From: Candidatus Thorarchaeota archaeon
GTDB lineage: Archaea; Asgardarchaeota; Thorarchaeia; Thorarchaeales; Thorarchaeaceae
Assembly (NCBI GenBank): GCA_048882325.1
Contig: JBHLRS010000025.1
Span: forward strand, 1 to 45,366
Reading direction: 5' to 3'
Length of the DNA stretch: 45,366 bases
Below are positions 1 through 45,366 of this stretch, piece after piece; position 1 is the stretch's first letter; the number at the start of each line of letters is the position of its first letter. The notes beneath the pieces were generated by a model that made no database searches, was not told the DNA's origin, and saw only the letters and a program-made list of their open reading frames with translations. The translations under genes were made by a program, and so were the position numbers.

Positions 1-152
1 CTCGCGGGCATACTCCTGATAGCGACGGTGCTCGCACACGTTTTTGAGTTGGCTGCTTCGTAGCTTGACGTGACTGTAAAGCAGAAGGAACATGCCCTAA
101 CGATTATAAAGGACTCTAGGCCGTTTCGGACGGCTAAGACTGGTGAATATCG

Positions 153-434
153 ATGAAGATGAAGAGCGAACTGAACAAATACTGTCCTCGGTGTAAGAAA
201 TACACATCGCATGCCGTTTCAGTTGAAAAGGCAGGTAAGAGACGTAGTATGTCAGAAGGAGAGCGCCGAATGGACAGGAAGAAACGAGGGTATGGTTCGT
301 TTCCAAAAGCAATCCAGAAGAGGTTCGCAAAGACAACAAAGAAGACCGTTCTTAAGTTGAAGTGTAGTGAGTGCGACCACATGATCCAGTCTAAGAGCAT
401 GCGACTGAAGAAGGTCGAAGTTCAACGAGCGTAG
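153..434 (+). CDS. rpl44e: 50S ribosomal protein L44e (eL42)
   Basis: YCPRCKKYT...KTTKKTVLKLKCSECDH zinc-ribbon motifs; first gene of the conserved rpl44e-rps27e-aIF2a-nop10 cluster. Confidence 0.97.
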   Translation: MKMKSELNKYCPRCKKYTSHAVSVEKAGKRRSMSEGERRMDRKKRGYGSFPKAIQKRFAKTTKKTVLKLKCSECDHMIQSKSMRLKKVEVQRA

Positions 435-644
435 GTGATTGATTTGCCAAAAGACGAGATCGTTCAACAACCAAGATCACGGTTCCTCAAGGTGAAATGC
501 CTTGACTGCGAGAACGAACAGATCATCTTCGGACATGCATCCACAGAAGTGAAATGTCTGAAGTGTGACAAGGTGTTGGCAAGGCCAAGCGGTGGCAAGG
601 CAAAATTGGAACCAACCGCGAGAGAAGTTGAGGTACTTCCATAA
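435..644 (+). CDS. rps27e: 30S ribosomal protein S27e
   Basis: PRSRFLKVKCLDCENEQIIF...CLKC...PSGGKA signature; true start may be TTG at 444 after the GGTGA SD. Confidence 0.97.
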   Translation: MIDLPKDEIVQQPRSRFLKVKCLDCENEQIIFGHASTEVKCLKCDKVLARPSGGKAKLEPTAREVEVLP

Positions 645-656
645 GGAGTAAAGAAA

Positions 657-1451
657 ATGGTCCTGAAACGTGCTGAATGGCCACAACCAGACGAGTTCGC
701 CATTGCAGTGGCCACCAAAGTGGCCAATTACGGGGCCTATGTTGTTCTTCCGGAATTCGGGGAGAAAGAGGGATTCATCCATATCTCAGAGGTGAGCAGC
801 ACCTGGGTCAGGAACATCCGCAATCACATTCATGAGAACCAGCGTGTGGTTGTCAAGGTCTTGAAAGTGGATGTTGAGAAGAGGCATATTGATTGCTCTC
901 TCCGTCGAGTGTCTACTGAAGCGAAGAGAACCAAGAACAACGAATGGAAACGCGCTCAGAAGGCTGAGAAGCTGCTCGAACTCATTGCAAAAGAAAATGA
1001 CATGACACTCGAACAGGTCTATGAGAAGATTGGCTGGCCAATTGAGGATGAGTTCGGAGAGATATACAAGGGACTTGAACAAGCCGCTGATGGTGGCGTT
1101 GAGGTCTTTGAGAATGTGACAGCCACTAAGAAGCTTCGAAAGCAAGTTGCAGATTTGGCAAAGCAGAGGATTGAGATTCCATCTGTGGAGATAGATGGAG
1201 AGATGACAATCACAGTTCCAGGGCAGAATGGGATTGAAGTGATCAAGAAAGCACTGTCTCAAGGCTTGGCTGAAGGGAAGAAGCGTGAGAAATCTACAAC
1301 TGAGATTTACACACTTGGCTCACCTCGATATAAACTCAGAATCGTGAGTCCGGACTACAAGGAGGCAGAGGATTTGTTGGCAGATATTCTCAAACTGGTA
1401 ACAAAGACTGTTGAAGGTGGTTCAGGGACCATTAGTTTTCTCCGTAAGTAG
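657..1451 (+). CDS. eif2a: Translation initiation factor 2 alpha subunit (aIF2a)
   Basis: S1 domain (YGAYV...EGFIHISEVSSTWVRNIR), IDCSLRRV, C-terminal GSPRY. Confidence 0.96.
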   Translation: MVLKRAEWPQPDEFAIAVATKVANYGAYVVLPEFGEKEGFIHISEVSSTWVRNIRNHIHENQRVVVKVLKVDVEKRHIDCSLRRVSTEAKRTKNNEWKRAQKAEKLLELIAKENDMTLEQVYEKIGWPIEDEFGEIYKGLEQAADGGVEVFENVTATKKLRKQVADLAKQRIEIPSVEIDGEMTITVPGQNGIEVIKKALSQGLAEGKKREKSTTEIYTLGSPRYKLRIVSPDYKEAEDLLADILKLVTKTVEGGSGTISFLRK

Positions 1452-1461
1452 GTGGTCTGAT

Positions 1462-1635
1462 GTGACTCACCTCTTCAAGTGTAGCAGATGTGGACAGTAT
1501 ACTTTGGAACAGAAAAGTTGTCCAAAGTGTGGAGGGTCTGTTTCTAGTCCCAAACCATCAAAGTATAGTCCTCAGGACAAATATGGAAAGTATCGTAGGA
1601 AAGCAAAACGCAAGACACAGCAGCTTTCTGACTGA
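1462..1635 (+). CDS. nop10: H/ACA RNP protein Nop10
   Basis: KCSRCGQYTL...CPKCG...PSKYSPQDKYGKYRR; GTG start at 1462 after GGTGG; conserved position after aIF2a. Confidence 0.95.
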   Translation: MTHLFKCSRCGQYTLEQKSCPKCGGSVSSPKPSKYSPQDKYGKYRRKAKRKTQQLSD

Positions 1636-1645
1636 ATTAGGTTTC

Positions 1646-1686
1646 AAAAGAAGAAAACTGGCGATTGATTTCAAAACCAACCGCCA
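1646..1686 (-). terminator. Hairpin plus U-tract terminator downstream of aglB, in the convergent nop10/aglB gap
   Basis: Minus strand TGGCGGTTGGTTT-TG-AAATCAATCGCCA stem followed by GTTTTCTTCTTTT. Confidence 0.55.
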
Positions 1687-1697
1687 AATATGAGGTT

Positions 1698-4421
1698 CTA
1701 ATGCAGTTCGACTGGAACCCAGAATATGTCCCAGTTTCCTGTGAAAGATGGTTCTCCATGATGAATGTTGTTCCACCAGAGAAACCGTATCTGGTAGTTC
1801 ATTCCAGGAGCCATTGGTAGATCTTGAGGGTCTCCACCATCCAGAGGAACTAGGAATTCAATCACATCGTTGCCTGTTGCAAACTCTGATGAGTTGGTTC
1901 CAGTAGAGTCTTCAGACCAGGTACCATCATAGCGAATGTATCCATCGTAGTTCTGACCATTGTAGTTCACAATACGAAGGTCAGAGCTCTGTGGTGAATC
2001 AATCGGAGAGATTTGAAGACCAAAGGCGTCATTACCGATGGTGTAGTTGTCCATCTGTATTCCGTAGTACATGTGTGTAGAGTTGGACCGTGTATAGACC
2101 TTGGCCTCATAGCCTCCACCGAATGTCACAGAATAGCTTGGGAAGGTCGTTTCAGACCCTGTAAGATTGCCATCAATACTGATGTCTAGCGAGGCATCCG
2201 AAAGACCAAGAATCCAGTCTGCATTCGTACGATTCACCCATTGCTCGTACATGGTGTAGTCAATCTCGTATATCTTGACCGTCCCATAAGATGAGCTGTA
2301 ATAGGGCTCTGAGAACGCACCATAGAGGTTAACAGGCATATGATTCACCCAGGCTTGGTCGTTCCAGAGGTACTGGTCCACACTCATTCGTACTTCTGAA
2401 AGACCGAGGGCTCCAGCCTCATCCTGGTTTCTTGGCTCTCCATAGACTAAGAGTTTGTATAGTGTGGAGTCGTAGAAGGCTTCCAGTGTTGCATCATTAG
2501 AGTCTAGATAGGTCGCATCGTCAATGATGTCCTTACCAAATTTGTCTTCTGCAATTCTGACCATCCATGGCCACTTGCCTTCATCTCCACCAAATTGGGA
2601 GATCCTGTGACCCCAGTATACAAGGACGTGTGTCGTATTCCAGCTCTTGAATGTCCGCAGAGACTCCGTGAGGTTGAGCGCCATGAGGGCATACCCCATC
2701 TTGGCTATTTGCGTACTGTTGAACGTTGCATTATCCACTATCGTCACTTTACCGGAGGCGCCATTTATCCAATATCCATAGTCCCACCAAGAGGCCACAA
2801 TTGCATCATCCGGTAGCACGTTTCTGATGTAGGTCATTGCAGTCTGCCAGTCTGTCTGTCCACTTCCGGAAAGTTGAGCCTGTGCAAACTCTGGGTTTCC
2901 AACCTGCATTGCAACATATTGAACGCTCAGAATCATGTTCACTGAGAGCAACAGTCCGATGAAAGCAAAAGCCGTCAATGCATGTTCTGAAGTCAGAGAA
3001 GAGCTCATTCTGAACCTTCGCCTCTCAAATACTGACTTCTGCGTGACGACCTTCGCAAATGGTGCAAGAATGTTGTATGCTGCCACTGCAGCGAGAATTG
3101 CTACTCCGGGAGCAAGAATCAGGTTCAAACGAATCATGCTGCCTGCAAAGTAGACTGATGTCACACCATAAAGAAGTATGAGCCAGTCTTCGTCGCGACC
3201 TCTCTTGAAGAGGAAATACAAACCGAGTGGGAAGAAGAATATTAGTATCAACAAAATGTTGTAGAAACTTCCCCATGGACTGGGCAGATGTTCCGCGACT
3301 GAAGCAAGGATTCGTTGATCAAGGCGCACAAACGGATTGATAACCGTAAGAAACTTGGACCCTATCTTGATTACTGGGTTTGTGTTGAATGGACTGATTT
3401 CAAGGTCCATTTCACTATTGTACAACAGATACGCACCTATACCAATAAGAGGAATGATTAGACCGGTCAGTATTGGTTTGATATGAGGTGCCAGAGCCGT
3501 GGCTGTGGATTCACGATAGCCACCAATTCGTATCCAAATCTCATAACCAACCAATAGCGCTCCAATACCAACAGGAGCAAGGACGGAGAATTCAGTCAGA
3601 CTTCCAAATCCATTTCGTGGAGCAAGGGCTCCAATGAAGATTCCTAATGAGATTGTTAGCAGGTAAGTTGTTAGAAGACGTCTGCTGTAACGTCCCATGA
3701 GGAGCATTATGAAGCCATATAGTGCCAAGAGGCCCAGCATGAAATCTGATGCACCCCAAGATATCTGAAGATACCCGAGTGAAAGACCTGCAGCAAGGGA
3801 TGCTGGGATTGATCCACGCTTCAAGCCACGGATGAACAGGAATGTAGTCAGAACTATTGCAAACACACCTATACACTCATTGTCATAGAAGCCCGCAATT
3901 GTTCGCGTGAGAAACGCAGGAATGAAAGCGGTGAATAGACCTGCGAACAGTCCTACAGTGTTGTTTGAGAGTTCCCTACCTAGGAAGAATGCAACCACAG
4001 CTGTCAGAGCACCCATGAAAGCTGGCAAGAGCAGAGATACTGTGAGGACATCAACTTGGATTCCAATACTATTGAGCAGGAAGTAGAAGAAGGCGCTTGT
4101 GAATGGGACCCCTAGATAGCTTGTCTTAGCCATGTCACGACCAAAGGGGACCCAGGTAGTGTCATCGTACCAAGTGAAGAAAGCACCATATCCATTCTCG
4201 GTAATGTAGTTTGTAACTTTTAGTTGGAACCAGGGGTCGAACGCGCGTACTATTGGCTGAGCATTGAAGAGAGGCTCAACACGAAGTAAGAGTGCTGTGG
4301 CGAAAATCAGAAGAAGTGTCACAGCTAACAAGATAGAACCGCGGGAAATCTTAGACTTTGGTCTATGGATTGCTTTCCGTAGAAATCTTCCAGTTGACCT
4401 TCTGAACTTACCGAATGACAT
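1698..4421 (-). CDS. aglB: Oligosaccharyltransferase catalytic subunit AglB/STT3 with C-terminal extracellular extension
   Basis: FDPWF, GFYDNE, SVAEH, WWDYG, DNAT and DEGKWPWMVRI (DK motif); many TM helices; start ATG 4421 (ORF extends to TTG 4439). Confidence 0.96.
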   Translation of the reverse strand: MSFGKFRRSTGRFLRKAIHRPKSKISRGSILLAVTLLLIFATALLLRVEPLFNAQPIVRAFDPWFQLKVTNYITENGYGAFFTWYDDTTWVPFGRDMAKTSYLGVPFTSAFFYFLLNSIGIQVDVLTVSLLLPAFMGALTAVVAFFLGRELSNNTVGLFAGLFTAFIPAFLTRTIAGFYDNECIGVFAIVLTTFLFIRGLKRGSIPASLAAGLSLGYLQISWGASDFMLGLLALYGFIMLLMGRYSRRLLTTYLLTISLGIFIGALAPRNGFGSLTEFSVLAPVGIGALLVGYEIWIRIGGYRESTATALAPHIKPILTGLIIPLIGIGAYLLYNSEMDLEISPFNTNPVIKIGSKFLTVINPFVRLDQRILASVAEHLPSPWGSFYNILLILIFFFPLGLYFLFKRGRDEDWLILLYGVTSVYFAGSMIRLNLILAPGVAILAAVAAYNILAPFAKVVTQKSVFERRRFRMSSSLTSEHALTAFAFIGLLLSVNMILSVQYVAMQVGNPEFAQAQLSGSGQTDWQTAMTYIRNVLPDDAIVASWWDYGYWINGASGKVTIVDNATFNSTQIAKMGYALMALNLTESLRTFKSWNTTHVLVYWGHRISQFGGDEGKWPWMVRIAEDKFGKDIIDDATYLDSNDATLEAFYDSTLYKLLVYGEPRNQDEAGALGLSEVRMSVDQYLWNDQAWVNHMPVNLYGAFSEPYYSSSYGTVKIYEIDYTMYEQWVNRTNADWILGLSDASLDISIDGNLTGSETTFPSYSVTFGGGYEAKVYTRSNSTHMYYGIQMDNYTIGNDAFGLQISPIDSPQSSDLRIVNYNGQNYDGYIRYDGTWSEDSTGTNSSEFATGNDVIEFLVPLDGGDPQDLPMAPGMNYQIRFLWWNNIHHGEPSFTGNWDIFWVPVELH

Positions 4422-4547
4422 GTAAGGTATAGTCTCCAAGCTGTTTCGAACTAACGGCAGCGATTTTGTGTTTCGCTAAAAAGGTTGTTGTTAATTGTAA
4501 ATTCGTCCTATGCGAAAAAACACGTCTGAGTAAGGAATTAGAGGTAT

Positions 4548-4571
4548 GGAAGGGGTCAAGAATCCCCTTCC
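4548..4571 (-). terminator. Stem-loop downstream of gcvH, possible terminator
   Basis: GGAAGGGG-N8-CCCCTTCC perfect 8-bp inverted repeat ~30 nt after the gcvH stop. Confidence 0.45.
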
Positions 4572-4599
4572 CATCAATCTTTCATAGTTTCTTTAGTGT

Positions 4600-4995
4600 C
4601 TAAAGAGATTCGATGAATTCCTTGTAAGCTGCTGCATCCATGAGACCTTCAAGGTCAGCGTCAAGATTTGAAGGCTTGAGCTTGAACATCCAACCCTTTC
4701 CATAAGGATCCTCATTAACTATCTCTGGAGCATCTTCAAGTTCACTGTTCACTTCAACTATCTCGCCACTTACTGGTGAAAAGATGTCTGATGAAGCTTT
4801 CATGGACTCGACCAATCCACACTCTCCATTGGCTTCCAAAACGGTGCCAACTTCAGAAATTTCTACAAATGTTATCTCATGGAGTGAGTTTTGGGCGAAG
4901 TCTGTTATGCCGACGACGGCCAAATCACCCTCGACCTTGATCCATTCATGATCCTTGCTGTATTTTCTGTCATCCTTAACCTCAGTGTCGCTCAT
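4600..4995 (-). CDS. gcvH: Glycine cleavage system H protein
   Basis: YSKDHEW, VGITDFAQ, VESMKAS (lipoyl-Lys), VNEDPYGKGW. Confidence 0.96.
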   Translation of the reverse strand: MSDTEVKDDRKYSKDHEWIKVEGDLAVVGITDFAQNSLHEITFVEISEVGTVLEANGECGLVESMKASSDIFSPVSGEIVEVNSELEDAPEIVNEDPYGKGWMFKLKPSNLDADLEGLMDAAAYKEFIESL

Positions 4996-5046
4996 TCGGT
5001 CCACCTACAAGTTTGCGGAGAGCTGACGCGGTTTAAATGAGTTTGG

Positions 5047-6195
5047 TTAGTGAGTTCGAGTGCTCCCATAAACGTCGGTGTCATAGAAAGGCCACTTTGT
5101 GACCTCGGCCCTTCTCATTCTCCCTTTGATGTCTATATCAACCGTGTCACCATCGCTCACGGAGGCGGGCTTGACATATGCTAGAGCTATCCCCTTGTTC
5201 AGTGTCGGTGACAGTCCTCCACTAGTGACCTCGCCAATCTTCTCACCGTTGAGAAGTACCGGATACTGCTCCCTTGGTATTCCACGGTCGATCATGATTA
5301 GGCCAATACGGGTCTTTCTGATGCCATCCTCTTTCTTGTGATGGGTCACAACATCGTAGCCAATATAGTGTGGCTCCACCTTGAATTTCACAGCATACGG
5401 AATTCGAGCCTCAATTGGGGAGGTTTCCTCATCGAGTTCATGACCATATAGAACAAATCCTGCTTCAAGTCGGGTAGAGTCCCTGGCACCTAGACCACAT
5501 GGCTTGATGTTGAACTCCTTGCCCTGGGTTAGTAGTTCCTCCCAGAATGCTATTGCTTTCTTTTTTCCTTCATCATTGAATGGTGTATCCACGAGGAGTA
5601 TCTCCACGCCGTCCTCCCCTGTATATCCTGTACGACAAAGATAACAATCATAGTCAGCGAGCTTAACACGATATGACGAGAATCGTGCATATCCACTTAC
5701 ATCATAACCAGCTAACTTGTTCATGAGTTTAAGGGCATTGGGACCTTGGACTGCAATCATTGCAATTTCACGGGATCTGTCAGCCACTTCAACATCGAAA
5801 CGGCTGGCATGACTCTGAAGGTGACTTTTGATTTTGGGCCCATTGGCGGCGTTTGTTATCCAGATGTATTCATCCTCACCGACTCGGTACAAAGTCAAAT
5901 CATCATGAATACCACCCCTCTCATTCAGGCAAGTAGTGTACTGTCCAGCGTTCACCTCCAGTTTGCTGACGTTGTTGGTTGTTAGTTTCTGAAGGACCTC
6001 CACAGATTGAGGTCCCTTGATGACAAACCTCGACATGTGCGAGGTGTCAAACATGCCAATGCTATCCCTGACAGCCATGTGTTCCTCACGGATGTCTGTA
6101 TAGCGGACAGGCATCTCCCAACCAGCAAAGGGAATCACATCGCCGTGCGCAACATGCCAGTCATAGAGATGAGTGCGTTTCAATGTGTCATTCAC
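5047..6195 (-). CDS. gcvT: Glycine cleavage system aminomethyltransferase T
   Basis: FAGWEMPVRY, FDTSHM, RTGYTGEDGVE, GLGARDSTRLEAG, GEVTSG. Confidence 0.96.
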   Translation of the reverse strand: MNDTLKRTHLYDWHVAHGDVIPFAGWEMPVRYTDIREEHMAVRDSIGMFDTSHMSRFVIKGPQSVEVLQKLTTNNVSKLEVNAGQYTTCLNERGGIHDDLTLYRVGEDEYIWITNAANGPKIKSHLQSHASRFDVEVADRSREIAMIAVQGPNALKLMNKLAGYDVSGYARFSSYRVKLADYDCYLCRTGYTGEDGVEILLVDTPFNDEGKKKAIAFWEELLTQGKEFNIKPCGLGARDSTRLEAGFVLYGHELDEETSPIEARIPYAVKFKVEPHYIGYDVVTHHKKEDGIRKTRIGLIMIDRGIPREQYPVLLNGEKIGEVTSGGLSPTLNKGIALAYVKPASVSDGDTVDIDIKGRMRRAEVTKWPFYDTDVYGSTRTH

Positions 6196-6293
6196 GATAA
6201 TTCACCGTCGGAAACTGCTCCTATATGCAGCCGAGGCAGATTCAGCTACCATTTTATTTCCTTCTATGAAGCTGTACAGTTAGAGGTATCACC

Positions 6294-7121
6294 GTGAGTG
6301 GATTCACGAGTGTCGATATTGACGGAGTAATGGTCGGAACTACGTTTCCAGTTCGAGTGATGAGTGTGATTAACCTCTCACCGGAGTCATTCTATAAGGG
6401 AGCAGTTGCAGACACTCCAGACAAGTTTCGGGAGATGGTTGAAACATCCTTGGAGGAAGGTGCTGATATCATCGACATCGGAGCTGCATCAACAGCCCCA
6501 AAGCATGTCTATGGAACTAGAGACACCTCAATCAGCGAGGAAATCAGGAGAGTGACTCAAGCACTTGACTCTATTGAGGTTTCAAAGTATCCACCACTTT
6601 CGATTGACACAACATCATCACAGGTTGCCGAGGTGGCACTAGATCTGGGCGTTTCAATGGTTAATGACATCTCGGGACTCCATGCAGATTCCAAAATGGC
6701 TAAACTCGTCGCAGACCACGAGGTTCCTATAGTTCTAATGGCTAATTGTGGTGTACCCTGTGGAGGTGTTCAGGCTTCATTGGACTCCCTGAAGGATAGT
6801 CTGACGCTTGCAGAAAGAGCGGGAATCAGGTCGGAGAGAATAATCATTGATCCCGGAATTGGGTTCGGTAAACCTCCGGAGAGAGATGTGGCAATCCTCC
6901 AAGAACTGCACCGATTTGTCGAACTTGACCATCCACTGTTAGTGGGAGTATCGCGGAAGGCCTTCATTGGTCATATCCTGGACCAACCAGACCCGGATGA
7001 TCGATTGGTTGGGTCTCTTGCAGCAACGACCATAGCTGTGATGAACGGAGCCAATGTCATCCGTACGCATGATGTGAAAGAAACCAAGTTAGCAATCAAG
7101 ATGACAGGAGTCTTCCTTTGA
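6294..7121 (+). CDS. folP: Dihydropteroate synthase (FolP type)
   Basis: MSVINLSPESF, GADIIDIG, SIDT, NDISG, DPGIGFGK, GVSRKAFI, IRTHDV. Confidence 0.93.
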   Translation: MSGFTSVDIDGVMVGTTFPVRVMSVINLSPESFYKGAVADTPDKFREMVETSLEEGADIIDIGAASTAPKHVYGTRDTSISEEIRRVTQALDSIEVSKYPPLSIDTTSSQVAEVALDLGVSMVNDISGLHADSKMAKLVADHEVPIVLMANCGVPCGGVQASLDSLKDSLTLAERAGIRSERIIIDPGIGFGKPPERDVAILQELHRFVELDHPLLVGVSRKAFIGHILDQPDPDDRLVGSLAATTIAVMNGANVIRTHDVKETKLAIKMTGVFL

Positions 7122-7834
7122 TGAAATGGGATGATTGGCGTCCGAAATATTTGGACATTGTGCAGAGACTAAACTTGGATTCTGTTGCGGACAGACAGGC
7201 CACAGCACTTCTGACAACATTACTCAAGTCCGTTGACCCGGATCCACTCCTGAAACGATTGGATAGTATCATCTCTGGAAAAAGTGCTATTGTGTGTGGT
7301 GCAGGACCTTCATTAGAGCAACACTTAGAATCGTACATGAAAGACAGCGATGTTTCAAAATCTGCAATCGTTGTTGCTGATGGTGCTGTTTCGGTGGTTC
7401 TCGAGCTTGGTCTCCACTGTGATGTGGTTGTGACTGATTTGGATGGTGACATTGACCATCTCATGGAAGCAAGAAGAAACGACGCCCTTCTGATTGTTCA
7501 TGCACATGGAGACAATATTGAGCAGGTGAGGTCCTTGGTTCCAAAGTTTGGTGACGTCTTGGGTAGCACACAGGTCGAACCTACTGACAGAGCATTCCTT
7601 TGGGGAGGATTCACAGACGGAGATAGGGCTTGTCATGTGGTCAACGAGTATTCGCCAAACCGGGTTTTACTCGCGGGTATGGACTTTGGTTCTGTTGTGG
7701 GAAAATGGTCCAAACCAGACCATGAAACACACTTTCCAGCTAGTGAGAGAAAGAGAATCAAACTGGAAATTGCTAAAGAACTGATTTCTGGCCTCATGAA
7801 GCGGTCTAGAATAGAATATCAATTTCTTACATAG
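7121..7834 (+). CDS. mptE: 6-hydroxymethyl-7,8-dihydropterin pyrophosphokinase (MptE/DUF115)
   Basis: GAGPSL, ADGA, VTDLDG, VHAHGDN, GGFTDGDRA, GMDFG; overlaps folP stop. Confidence 0.9.
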   Translation: MKWDDWRPKYLDIVQRLNLDSVADRQATALLTTLLKSVDPDPLLKRLDSIISGKSAIVCGAGPSLEQHLESYMKDSDVSKSAIVVADGAVSVVLELGLHCDVVVTDLDGDIDHLMEARRNDALLIVHAHGDNIEQVRSLVPKFGDVLGSTQVEPTDRAFLWGGFTDGDRACHVVNEYSPNRVLLAGMDFGSVVGKWSKPDHETHFPASERKRIKLEIAKELISGLMKRSRIEYQFLT

Positions 7835-7871
7835 ACTGACTCTCTTTACATTCTATGAGAGCAGAGGGGGC

Positions 7872-8294
7872 TTACAACAACCCCGCCTTAATGTTCCATA
7901 GATAGCTAAAGACCAGGAAGGCAACACCAGCCATTATCATTCCAAGTATCATGAGTCTTGTTGCATAGCCTGGTTGAAAGACGTACTTCGATGCGTAGTA
8001 TACAAGTCCGAGACCTACGACACCTACAAGAATGATCACAGAGGCGACAATTCCTTCCATGCCCAGCTGCTGGTCGATTCCTGGAGCAATTAGAATTGGT
8101 GCCCCACTCTGACTTCCAGCAATAGCAGGAGGTGTTCGGACTAAGGTGTAGATATTTCCACCGAGAACGAAAAGTATAGCGACGAACATGATTCCAAATA
8201 TGACTGTGTCCGGAGGGCGAGTAGGCATCCTAAAACCGGGCCTAGTGAGTCGCACTCTTGGCTTTACTATGAATCTCGGCCACCAAGGCTTCAC
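7872..8294 (-). CDS. Three-TM membrane protein, OSTC/DC2 (OST3/OST6 family) oligosaccharyltransferase accessory subunit-like
   Basis: LGGNIY...PP...QLGMEGIVAS...G..GL pattern resembles the recalled eukaryotic OSTC/DC2 TGGIIY...PP...QYIMEGLASS; similar length; GAGGT SD. Confidence 0.75.
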   Translation of the reverse strand: MKPWWPRFIVKPRVRLTRPGFRMPTRPPDTVIFGIMFVAILFVLGGNIYTLVRTPPAIAGSQSGAPILIAPGIDQQLGMEGIVASVIILVGVVGLGLVYYASKYVFQPGYATRLMILGMIMAGVAFLVFSYLWNIKAGLL

Positions 8295-8351
8295 ATATCT
8301 TACCTCGAGCGGTCCCCAATTTGCGTCTGCTTTTAAGACTTACGCGATATG

Positions 8352-8369
8352 CAATGTTGTACTACATTG
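8352..8369. promoter_or_regulatory. Near-perfect 18-bp palindrome in divergent promoter region, candidate TF operator
   Basis: CAATGTTGTACTACATTG, 8 of 9 positions pair. Confidence 0.3.
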
Positions 8370-8446
8370 GAATGTTACTCATGCCACAATGGCTATTTGA
8401 GCGTGTTATCGAATGAAACTGTGTTTATACAGAGAGGTGTGTCAAC

Positions 8447-10576
8447 ATGTCCAGAGTGATGGTCATCACAGAAAAACCCACAGCGGCAAAGCGTATCTCT
8501 CATGCTCTAGACGAGAACAAGACTCCAACAGAGGTCAAGAAACGAGGAGCATCCTATTATGACTGCAAGAGGGGAAATGATGATCTCATAGTGGTCTACG
8601 CGCTTGGACACCTGTTTGAGCTCAAACAGACTGAGAAAGGATGGACATACCCAAGAATGGAAACCTCATGGGTTCCGAGATATGAGATTGAGAAGAAAGC
8701 AACTCAAACGAAACCAATCATCAATCTGATTATGAAGCTTTCAAAGGATGTTGACAGATTCGTCGTAGCAACTGACTACGATATCGAAGGGAGTCTGATT
8801 GGATATCTGACCTTGAAGCATGCCTGTAAAGCAGATCCAAATAGTGCACATCGGATGTTCTTCAGCACACTCACTGATTCTGAAATACAGAGTGCCTATG
8901 ACAACATGTCAGACACTCTGGAGTTTCCAATGATTGAGGCTGGGCAGGTCAGACACGAGATTGATTGGCTATATGGAATCAACCTAACAAGGGCACTTAC
9001 CCTCGCTATAAAGAACACAGCAGGATGGTTCAAAATCGTGTCTACTGGAAGGGTCCAGGGACCGACCCTCTCCTATGTGGCTGAACGAGAGCAGGAAGTC
9101 AACCTCTTTGTGCCATCCCCATTCTGGGTCATTCAAGCAAAAACTGCCTACAATGATGTTGAGATTGACCTAGAATATTCAAAGAAACGCATTGAAACAA
9201 AGAGAGATGCTGAGGATATAGTGAATGAATTAGACGGACAGACAGCCATTGTGGATTCAATCAATAGCAGAAGGACAACTCAACCAGCACATCCACCTTT
9301 CAATCTCAGTACGCTACAATCAGAGGCGTATCGACACTTTGGGTTCAAACCAAGCAGAACGCTTGCTATCGCACAGTCGCTATACTTGGATGCAGTCATA
9401 TCGTATCCGCGGACTAGTAGTGAGAAGCTTCCTGAGTCCATAGATCTGAAGGAGATTCTTGATGGGCTTGGAAAGATGAAGAACTACACATCAATGGTGA
9501 AGCGAGTTCTTCGTGCAGGAAATCTCACACCAGTTCAAGGGAAGAAGACAGACCCAGCTCATCCTGCCATTCATCCTACCGGAACGAAACCAACCAAGAA
9601 ACTCACACCCAGTGAGAAGAAACTGTATGATCTCATTGTGAGAAGATTTCTAGCGCTTTTTAGAGAGGAAGTGGTGAAAGAACATCTTCGTGCTGACATC
9701 AAGCATGACATTCATGTTCTATACCTCAGGGGGTTGAGGATACTGAAACATGGATGGATGGAGTTCTATGGGGAATATGCAAAGACGAATGAACGAGAGC
9801 TTCCAGAGATAGAAGAAGGAGAGTCACTTCTGTTGAGCCCCGTCAGTAATGAGCAGAAGTACACTCAACCACCAGCACGATTCAATCCATCTAGTCTTTT
9901 AAAACTCTTAGAGCGAGAGAATTTGGGTACAAAAGCAACTAGAGCTAGGATTGTGGACTCGATAAAGTCACGGGGGTACACGCTCAACGATAGGTTTGAA
10001 CTCTCCACACTAGGATATGCACTCTTTGAAACCTTGGAAAAGTACATGCCAGATATTCTCTCCCCCGAACTGACCAGGTTCTTGGAAAAGGAAATGGAAG
10101 ATATCCAGCAAGAGAACAAGAACCGAGAAACAGTTCTATCGAAAGCAAAAGTGGAGCTTTTGGAACTTCTGGAGACCTTCAAAGCACAGGAAGAAGACAT
10201 CGGGAATGATCTTGTCACAGGTCTTCAAAGATATTGGAAATCAAAAGAAGAGCTAGGTAAATGTCCTAAATGTGGAGATGGCACGCTCAGAGTGATACGA
10301 TCAGCAAAGACTGGTAAGAGGTTCGTGGGATGTTCAAATTACAGCGAGAATAAATGTGACCAGACATTTCCGCTCCCTCAGAAAGGAGACCTATCTCCTC
10401 TGGATTCGATGTGCCCCTATTGTGGGTATCAGATGATTCAGATAACTTCAGGTCGGAGAAAGTGGGAAACCTGCATTAATTGGACTAACTGCCCTGGCAG
10501 ACAAGATGACATAAAGGCACTGGAGGAAAGACGCACAAAAGCGACAGAGAGAAGACAAAAGGAGGCTGAGGAGTGA
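8447..10576 (+). CDS. topA: DNA topoisomerase IA (archaeal TopA/Topo III) with C-terminal zinc ribbons
   Basis: ITEKP, ATDYDIEG (TOPRIM), STGRVQGPTL, ISYPRT (catalytic Tyr), HPAIHPT, LGTKATR, CPKC...FVGCSNY. Confidence 0.96.
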   Translation: MSRVMVITEKPTAAKRISHALDENKTPTEVKKRGASYYDCKRGNDDLIVVYALGHLFELKQTEKGWTYPRMETSWVPRYEIEKKATQTKPIINLIMKLSKDVDRFVVATDYDIEGSLIGYLTLKHACKADPNSAHRMFFSTLTDSEIQSAYDNMSDTLEFPMIEAGQVRHEIDWLYGINLTRALTLAIKNTAGWFKIVSTGRVQGPTLSYVAEREQEVNLFVPSPFWVIQAKTAYNDVEIDLEYSKKRIETKRDAEDIVNELDGQTAIVDSINSRRTTQPAHPPFNLSTLQSEAYRHFGFKPSRTLAIAQSLYLDAVISYPRTSSEKLPESIDLKEILDGLGKMKNYTSMVKRVLRAGNLTPVQGKKTDPAHPAIHPTGTKPTKKLTPSEKKLYDLIVRRFLALFREEVVKEHLRADIKHDIHVLYLRGLRILKHGWMEFYGEYAKTNERELPEIEEGESLLLSPVSNEQKYTQPPARFNPSSLLKLLERENLGTKATRARIVDSIKSRGYTLNDRFELSTLGYALFETLEKYMPDILSPELTRFLEKEMEDIQQENKNRETVLSKAKVELLELLETFKAQEEDIGNDLVTGLQRYWKSKEELGKCPKCGDGTLRVIRSAKTGKRFVGCSNYSENKCDQTFPLPQKGDLSPLDSMCPYCGYQMIQITSGRRKWETCINWTNCPGRQDDIKALEERRTKATERRQKEAEE

Positions 10577-10806
10577 TATTCTGTTCGATCTGTGGTCGAC
10601 TGTCTGTGAACGAAGATGGTTATTGTCGATATCATCAGGATGCGTTGGACAATCTTCAATCATCGTACGAAGTTTGGAGACAAACAAGCGGTGTTAGTTG
10701 GGATGAATATATTGACAGTATCTGTGAGCTCGAAGAAACCGGTCGATGGGTTCGAGAGGTGGCTGAGCAGATCAGGTCAGGAGATGGTCCCGCAGGACTG
10801 ACATGA
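10573..10806 (+). CDS. Small hypothetical zinc-binding protein
   Basis: CSIC...YCRYH motif; GTG start overlaps the topA stop (GTGA). Confidence 0.7.
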   Translation: MIFCSICGRLSVNEDGYCRYHQDALDNLQSSYEVWRQTSGVSWDEYIDSICELEETGRWVREVAEQIRSGDGPAGLT

Positions 10807-11116
10807 GTTCAAGCATTCGTTCTCGGGTCAGTGAGCTCATACCGACAACAAGCATGCAGGTCTGGTTTGTCCAAGTAGCTAGTCTCTCAGCAAGTGTCCG
10901 AACAAATGTACTATCGATTTCCTTTGTGAAGAAACCAACAGATGTAGGGCTTGAGCGGCCTTGGCCAGCAGGGATGGCCATAGCAGACAGACCTAGTCTA
11001 AACTGGTTTGAGTCAGAGATCAAGACCAACATCCCGTTTGTCATGTTCATGATTCGTATCTTGATGGTTCCTGCAGCCGTTTCTGAGGAGAACTCGGAAA
11101 TATCGTCAAACTCCAT
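10772..11116 (-). CDS. Proteasome assembly chaperone PAC4/PAC3-like protein (putative)
   Basis: LGLSAMAIP...PTSVGF...TLAERLATWTNQ resembles recalled PSMG4 LAVAM...PVSTSL...LAQRLARKTNKQ; ~114 aa. Confidence 0.6.
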   Translation of the reverse strand: MEFDDISEFSSETAAGTIKIRIMNMTNGMLVLISDSNQFRLGLSAMAIPAGQGRSSPTSVGFFTKEIDSTFVRTLAERLATWTNQTCMLVVGMSSLTRERMLELMSVLRDHLLT

Positions 11117-11208
11117 ATTCAATCAACTATCTGAGAGCTTAGGTGGGATAAATCACTAACGCAAAAGGAAACCGGAAGCAACAGGATTATCAAGGCCTCG
11201 ACTGGCAA

Positions 11209-13155
11209 ATGTATAGTGGTCTGATGACTCAAGACTCCTCAAGCTATACGGACTTCTTTCCGTATCCTGAAGCACGTGAAGGCCAAGAAGATATGATGGT
11301 CAAGATTCAGGAATCAGTTGAAGCAGGCGTTCACATATGCTCAGAAGCACCAAATGGTTTTGGAAAAACCTGTGCCACATTGAGTAGTGTATTACCCTGG
11401 ACAAAGAAGAAGAAAGGAAAAGTCCTCTACTGTGCACGTACACATAGACAGCTTGATCGTGTCATGGAGGAGCTTCTGGAGATATCGACCAACAAGGAAG
11501 TTTCAGGTGTTTCTTTTCGTGGTCGACGACACATGTGTCTGAACTCATTTGTGCTTGAGAATGCTGACTATGTTGCTCCAATTTCTGAAGTGTGTGGACA
11601 ACTCAAAGCTACTGGAAGATGTAACTACTACGAAAACCTACGTCGAGCTGGTAATCCAGAAGACCTACTAGAGGATATGCCGAAGAAAGTGCTCTCAGCT
11701 CCAGAGATCGCAAAGATTGCTGCTAGTAGAACACTCTGTCCTTATGAACTCACAAAGCGACTTGCAAAGGTGGTCGATGTTGTGGCTCTTTCATATCTAT
11801 ACGTCTTCGATCCCTGGATTCTTGAAGTGTTCCTACCTGACCTTGAAACACCTCCGTCTAAGATGGTGTTAGTGCAGGATGAGGCACACAATGTCCCAGC
11901 AACCGCATTAGATTCTGCGAGCGATTCACTATCCATCGGAACAATAAGACAAGCACTAAGAGAAGCTACAACCTACAATGACGAGCCATCCAAGGATTTC
12001 TCTCGCGCACTTGCAAAGACGGTCCTAGAGCTCTCAGCAGACATGAAACAGGTTGATGAGAAGACGGTAGACCCCCGAACGATAGTGGAGTCCACTATCA
12101 AAATTGCACAACTTGCTCATCAACCGCAGATACTCGCGCACATGAAAGACCTAGGCGCGAAAATTCGACGCGGTCTGCTCAAAGCAGGGAAATTTCCACG
12201 TTCTTCTATCCACAGGGTAAGTGAGTTCCTCCTGAGGTGGCTACGATGCGCGGAAAGGCAGGACTATGCATTTCTACTTGCATCCAGTAGAGGTTATGGA
12301 GAAACTAGGAGGGTTTCTTTGGACCTTGTCGCATTAGATCCAACATCTGTCACAGGGAATGTATTGAGCATGGTGCACAGCTCGGTGGCAATCTCAGGTA
12401 CGATGTCACCACTGGATGCATATGCTGAGATGCTGGGCTTTGGCTCCGATGCAGCTAAAGCAACTTTCCAGAGTCCATTTGCAAGAAGAAATAGGCTTGG
12501 GCTTATCGTCAGCGATTTGGATACATCATTCCAGAACAGAAGCAAGTCAACGTTCGAGCGGATGGTCGACCATTGTGTTGCAGTGGTAGATGCAACTCCG
12601 AGTAACACAGGTATTTTCACATCTAGCTATTCTGTGGGAAAATCGCTACTTGATGCAGGTCTTGAGAAACAAATCAGGAGGAAGCTCTTCGTGGAGAAGC
12701 CGGGAATGAAGGGCGTCGAGAATGACAGACTGATTGATGACTTCAGGAATCAGGGGGATCGTGGTGGAGCGGTTCTCCTAGGTGTGCAGGGTGGTCGAAA
12801 CTCCGAGGGAGGTGATTTTCCGGGCTCAACAATGGAGAGTGTTGTAGTAGTTGGTGTTCCTTATGCCAAGCCAACTCCACGGATGGAGTCCCTGATCAGT
12901 TATTATGACTCAAGATTCAATCAGAAGGGCAGAGACTATGCCTATGTCCTTCCTGCAATGACCCGTGCCATTCAAGCTGCTGGCAGACCCGTGAGAAGAC
13001 TGGATGACAGAGGTGTGATTGTGATGCTTGATCAACGATTTGGGACACCCTACCTGAGTAGATTCATTCCATCTTGGCTGAATGATGTAATCCAGACTAT
13101 TCCAGATAATCCTGTAGTGACCTCGCACCAAGTCGAGAGTTTCTTCAACACTTAG
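11209..13155 (+). CDS. xpd: XPD/Rad3-family Fe-S DNA helicase
   Basis: FPYPEAREGQ Q-motif, EAPNGFGKT, RTHRQ, Fe-S cysteines (MCLN, VC, RC, LCPY), DEAH, SGT, SEGGDF, QAAGRPVR. Confidence 0.93.
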   Translation: MYSGLMTQDSSSYTDFFPYPEAREGQEDMMVKIQESVEAGVHICSEAPNGFGKTCATLSSVLPWTKKKKGKVLYCARTHRQLDRVMEELLEISTNKEVSGVSFRGRRHMCLNSFVLENADYVAPISEVCGQLKATGRCNYYENLRRAGNPEDLLEDMPKKVLSAPEIAKIAASRTLCPYELTKRLAKVVDVVALSYLYVFDPWILEVFLPDLETPPSKMVLVQDEAHNVPATALDSASDSLSIGTIRQALREATTYNDEPSKDFSRALAKTVLELSADMKQVDEKTVDPRTIVESTIKIAQLAHQPQILAHMKDLGAKIRRGLLKAGKFPRSSIHRVSEFLLRWLRCAERQDYAFLLASSRGYGETRRVSLDLVALDPTSVTGNVLSMVHSSVAISGTMSPLDAYAEMLGFGSDAAKATFQSPFARRNRLGLIVSDLDTSFQNRSKSTFERMVDHCVAVVDATPSNTGIFTSSYSVGKSLLDAGLEKQIRRKLFVEKPGMKGVENDRLIDDFRNQGDRGGAVLLGVQGGRNSEGGDFPGSTMESVVVVGVPYAKPTPRMESLISYYDSRFNQKGRDYAYVLPAMTRAIQAAGRPVRRLDDRGVIVMLDQRFGTPYLSRFIPSWLNDVIQTIPDNPVVTSHQVESFFNT

Positions 13156-13916
13156 CAGTCACCAGTCAATATGCAGTCAAGTGACATATCTCCGGATAAG
13201 ACTGCACGCGCTTCATCTGTAGAGAGTTCTCTCGTTCCCCGTGTGAGTCGTTGCACGAACTGCTTGAGAGACTTCACATATCCTTCTTTCAGTTCAAGGA
13301 TTCTGTCATCATCCTCTGGTGGACGCCCAGATCTTCCAGCTATGAGAATTGCTGATGATTGGTCTGATGTGATCCCGCCAGACACTGTAGTATGATGCTC
13401 ATTTACGAGTTCAATGTCTAGACCAGGATAGTCTTTGCTCAGATTCCTGAGATACAGGGTTGAGTACACCTTCGACCCGGTCCCTATTCGAACAATGGTT
13501 CTGGATTTTGGGAAAAGCCGTGTTACATAAGACTCGAGACGAGAAGTCAATCGAGCAGCAGAACCGGGGGTCGTGACAGAGTTCTTGAAAGTGACTACTC
13601 CATCAACGACAAGAGCGACTCCGAATCGCATTCCTGGATCAATACCAACCACTGCGTTAGAGGGATTGCGAACGTCATTTAGCTTGGAAAGGATTTCAAC
13701 AGTGGTAAAATCAGGGTCCATTTCTTCATCTACCACGACGATTGCATCTTGGTCGTTGATGTCTTCATTTGTTGTTATGACTACTTTAACGTCCTCACAG
13801 CGAGAGTCGCCCGGTGGACAGACTACGAACTTGAGATCGAGTTTCTTTAAGAGCTCGATAGCAAGATAGAGCACCTTGGGATTCTCTGTGGCAATTGCAA
13901 CCTGCCACCTAAGCAT
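13152..13916 (-). CDS. Conserved hypothetical protein with RNase H-like (YqgF/RuvC-like) domain
   Basis: VVGIDPG...GVALV, RIGTG, VNEHHTT, DQSSAILIA pattern. Confidence 0.65.
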   Translation of the reverse strand: MLRWQVAIATENPKVLYLAIELLKKLDLKFVVCPPGDSRCEDVKVVITTNEDINDQDAIVVVDEEMDPDFTTVEILSKLNDVRNPSNAVVGIDPGMRFGVALVVDGVVTFKNSVTTPGSAARLTSRLESYVTRLFPKSRTIVRIGTGSKVYSTLYLRNLSKDYPGLDIELVNEHHTTVSGGITSDQSSAILIAGRSGRPPEDDDRILELKEGYVKSLKQFVQRLTRGTRELSTDEARAVLSGDMSLDCILTGDC

Positions 13917-13969
13917 GATATCGATCCTTCTAGATATGCTTATCACTCGAGAGTGACGACAAGAAGGCA

Positions 13970-14671
13970 GTGAGATTGAATTTGATTCTTCCGTCTGGGG
14001 TATCGTTGATTGACCGCGTTCTCAATGGGGGTCTTCATGAGGGTTTATTCACACATGTCTACGGAGAAGCAGCCGCCGGGAAGACAACGTTGGCACTACA
14101 GTTCGTAGGAAATGCCCACAGACTTGGGTTTAGCACCATCTACGTGAACTCTGAGAACACATCACCAGTCAGACGACTTGAACAGATTACCTCTCAGTCC
14201 TTTGGTGACATTGAGATTGCAGTGAAGCTTCTTGCTCCAAAAGGTTTCAATGAACAGGGGATTTTGATTGATGATTTGGAGCTGATTTTACGTGAAGACA
14301 CGAAACTTGTCGTGATTGATACTCTGACCAGATACTATCGATTGGAATTGGAGGATAAGAAAACAAACTATGTAAAACATCGCGAACTTAACAGACAAGT
14401 GGGAGTCTTGAAAGGTCTTGCACGGAATCATGAAGTTGCAGTCGTGGTTCTTAATCAGGTCAGGTCTAAACTCAAGGGAGTTGATGATTTTGAACCAGTC
14501 GCGAAAAATATCCTGGATTACTGGGCAGATTATACTGTCAAGATGCGTGTCGCGAAGGGGACAGGCGAGAGGATTATCAGAAGGGTCAAACCAGAAGGAG
14601 AATTTTCTGAAGGGCGGCTGTATCTAGTAGAGAGTGGCTTCACTTCAGAAAGGCCCAATGAGAAAGAGTGA
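13970..14671 (+). CDS. radB: DNA repair and recombination protein RadB
   Basis: Short RecA-like ATPase: GEAAAGKTT, VVIDT, VLNQV; lacks the RadA N-terminal domain. Confidence 0.85.
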   Translation: MRLNLILPSGVSLIDRVLNGGLHEGLFTHVYGEAAAGKTTLALQFVGNAHRLGFSTIYVNSENTSPVRRLEQITSQSFGDIEIAVKLLAPKGFNEQGILIDDLELILREDTKLVVIDTLTRYYRLELEDKKTNYVKHRELNRQVGVLKGLARNHEVAVVVLNQVRSKLKGVDDFEPVAKNILDYWADYTVKMRVAKGTGERIIRRVKPEGEFSEGRLYLVESGFTSERPNEKE

Positions 14672-14709
14672 AATTGGATAACTAGACGGCTGATTTGGAG
14701 TATTACTCA

Positions 14710-15270
14710 ATGTACGAGGAACTTGCCATCTTCGAGCTGTCGGTTTGGCTTGGGTTGGCTGCATGGATTGCTAATGCAACACCTGTGTTGGGTGGCGGTG
14801 GAAGACCAATCGATGGAGGCAGGCTGTACCGGGATGGACGTCGTATTTTGGGGGATGGAAAGACGATAAGAGGATTCATCGTTGGGGTTGTGTGTGGCAC
14901 GCTGACGGGCATTGGGCAGTTTCTTGCAGCTCCATATCTGGAACCAATATTGGCTCAGTTCGTCACAGTAACGCCAGAGATGAACTACGTGCTCTATATC
15001 ACAATCCCAGCAGGATTTCTTTTATCTATAGGCGCACTGACAGGAGATGTGGTTGGGTCATTCATCAAGAGACGTGTCAATGTGAAGAGTGGTGACCCAT
15101 CCCCATTCCTTGATCAAATAGGATTCATAATCATGGCATTGATCTTTGCATTCCCACTCATGGTTCCAAGTCCGATTTTTGTCAGTGTCTTGATTCTTAC
15201 AACACTTGGTATCCATTGGGTTAGTAATGCACTTGGGTACCTACTAGGCATTAAGAAGAATCCCTGGTAG
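14710..15270 (+). CDS. carS: CDP-archaeol synthase
   Basis: ANATPV, PIDGG...DGRRILGDGKT.RG, GDVVGSFIKRR, LDQ, LGIKKNPW. Confidence 0.93.
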   Translation: MYEELAIFELSVWLGLAAWIANATPVLGGGGRPIDGGRLYRDGRRILGDGKTIRGFIVGVVCGTLTGIGQFLAAPYLEPILAQFVTVTPEMNYVLYITIPAGFLLSIGALTGDVVGSFIKRRVNVKSGDPSPFLDQIGFIIMALIFAFPLMVPSPIFVSVLILTTLGIHWVSNALGYLLGIKKNPW

Positions 15271-15401
15271 ATAGCAGCCAAGGAAAACCATAAAAGGTGA
15301 CTAAAGAAAACTATGCCATCTTAATCAATTCCACTGGACCGCTCAATGCCCATGTGATTTGATAAGTGCTCAAGTTTCTATAAACCGGAGTAATCCTAAC
15401 A

Positions 15402-16262
15402 ATGATGGTCAAGGATTGCATGCAATCGGACGTAGTGTACGTTTCAGTACCAGGAACCAGAGAAGATGTTCTTCAGCTGATGGCTGAAAAACAAATCAAT
15501 GGTGTTCCTGTTGTGAAGAAGGGCACCAAGGCACTGGTCGGAATCGTGACCCGGACTGACCTTCTTCGTAAAGCTGATGAGAACCAACTTGCAATGCTCA
15601 TGGTCAGAGACCCTGAAACTGTCACTCCAAGAACAGATATCAGGACAGCTGTTAAACTAATGCTAGAGAAGAGATACAGAAGACTGCCTGTTGTGGACAA
15701 AGACGAACTTGTCGGGCTAGTTTCGGTCCCAGACATTCTTGGGGCTACTCTCGAAGGAAACAAGAAGTATGGAAAATTGGAGTTGACTGATTTTGTTGCA
15801 CGGACCGTCAATGCAGTCTGGGAGAAGACTCCACTTCCTCTATCCTATATGATTATGGAAATGGCTGGCAAGAATGGTCTTGTGGTGCTTGGTGAGGGTG
15901 GAGGTGTCACAGGAATGATCACTGTGAGTGACTATATCCGTCTCTCTGAGGTGACAGTTGAGGACAATGTTTCTCAGACCTTTAGTGGTCAAGATAGTTC
16001 AGTGGACTGGGGATGGACATCGAAAGATTTCCTTGTTGTTACCAAGAAGCTCCTCCGACTGCCAGGTGCAGCAGTTGAAGAGGTGATGACTAAGAATGTC
16101 ATTAGCTTCAGCGAGATTACTACGATTGAGGAATGTGTCAGGACACTTCGGAATGAGGATATTGACCAAGCGCCTGTTCTGAGCGTCACTGGTAGCCTGA
16201 TTGGTATGATCGAAGATAAAGACCTGTTGCAATTGGCTCTAAAATCCTGTGAAACTGATTAG
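15402..16262 (+). CDS. CBS domain-containing protein (four CBS repeats)
   Basis: Repeated PVV...LVGIVT..D motifs. Confidence 0.88.
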   Translation: MMVKDCMQSDVVYVSVPGTREDVLQLMAEKQINGVPVVKKGTKALVGIVTRTDLLRKADENQLAMLMVRDPETVTPRTDIRTAVKLMLEKRYRRLPVVDKDELVGLVSVPDILGATLEGNKKYGKLELTDFVARTVNAVWEKTPLPLSYMIMEMAGKNGLVVLGEGGGVTGMITVSDYIRLSEVTVEDNVSQTFSGQDSSVDWGWTSKDFLVVTKKLLRLPGAAVEEVMTKNVISFSEITTIEECVRTLRNEDIDQAPVLSVTGSLIGMIEDKDLLQLALKSCETD

Positions 16263-19200
16263 GGTTCGAAGAAATCAGTAAGAGTGGTCTGTTCGGACAC
16301 GAACAATGAATCTAGAGAAGCTGTGATTAGCTTCAGTCGTTCTTGGAGATACTGGTCTAAGCCATGATTTTCTATGATTTTTCTCGTTACTTCCAGATAT
16401 TTCGAGATGTTCTTCTGTCTGACAGTCAATGAGAGTTTGTTCCCACAGATACAACTACCACTCAAGGGAATTCGTCTGTAGACCCTACGACATTTTTGGC
16501 ACTGCATCTTTTGTGTAGAGTAAGCTCTTAGGTTTCCACGTATGTCACGGAAGAAGTGATGAGAGAGTACGCGTTCTGCAACATCTTTCGCGTCAACTGC
16601 TGATATCAGGGTGGCAAGTTTCAACTGCGCACTTAATTTTTCATCCATACTGCCTAGGATCTTGTATCGTGTGTTCTTTGGTCCGATATCAAAAGATGTT
16701 GTGCTGTGTGTGAAGCCAAATCCCTCATATTGCATAGCAGAATTGAGCCGTGAAGCGATGATGTCAACAAGATCCTCTACATCCTTGGGATGACGAGATT
16801 CAGCAACCATGTTGTAGAACTCTGCGGGGTATCGTCTACAGACTTCAATGTTATGACTTTCATCATCCACCTCAGTGGGATTAAGAATTACAGAAAGAAC
16901 AAGAGGCGCGTCCATTAGGCCACCCCTCCCTGCAGGGAGATATTCCTTTGAGAAGTTCATTAGTGCGTCGAGGACCAATATGAGCGCGTCCTCGTCACCA
17001 TCACAGTTTCGTCTCTTTGCCGCATGCCAATATGGATGAGCGTAGCAGACACTGGCATTCGTGAACCCAATGATTCGACCAATGATTCCTGCAGACGTAT
17101 GAGGTGCAAGACCTATGACAAGCTGACCTACAACATCCTCTTGAGCATCAAACTTGTAGTATCTATCGAGACCGTATATCTTCTCTAGACAATCGTCAAT
17201 GAACCTACCCACTCTGACCAAGTACATCGCGCAATTCTCAGACACAACAATGTCCTGTACTTTGAGTTCCACCACCTGATCGTCAGAGATTAGTGGCTCT
17301 CCATCTTGGTCTGTGATGTACCCTAACTCATGGAGGCGACTGACTGGAGTGCCTATCTCTCTAGGTGTGAAGTGTGTAAGAGGCGCGTCAGTGGCATCAA
17401 ACCTAGCTGTTCCATCACGATAGCAGTAAACATCGTGCTTCGCTCGAAGTATTCCCTTTCCAAGGTATTCGGGTATCTTGTAATCGCTTGTGAGTCCTAA
17501 AACTCCACGAACACCGTGAGCTTCAAACTCGCTGACCTCTGACTTGACACGATTGATCAATTTTGATATGTCCACGGGAATCTTCTTGGTCACTCTTATC
17601 AGGTTGACATCATGACTGAATGGACACATTCCTGTATTGGGATCAATTGGTTGTCCGCAGTCCACATTAGAACACCATGGTTGAACATTGGTGTGTATTT
17701 TGCATTGGGGACATCTCGATTCGAAGGTTTCCTTCCCGCAATTCGGGCATACTCGAGAAACCATCTCAAGCTCAACACCATTTATCTCAGGAATCTCAAT
17801 CCCAACCGAATCATCTTCAAAGGAGTCTAGAGTTGAGATGTGTTCTATGCTCTTAGCAACCTCCTCTATTCTACGTTCAGTTCCTTTCGTACGACCAACA
17901 GGAAACAGAGTCTGAACTGGTGGCCTCATTCTTCGTTCTTCAGCCTTCTCAGGTCGTCCCATCCTTGCTCCAATCGAGAATCCAACCTTGTCCATCAACT
18001 TCACGGAGGTTGCAGAATTCATTAAATCGAGTGGTGTTGTGCCCTTTGGAACAGCATTCTTCCTCCCAAGTTGTGCCAAGATAGATACTGAGTCATCGCT
18101 AAGATGAATCTTCTTCTTGTTAGCTGAAAGAGTATGGGGAATGGCTGCTTTCTCTAGCATCTTTTTGTATTCTTTATTATATGGGAGAACCATTGTGGAG
18201 TCTTTGAGTGTGTGATTTGTGAGAAGCCACTCTCTCAGCTTGATTGTATCTTCTGGAGTCAGTGACATCCAACGATACAGATAGAATGGATGTAGTGGAA
18301 TCTTGAGTTTCTTGGAAAGATGCACAGCTTGAGAAGCCGTTGGAATCTCTGTGAGTGGAGTGACTACAAAGCGGTTAACATCTTCGACAGTTAATCCAGA
18401 CTTCGAGAGTAGTTTTTTCAACTTAGCTACTTCGATTTTCGAGATGGCATGGTTAAGGTCATGAGACCACCATTCCTCACAGTATCCGGATGGTACAAGT
18501 GGATGATTGTTCTCTAGAAACTCGCCTAGGGCAACCAGAATATCACCGAGGTATAGAATCTGCTCAATCTTGCCCTCTAACAATCTGGCTTCATTGGTTT
18601 CCTTGATTCGAATGACTGAACCATCCTTCAATAAGACAATTGGACCTTCAATAGAGTCTACAGGTGTGACGATTGAGCCCTTTCCTGGCCGCTCTGTTCG
18701 GATGTGTGTGCCAGGAGCTAGAAACTCCTCTACAATGTACATAGTAGCAGGATGAACTCCAACTCCAGCAAGGCCAGTATTTCGGGATCTACCATATCTT
18801 AGTCTGAACCCTCCTATTCTTGATGGGTGTGAAAAGACCGGTCTCCCACCAATTACATCTGCCAAATAATCTGACTTTGGCTCAAGCTGTTTGTCTGTTG
18901 TGTCCTCCTCGTCTCTAGATGCAACTTTAGACATTCGAGATGAGAGTTCTTCAAGCCATTCCCAACCGCGAATTTCGTTGCTGCTCACAATCTTGGCCAG
19001 TTTTACAGCTCTTCCGACAACACCGTCATTGAGAACCAGAACAGCTCCTCCACGAACCCTGTTTGTTTCTATACGGTCTAAGTCACGACTTCCGGACACT
19101 TCGAACTCTTCAGTTGGCTCTCCAGTCAGCATTATTGGTAATCTTGATGCAGCAAAGCGTACCAGATCTGGGTAAACTGGATATTGAAGATGGACATTTC

Positions 19201-19795
19201 GAGCGTAAAGTTCAACTTCCTCCAAAGCACGCTCGGTTTCATCCACTGTTGCTTTGAATGCAGGTAGGTTCAGTACTTGGCGGACATAATCCGCAACAAG
19301 GACTGTCATGGCTGCCTCTGTGCCACCAGCCGCGCGTATAGGACCAGCAAGATACAGCGCTAGATATTGGTCATCACCGGATCCTCTAATTCTGACTCTT
19401 GCAATTCCTTCCAGGGGAGCAGCAGTGATACTTTCTGTCAAAATCGAGAGAGCAACCCGAACAGCCTTGTCAGCGGCTTTCTCTGGATCCTCAATCCCGC
19501 CAAGGGTGCCCTCAGCAATCTCCTTAGCTACCGCAAAAGCAACTTCTTCACGGGACTTATCATCTTGAAGTTCACGGATTCGTTTCGCAACACCGACAGG
19601 ACCTTCTAGAGTAGCCTCAACACGAGCTGCAACATCATGTGCAGGTGGAATCTCAACTCTGGTGGTAGGATCAAATCCTTGTAACCGAGCTGCCTCTGCA
19701 ATTGCATATAGTATGTGTATCTCCTCATTTAGCATAGCAAAATATTGCTTGTAGAATATGCTATGTGCGGGAAGGCTCAGTTCGGATTCGGTCAC
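16259..19795 (-). CDS. polC: DNA polymerase II (PolD) large subunit DP2
   Basis: AGPIRAAGGT, GGFRLRYGRSRNTG, IGARMGRPEKA, KRRNCDGDED, C-terminal zinc fingers; no intein. Confidence 0.97.
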   Translation of the reverse strand: MTESELSLPAHSIFYKQYFAMLNEEIHILYAIAEAARLQGFDPTTRVEIPPAHDVAARVEATLEGPVGVAKRIRELQDDKSREEVAFAVAKEIAEGTLGGIEDPEKAADKAVRVALSILTESITAAPLEGIARVRIRGSGDDQYLALYLAGPIRAAGGTEAAMTVLVADYVRQVLNLPAFKATVDETERALEEVELYARNVHLQYPVYPDLVRFAASRLPIMLTGEPTEEFEVSGSRDLDRIETNRVRGGAVLVLNDGVVGRAVKLAKIVSSNEIRGWEWLEELSSRMSKVASRDEEDTTDKQLEPKSDYLADVIGGRPVFSHPSRIGGFRLRYGRSRNTGLAGVGVHPATMYIVEEFLAPGTHIRTERPGKGSIVTPVDSIEGPIVLLKDGSVIRIKETNEARLLEGKIEQILYLGDILVALGEFLENNHPLVPSGYCEEWWSHDLNHAISKIEVAKLKKLLSKSGLTVEDVNRFVVTPLTEIPTASQAVHLSKKLKIPLHPFYLYRWMSLTPEDTIKLREWLLTNHTLKDSTMVLPYNKEYKKMLEKAAIPHTLSANKKKIHLSDDSVSILAQLGRKNAVPKGTTPLDLMNSATSVKLMDKVGFSIGARMGRPEKAEERRMRPPVQTLFPVGRTKGTERRIEEVAKSIEHISTLDSFEDDSVGIEIPEINGVELEMVSRVCPNCGKETFESRCPQCKIHTNVQPWCSNVDCGQPIDPNTGMCPFSHDVNLIRVTKKIPVDISKLINRVKSEVSEFEAHGVRGVLGLTSDYKIPEYLGKGILRAKHDVYCYRDGTARFDATDAPLTHFTPREIGTPVSRLHELGYITDQDGEPLISDDQVVELKVQDIVVSENCAMYLVRVGRFIDDCLEKIYGLDRYYKFDAQEDVVGQLVIGLAPHTSAGIIGRIIGFTNASVCYAHPYWHAAKRRNCDGDEDALILVLDALMNFSKEYLPAGRGGLMDAPLVLSVILNPTEVDDESHNIEVCRRYPAEFYNMVAESRHPKDVEDLVDIIASRLNSAMQYEGFGFTHSTTSFDIGPKNTRYKILGSMDEKLSAQLKLATLISAVDAKDVAERVLSHHFFRDIRGNLRAYSTQKMQCQKCRRVYRRIPLSGSCICGNKLSLTVRQKNISKYLEVTRKIIENHGLDQYLQERLKLITASLDSLFVSEQTTLTDFFEP

Positions 19796-19956
19796 AGCAA
19801 GTCAACCTGCTTCTGACGTGATTGTGTATTTTGTGTTTCGCTTTGACAGCTCAAAAATTCTCCAAGCTCGTGCTTGTTGAGGATATTACTTTAAAGCACC
19901 TGAATATGACCATAAAACAGCCTATGCCACCAAAAAGGCAATGGAAGGTGACTCAC

Positions 19957-22119
19957 TTGCTCACTCTTGAGGAAACAATTGAATTGATTCTGAAACACAG
20001 GTCGGATTATGAACGTAAGGATATATTGTCGATGATTGAGGAGAAACGAAACGAACTCGGTCGAGAAGTGATCAATGATGAATCTGCAGCTATGATTGTT
20101 GCGCGAGAACTTGGAGTTGATCTTCATCAGATGTCACCAAAAGCGCGTCAGAGAATTGGGGACATCACAGAAGCTACTAGAAGCATAGCACTCACTGCCA
20201 AAGTCATCAACATTGGGACAGTACGGACATTCTCCCGAAAAGATGGAGGCGGGGAAGGTAGAGTTGCAAGTATAATGGTTTCAGACGAAACAGGAGGCAT
20301 TAGAGTCGTTCTATGGGATGATCTGACCAATGCTGTTTCTGAGAATATCATATCTATCGGTGATGTTGTACAGTTTCGGGGTGCATATGTTAAGAAGGGA
20401 CTTGGAGATGCATTGGAACTGAACTTGGGTAGGATGGGACAGATTAGAGTACTTGAGGACTATGAAATTGAAGACCTCGGAATAGATTTCACTGAACCCA
20501 CAATGGGAGCGCAAAAGGTTTCGGATCTCAAAGATGGACTCTTCAATATCAGTCTGAAAGTGAAAGTTCAACGAGTTTTTCGTTTATCTACCTTCACCAG
20601 ACAAAGAGATGGTTCCGAAGGGAGAGTTCTGAGTATCGTCGGGGCTGATGAAACCGGGACTGTCAGACTTGTTTTCTGGGATGACAAAGCCACCGAAATG
20701 GAAAATGCTGAAGAGGATGAGGTCATCCAGATTAGTGGTGCTAACACCAGACTGAACCGTGACGGGACTGATGTTGAAGTACATATTGGACGTGCAGCCT
20801 CCATTGAACGTGATCTGAAAGATAAAATCGATGCAGTGGAGCCAGCATCCGGAGAGAAAGCAGAAGCGCTAGGCATGAAACAAATTTCAGATCTGGCTAC
20901 AGGAATGTGGGATGTGGACATTGAAGGGAAGATAGTCACGCTCTTTGATGAGAAGGTGTTCACAACTGAGGATGGACGAGATGGCAAAGTCAGAAACGTC
21001 GTTCTCGCAGACGAATCAGGAACGGTACGCGCTACATTCTGGAATGATGATGTTGATAAAATCAAAGATATCGAAGAAGGGGACATCATCAAAGTCCTTC
21101 ATGGATATGTGAAAGAGGGATTCAGGGGTGGTGTTGAGTTTCAGGTAGGACGCAAGTCCGAGATTCAAATCAATCCAAAGGGTTCAAAACTCAAGAAACT
21201 GGATGTATCGCAGCAAACCATCTCCAGTGGGGGAGATTCAGAACCACTGGGTATGAAAGAGATTGCTGACTTGACCATAGGAATGTGGGATGTAGACATC
21301 GAGGGAAAGGTTGTGACAATCTATGATGTGACCAACTTCACAACCAAAGATGGTCGAGATGGCAAAGTCAGAAACGTCGTTCTCGCAGACGAATCAGGAA
21401 AGACTCGAGTAACTTTCTGGAATGATGATGTCGATAAGATCGATAAAGTCAAAGAAGGAGACATCATCAAAGTCCTTCATGGATATGTGAAAGAGGGATT
21501 CAGGGGTGGGATTGATTTCCAAGTAGGACAAAAATCTGAGATTGATATTAACCCAAAGGGATCAAAATTAGAAGAACTAGACGTGTCTCAGATTTCACTG
21601 CAACCAATGGTGAAAGCATCAAGGATTCTTATTGGGGACATCGATGATAACACCGAAGGCACAAGTGTGGAGATTTGTGGGATTGTTGTAAATCTTGGTA
21701 CGACGAAATCTCCAATTTACCAAGCTTGTCCAAGCTGTAGCAAAAAGCTAGAGGAAACAGAGGATGGCTATATCTGCAAATCTTGCGGAAAAATAGACAA
21801 ACCTGAACCTAGGATGAATTACACAATCACAGTGGATGATGGGTCAGGATCTATTAGAGTCACACTCTTTGGCAAGGTTGGGGAGGAATTGCTTCAGATG
21901 ACAACAGAGGAGGCCAATGAGATAATCAAGAAAACCGGGAGGAGTGAACAGCCCCTTCTTGAGAATGAGGATGTGGTTGTTGGGAGATATATCTCAGTCT
22001 ATGGTCGTGTCAGAAAGTTCAGAGATTCGTTTAGCCTCTCAGCCAGTGGGTTTGAGTTTGCAGACCCCGTAAGGGAGATTAAACGAATAAAAGAAGAGAT
22101 TCAGAAAGAGGTAGGATAG
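19957..22119 (+). CDS. rpa: Replication protein A with multiple OB folds and C-terminal zinc finger
   Basis: Repeated DETG/DESG-x-R-x-x-[LF]W OB motifs, YQACPSC...CKSC, DDGSG; TTG start after GGTGA SD inferred (ORF opens at 19822). Confidence 0.92.
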   Translation: MLTLEETIELILKHRSDYERKDILSMIEEKRNELGREVINDESAAMIVARELGVDLHQMSPKARQRIGDITEATRSIALTAKVINIGTVRTFSRKDGGGEGRVASIMVSDETGGIRVVLWDDLTNAVSENIISIGDVVQFRGAYVKKGLGDALELNLGRMGQIRVLEDYEIEDLGIDFTEPTMGAQKVSDLKDGLFNISLKVKVQRVFRLSTFTRQRDGSEGRVLSIVGADETGTVRLVFWDDKATEMENAEEDEVIQISGANTRLNRDGTDVEVHIGRAASIERDLKDKIDAVEPASGEKAEALGMKQISDLATGMWDVDIEGKIVTLFDEKVFTTEDGRDGKVRNVVLADESGTVRATFWNDDVDKIKDIEEGDIIKVLHGYVKEGFRGGVEFQVGRKSEIQINPKGSKLKKLDVSQQTISSGGDSEPLGMKEIADLTIGMWDVDIEGKVVTIYDVTNFTTKDGRDGKVRNVVLADESGKTRVTFWNDDVDKIDKVKEGDIIKVLHGYVKEGFRGGIDFQVGQKSEIDINPKGSKLEELDVSQISLQPMVKASRILIGDIDDNTEGTSVEICGIVVNLGTTKSPIYQACPSCSKKLEETEDGYICKSCGKIDKPEPRMNYTITVDDGSGSIRVTLFGKVGEELLQMTTEEANEIIKKTGRSEQPLLENEDVVVGRYISVYGRVRKFRDSFSLSASGFEFADPVREIKRIKEEIQKEVG
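20872..21590 (+). repeat. Intragenic tandem duplication of one OB-fold unit (378-nt period) in rpa
   Basis: Identical blocks 20977-21022 = 21355-21400 (46 nt) and 21082-21131 = 21460-21509 (50 nt); outer boundaries approximate. Confidence 0.9.
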
Positions 22120-22128
22120 CACCCTATT

Positions 22129-23370
22129 CTACTTGCTTGCCTCAATGAGTGTTTCAATTCCAGATAGGAATGTGTCCACATCAGAACGGTTGTTGTAGAT
22201 GTAGAAACTGGCTCTTGCAGTACCTTTCTTGGGGTCGATTCCCATTTGATAGTGGAATGGACCGACACAGTGCCAGCCACTGCGAATCATTACATTGAGT
22301 TCGTCATTTAGGAAAGTAGCAACATCATGTGCAGAGGGTACAGTTTCAACATTGAAGGTGACCAGTCCTGTCTTGATATTGATGTCATCAGTTCCTAGAA
22401 TGTGAATCTGATTTATCTCACTAAATCGTTTCAGTACTATTTCAAGCAAAGAACGCTCATGTTTCTCTATCTCGTGCATTCCAATGGAACGAAGATAGTC
22501 TGCTGCGGCACCTGCACCTATCGCACCTGCATAGTTCTGTAGGCCTGCTTCAAACTTTTCAGGAGGTGGAAGGTACTCGGGGAGAATCTTACCGTTCTCG
22601 AAACGAACATCGCTTACCGTATCGCCGCCATAAAGAAACATGTTCATGGACTCGAGGAGATCTAATTTACCATAGAGGACTCCCATTCCAGTAGGACCAC
22701 ACATCTTGTGGGCCGAAATTGCTGAGAAGTCAACATCAAACTTCTGAACATCAAGAGGATGGTGAGGGGCATACTGAGCGTCGTCACTCATGACTAGGGC
22801 ACCTTTGTCATGTGCAATCTCCACTATCTCTTTCATAGGTGCTACTGTACCCGTAACGTTAGAGGAATGAACAACTGAAACCAGACTTGTGTTGTTATCT
22901 ACTGCGTTCTTCCAGTCTTCAATGTCAAAAGTTCCATCTGGTTGTGCCTTGACAATCTCTATCTCTAATTCATCTCTTCTAGCGCGTTCAACAAAGGGGA
23001 GTGAGCCACTATGATGCTCAAGGGAGGTGGTAATAATCTTAGAGCCTTTAGGCAGTTTCATAGAACTGGCAACAATGTTCAATGACTCTGTGGCATTTCT
23101 GGTCCAGATGCATTCCGCTTCTTCAGAAGCATTCAGGAATTTTGCGAACTTGCCTCTGGCGGCAGCATACGCGTTGGATGCCTCTTCTCCAAATCGATGA
23201 ATACTCCGTCCTCCACAGGCTGGATATTGTTCATAGTACTCATTCATTGCACTGATGACCTGTTTAGGCTTGAGAGCCATGCAAGCGCTGTCCAAGTATA
23301 CTACTGGACACCCATCAATTGTTCGTTCCAGAGCTGAGAAATCGCTTCTAATCTTGGTCCAGTCAACCAT
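22129..23370 (-). CDS. sufS: Cysteine desulfurase, SufS-like (class V PLP aminotransferase)
   Basis: VYLDSA, EHH, HSSNVTG, DDAQ, SAHKMCGPTG (PLP Lys), FEAG, IRSGWHC, RASF. Confidence 0.88.
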   Translation of the reverse strand: MVDWTKIRSDFSALERTIDGCPVVYLDSACMALKPKQVISAMNEYYEQYPACGGRSIHRFGEEASNAYAAARGKFAKFLNASEEAECIWTRNATESLNIVASSMKLPKGSKIITTSLEHHSGSLPFVERARRDELEIEIVKAQPDGTFDIEDWKNAVDNNTSLVSVVHSSNVTGTVAPMKEIVEIAHDKGALVMSDDAQYAPHHPLDVQKFDVDFSAISAHKMCGPTGMGVLYGKLDLLESMNMFLYGGDTVSDVRFENGKILPEYLPPPEKFEAGLQNYAGAIGAGAAADYLRSIGMHEIEKHERSLLEIVLKRFSEINQIHILGTDDINIKTGLVTFNVETVPSAHDVATFLNDELNVMIRSGWHCVGPFHYQMGIDPKKGTARASFYIYNNRSDVDTFLSGIETLIEASK

Positions 23371-23375
23371 ACTGA

Positions 23376-23609
23376 TCAATCCTTCACCAGTTGCCACCGG
23401 TAGCCTCCCTTGCCAAACTTCTTTGTGATTAATCCCTTTTCCACCAGCTGATTTGCAGCAACCACAAAGGCATCACCGCCAGCACAATCAACACAAAGAT
23501 CAGCATATTCGTCAGTGGCAGCAATCTCAAGAATCTCTATAGTTGTCAATGAATTCGTGTCTTCAAGGATCTTGAGAACGCACTGAGCGTTTTTTGAGAG
23601 GGAGGACAT
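23376..23609 (-). CDS. Small winged-helix protein with CxxC
   Basis: wHTH-like layout (VLKILE...LTTIEI...NQLVEKGLI...GYRWQL) containing LCVDC; immediately upstream of sufS. Confidence 0.7.
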   Translation of the reverse strand: MSSLSKNAQCVLKILEDTNSLTTIEILEIAATDEYADLCVDCAGGDAFVVAANQLVEKGLITKKFGKGGYRWQLVKD

Positions 23610-23769
23610 CGTTAGCCGTGGCGGAACAATAAGCAATAAGAAACCTTCGTAATAGGCGTGAAGGTCATTCAACAAAACGCTTAAATTAACACCCGAGCCG
23701 GAGAGCCCGCTCTATTTCTTTCGGGGCTACTGCTCTGATGTGTGTGAAATAGGTAAAGGGTGAATCTTC

Positions 23770-24021
23770 ATGGGAAGACGAAGAAGACAAAAAGTACGAC
23801 GGCGACCACAGAAACGCATTCCAGATGTGTATCCTTGTCCAGATTGTGGAAATACTGCGATAAAGATAGAACTGTACCGTGATAATGGAATGGCCACAGT
23901 GAAGTGTGGGTCTTGTGGACTGGAGATGACCGTTGATGAAGTCAACCCTCTGACAGAACCAGTAGACATCTATGGATCTTTCATTGACCGATTTTACGAG
24001 GGTCGAAAGGCTGAAGCTTGA
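23770..24021 (+). CDS. elf1: Transcription elongation factor Elf1
   Basis: MGRRRR basic N-terminus, CPDC...CGSCGL, EPVDIYGSFID. Confidence 0.9.
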   Translation: MGRRRRQKVRRRPQKRIPDVYPCPDCGNTAIKIELYRDNGMATVKCGSCGLEMTVDEVNPLTEPVDIYGSFIDRFYEGRKAEA

Positions 24022-24087
24022 TACAGTACAACCTCTTTCATTCAGCAATTGTTATAAGCGGACTGAGTCCGAGGGCACAAGATTCTG

Positions 24088-24204
24088 ATGCAGAACGTTG
24101 ACACCTTCATTTCAATATTGTATATCCTCCTAGCTGCAATGGGAATCTTAGCACTCTTTCTCACGATGGGCTATATGGTCTATGGCGAGGAGGAAGAGGA
24201 GTAG
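24088..24204 (+). CDS. 38-aa single-pass membrane microprotein (not in ORF track)
   Basis: MQNVDTFISILYILLAAMGILALFLTMGYMVYGEEEEE*; TTATAA box at 24052-24057, 30 nt upstream; fills the intergenic gap. Confidence 0.6.
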   Translation: MQNVDTFISILYILLAAMGILALFLTMGYMVYGEEEEE

Positions 24205-24225
24205 ACACCGGGATGTTGTTCCCGA

Positions 24226-24456
24226 ATGACAGGTTCGATTTTACGCACAGCTTTTGAAAACATAGCACCCCACATTTCCAATCTTGATTCAATGAAGTCA
24301 TTGGTTGATGAGATTGAGAAGAGCACAGACTCGTTGGAGTCAGTCGTTTTTGAGCTGGAGTCGCGACTGGAAGATGCAGAAGTCACCCTCAGAACTGATA
24401 TACGCATCTTGATTAACGAATGTAGGCATTTGGGCCGTGGGAAGAAACCCAAATGA
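24226..24456 (+). CDS. Small helical hypothetical protein
   Basis: 76-aa ORF, amphipathic helices, stop overlaps the lhr start (ATGA). Confidence 0.65.
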   Translation: MTGSILRTAFENIAPHISNLDSMKSLVDEIEKSTDSLESVVFELESRLEDAEVTLRTDIRILINECRHLGRGKKPK

Positions 24457-27293
24457 ATAAGTTTGCGCCCCTCAGTGAGGAAATAGCTAGCTTCCTCAGA
24501 ACCAAAGGTATGACTCAGTTCACTTCGATTCAGGAGAAGGCGGTGCCTCTACTTCATAAGGAAATCAACAATGTTCTTCTTTTGTCACCTACTGGAAGCG
24601 GCAAGACTGAGGCGGCACTATTACCCCTTCTTCATCGTCTACAGAAAATGAAGGAGTCTCGTGAGCTCTTCGGGTTCTATATCCTCTACATTACACCTCT
24701 CAGGGCTTTGAATCGTGATGTGTTCAAGAGAATTGAGGAGTTATGTGAACATCTAGGGCTTAGTGTGGCTGTCCGCCACGGAGATACAACCCAATATGCA
24801 AGAAGAAAACAGGCAATCAAGCCCCCAAACTTGCTCATCACCACGCCTGAATCCCTTCAAGCTATATTACCTGGAAAACGATTAAGATACCATCTGAGGA
24901 CTGTTTTCGCAGTCATCATCGACGAGGTCCATGACCTGGCTGATAGCAAGAGAGGAACACAGCTCAGCTTAGGTCTTGAGAGACTGGATCGACTTGTAGG
25001 AGCCCGTGTGCAGCGTATTGGATTGTCAGCCACAGTTGGGAATCCAAAGGAAGTTGCGTTACTGTTGGGAGGGAGAAGGGTTGCCAAGACAGTATGGGCA
25101 GGATATGAGAAACGAAAACTGGAACTTACTGTCGAGGTGCCTGTGCCAGATGCCAAGCACCATGCATTGTCAAAGAGAATAACATATCCTCCGCATTCTG
25201 TTGCTCGCCTTGAAGCGATTGTTGATCTTATCAACAACCATCAATCAGTTCTAGTTTTTACCAATACTCGCTCATTCTCTGAGGTTTTAGGAGCAAAAAT
25301 GTTGGCTGTATCCCCACCTTATGCATTCGATGTTCATCATGGGTCGCTTTCAAAGACCGCTCGACTTCAAGCAGAGGATAGACTCAAGACTGGAAGTTCA
25401 AAGGCGATAATTGCTACATCAAGTCTTGAGCTTGGAATTGATATTGGACAGGCGGACTTAGTGGTGCAATACTCTTCACCAAGGGAGGTGGCTAGACTGC
25501 TCCAGCGAGTAGGGAGATCGGGTCACGGAGTTGGTAGGTCATCCAAGGGGGTAGTCATAGCTACAGTCAATCTCGATGATATCACTGAGTCTGGAGTCAT
25601 ACTGAGGCGTGCCCGTCAGAATAAGGTAGAGGATGCTAAAATCCCGAAGAAATCATGGGACGTACTGAGCCATCAGATTGCTGGTGTGCTTCTTGATGCC
25701 GATGAGATTGGAAAAGAAGAGCTACACGATCTTGTATCTTCAGCATACCCCTTCTCTCAAATCACCACAGAGGAATTGGACTCTCTCCTGGAGTTTTTAC
25801 AAGGAAGAAAGGCAGTGGAACTCGAGAACGCTCTGGTGAAAAGGGGTTCAAGGACAAGGATGTTCTACTACAATCATTTGAGTACCATTCCTGACGTACG
25901 CCAAGTGAACGCTGTGGACATGACAACCCGTACCTCCATCGGAGTGCTTGATGAAGATTTCGTCCTGTCTAATGTCGAAGCTGGTTCTGTCTTTGTAATA
26001 AGAGGACGGCCTTGGAATGTCGTCAGCGTTGATGAAGATACAGGAGAGGTCATGTGTGTTCCAGCAGGTGGAACTGACTCTGAGGCGCCGCGATGGGTTG
26101 GCGAGATGATTCCTGTCCCCTTTGAGGTTGCTTCTGAGGTGGCAAAGGTATGGAATACTGTTTTGGAAAAAGATCCAAAGGCTGTAGGAAAGTGGTTGAG
26201 AAGAGAGTATGGCATCTCTAGTGATTCTCATGAATACATACTTGATGTATTGAGAGATAGCAAAACAGTCTTGGAGAAACTCCCCACTGAGGATCTTCTG
26301 GTGATTGAGAGTTTTGAGTCAGGACTTGTCCTACATGCACCCTTGGGAACAAAGGCAAATGAAACCCTAGGAATCGTGATTGCATCACTCCTGACCACAC
26401 GGTTTGGCGTGGAAGTGGCTGTTGAGAGAGACCCCTATCGCATTCTATTCACATCCAGCAAGAGAATAGATCCCAAATGGGTCATAGATGTCCTCCGAGA
26501 GTACTCTGGAGAACAGGTGTCAGTCATTCTTCATCTAGCTATGAAACATACTCAGAATTTTGCGTCGCGGTTCATTCATGTGGCTAGGAGAATGGATGTC
26601 GTGAAGAGAGATGCAAAGCAGAAAGAAGTGCCTGTCAAGTATCTCATCAAATCACTGGACGGGTCTCCTGTATTCAATGAAGCAATGAGAGAGGTTCTGG
26701 ATGACAAGATGGATGAGAAGAGAACCATGGATATCTTTGACAGGTATTCAAAAGGTGACCTTGGAGTTCACATTGTTTCTACTGAAGGTCCATCCCCTCT
26801 TGCGCGGCTCATCATCGAAGAGAAGACTCGATTCGAGGTCATGGGAGAGATCACAGAAGAGGCGGAGGTGCTTCGTATGATGGAGGAACGACTATTTTCA
26901 AAGAAGTTTAGATTGATTTGCATGGCAGCTGACCACTGGAACTCTGTCAGGACCCTTTCCACACTTGAGGAAGACATTAGATGTCCGATTTGCGAATCGA
27001 GAATGATTGCTGCAATATCCCCGACTTCGAAAGACTTTCCAAAGGTAGTCGCAAAACGAGTACGTGGCGAAAGACTCACTAGAGGCGAAGAAAAAGAGTA
27101 CAAAGCAGCGTCACTAAGTGCTGAGTTAGTGTCAAGATATGGAAAAACTGCCTTGCTTGTCTTGGCAGGAAGAGGGATTGGAGCAACTACAGCATCGAGA
27201 ATCCTCAGACCAGGATTGAAGGACAGGTTGGAGATTCTCAAGGCCATAGCCAAGGGAGAACTAGAGTATGAACGAACACGGCCGTACTGGTAA
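24453..27293 (+). CDS. lhr: Lhr-family SF2 DEAD/DEAH-box helicase
   Basis: SPTGSGKT, YITPLRALNRD, RHGDT, TTPESL, DEVH, GLSATVGN, LELGIDIG, QRVGRSGH, P.W.GE. Confidence 0.93.
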   Translation: MNKFAPLSEEIASFLRTKGMTQFTSIQEKAVPLLHKEINNVLLLSPTGSGKTEAALLPLLHRLQKMKESRELFGFYILYITPLRALNRDVFKRIEELCEHLGLSVAVRHGDTTQYARRKQAIKPPNLLITTPESLQAILPGKRLRYHLRTVFAVIIDEVHDLADSKRGTQLSLGLERLDRLVGARVQRIGLSATVGNPKEVALLLGGRRVAKTVWAGYEKRKLELTVEVPVPDAKHHALSKRITYPPHSVARLEAIVDLINNHQSVLVFTNTRSFSEVLGAKMLAVSPPYAFDVHHGSLSKTARLQAEDRLKTGSSKAIIATSSLELGIDIGQADLVVQYSSPREVARLLQRVGRSGHGVGRSSKGVVIATVNLDDITESGVILRRARQNKVEDAKIPKKSWDVLSHQIAGVLLDADEIGKEELHDLVSSAYPFSQITTEELDSLLEFLQGRKAVELENALVKRGSRTRMFYYNHLSTIPDVRQVNAVDMTTRTSIGVLDEDFVLSNVEAGSVFVIRGRPWNVVSVDEDTGEVMCVPAGGTDSEAPRWVGEMIPVPFEVASEVAKVWNTVLEKDPKAVGKWLRREYGISSDSHEYILDVLRDSKTVLEKLPTEDLLVIESFESGLVLHAPLGTKANETLGIVIASLLTTRFGVEVAVERDPYRILFTSSKRIDPKWVIDVLREYSGEQVSVILHLAMKHTQNFASRFIHVARRMDVVKRDAKQKEVPVKYLIKSLDGSPVFNEAMREVLDDKMDEKRTMDIFDRYSKGDLGVHIVSTEGPSPLARLIIEEKTRFEVMGEITEEAEVLRMMEERLFSKKFRLICMAADHWNSVRTLSTLEEDIRCPICESRMIAAISPTSKDFPKVVAKRVRGERLTRGEEKEYKAASLSAELVSRYGKTALLVLAGRGIGATTASRILRPGLKDRLEILKAIAKGELEYERTRPYW

Positions 27294-27297
27294 GCCA

Positions 27298-27894
27298 ATG
27301 ATTGTTTTCGCTGGAAGGAGCAATGTTGGCAAGAGTAGCACAATTCGTGCACTCACTGGTAAAAAGGTCAGGGTTGGAAAGAAGCCGGGTAGTACCCGGT
27401 GGGAAGTAATGATTGATTTTGGTCCAATCACAATCGTCGATATTCCCGGGTTTGGTTACATGGCTGGGCAGAGTAAGATCACCATTGAGGAAACAAAGAC
27501 AAACATAGTTCAGAAGTTGGAGTCCTGGAAGGAAGACATTGCACTCGCAATTCTAATCCTCGACATTTCTCTCTTCCGCGAGCTACATGAGAGGTGGTCA
27601 GCCCGTGGAGAAATCCCTATTGATGTAGAGTTCTATAGTTTCCTCTCAGAGATAGCTTCCAACGTGATTGTTGTTGCAAATAAGACTGACAAAGTGAAGA
27701 AACGGGCCCTTCAAGACGAGCTAGGTTTCTTAGAAACTGAGCTAAAGGAAGCTGTTCCAGTCAAAGCACCCATAATTGTACTCACATCAGCTCACAAGAA
27801 ACAAGGAGTATCGAAACTAGTTGCTCTCATTGATGGCATTTTGGATGAACAGGGTCTACAGAGGCCAAAATGGGCGATTACCGAATCTTCTTGA
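27298..27894 (+). CDS. engB: GTP-binding protein EngB/YihA
   Basis: GRSNVGKSS, KPGST, DIPGFG, NKTDK, SA. Confidence 0.9.
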   Translation: MIVFAGRSNVGKSSTIRALTGKKVRVGKKPGSTRWEVMIDFGPITIVDIPGFGYMAGQSKITIEETKTNIVQKLESWKEDIALAILILDISLFRELHERWSARGEIPIDVEFYSFLSEIASNVIVVANKTDKVKKRALQDELGFLETELKEAVPVKAPIIVLTSAHKKQGVSKLVALIDGILDEQGLQRPKWAITESS

Positions 27895-28972
27895 ATATGT
27901 AGAATGCAAGTCCGATGACCAAAACCACAGTTGAGATGACCAACATGGGAACTATGGCACTGGGAGCCGCTACAAACCCCTCAGTCAGCCAATTAATGAT
28001 GTTCATGAATAATCGTGAGTTGTCACCCATGTAGAACCACCTCAGGTCAGTTTCTGGAAAGTCCAGATGTCTTCCTGTGAACATCAGTGTTGACCCAACA
28101 ATAACAACTCGACTTCCTTCATATTCGAACGCGGACATCCATGATGGGAAAGTGCCATTGATTGCTGAGTACGACAATGGTACCTCCTCGAAGTCTGAAA
28201 TGGTCATGTTGGGATGTGAATAGTTCGCCCAAGAGTTGGGTCCAGCTTTGAACTGTGCGAAGGTCGACTCATAGCTCTTCGCGATGGCACTTGAGAGGTC
28301 AATTGGCTTTAGAGTGGAGGTCATGGTGAAGAGCTCGTTGATGTTTCTGAATATTGGATGGTTTGTTTCCCAGGTCGTTGGGTCCAGCTCTACCATCCAT
28401 GGATATGTTTCATTGAATATAGGATTGTCATAGTCAAACATGGTGTCGCCATAGATGTCAGCTGTAGTGGTTTGATTGACACTGAATCGCACACCAGTGA
28501 TATTGAGATCATCAAGTAGGGTGTTGAGTGCTTGAGTTTCGCCCATGTCCTGCATGAGTGCATCCGCCCAATATCCGGTAGTCTGACTGATTGTAGGATC
28601 ACCCAGGAGAAACAGTGAGCTGCCATTGGCAAGCATCTCAGCGATAGCATTCACTTCTCCAATTTCAAAGGGGGAGTTTTCGTCTGGACTTGCTATTATG
28701 AGCGCATCAACGTCATTGAGAACAGTTTCAGTCAATTCATCCGTGTTGATTCGAACCATGTATCTTGTTGAAGAATTGACTGCATCGAGGATGAGCTTCA
28801 ATCCGTTTTCTGCGTTAAGGGCATCGTGCTGAGGATTATGACTTGCATCATAGAGTACTAGAATTGGATCTAAATCACCCTGCGCATGAACACCAGTTTG
28901 GAGGCTGGATAGAAGAACCATCATGGCTACTACAACTGCAAGTACTCTAGGGGCATTCCTGAGCTGTTTCAT
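27878..28972 (-). CDS. Secreted type-I membrane protein with GIFT/GldG-like (class I GATase-like) domain
   Basis: N-terminal signal peptide, VLYDASH, GSSLFLLGD, SRVVIVGS..MF...DNSRLFMNIINWL, C-terminal TM plus KKIR; several N-x-S/T sequons. Confidence 0.7.
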   Translation of the reverse strand: MKQLRNAPRVLAVVVAMMVLLSSLQTGVHAQGDLDPILVLYDASHNPQHDALNAENGLKLILDAVNSSTRYMVRINTDELTETVLNDVDALIIASPDENSPFEIGEVNAIAEMLANGSSLFLLGDPTISQTTGYWADALMQDMGETQALNTLLDDLNITGVRFSVNQTTTADIYGDTMFDYDNPIFNETYPWMVELDPTTWETNHPIFRNINELFTMTSTLKPIDLSSAIAKSYESTFAQFKAGPNSWANYSHPNMTISDFEEVPLSYSAINGTFPSWMSAFEYEGSRVVIVGSTLMFTGRHLDFPETDLRWFYMGDNSRLFMNIINWLTEGFVAAPSAIVPMLVISTVVLVIGLAFYIFKKIR

Positions 28973-29054
28973 TTTGACACTCCGACCTTATTGCTCAGTC
29001 AGCGTGCCTGACCTTAGGCCGTGTTAAAAAGTTATCCTCACGTACGACTAACAG

Positions 29055-29441
29055 TCAATCAGTTCTACGCCACTCAACATACAGCTTTCGTCGTTCAGCG
29101 TCTGTTGATTCTTTGTTTTGATATGCTTCTCGAATCTCTGCTATTCTTTGTGCTAGAAGATGATAACACATGTTGATCTCCCGTGAAATGACTGCGTCTT
29201 GGTAGAAACTTCTGCATGTACAGTATAGTTCCGGAATGACCAGGTATTGTCTTCTGCGACCCTTCACAATCCAGGTCACTGATTCACTTGGTCTGAACAT
29301 GTATCTCGCAATCTTGCCCTCTTCCACAGCTCTCAATGCCTTTACAAACCTCTTTCCGTACTTGTTCTTGAAGTACTCAATATCATCTTGGGTGAGGCTT
29401 TCTTTTGCCAGTCTTCTTATCTCTGCTTGTGGAAAGGACAT
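29055..29441 (-). CDS. SWIM zinc-finger protein
   Basis: YCTCRSF...MCYHLLA (CxC...CxH). Confidence 0.8.
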   Translation of the reverse strand: MSFPQAEIRRLAKESLTQDDIEYFKNKYGKRFVKALRAVEEGKIARYMFRPSESVTWIVKGRRRQYLVIPELYCTCRSFYQDAVISREINMCYHLLAQRIAEIREAYQNKESTDAERRKLYVEWRRTD

Positions 29442-29505
29442 TATTCTCACTCTGTTTTCTTGCATAACGATGTTAAAATGTTGTATATTAGAAGGTAAAC
29501 CAGCG

Positions 29506-30357
29506 ATGGAAACGATATTCGACGACAGAGGTATGATAGTCACATATGACGACACATCAGTCCTTCTAATAGCAGACCTTCATCTTGGATTGGAGGAGGA
29601 CCTCGCAGAAAGCCGAGGTGTACGGTTCCCACCTCAACATCCTGTCCTTCTGGAAAGAATTGGGAAACTGGTATCAAAGCATGATGTATCACAACTCTTC
29701 ATCATTGGAGATGTGAAGCACACTATCCTTACTGATAGTTTCTACAATTGGGAGGTAATTCCAGAGTTTATGGAAGCCTTGACCGATACGGTAGAGATCA
29801 CTATTATACCAGGAAATCATGATGGTGATCTGGCAGCACTACTTCCTCGAAATGTGAAAGTAACAAGTGTCCGGGGTTCATTGGCCGGTCCCAAGAAAGA
29901 ACGAGTAGGACTCTTACATGGTCATTCATGGCCAGCCCCGGAGGTCTTGGATGCCAAGATGATTGTCATGGGTCATAATCACCCATCGATTCGTAGATTT
30001 AGAGATGCATCGGCACCTGAAATTGGCCGTGCCTCTAGGAGAAGGTTTGCAGGAACCATTCCAGTTGTTCTGAGATCAAAACTGGACAAGAACTGTGCTA
30101 GAAGAGCGATGGCGATACTTGAAATCCCTGACGATGCAGATTGCGTTCTGATTACACTCCCAAGTTTCAATGAGCTTCTCTCAGGAATATCTGTCAATCA
30201 TCCTCGGACAAGTCTGTACGGTCCATTCTTTGAGAACAACTGTGCAAGTTTTTCAGAGTCAGAAGTATACAGTGTAGATGGAATATTTCTTGGTTCCGTA
30301 GAATGGTTCAGAAAACAATTCAACGAAATGATTAAATCCAATACAGAGGGGGACTGA
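29506..30357 (+). CDS. Calcineurin-like metallophosphoesterase
   Basis: ADLHLG, GDVKH, GNHDG, HGH, GHNHP, PSFN. Confidence 0.88.
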   Translation: METIFDDRGMIVTYDDTSVLLIADLHLGLEEDLAESRGVRFPPQHPVLLERIGKLVSKHDVSQLFIIGDVKHTILTDSFYNWEVIPEFMEALTDTVEITIIPGNHDGDLAALLPRNVKVTSVRGSLAGPKKERVGLLHGHSWPAPEVLDAKMIVMGHNHPSIRRFRDASAPEIGRASRRRFAGTIPVVLRSKLDKNCARRAMAILEIPDDADCVLITLPSFNELLSGISVNHPRTSLYGPFFENNCASFSESEVYSVDGIFLGSVEWFRKQFNEMIKSNTEGD

Positions 30358-30368
30358 TTCGGAATCAC

Positions 30369-30475
30369 GGGTCGGTGGTCTAGCTTGGTATGATTCTTGG
30401 TTCGGATCCAAGGGATCGCGAGTTCAAGCGAGATGGGACTTCCCCACCTCGGAGCAAATCTCGTCCGGCCCACCA
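30369..30475 (+). tRNA. tRNA-Pro(CGG) with 30-nt non-canonical intron (30428-30457) at position 58/59 and encoded CCA
   Basis: Acceptor GGGTCGG/CCGGCCC-A-CCA; anticodon arm CTTGG-TTCGGAT-CCAAG; T-arm GCGAG-TTCAA|AT-CTCGT after intron removal; BHB-like structure GTTC/GAGC with AAG and AAA bulges. Confidence 0.92.
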
Positions 30476-30490
30476 TTCCTAATTTTGATC

Positions 30491-31108
30491 CTAAGTGCTA
30501 GCTTCGTATAGACCAACACCACGAATGGCTTGATAGGTTGGATATAGAGTAACTAACAGGACAAACATGCCTCCAAGTGGATAGATAATTGTTCCACTAA
30601 GATAGAGAAAGAGAATTTGTGTAATGAGAATGAATTGTAGAGAAATAAGTAAAAGGGCTGAAGACTTTCCTTGTTTTCTGGGAACTATTTTCTTTCTTTC
30701 AATTAGAGTGAATAAGCCAACAAGAACAACCACAACTAGAAGGAGGAATATCCCTAGACTTAAGCCAGAGAAATAGTGTTGTGCATGAATAAAATGGGAT
30801 TGGTCTTCCTGCAGAGCAAACTGCAGAATGGGAACTCCTTTTGGCCAACCAAAACTTATAGTGTAACTGAAAAGATTTGCATCATAATTGCGATATTGCT
30901 GAATACAAAATGGGTATGCTACTGGTGAAAAGACTCGTAAAGCTTCATCTTCACTTAATGGGATTTCTGTGATAGGTGGTAGACTAGCCATTACTGCAAT
31001 TATGAAAGATACGACAAGTCCAACAGAAAGCAGTTGGACTATTTGTCCCCAACCTGTTTTGCTGACTAATAACCACGCAACTACAACAATGACAATCACA
31101 ACGATCAA
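30491..31108 (-). CDS. Hypothetical multi-pass membrane protein (islet cargo)
   Basis: 205-aa ORF, ~5 hydrophobic segments, AT-rich (19/60 G+C in 30601-30660). Confidence 0.7.
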   Translation of the reverse strand: MIVVIVIVVVAWLLVSKTGWGQIVQLLSVGLVVSFIIAVMASLPPITEIPLSEDEALRVFSPVAYPFCIQQYRNYDANLFSYTISFGWPKGVPILQFALQEDQSHFIHAQHYFSGLSLGIFLLLVVVVLVGLFTLIERKKIVPRKQGKSSALLLISLQFILITQILFLYLSGTIIYPLGGMFVLLVTLYPTYQAIRGVGLYEAST

Positions 31109-31170
31109 TCGATTGCAGTCCTATCTTTCTTTAGTCTTATATCACACCCTTCGGACATATGACTTCCGAC

Positions 31171-31197
31171 AGTTCGAATCTCGTCCGGCCCACCATT
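31171..31197 (+). repeat. Duplicated 3' end of tRNA-Pro (attR-like), intron-less form
   Basis: AGTTCGAATCTCGTCCGGCCCACCATT, 26/27 identical to the spliced tRNA 3' end plus 2 trailer nt. Confidence 0.9.
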
Positions 31198-31278
31198 ACT
31201 TATTCTAATTCTATCCTGTCAGATTGCGATGTTGACACCTATTGTTACAGGAGACATCTAGGTTTCATAATCGTGAGA

Positions 31279-31758
31279 CTAACGTGATAGTAACGCATAG
31301 AGAATGATTGCAGCGGTACCAGATGGACCTATGTCGACACGTGCATCTAGACTCCTGCACTCGCCCATGTCCATCTCCTTTTTTGAAAAGGAACTGTTAC
31401 TACCAGAGAGCATGATGACAACTCGTTCTCCTGACTTTGCCTGTTGAGCAAGCTGGCTCAAATCTAGACGCTCCTTGGTCAGAACAGGTGATGTAATGAG
31501 TAAAGGCTTCGCTACGTTCAGGACTTCTAGGACGTCCTTGAGGTCAGGAAGGACCATGAAGTTGTGCTTCATCTTCATAGCCAGACGGTTTGCATCAGGG
31601 ACCCCAGCTTGAGCTGCCGACCCCTCAGCCTTGGAAACCACGAAGTTAGAGAACCCGAGTCCATATACCACTTGGGCTGTTTCAACTGTCTTTGATGCTG
31701 AATGGACATTATGTAAGACCACGTAGACATTCTTGAGGAGATCAGTCAATGTGAGCAC
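31279..31758 (-). CDS. SpoU/SPOUT-like conserved archaeal protein (DUF2122-like)
   Basis: VYVVLHNVHS, GSAAQAGVP, LPDLKD, SGSNSSFSKKE, IGPSG; true start may be TTG 31749. Confidence 0.65.
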   Translation of the reverse strand: MLTLTDLLKNVYVVLHNVHSASKTVETAQVVYGLGFSNFVVSKAEGSAAQAGVPDANRLAMKMKHNFMVLPDLKDVLEVLNVAKPLLITSPVLTKERLDLSQLAQQAKSGERVVIMLSGSNSSFSKKEMDMGECRSLDARVDIGPSGTAAIILYALLSR

Positions 31759-32713
31759 ATACCTCCTGTGCGATAAGCTGGGACACTACTGGGGGAACAC
31801 TCTCTCCCACTTGATTGTATTGGCTGTCGGAAAAGCCAGTGAAGACAAAGGAGTCGGGATAGCTCATCAGGCGTGCATGTTCGCGAACCGTCAGAAGTCG
31901 GTTCTCATATGGGTGGATGTACCGTGAGAGCCCGTTTATCGAGGTTGAAACTTGATCAGGATACAGACGGACCCAGTTTGGAAGACTTCTGTTCTTTGAC
32001 ACTCGGAATTGTCTAACTCCTTGGCCGTATCGGGTTTTCGCAATGGCCTTTGCCTTTTCCTCAGATACAGGATAATCAACATGATTTGGAACATGCACTT
32101 CCGGATCAAGTATCTGATTCAGTCCAAGACTAGGGAGGTCTCCAATTGCCTCTATAACGGTGACCGATGCTTTTCGTGGGAGTTTGAATTTCAGATTACT
32201 AATGAAGACGCGAAGCCGTTTGGAAGGATTTCCGTGTTGATTGGCTCGTATCATATTGATATGTACATCATCGATATCGACACGTTTGAACTCCTTCTGG
32301 ATGATTTCCCAACCTCCAGAATTTAGTAATGCCGCCACATTCTCAATTACAAAGACCTTCGGTGACAGATCACCAATGATACGGATTGCATCCAGCAATA
32401 GCTTTCCTGTTCCTTCACCATAGACCCTCTCTGCTGCCGACTTCTTGCTATCAGGGTTAGCTTTACTGAATTCTTCACAAGGTGGTGATGCAATGATGAC
32501 ATCTGGAGGGCCATTCAGAAATTCTTCGATTTGGATAGAATGTAAATCATGAATGTCAGTCTGCCAGACTTCAGATGATGGAAAATTGAGCTTGTATGTT
32601 TCTAGTGCTGAAGAATCAATGTCTATTGCCAGATGGGTACCATCAGTATGAGGTTTGAACCCAAATGAGAAACCTCCAGCTCCGCAGAACAGATCTAGAA
32701 TCCTCATACACAT
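31742..32713 (-). CDS. C5 cytosine methyltransferase (Dcm family), orphan
   Basis: LDLFCGAGGF (I), SPPC (IV), ENV (VI), R.RVF (VIII), LTVREHARLMSYPD (IX), QVGESVPP (X). Confidence 0.9.
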   Translation of the reverse strand: MCMRILDLFCGAGGFSFGFKPHTDGTHLAIDIDSSALETYKLNFPSSEVWQTDIHDLHSIQIEEFLNGPPDVIIASPPCEEFSKANPDSKKSAAERVYGEGTGKLLLDAIRIIGDLSPKVFVIENVAALLNSGGWEIIQKEFKRVDIDDVHINMIRANQHGNPSKRLRVFISNLKFKLPRKASVTVIEAIGDLPSLGLNQILDPEVHVPNHVDYPVSEEKAKAIAKTRYGQGVRQFRVSKNRSLPNWVRLYPDQVSTSINGLSRYIHPYENRLLTVREHARLMSYPDSFVFTGFSDSQYNQVGESVPPVVSQLIAQEVCAHID

Positions 32714-32831
32714 ATCCACAATCCATCTGGTTTGTCTTGCAGCTACCTCTGATTATAACAATGTCGAAGGAAGACTTCAAAAGTATCGAGTATCTACGAC
32801 GACTTTAAACTGCTACCGTGTGTGAGAGAGA

Positions 32832-33773
32832 ATGTCGACAGGTTCAGGAAAAGGCAAGACGATTCTGTTCGGGGAGCACTTCGTAGTCTATGGGCTGCCC
32901 GCGTTAGCAGCAGGAATCGCTTCTGAAACAACTGCAGTTATCACTAGGGTCCGTTCATTTGGTTGGAAGCTTGTTGATGACAGACCTGCGATGCCAGGAT
33001 ACAAAGAGAAGAAGTACGAGGAACAGAAGACATCTATCGATAATATGCTGAAACATCTCAATATCGACACAACGAAGACTGGGTTTCAGATTGACTTGGG
33101 TGGTGACCTTGTCTGTGCATCAGGTATCGGTGCAAGTGCTGCGAGCTGCGTTGCTATCGCTAGAGCATTGAGTCAAGAATACTCTCTGAATTTGAATGAT
33201 GATCAAGTGAATGAAACTGCCTATATTGGCGAGATGGGATATCATGGTACTCCATCAGGTCTTGATAACACAGCTTCGACATTTGGAGGGCTCATATGGT
33301 TTGAGCGCGATCTGAGTGGAGGACCTCCAAAGTTTGAGAAATTGAAACTTGGAAGAGCTGCGAACCTTGCGATCGCTTCAACAGGACTGACCGCTAGCAC
33401 CAAGGTCGTCGTGGGCGATGTCAGAAAGAAGAAAGAAGAGGATCCAGCTTGGTTTGACTCGATCTCAGAACAATACGTTGAGCTTGTCAACGATGCTAGA
33501 GAAGCTTTGATTGACCTGAACTTCGACAGAGTTGGCGAATTAATGAATAAAAATCATGAACTGTTGCAGGAATTGACCGTTTCTTCCAAGGAATTAGATA
33601 ATCTTGTCCAAATTGCACGCGAGAATGGAGCCATTGGAGCAAAGATGACTGGAACTGGCAGAGGAGGAAACATCATAGCGTTGGCTCCTGATGAACCTGC
33701 AATGAAGCAGATTGCAGAGGCACTGAAGAAAGGTGGAGCTGCTGGAGTGTGGACTACAACATTCGGTCTATGA
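32832..33773 (+). CDS. mvk: Mevalonate kinase
   Basis: GKTILFGEHFVVYG, SGIGASAA, HGTPSGLD, GAKMTGTGRGG. Confidence 0.93.
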   Translation: MSTGSGKGKTILFGEHFVVYGLPALAAGIASETTAVITRVRSFGWKLVDDRPAMPGYKEKKYEEQKTSIDNMLKHLNIDTTKTGFQIDLGGDLVCASGIGASAASCVAIARALSQEYSLNLNDDQVNETAYIGEMGYHGTPSGLDNTASTFGGLIWFERDLSGGPPKFEKLKLGRAANLAIASTGLTASTKVVVGDVRKKKEEDPAWFDSISEQYVELVNDAREALIDLNFDRVGELMNKNHELLQELTVSSKELDNLVQIARENGAIGAKMTGTGRGGNIIALAPDEPAMKQIAEALKKGGAAGVWTTTFGL

Positions 33774-33782
33774 GGTGAGCTC

Positions 33783-35090
33783 ATGATACTTGAAGATTAC
33801 ATTAAGAAGTTACAGCAGGATGGAAAGATTACAACTATCAGTAGGAGCATCTCAAGGAATCTGGAGATTGCTGGAGTACTTAAGACTCTTGAACCGGAGC
33901 CTGTGCTTTTCGAGAATGTGAAAGAGAGTGAGTTCAGAGTCACAGGAAATCTGTTCTGCAACAAGATGCAGGTGGCGGACTACTTTGGAATAACAACCGA
34001 ACAGATTATTCCAACCCTCACTAAAGCTATTGAAAACCGTAGTGAACCACAGCATATTGATAATGCACCATGTCATGAGGTGGTTGAGGACAAAGTAGAC
34101 CTTGACCTTCTCCCCATACTATTTCACAACAAGGTTGATGGTGGACCCTACATCTCATCCGGGGTTGTGGTTGCTGCAGATCCAGAGTTTGGACAGAATC
34201 TGGACTTCCATCGAGCTATGCAAATCGGTAGAGACAGAATGGTTACTAGGGTGGTCAAAGGTCGGGACTTCCACAAGTTCTTGGAACGGAATGGAGAGGT
34301 GGATGTTGCATTCTGTATTGGTAATACACCAGAGGTCTTGATTGCAGCTGCTACCTCTGTTGAAACTGGAACAAATGAACTTGAGATTGCAAATGCATTG
34401 AGTCCTATTAGAGTCACAAAGGCCAAGACCGTAGACCTCATGATTCCTGCAGATTGTGAGTTTGTGTTGGAGGGTAGAGTTGTTCTTGAAGAGAAACATG
34501 CTGAAGGACCCTTCATTGATTTGACAGAAACAGTAGACGTTGTAAGACAAGAACCAATCTTCGAAGTGAAGAAGATAACGCACAGAAAGACCGCAATCTG
34601 GCAGGGACTTCTACCCGGTCGATCTGAACACAAGATTCTGATGGGAATGCCAAGAGAACCAACGGTCTTCAAGAAGGTCAAGGAGCGAGGAATAGACGTA
34701 CTCGATGTCTATATCACTCCAGGTGGAGCGAGCTGGTTGCATGTTGCTGTCAAGATCAAAAAGAAGAATGAAGATGACGGTCTCCAAGCCTTAGAAGCAG
34801 CATTTGCAGGACATAAAAGTGCAAAACACATCTGGGTCTATGACGAGGACATAGATATCTACTCAGAAGAAGAGCGTGAGTGGGCAATGGCAACTCGATT
34901 TCAAGCGGATGTTGACCTACTCATTAAAGACCCGGAGCCTGGAAGCTCTCTTGACCCAAGTGCAGAACCAGGAACTAAACTTACCACAAAATGCGGCTTT
35001 GATTGCACCAAGGTCCTTGATTCTAAGGGAAAGAGCTTTAGTAAAGCAAAGTTTCCAGAAGTCGATCTAAAGAAGTTTCTAGGTGAGTGA
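33783..35090 (+). CDS. UbiD-family decarboxylase, probable anhydromevalonate phosphate decarboxylase
   Basis: DGGPYI, HR, EGPF.D, EH, DEDIDI, WAMATRFQ, GSSLDPS; operon with mvk and AcnX genes. Confidence 0.85.
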   Translation: MILEDYIKKLQQDGKITTISRSISRNLEIAGVLKTLEPEPVLFENVKESEFRVTGNLFCNKMQVADYFGITTEQIIPTLTKAIENRSEPQHIDNAPCHEVVEDKVDLDLLPILFHNKVDGGPYISSGVVVAADPEFGQNLDFHRAMQIGRDRMVTRVVKGRDFHKFLERNGEVDVAFCIGNTPEVLIAAATSVETGTNELEIANALSPIRVTKAKTVDLMIPADCEFVLEGRVVLEEKHAEGPFIDLTETVDVVRQEPIFEVKKITHRKTAIWQGLLPGRSEHKILMGMPREPTVFKKVKERGIDVLDVYITPGGASWLHVAVKIKKKNEDDGLQALEAAFAGHKSAKHIWVYDEDIDIYSEEEREWAMATRFQADVDLLIKDPEPGSSLDPSAEPGTKLTTKCGFDCTKVLDSKGKSFSKAKFPEVDLKKFLGE

Positions 35091-36279
35091 GATGGGACTC
35101 AAACTGTCCAAAGAAGAGAAAGAGATGCTTGAGGGAAAGCATGGAAGGGCCACACGAAAGGCTATGGAGATTATCACAACTCTTGGTGAGATCTATGGTG
35201 CTGAGAGACTCATTCCAGTATCAAGTGTTCAAATTGCTGGAGTGTCCTATCACAATCTTGGTGAAGCTGGACTCGAGTATTTGTCTGAGATGGCGGATGA
35301 TGGTCGCACACGTGTCTTGACCACGCTAAACCCAGCAGGAATGGATATGGAGGAGTGGAAAAAACACGGAATCAGTGAAGATTTCGCAGTCAATCAGCAG
35401 CGTGTGGTAGATGCGTTTGAGAAGATGGGCGTGGTCACAACTTGTACCTGTACCCCATATCTGATTGGAAATCTACCCCACTTTGGCGAGCATATAGCAT
35501 GGGCAGAGTCCTCTGCGGTGTGTTTCTCAAACTCGGTAATTGGTGCACTGACCAATAGAGAAGGAGGACCTAGTGCACTGGCATCAGCCTTGACTGGGAG
35601 AACAGCAGAGTATGGTCTACATCTTCAGGAGAACAGGATAGCTCAAGTGAAGTACAATGTTGAAGCTGAACTTACAGAAACCGATGACTTTGGGCTACTT
35701 GGTCATGTCATTGGAGAGAGGACAGGCAAAAAGATCCCCTACATTGCAGGTGTTAAATATGCGAGCACAGAGCAACTGAAGTCATTCAGTGCATCTGTGG
35801 CAACATATGGGGGCGTCGCGATGTTCCACATGGAGGGAATCACTCCAAATAGAACCACCATCCCAGACGAAACTGAAACAATCACTAGAGACGATTTGAA
35901 CAACGCAAGGTCGGTTCTTGATGATGAGAAGGCAGATATCGACTTCATCAGTGTTGGATGTCCTCATGCAAGCATCAAAGAGATCGCAACTATCGCAGAG
36001 ATGCTTGATGGTAAACAAGTGACTGAGGGAAAGACTGTCTGGATTACAACAGCAAAGCCAACCAAGGACCTTGCCATAAAGATGGGATTCTATGATAAGA
36101 TTGAGAAAGCTGGTGCTTTCCTTGTTGCTGATGCATGCTGTGCTGTCGCTCCTCTGAAGGGGAGATTCACTGGGCTTATGACTGATTCAGCTAAGGCATG
36201 TTATTATGCTCGAGGAAAGAATGATTTCAAGACCGAAATACGGACAGTTGAGGAATGTATCAAGGAGGCATTATCCTAA
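35083..36279 (+). CDS. Aconitase X large subunit, probable phosphomevalonate dehydratase large subunit
   Basis: GVSY, TTLNP, TCTCTPY, WAESSA, TNREGG, GCPH, DAC, TDSAKA; start may be ATG 35092. Confidence 0.88.
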   Translation: MSEMGLKLSKEEKEMLEGKHGRATRKAMEIITTLGEIYGAERLIPVSSVQIAGVSYHNLGEAGLEYLSEMADDGRTRVLTTLNPAGMDMEEWKKHGISEDFAVNQQRVVDAFEKMGVVTTCTCTPYLIGNLPHFGEHIAWAESSAVCFSNSVIGALTNREGGPSALASALTGRTAEYGLHLQENRIAQVKYNVEAELTETDDFGLLGHVIGERTGKKIPYIAGVKYASTEQLKSFSASVATYGGVAMFHMEGITPNRTTIPDETETITRDDLNNARSVLDDEKADIDFISVGCPHASIKEIATIAEMLDGKQVTEGKTVWITTAKPTKDLAIKMGFYDKIEKAGAFLVADACCAVAPLKGRFTGLMTDSAKACYYARGKNDFKTEIRTVEECIKEALS

Positions 36280-36665
36280 TGCAGGGAAGGAAAATCTTCA
36301 AGGGCAAGGTGATAGGAGAAGCTTTAGTGACAGGGGAAGACATCTCTTTCTATGGAGGGTGTGACCCTGAAACAGGTGAAATAGTGGAGAAAGGACATCA
36401 TCTTGAGGGAAAATCAGTTTCTGGGAAGGTACTTGTCTTTCCCACAGGAAAGGGTTCGACAGTAGGTTCGTATGTTCTCTATGCCCTCAAGAAGGCTGAG
36501 AAGGCACCACTCGCAATAATAAACAAGACCACGGACCCTGTTGTAGCTGTGGGGTGCATAATCTCAGAGATACCTGCGGTTGACCAAATTGACATTGCAA
36601 AGATAAAGACAGGACAAAAAGTGGAAGTAGACGCCGACAAGGGCGTCGTTTCCTTTGTTGAGTAG
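36279..36665 (+). CDS. Aconitase X swivel subunit, probable phosphomevalonate dehydratase small subunit
   Basis: ISFYGG.DP.TG, GKVLVFPTGKGSTVGSYV. Confidence 0.88.
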   Translation: MQGRKIFKGKVIGEALVTGEDISFYGGCDPETGEIVEKGHHLEGKSVSGKVLVFPTGKGSTVGSYVLYALKKAEKAPLAIINKTTDPVVAVGCIISEIPAVDQIDIAKIKTGQKVEVDADKGVVSFVE

Positions 36666-36668
36666 CGC

Positions 36669-37304
36669 TCAGAACCGCTGGACCTGAGGTTCAAAGTCCT
36701 CAGGGGTGAATGCAGTTTCGCCTTCCTCAGGCATATCGCCTCTCTCACGTAGTGTTTGTGCAGTCAAGAGGTAATATACCAGTGCCAAGGACTTTCGGCC
36801 ACGGTTGTTAGTTGGAATCACAAGATCAACGTTTGTAGTCACATTATCTGTGTCGCAAAGCGCAACAACCGGGATGCCAATCCTAGCAGCTTCCGAGAGG
36901 GCTTGGGAGTCTGTCCGCGGGTCTGTGAGAATCACCACATCAGGTTCAATGTATGTTCTGGGACCTGCAATGTTGGGATTAGTGAGTGTTCCTGGAACAA
37001 AACGTTCAGTGAAGGCATTTGCACCAATATAGTAGGCGAATGTTTCGACCGGTCTCTTACCGTAGACTCTTCCTGAAACAATCACTATCTTGGTTGGGTC
37101 AAATCGAGCAAGAAACTTGGCTGCTACTCGGATTCGTTCATCGGTCTTTCGGACATCGAGAACATAGAGGCCAATTGGTCGTTGTCGATAGACAAATGGT
37201 TCCATATCTTGTGTCTTAACTTGGGTTCCGATGTGGCATCCTGCAGCAAGGTACTTGTCCATGGGCGTGAGCAGCTCTAGGTCAGTGACTTCTATCTCAC
37301 TCAT
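36669..37304 (-). CDS. rps2: 30S ribosomal protein S2
   Basis: [37 protein letters not shown]. Confidence 0.96.
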
Positions 37305-37305
37305 T

Positions 37306-37521
37306 CTACTTAACCTCCGCTGTTTCTGTCGTAGAGAATGCCATGAAACTGTCAATGATGTCAATGTGTGCAAGTAGCATTCTTCGGCAACAATACCGGG
37401 TGAGTCCAATGTTGTCAAGCACGACTGCAGGGTCTTCTCCCTGTCGCACTTCACGTTTGAACTGTTCAAACTTGTCTGCAACCACTTTTCCGCAAGTGAA
37501 ACATCGTACTGGTATAATCAT
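37306..37521 (-). CDS. rpoN: RNA polymerase subunit N (Rpo10)
   Basis: [12 protein letters not shown]...RYCCRRM. Confidence 0.97.
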
Positions 37522-37533
37522 TCTTTCATCGCC

Positions 37534-37932
37534 TCACCTGTATGATTTCTGATAGCGTGAACGTGCTGAGGGCCCACCGAACTTCTTGGGTTCTGTTCTT
37601 CTTGGATCTCCAACCAGCATAGTTCTGTCGTGTTCAATCATCTTTGCGCGTGCCTCAAAGTCTTGGCTCATGCGAAACAGTCCTGTGGCTATTGCCATCC
37701 GTACGGCATCAGCCTGGCTCATGAAACCGCCACCTTTTGATCGTACTTTGATATCATATCGCTTCCAACCTTCTCCAAAGAGGACTAAAGGCTCCATGAT
37801 TCGCATACGAGCGAGCTCTGGTTGTTGAATCTCTAGAGGTCTTCCGTTGATTCTGATACGGCCTGTTCCATCCCTTATTGTGGCCTTTGCAAGACTTGTT
37901 TTTCTCTTGCCTGTGCTGACTACAACTCTCAT
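37534..37932 (-). CDS. rps9: 30S ribosomal protein S9
   Basis: GKRKT, GGG..SQA, DPRRTEPKKFGGPSARSRYQKSYR. Confidence 0.97.
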   Translation of the reverse strand: MRVVVSTGKRKTSLAKATIRDGTGRIRINGRPLEIQQPELARMRIMEPLVLFGEGWKRYDIKVRSKGGGFMSQADAVRMAIATGLFRMSQDFEARAKMIEHDRTMLVGDPRRTEPKKFGGPSARSRYQKSYR

Positions 37933-37933
37933 T

Positions 37934-38386
37934 CTATGCTACCTCCGGACTTCTCCAACCAAGTTCATGGCTCAAGTCTCCCACTGTGATGAATTTCTGA
38001 GTCATGCTCTTGTATTTTGCACCTTCAAGCACGATTTTCTCAGAGTCTGCGTATTGTTCAGGGACTCCAATGTACACCTTAATTCGTTTGTATGCAGCCT
38101 TCCCCTTAGGGGTAGGCCACGGAAGCATACCACGAAGCATCTTGCGGACCATCTTGTCAGGACGACGTTCGTGAAATGGACCCTTTCTTGGGTTGTAGGA
38201 TGTTCGAATGTTGAACTTCTCTTTGAATGCCTCAATCACAGTTCTCCGTTTGCCTGTGATTATAGCTTTCTCCACATTCACAATCACAACTTTGTCACCG
38301 AGTATTGCCGCTTTAGCAGCTTTTGCTCCTAGTCTCCCAACAACCATGTTCTCGGCATCGAAGATTTTGACGTTCTCTGTACTCAT
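37934..38386 (-). CDS. rpl13: 50S ribosomal protein L13
   Basis: DA...VGRL, GPFH...P, RGMLP, IKVYIGVP. Confidence 0.96.
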   Translation of the reverse strand: MSTENVKIFDAENMVVGRLGAKAAKAAILGDKVVIVNVEKAIITGKRRTVIEAFKEKFNIRTSYNPRKGPFHERRPDKMVRKMLRGMLPWPTPKGKAAYKRIKVYIGVPEQYADSEKIVLEGAKYKSMTQKFITVGDLSHELGWRSPEVA

Positions 38387-38395
38387 AGGAACCAC

Positions 38396-38767
38396 CTACA
38401 CAATGATTGTTACTCCTTTTCCTTTGGGAACCTGAGCAAGTAACTCGTTTATTGAAATCAAGGACCCACCAGCTCCGACAATTACAGTCCTTGCAGAGGT
38501 CGATGCATTAAGGGCTGCCACTGTCACCTTGTGCGAGAGACTACCAGATCCAAGTACCTTTCCTGGTACGACTATGATGTCCCCCGCTCTGGTGTGACGA
38601 TTGATTTTTCCTACATTTACTGTGGCACGCTGGCGAGCTGGTTTTGATAGTAGCTCAGCAACTCGCTTCCATATCCCCACATTATGTTTCACAGATGTCT
38701 TTTGTAACGCATTGATGAGTGCGCGAGTATTGGGGTCAGTTGGTCCAGATTTGACTGATCTTTCCAT
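38396..38767 (-). CDS. rpl18e: 50S ribosomal protein L18e
   Basis: IWKRVAELL, VNVGKI, VVPGKVLGSG. Confidence 0.96.
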   Translation of the reverse strand: MERSVKSGPTDPNTRALINALQKTSVKHNVGIWKRVAELLSKPARQRATVNVGKINRHTRAGDIIVVPGKVLGSGSLSHKVTVAALNASTSARTVIVGAGGSLISINELLAQVPKGKGVTIIV

Positions 38768-38778
38768 GTTGTCACACC

Positions 38779-39579
38779 TCATAGTGAATTTGCATAGTCG
38801 AGAGCCAGCCTGATTCGTTCTTTCAGTAATTCAGAAGATTTCTCAACAATGTCTTCGGGACTGAGCGCACCAGTCGATTCCACCTTGAACAGGAAAGCAT
38901 CTTTCTTGGAATCAATGGTTATTGCCCCAGGCTCACAGACCTCAACACAAGCCTCACAGAGGCTACAGTCCAGAGTGTTTTGTGTTGATATTGTATCGCC
39001 ATCGACCAACAGAATATTCTTTGGACAGACATCAACACAGTCTCCGCACAGGTTGCATTTTTCCTTGTTCACTTCGACTATGGGTACATACTTGTATGAA
39101 ACGGTTGATACTGGCTGAAACTTGGCGTTCTCCACCCCTTTGCCAAGTCGAGCGTATGCCTCGATGATTAGGCGTTGGTTAGGAGCCAGTTTAACCAGGG
39201 GGATGTCCCCTGATGCTGGAACTACCTTTGGGTCTTGTGAGGTCAGGTCACGGGAATAGATAATCTTCTCTTCCTCATCCGTTTCTTCCTCTAGAGTTAG
39301 CGTGCACTGACAAAGGCTACATCCCTTGCCTTCGCAATCGCAATCCTCGGGTAGGTTGTAACTCTCGAGATCAGTCACAAGTGGGATAAGACCCAACCTA
39401 TGGGCTAGCATCTCATCATACATGACACTAGTGTTCTCAAGAACAAGTACCTCGTCTATTGCCATTGATGGCAATCTGGTAAGCATGGTTCTGCGTAATG
39501 CGTTCGCAAACGCAACATCCACTCCTTCCACTAGAAAGTGAACGATGTTATCCTGTTTGTGGATTATTGTGATTTCCAT
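38779..39579 (-). CDS. rpoD: RNA polymerase subunit D (Rpo3) with ferredoxin-like Fe-S domain
   Basis: ANALRR, NTSVMYDEMLAHRLGLIP, two CxxCxxCxxxC motifs, FKVESTG. Confidence 0.96.
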   Translation of the reverse strand: MEITIIHKQDNIVHFLVEGVDVAFANALRRTMLTRLPSMAIDEVLVLENTSVMYDEMLAHRLGLIPLVTDLESYNLPEDCDCEGKGCSLCQCTLTLEEETDEEEKIIYSRDLTSQDPKVVPASGDIPLVKLAPNQRLIIEAYARLGKGVENAKFQPVSTVSYKYVPIVEVNKEKCNLCGDCVDVCPKNILLVDGDTISTQNTLDCSLCEACVEVCEPGAITIDSKKDAFLFKVESTGALSPEDIVEKSSELLKERIRLALDYANSL

Positions 39580-39609
39580 TGACTCACCTGACCGTTATCT
39601 TCAGTCCAT

Positions 39610-39690
39610 ACCCAAAAGACATGAATTCCCGGACGGACTCGCCATGTGACCAGTTAGTCAGATGGCTCACTCGCCCATGTCCTGGGCGTC
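39610..39690 (-). promoter_or_regulatory. Structured 5' leader (K-turn-like stem-loop) of the rpoD-rps2 operon
   Basis: Nested pairings GCCAT/ATGGC, TGACTA/TGGTCA, GGGC/GTCC with tandem GA/GA; TATA-like CTTTTAT (39711-39717) upstream; SD GGTGA at 39584-39588. Confidence 0.55.
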
Positions 39691-39774
39691 TTCGCTTGCT
39701 TTCTCTGGACATAAAAGCCTTGTCCTACGGCGAGGCATTTAGGAAGAATCGAAAATTGAAATGATGAACAATGA

Positions 39775-40272
39775 CTATGCAGCCACTTCAACCATGTCTC
39801 TTAGTCCATTCACAATCAGTTTGTAACCAGTCAATCGTTGTTTGGGATCAATAGCGACCATACCGACAGTCGGAACTCCGAGCAAATCTTGCACTGACTC
39901 CGGTCTCATTGATCCAGGAACGTCCTGTTTGTTGGCAACAGCAATGACTTTCACACCATTGAGATGGCTCTTGTACTTCTCAAGCAACTGGCGAGTTTTG
40001 AGAACGGCTTTGGGGTTGCTCTCAGTGACCACTACTACCATCTTGCTACCTCTCATGAAGTCAGGCCAAAGGAATTCAAAATGAGACTGACCACCCATCT
40101 CAATAAGAGAGACTTTGGTGGTACTGTCAATGGTTATTGTTCCACAACTCATACCAGCAGTTGGTTGATAGTTTGCTTCCAACTTTGGTGCCCTATCAGT
40201 AAGAAGTTTGATCAGTGTGGTTTTGCCAGCATATCCTGATCCCATTAGGGCAACCTTGACGTACTGTGTCAT
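39775..40272 (-). CDS. Small Ras-superfamily GTPase (Arf/MglA-like)
   Basis: G1 GSGYAGKTT, G2 PT, G3 variant EMGGQ, F..LW, G4 NKQD. Confidence 0.88.
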   Translation of the reverse strand: MTQYVKVALMGSGYAGKTTLIKLLTDRAPKLEANYQPTAGMSCGTITIDSTTKVSLIEMGGQSHFEFLWPDFMRGSKMVVVVTESNPKAVLKTRQLLEKYKSHLNGVKVIAVANKQDVPGSMRPESVQDLLGVPTVGMVAIDPKQRLTGYKLIVNGLRDMVEVAA

Positions 40273-40474
40273 GCGAGTTGACTCCAAGTAGAACGTGTTT
40301 AGTTAGTGTATAGGTTGATGTATTTCGGGTGTAATACTCACTGCTGAAAAAACGCCACCTTCGAAGCTCTACTTAAGGCTGATGAAAAGACACTATCTAA
40401 ACAACAAAATGGCGCGATAGAAGAGCTTAACAAGCAAACAGAGTTTGCGATGTCACAATCAGGGAGCTGACGAG

Positions 40475-41467
40475 ATGTCTGTCAAGGGTCCAGAGATCAT
40501 TGTAATCGAGAATGGAGCCCTAGATAGGCTTAGAGAGATGCTAGCAGAATATCAGAATCCAATCTGTGTGACTGATGATATAGTTCACTCAGAGTATTCA
40601 CAGCTGTTAGAGACGGCAATCGGAAAGCCATGTAGGTGGTTGCTAGCCCCGACATATCGAGCTAATACAAACACAGTATTGGGAAATGTCGATATCGTAT
40701 TGGGGTTCGGTGGAGGAACAAGTCTCGACGTGGCAAAACTGATTTCTCGGGACACTGGTATCAACTGGATAGCGATACCAACTGCAGCATCTCATGATGG
40801 TATCGCAAGTGAGGTAGCTTCTGTGAGCCATAATGGCTACAAGTATTCAGAGAAATGTAAAGGGCCATTCGCTGTTGTTGCTGACACTTCAATCATATCG
40901 AAGGCACCACCTAGGTTAAAGCTCGCAGGTCTTGGAGATATAATTTGCAAGACCTCAAGTCTAGCTGAGTGGAAACTCGCTCATGAAGCGAAGGGGGAAC
41001 CATTTGATGAAGATGCCTACTCCTTGGTGAGAAAGGCACTGGAATCTGTTCTTGAAGACGATAGCCTTGAGACACTAATCAGTGCTGAAATCGATGCCGG
41101 ACGAGCGATGAGTGTCTTTGGAAGTTCTCGGCCCTGTTCTGGGACAGAACATGCAATCTCACATGCTATGGATAGGATTCGTGTGGATTTGCACGGTCTC
41201 CAGGTGGCTTTTGCTACACCTCTCTGCCTTCACTATCTGCAAGAAACTGGGTGCACCGACTACAAGGCTCGGGAAATTCAGGATTTCATGATTGAGAGGG
41301 CGATGCCTACAAAGCTTTCTGAGATGAAAATCACTGAAGACCAATTCATTGAGAGCATACGACAGGGTCTGAACATTATGGAGAAGAGAAGCAGGTATTC
41401 TGTCCTGCATCATCTGAATGTTGATGACGACTCTCTTCGATCAGTGATATCTAATCTTGGATACTAA
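40475..41467 (+). CDS. egsA: sn-glycerol-1-phosphate dehydrogenase
   Basis: GGGTSLDVAK, PTAASHDGIAS, AGLGD, SSRPCSGTEHAISH, HG.QV. Confidence 0.9.
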   Translation: MSVKGPEIIVIENGALDRLREMLAEYQNPICVTDDIVHSEYSQLLETAIGKPCRWLLAPTYRANTNTVLGNVDIVLGFGGGTSLDVAKLISRDTGINWIAIPTAASHDGIASEVASVSHNGYKYSEKCKGPFAVVADTSIISKAPPRLKLAGLGDIICKTSSLAEWKLAHEAKGEPFDEDAYSLVRKALESVLEDDSLETLISAEIDAGRAMSVFGSSRPCSGTEHAISHAMDRIRVDLHGLQVAFATPLCLHYLQETGCTDYKAREIQDFMIERAMPTKLSEMKITEDQFIESIRQGLNIMEKRSRYSVLHHLNVDDDSLRSVISNLGY

Positions 41468-41551
41468 TCTCACACTTCGACAGTTTTAAAAGAAGTTAGA
41501 CTGACGGCGCAGGAAGAGCCTGTCTATGGATAGATGGGTTGAATTTGCATA

Positions 41552-41577
41552 TACCGATGAAGAACTGAACTGAGGTA
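41552..41577 (+). promoter_or_regulatory. Kink-turn in rpl7ae 5' UTR overlapping the SD (L7Ae autoregulation site)
   Basis: TACC-GAT-GA-AG-(AACTGAA)-CT-GA-GGTA: C-stem, 3-nt bulge, tandem G.A pairs. Confidence 0.75.
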
Positions 41578-41584
41578 ATTATTC

Positions 41585-41956
41585 ATGCCAAAGCCAAGTT
41601 TTGTAGAATGGGAGCCTACCGAGGAACTTCAAAAGAAGGCCCTAGAGGCTCTAGAGATTGCCAAAGACACGGGTCGTATCAAGAAAGGTATCAATGAGGC
41701 AACAAAGAGCATTGAACGTGGCATAGCACGTCTGGTCATAGTTGCTGAGGATGTTGAGCCCCAAGAAGTGATTATGTACTTACCCGGTCTTTGTGATGAC
41801 AAGAAAGCTCCTTACATCTTTGTGAAAAGCAAGGCAGACCTTGGAAACGCCGCAGGTATTGAACGGCCCACAGCTGCAGTCGCAATCATTGTTGATGGTA
41901 AGGCTAAGGAGCTCGTTGATGATCTTATCGAGAAGATCAACGGCCTTCGAAAGTAG
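41585..41956 (+). CDS. rpl7ae: 50S ribosomal protein L7Ae
   Basis: IKKGINEATKSIERG, AEDVEP, LGNAAG. Confidence 0.97.
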   Translation: MPKPSFVEWEPTEELQKKALEALEIAKDTGRIKKGINEATKSIERGIARLVIVAEDVEPQEVIMYLPGLCDDKKAPYIFVKSKADLGNAAGIERPTAAVAIIVDGKAKELVDDLIEKINGLRK

Positions 41957-41975
41957 ACCTAGGTGATGGCCGACA

Positions 41976-42200
41976 ATGAGCAAAGAAGAAGAAGCAACTC
42001 CTTCAATTCCTGCAGAAGTCATTCAGCTCCTTGGGAGAACTGGTGTGACTGGTGAAATCACACAAGTTCGTGTCAAGATACTGGATGGTAGGGACAAAGG
42101 TCGAGTCCTTACTCGCAATGTGAAAGGGCCAATCAGAATGGGAGATATCCTGATTCTAAGAGAAACTGAACGTGAAGCCCGTAAGATGAGGAGGCGCTAG
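41976..42200 (+). CDS. rps28e: 30S ribosomal protein S28e
   Basis: [29 protein letters not shown]. Confidence 0.97.
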
Positions 42201-42202
42201 TC

Positions 42203-42403
42203 ATGGTTGGCACACAGAAATGCTCATTCTGTGGGAAAGACATTGAACCAGGAACTGGTTCAGCATTTGTTCAGACAAAGGACGGTTCTGTGTTTTGGTT
42301 CTGCTCTAACAAATGTAAGGTCAGTAGACTCAAACGCCAACTAAAGCCTCGGGACACCAAGTGGACTGCAGGATATGAGAAGGGCGGTAAAATTTCCCGC
42401 TAA
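42203..42403 (+). CDS. rpl24e: 50S ribosomal protein L24e
   Basis: CSFCG..IEPGTG...DG...FCSNKC...KWT. Confidence 0.96.
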   Translation: MVGTQKCSFCGKDIEPGTGSAFVQTKDGSVFWFCSNKCKVSRLKRQLKPRDTKWTAGYEKGGKISR

Positions 42404-42415
42404 ACAACAAAATAT

Positions 42416-42449
42416 GGAACCAAAGGTGGTCAGAGCCACCTGAGGTTTC
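42416..42449. terminator. Stem-loop between convergent rpl24e and ndk
   Basis: GGAACC-AA-AGGTGG-TCAGAG-CCACCT-GA-GGTTTC. Confidence 0.45.
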
Positions 42450-42450
42450 T

Positions 42451-43113
42451 CTATGCTTTTTCTACTTCTTCCTTGACAAAGTCAAAGATCACAGTGGCTA
42501 ACGTTTTAATTTCCTCCGAAGAGATTCCTTTTGCATCCTTACCAAGTAGTTGAATGAGGGATTGTAGGATACTGTCTGAAATATCACGATTCTCGATGGC
42601 TGTTTTGACAACGTCACGAATCTCCATCGTATAATCAGCATCCCCAGAGCTATACTGCTCGATGTATGCCTTTGCTTTCTCTTCAGCATCTGGAGTTTCT
42701 ATGAGCCCACCCTCTGAAGTCCAGAGTTCAATCTCTTTTGTGGCTGTTTCGGGAGCGTCAGATGCATGGGCTATGTTAACCCCTGCCCAAATTCCGTACT
42801 TTCCGCGCAGTGATGTAGGACCAGCCTTCTGAACAAAGGTGGCCCCTAGAGCGTCTCGAACTCCTTGGATAACATCATCACCCTCGAAAATCATAGTCAA
42901 TACCGGCGCAGAGGAGATAAAATCAACAAGCCAAGGGAAAAAGGGTTTATCTTTGTGAACATCATAATGTAGTTTGGCTAGTGACTCTGGAACCTTCATC
43001 TCACGGAATGCGAGAATTTTGTAACCACGATCCATCAGCGCCTTCAAAACTATTGCACTGACTCTCCTGCGAACGGTGCCATCTGGCTTTATTATTACGA
43101 ACGAGCGTTCCAA
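42451..43113 (-). CDS. ndk: Nucleoside diphosphate kinase with C-terminal helical extension
   Basis: ERSFVIIKPDG, HY..H.DKPFF, GAT, SLRG.YG, NIAHASD. Confidence 0.92.
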   Translation of the reverse strand: MERSFVIIKPDGTVRRRVSAIVLKALMDRGYKILAFREMKVPESLAKLHYDVHKDKPFFPWLVDFISSAPVLTMIFEGDDVIQGVRDALGATFVQKAGPTSLRGKYGIWAGVNIAHASDAPETATKEIELWTSEGGLIETPDAEEKAKAYIEQYSSGDADYTMEIRDVVKTAIENRDISDSILQSLIQLLGKDAKGISSEEIKTLATVIFDFVKEEVEKA

Positions 43114-43274
43114 ATTGATTCACCTATAGCTCTCTGGATACTTGAGTTGTATCTACGATTCTCGCGGGATAGATGGGGAATATAACACATTTCATTTGAC
43201 ATACTTTGGTAAAAGCGACACTTTCATAACTGTAGCCAGCAGTCCAACAGCCAATTTCTTGTGAGGTGCCAGCA

Positions 43275-45056
43275 ATGACTAAAACTGCAAAGTTACGTTC
43301 ACCAATCGTCACTGTCTTGGGACATATCGACCATGGGAAGACATCTTTGCTTGACAAGATGAGGGGGACAGGTGTACAGGATAGAGAGGCTGCTGGCATC
43401 ACTCAACACATAGGAGCGTCCTTTTTCCCAACTGAAACTATCCTGTCAATTTGTGGAGACCTTCTCAAGAGTGTTAACACTGAACTGACAATCGATGGTC
43501 TACTATTTATTGACACACCAGGTCATGAGGCGTACCTTAACCTCAGACGCCGTGGGGGTGCCATTGCAGATATTGCAATACTGGTTGTTGATATCAATGA
43601 GGGGCCGCTCACACAGTCATACGAGTCGCTCAAAATCCTAAGATCAGGGAAAACACCTTTTCTAATAGCTGCGAACAAGCTCGACAAGGTTCCTGGCTGG
43701 AAAGAAAAGCCTGGAATGACCCTCTTTCAAGCTATCAAAGCTCAGAGTCAATCAACACAGAATGAAATTGACAGACGACTCTATGAGATTGTTGGTGCTC
43801 TCTCAGCAAATGGTATTCAGTCAGAGAGGTTTGACCGTGTTGAAGACTTCAGAAAAATTGTAGCGATTGTTCCAACCAGCGCAAAGACTGGAGATGGAAT
43901 ACCTGAACTTCTGATGGTCTTATCAGGTCTGACTCAACAATACATGAAAGACAGATTGATCATTTCTGAGGGACCCGCGAGGGGAGCCATCCTAGAGGTG
44001 AGAGAGGAGACAGGATTGGGAATCACTCTGGACACCATAATCTACGAAGGCGTGCTCAAGAAGACAGATACAGTAGTGATTGGTGGGCTTGATGATGTCA
44101 TAGTAGCGAAAATAAGAGCGCTATTGCAGCCTAAACCGTTGGATGAGATTAGGGATCCAAAGGAAAAATTCACTCATGTTGATGAGGTTCATGCAGCCGC
44201 TGGTGTGAAGATAGTTGCACCAGACATTGAAGGTGCAGTGGCGGGTGCTCCGGTTTATGCTGTTACTAATCAAGGCCAACTTGAAGAAATAAAGCAAAAG
44301 GTTCGAGAAGAAGTCGGATCTATTCGGATACAGACTGACAAGTCAGGAATTATCCTGAAGACAGACACACTGGGTTCACTGGAGGCAGTAACACAGTTCC
44401 TGCAAGAACGCAAGGTCCCCGTGAGAGCCGCAGACGTCGGACCTATTGTGAAACGCGATATCATAGAGGCTCAGGCCTCTGGAGACACTGACCCATTGAA
44501 TGCAGTGGTACTTGGCTTCAATGTCAAGTTTGCTCCAGATATAGAAGACTTGGCTGCAGAATTGGGTGTGGAAACATTCCTCAATGAAGTCATTTACCGT
44601 CTTTATGATGATTACAATGCTTGGTTAATTGTGAAACGAGAACAGGCAAAAGCAGAGTCTCTTGGCTCTATTATTCGACCAGGTAAGATTGAGTTAATGC
44701 CAGATTATGTCTTCAGACAGAGCAATCCTGCCGTTGTAGGAGTGAGGGTTCATGGAGTCATCAAACCGAGAACAGCGCTCATGAACGAGAGCGGGAAGCG
44801 TGTGGGTACTATACTTCAGATACAGGACAGAAGCGTCACTATTGATGAGGCCACAGAGGGCATGGAGGTGGCAGTTTCAATACGAGGGCCAACCATTGGA
44901 CGTCAAGTGAAGAACACTGACATTCTGTATACAGATGTTCCTGACAAGCACATTCTCGCAATCAGGAAGAAGTTCATGGATGATCTCTCGCAGTCAGAAC
45001 TAGAGGTACTCGAAGAACTGACCACTATCAAGAGGGCAGCTGGAGCATTTGTGTGA
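43275..45056 (+). CDS. infB: Translation initiation factor aIF5B (IF-2)
   Basis: LRSPIVTVLGHIDHGKT, GITQHIGA, DTPGHE, NKLD, SAKTG, DTLGSLEA. Confidence 0.97.
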   Translation: MTKTAKLRSPIVTVLGHIDHGKTSLLDKMRGTGVQDREAAGITQHIGASFFPTETILSICGDLLKSVNTELTIDGLLFIDTPGHEAYLNLRRRGGAIADIAILVVDINEGPLTQSYESLKILRSGKTPFLIAANKLDKVPGWKEKPGMTLFQAIKAQSQSTQNEIDRRLYEIVGALSANGIQSERFDRVEDFRKIVAIVPTSAKTGDGIPELLMVLSGLTQQYMKDRLIISEGPARGAILEVREETGLGITLDTIIYEGVLKKTDTVVIGGLDDVIVAKIRALLQPKPLDEIRDPKEKFTHVDEVHAAAGVKIVAPDIEGAVAGAPVYAVTNQGQLEEIKQKVREEVGSIRIQTDKSGIILKTDTLGSLEAVTQFLQERKVPVRAADVGPIVKRDIIEAQASGDTDPLNAVVLGFNVKFAPDIEDLAAELGVETFLNEVIYRLYDDYNAWLIVKREQAKAESLGSIIRPGKIELMPDYVFRQSNPAVVGVRVHGVIKPRTALMNESGKRVGTILQIQDRSVTIDEATEGMEVAVSIRGPTIGRQVKNTDILYTDVPDKHILAIRKKFMDDLSQSELEVLEELTTIKRAAGAFV

Positions 45057-45102
45057 GCTATATCGACAATTGGCAACGTTTTTAGGTAATTCCGGGAAAA
45101 AC

Positions 45103-45366
45103 ACCGATGCAGCGGGCAGGGCGGGCCGTTTGCCGCGGTCGAGACCACATGGCACTAGTGGCGTCAGTAACCCCGTGGAGGATGAAACCCGACCACGATG
45201 GGTTTCGCTGTGGGACTGTGATTGGCAGTCTCTGGAGTCTGTTACGGGTATAGCAACACTCGTAGGTTTGTTGTGATTACCTTAAACTTCCGAACCGGGT
45301 CAGGCCCTGGCGGGAACAGCCCTAAGGATGAGTAGTGGAGCCCCAGAGGGCGCTGCCTTGAGAAAC
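45103..45366 (+). ncRNA. ffs: Archaeal SRP RNA (7S), 3' end beyond window
   Basis: Helix 8 CCGAACCGGGTCAGGCCC-TGGC-GGGAACAGCCCTAAGG; helix 5 GGCAGTCTCTGG / CCAGAGGGCGCTGCC; Alu helix GCAGCGGG/TTCGCTGT; TTTTTA box at 45079-45084; 5' end approximate. Confidence 0.85.

Follow-up and report, generated by a model that had tools for sequence, protein, structure and literature searches.

An apparently lineage-specific T-loop intron in a Thorarchaeota tRNA-Pro(CGG) gene, beside a duplicated tRNA 3' end and a conserved cassette gene

Results

The tRNA-Pro(CGG) gene and its T-loop intron

The DNA under study is contig 25 of a Thorarchaeota (Asgard) MAG (3.6 Mb in 89 contigs, 44% G+C, 93% complete), and the window is the whole stretch of 45,366 nucleotides that was analysed. 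Read directly, 30369-30475 (+) is a tRNA-Pro(CGG) gene with an encoded CCA, the only gene copy with CGG in the genome. Behind it lies an insert of 695 bp holding one gene and bounded by two copies of the tRNA 3' end. The features are as follows.

30369..30427, + strand: tRNA-Pro(CGG) exon 1, from the acceptor 5' strand to T-loop position 58 (direct reading; cloverleaf after splicing; syntenic orthologs in 27 congeners)
30428..30457, + strand: BHB intron of 30 nt at T-loop 58/59 (fold, covariation, absence from 27 congeneric orthologs)
30458..30475, + strand: tRNA-Pro(CGG) exon 2, including the encoded CCA (direct reading)
30421..30477, + strand: attL, the left 27-bp copy, of which 7 nt (30421-30427) precede and 20 nt (30458-30477) follow the intron
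30491..31108, - strand: cassette gene for an apparent multi-pass membrane protein of 205 aa, an intact ORF in 7 aligned lineages
31171..31197, + strand: attR, the intron-less copy, tRNA positions 52-76 plus 2 nt
31198..31278, no strand: original downstream flank of the tRNA, on the host side of attR; homologous DNA comes right after the CCA in empty congeners

An earlier note on this DNA had placed a 30-nt intron in the T-loop, and this is borne out, with the intron at 58/59 and boundaries (30428..30457) that could slide by no more than 2 nt in an A run. In the T-arm fold, a 4-bp central helix of exon GUUC with intron GAGC lies between two 3-nt bulges, AAG and AAA, at the exon-intron junctions, as in a BHB motif; there is an inner 4-bp helix, CGAG/CUCG, and the outer helix is weak, at 2+2 bp. 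Cuts after the second base of each bulge restore a 7-nt T-loop, and the spliced 77-nt sequence forms a cloverleaf that equals the intron-less orthologs except at position 57. Among 17 related T-loop introns, 15-17 preserve each of seven proposed intron-internal pairs, inner and apical, and more than one type of pair occurs at a given position; the BHB structure of this T-loop intron family is maintained via compensatory changes. Two genes with an EndA domain are present (open frames of 187 and 234 aa), which would be compatible with the two-subunit endonuclease type, described in PMC5829648 as broad in specificity and able to cut non-canonical sites. The pre-tRNA would presumably be spliced by a two-subunit EndA and a ligase to give the 7-nt T-loop. 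No RNA run contained more than 4% of the sampled words.

Neither ARAGORN, with or without its intron mode, nor Rfam at the gathering threshold calls this tRNA-Pro(CGG), so that standard annotation misses the gene, which was instead delimited by hand and from its fold. For the whole assembly ARAGORN reports 14 uninterrupted tRNA genes, and 31 tRNA genes when anticodon-loop introns are allowed. Such low counts indicate that many of the tRNAs have non-canonical or multiple introns and are missed by standard callers. Might the intron be an assembly artefact? It is not, since the intron-bearing junction occurs with identical sequence in independent Logan contigs from several runs and two studies. 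A second allele with one changed intron base is also present among them. No intron-less joint for this strain was seen among the Logan contigs, which are uninformative on rare variants.

A duplicated tRNA 3' end

The 27-mer at 31171-31197 occurs once in the window (0 expected in 100 shuffles), and the duplication runs from tRNA position 52 to 2 nt past the CCA. It matches the intron-less 3' end of the tRNA at 26 of 27 positions, the sole mismatch being G versus A at tRNA position 57, and matches the genomic, intron-bearing form over 21 contiguous nt only (30457-30477); both figures reproduce those first reported from the sequence. The syntenic locus, with metallophosphoesterase, tRNA, DUF2122 nuclease and C5 methylase, could be traced in each of the 27 other species representatives of the genus, as well as in several metagenome contigs, and an orthologous tRNA-Pro(CGG) is found in 27 of 27 congeners, at the syntenic site or partly so. 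In congeners with an empty site (e.g. G020, G010 and G021), the CCA of the tRNA is directly followed by the homologue of 31198 onward, a flank that in the window (31198-31278) leads into the DUF2122 nuclease gene at 31279-31758 (-). Because the right flank of attR directly follows the tRNA in most relatives, the 695 bp are an insertion with target duplication. The 27-mer genuinely duplicates the tRNA 3' end in the manner of an att site, and its proposed identity as one stands.

The nuclease and methylase genes (31279-32719, -), for a RecB-family nuclease (DUF2122) and a C5 cytosine DNA methylase, overlap by 17 nt. They keep their synteny throughout the genus and resemble a restriction-modification pair; they are part of the conserved backbone, outside the insert.

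Does another tRNA account better for the repeat, as the earlier note had allowed? The T-stems of Pro(GGG) (contig 9) and Pro(UGG) (contig 30) differ from the 27-mer, tRNA-Val(GAC) on contig 20 differs at 3 positions, and a 3' fragment on contig 20 agrees at 25/27; none of the genome's other tRNAs is a better match to the 27-mer. Congeners have a tRNA-Val(CAC) with identical last 25 nt, that is, the same 3' end as the 27-mer. Contig 20 has an island of its own (1-2688, locus L063), in which the tRNA-Val(GAC) gene opens the contig and a 3' fragment of 32 nt, resembling tRNA-Val(CAC), lies 2.6 kb further on. Between them are a MerB-like gene and a 444-aa ORF that has no Pfam domain; neither at this tRNA-Val island nor in a 17-kb att-repeat island of G013 was an integrase found.

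The repeat had been taken for a passive fossil of integration, and this description does not hold. The attR occupies the same place in six lineages, in which it is perfect or different only at position 57; the copy of G014 has 6 mismatches in 26, and attR is unrecognisable in G022, G012 and C14-20. The pattern is bimodal, with strong retention in the six lineages and collapse in the rest. In the well-kept lineages attR has 0-1 differences in 25 nt, against 2-7 changes in the adjacent 24 nt. Synonymous divergence between these lineages is 0.39-0.95, a level at which 25 neutral bases should have taken up some 8 changes or more. Conservation so far beyond that of the surrounding neutral DNA means that attR is not a passive relic, and that it is the weaker as a time capsule; possibly the tRNA end keeps it homogenised, or recombination reuses it, or it is under selection. 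No T-loop-spanning exchange has occurred between the repeat copies since the intron arrived. As a test of an element-derived attR arm, the A or G at position 57 gave no consistent pattern.

The cassette behind the tRNA

The cassette protein has no Pfam domain and no credible Atlas neighbour. Its mean column identity is 76% over the 7 aligned lineages, its ORF is intact everywhere with dN/dS of 0.17-0.40, and the gene is under purifying selection. It is single-copy in this genome, and among 70 homologs of the protein each one bearing an organism name is from Thorarchaeota. At this site the cassette occurs in ten lineages, one of them from beyond the genus: this genome, G008, G011, G012, G014, G022, G043, mgP0014, mgP0018 and the outgroup MAG C14-20. 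Identity of the cassette protein tracks that of the flanking genes (r 0.89), with no pair much closer than its flanks. In the nearest genome available the cassette protein is 85% identical, and the terminal branch to this species is long. On the flank-protein tree the cassette is found in the outgroup and in both major clades, and its presence and absence require 9-10 changes, of which well-supported branches force at least 7. The simplest history would be an ancient docking, mostly vertical inheritance, and many precise losses.

Turnover of cassettes at the site is fast among close relatives. Of a near-identical trio at this site, G018 is empty, G019 has another cassette and mgP0018 has the islet. 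The cassette of G019, at the same tRNA-Pro(CGG) site (contig 343, locus L126, 2966-3742, -), encodes a 258-aa Peptidase_M23 protein, and the repeat at its boundary copies just the final ~20 nt of the tRNA (att copy at ~2924-2940). A suspected case of filled and empty alleles within G008 was rejected, as its two contigs break at the tRNA and abut.

One would expect an integrated island to bring a recombinase. The insert does have the tRNA 3'-end direct repeat at its bounds, and relatives have empty sites; no tyrosine or serine recombinase gene lies in or beside it, the neighbouring genes have no recombinase domain, and PF00589 and PF16795 have no match in the whole 93%-complete assembly. Absence of PF00589 would also mean the absence of a XerA-like protein; control genomes all scored. 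The suggestion that the intron had stranded an integrated islet is not supported, as there is no integrase to be blocked, and the islet is a conserved and selected gene.

Distribution of the intron among relatives

The T-loop intron is absent from the tRNA-Pro(CGG) ortholog in 27 of 27 congeners, six of which have the cassette. These intron-less orthologs polarise the gain as recent, and from the sequence comparisons the intron appears to be a derived, lineage-specific gain; an ancient intron shared by all relatives, which the earlier note had named as the outcome that would count against it, is not what is seen. The idea that the intron arrived with the cassette, suggested by BLAST joins, was rejected, as the T-loops of G008, G011, G014, G022, G012 and G043 are intron-less.

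A T-loop insert at the same position is found elsewhere in the tRNA-Pro(CGG) of C14-20 (63% identical to the present intron) and in variant contigs of the mgP0018 lineage (27/30). In the mgP0018 lineage a cassette identical at 714/714 nt stands beside both an intron-less allele (L081) and intron-bearing ones (L083, L084). In the L084 allele, in the last ~210 nt of the locus, the right end of a multi-copy TnpB (IS200/IS605-type) element abuts position 27, and there is a 41-nt insert after the anticodon stem in addition to the T-loop intron. The TnpB end repeat reaches up to 28 copies in congeners and is essentially missing from this genome.

Other inserts in the same gene are equally patchy: a 30-nt insert in the D-arm occurs in G001, G011, G012 and G016, and one in the anticodon stem in G001 and G007. 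The D-arm insert is conserved yet missing from nearest relatives; G016 has it and mgP0014 does not, their flanks being nearly identical. Patchiness among near-identical flanks indicates that intron turnover at tRNA-Pro(CGG) is very fast.

Relatives of the intron in other tRNA genes

Where are the closest relatives of the intron? This genome has four or five T-loop introns at 58/59, of 29-30 nt (Pro-GGG, Leu, Ala-CGC, Pro-CGG and one uncertain), and the closest to ours is that of Pro-GGG, at 77% (82% over a wider T-arm stretch). The nearest relative is the T-loop intron in the tRNA-Ala(UGC) of G042, identical at 29/30 (97%), which is the best of about 23 comparisons of a 30-nt, structure-constrained sequence. 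The tRNA-Ala(UGC) introns of G018 and G019 are 28/30 (93%) identical to the Pro(CGG) intron, and the next nearest are those of Ala-CGC in G021 (83%) and Thr-CGU in G015 (80%). For comparison, the Pro(GGG) T-loop intron of this genome, which was inherited vertically, shows only 57-83% identity with its orthologs.

The 58/59 intron of tRNA-Ala(UGC) is present in four congeners and absent in at least 11. The tRNA-Ala(UGC) of this genome (contig 8, ~78338-78446, -) has no 58/59 intron and has a different insert, of ~31 nt, at 53/54. Location of tRNA-Ala(UGC) in an rRNA operon was considered as an explanation for slow evolution and dismissed, as no rRNA lies within 1.5 kb on either side. A scan of metagenome contigs for the intron clade gave only one more tRNA-Ala(UGC) gene.

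The hosts of the family are Ala-UGC, Ala-CGC, Thr-CGU and Leu-CAG, with GCGAG as the 5' strand of the T-stem, and Pro-GGG with a different T-stem. Around the intron, ~12 nt on the 5' side and 6 nt on the 3' side are identical between recipient and donor-type genes. Position 57 is A in all intron carriers and G in the attR here. As in a transposed family, different tRNA types have, at one and the same position, introns that reach 80-90% identity or more; the donor and recipient copies are not in the same genome, where such a family would have them.

Discussion

Arrival of the intron

The locus is a well-documented intron gain, of a BHB intron with an identifiable donor family. The kind of event is a known one, non-canonical archaeal tRNA introns moving between tRNA genes; what is new here is the 29/30 identity to a tRNA-Ala(UGC) T-loop intron of another species. 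Since that identity exceeds the 57-83% seen between orthologous introns, it points to copying between tRNA genes that have a common T-arm. The intron would not have been made de novo, belonging as it does to a T-loop intron family. On the terminal branch to this species, the T-loop would have gained the 30-nt BHB intron at 58/59 while the downstream repeat stayed uninterrupted. The most likely route would be ectopic conversion at the DNA level across the common T-arm, which would also explain the lone G-to-A at position 57. Against conversion, this 93%-complete assembly contains no donor above 77% intron identity; the source copy may have been lost from the lineage, may be unassembled, or may have been foreign. 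Reverse splicing at the RNA level is a possible alternative route of arrival.

Order of events

Which came first, cassette or intron? The earlier note had offered two branches: either the intron was inserted after integration, or the element carried an attP from an intron-less tRNA. Parsimony and the co-divergence of cassette and flanks favour the former, with neither branch refuted, and we lean mildly toward a cassette that was resident first and an intron that came later. That order depends on parsimony, and with turnover at the site so fast the cassette could have re-docked after the intron; nor does a homogenised, reused or selected attR make a clean time capsule. It is possible, if unlikely, that the intron came first, and that a cassette with an attP from an intron-less tRNA-Pro or tRNA-Val(CAC) docked or re-docked via the 20-21-nt 3' core, in which case the intron-less part of attR would be element DNA and not a record of the host gene. 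The 21 nt of contiguous identity lie wholly 3' of the intron, the different cassette of G019 has only the last ~20 nt in common, and attL and attR are unequal at position 57 in four of the six lineages, so that the crossover would lie on its 3' side. The same order is helped by the identical 714-nt cassette beside intron-less and intron-bearing alleles in mgP0018, by the quick turnover of the site among close relatives, and by the 25-nt 3' end that the tRNA-Val(CAC) of congeners has in common with the repeat. It must be set against the divergence of the cassette, which follows that of its flanks with no cassette pair markedly closer than they are; against the presence of the cassette in the outgroup and both major clades, for which residence since the ancestor is simpler; and against the failure to find a recombinase in this genome.

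Could a mobile element have delivered the intron? In the model of Sugahara 2012, an element with an intron-bearing att would integrate 5' of the intron and excise 3' of it, or recombine in some other way, and the intron would stay behind. There is precedent for this (PMC3293823), the site is an active docking hotspot, the intron clade is more identical across species than orthologous introns are, and all differences between the mgP0018 variant and its intron-less counterpart lie left of the T-loop/3' core, which fits a breakpoint at the att. We nevertheless find delivery quite improbable. This intron is missing from the nine other cassette lineages, of which eight are uninterrupted and C14-20 has an unrelated insert at the same position, and hence the cassette itself did not bring the intron. 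No element remnant lies between tRNA and cassette. The search of viral contigs that the earlier note had proposed gave no hits, whether exact or degenerate forms of the att core and intron clade were used, and the metagenome contigs yielded only a tRNA-Ala(UGC) gene. One might also suppose that the intron is ancestral to tRNA-Pro(CGG) and was lost precisely many times, e.g. by conversion from attR or from cDNA, as the same-position T-loop inserts in the tRNA-Pro(CGG) of C14-20 and of the mgP0018 variant might suggest. This seems very improbable: the intron is absent in 27/27 congeners, including every close relative on the flank tree, the C14-20 intron is only 63% identical as against 93-97% for the tRNA-Ala(UGC) introns, and the attR T-loop is uninterrupted in six lineages.

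Comparison with known systems

Families of transposed tRNA introns are known in Thermoproteales (Sugahara 2008 and Fujishima 2010, as cited in bioRxiv 10.64898/2026.10.13.758758). They have in common with the present case short BHB introns at non-canonical positions, in near-identical copies at one position across isoacceptor types, that are absent from the orthologs of relatives. The present case differs in concerning an Asgard genus and in having its near-identical copies in different species, the best within-genome figure being 77%. It also differs from those families in that all carriers except tRNA-Pro(GGG) have the T-stem 5' strand GCGAG, which suggests conversion via exon homology. A census of Asgard tRNA introns (bioRxiv 10.64898/2026.10.13.758758, Oct 2026) documents many terminal gains but names no general route of arrival, and in its focal classes it found hardly any intron families that cross isotypes; its text does not mention Thorarchaeota. 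The gain described here resembles those of the census in lying on a terminal branch at a BHB-competent site, many of which are in the T-arm and are often missed by annotators. It departs from them in belonging to a cross-isotype family at 93-97% identity.

In Caldiarchaeum subterraneum tRNA-Thr(GGU) (Sugahara 2012, PMC3293823), the insert encodes a recombinase, and the intron was proposed to come with the insert. Both loci have a tRNA fragment displaced by inserted DNA beside an intron-bearing tRNA, and heterogeneity within a natural population. Unlike that locus, ours has no recombinase, and its cassette occurs in eight lineages with an uninterrupted T-loop; the co-occurrence of intron and inserted element expected under the Sugahara 2012 model does not obtain here.

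Introns and integrating elements

Integrase att sites in tRNA genes reportedly include a T-loop sublocation, which Williams is said to have described in 2002, and Randau and Söll are said to have proposed in 2008 that tRNA introns or splits protect against integration. The present identity block resembles such T-loop sites in running from the T-arm to the tRNA 3' end, with the intron at the 5' edge of the block. It is unlike integrase att systems in that the searches turned up no integrase, in having its minimal core on the 3' side of the intron, and in showing no evidence of protection. The earlier note saw in this locus, as one option, an att site disrupted by an intron and, more broadly, a possible contest between intron gain and element targeting. 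The 20-21-nt core 3' of the intron, common to every cassette at this site, is intact, and a cassette is found in G019 that shares only this core; the intron therefore need not block recombination. The attR has decayed or vanished in intron-less lineages too, and an identical islet (714/714 nt) lies beside intron-less and intron-bearing alleles. An arms race between intron and element, or protection of the gene by the intron, is not supported, and the intron fits best as a neutral passenger in a rapid turnover of introns rather than as a defence.

What, then, does the locus offer? It tempers the idea that introns shield tRNA genes, as the core is intact and cassettes lie beside both interrupted and uninterrupted alleles. 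For archaeal protein-spliced tRNA introns, the 2026 Asgard census found many gains and no route of arrival. The present case is unusually clean, with 27 intron-less orthologs that polarise the gain and with the pre-gain T-loop still written 720 bp downstream. A near-identical intron in another tRNA type of a sister species, with the T-arm shared on both sides, makes conversion-type copying testable. We entertain, as a tentative reading a little short of an even chance, that a young T-loop intron family is spreading in this genus, both between tRNAs that share a T-arm (Ala-UGC to Pro-CGG) and between species. If this is true, the locus keeps the recipient as it was before the event (in attR and in the orthologs) and after it, together with a near-identical donor-type copy, and would provide sequence-level evidence of how an Asgard tRNA intron arrived.
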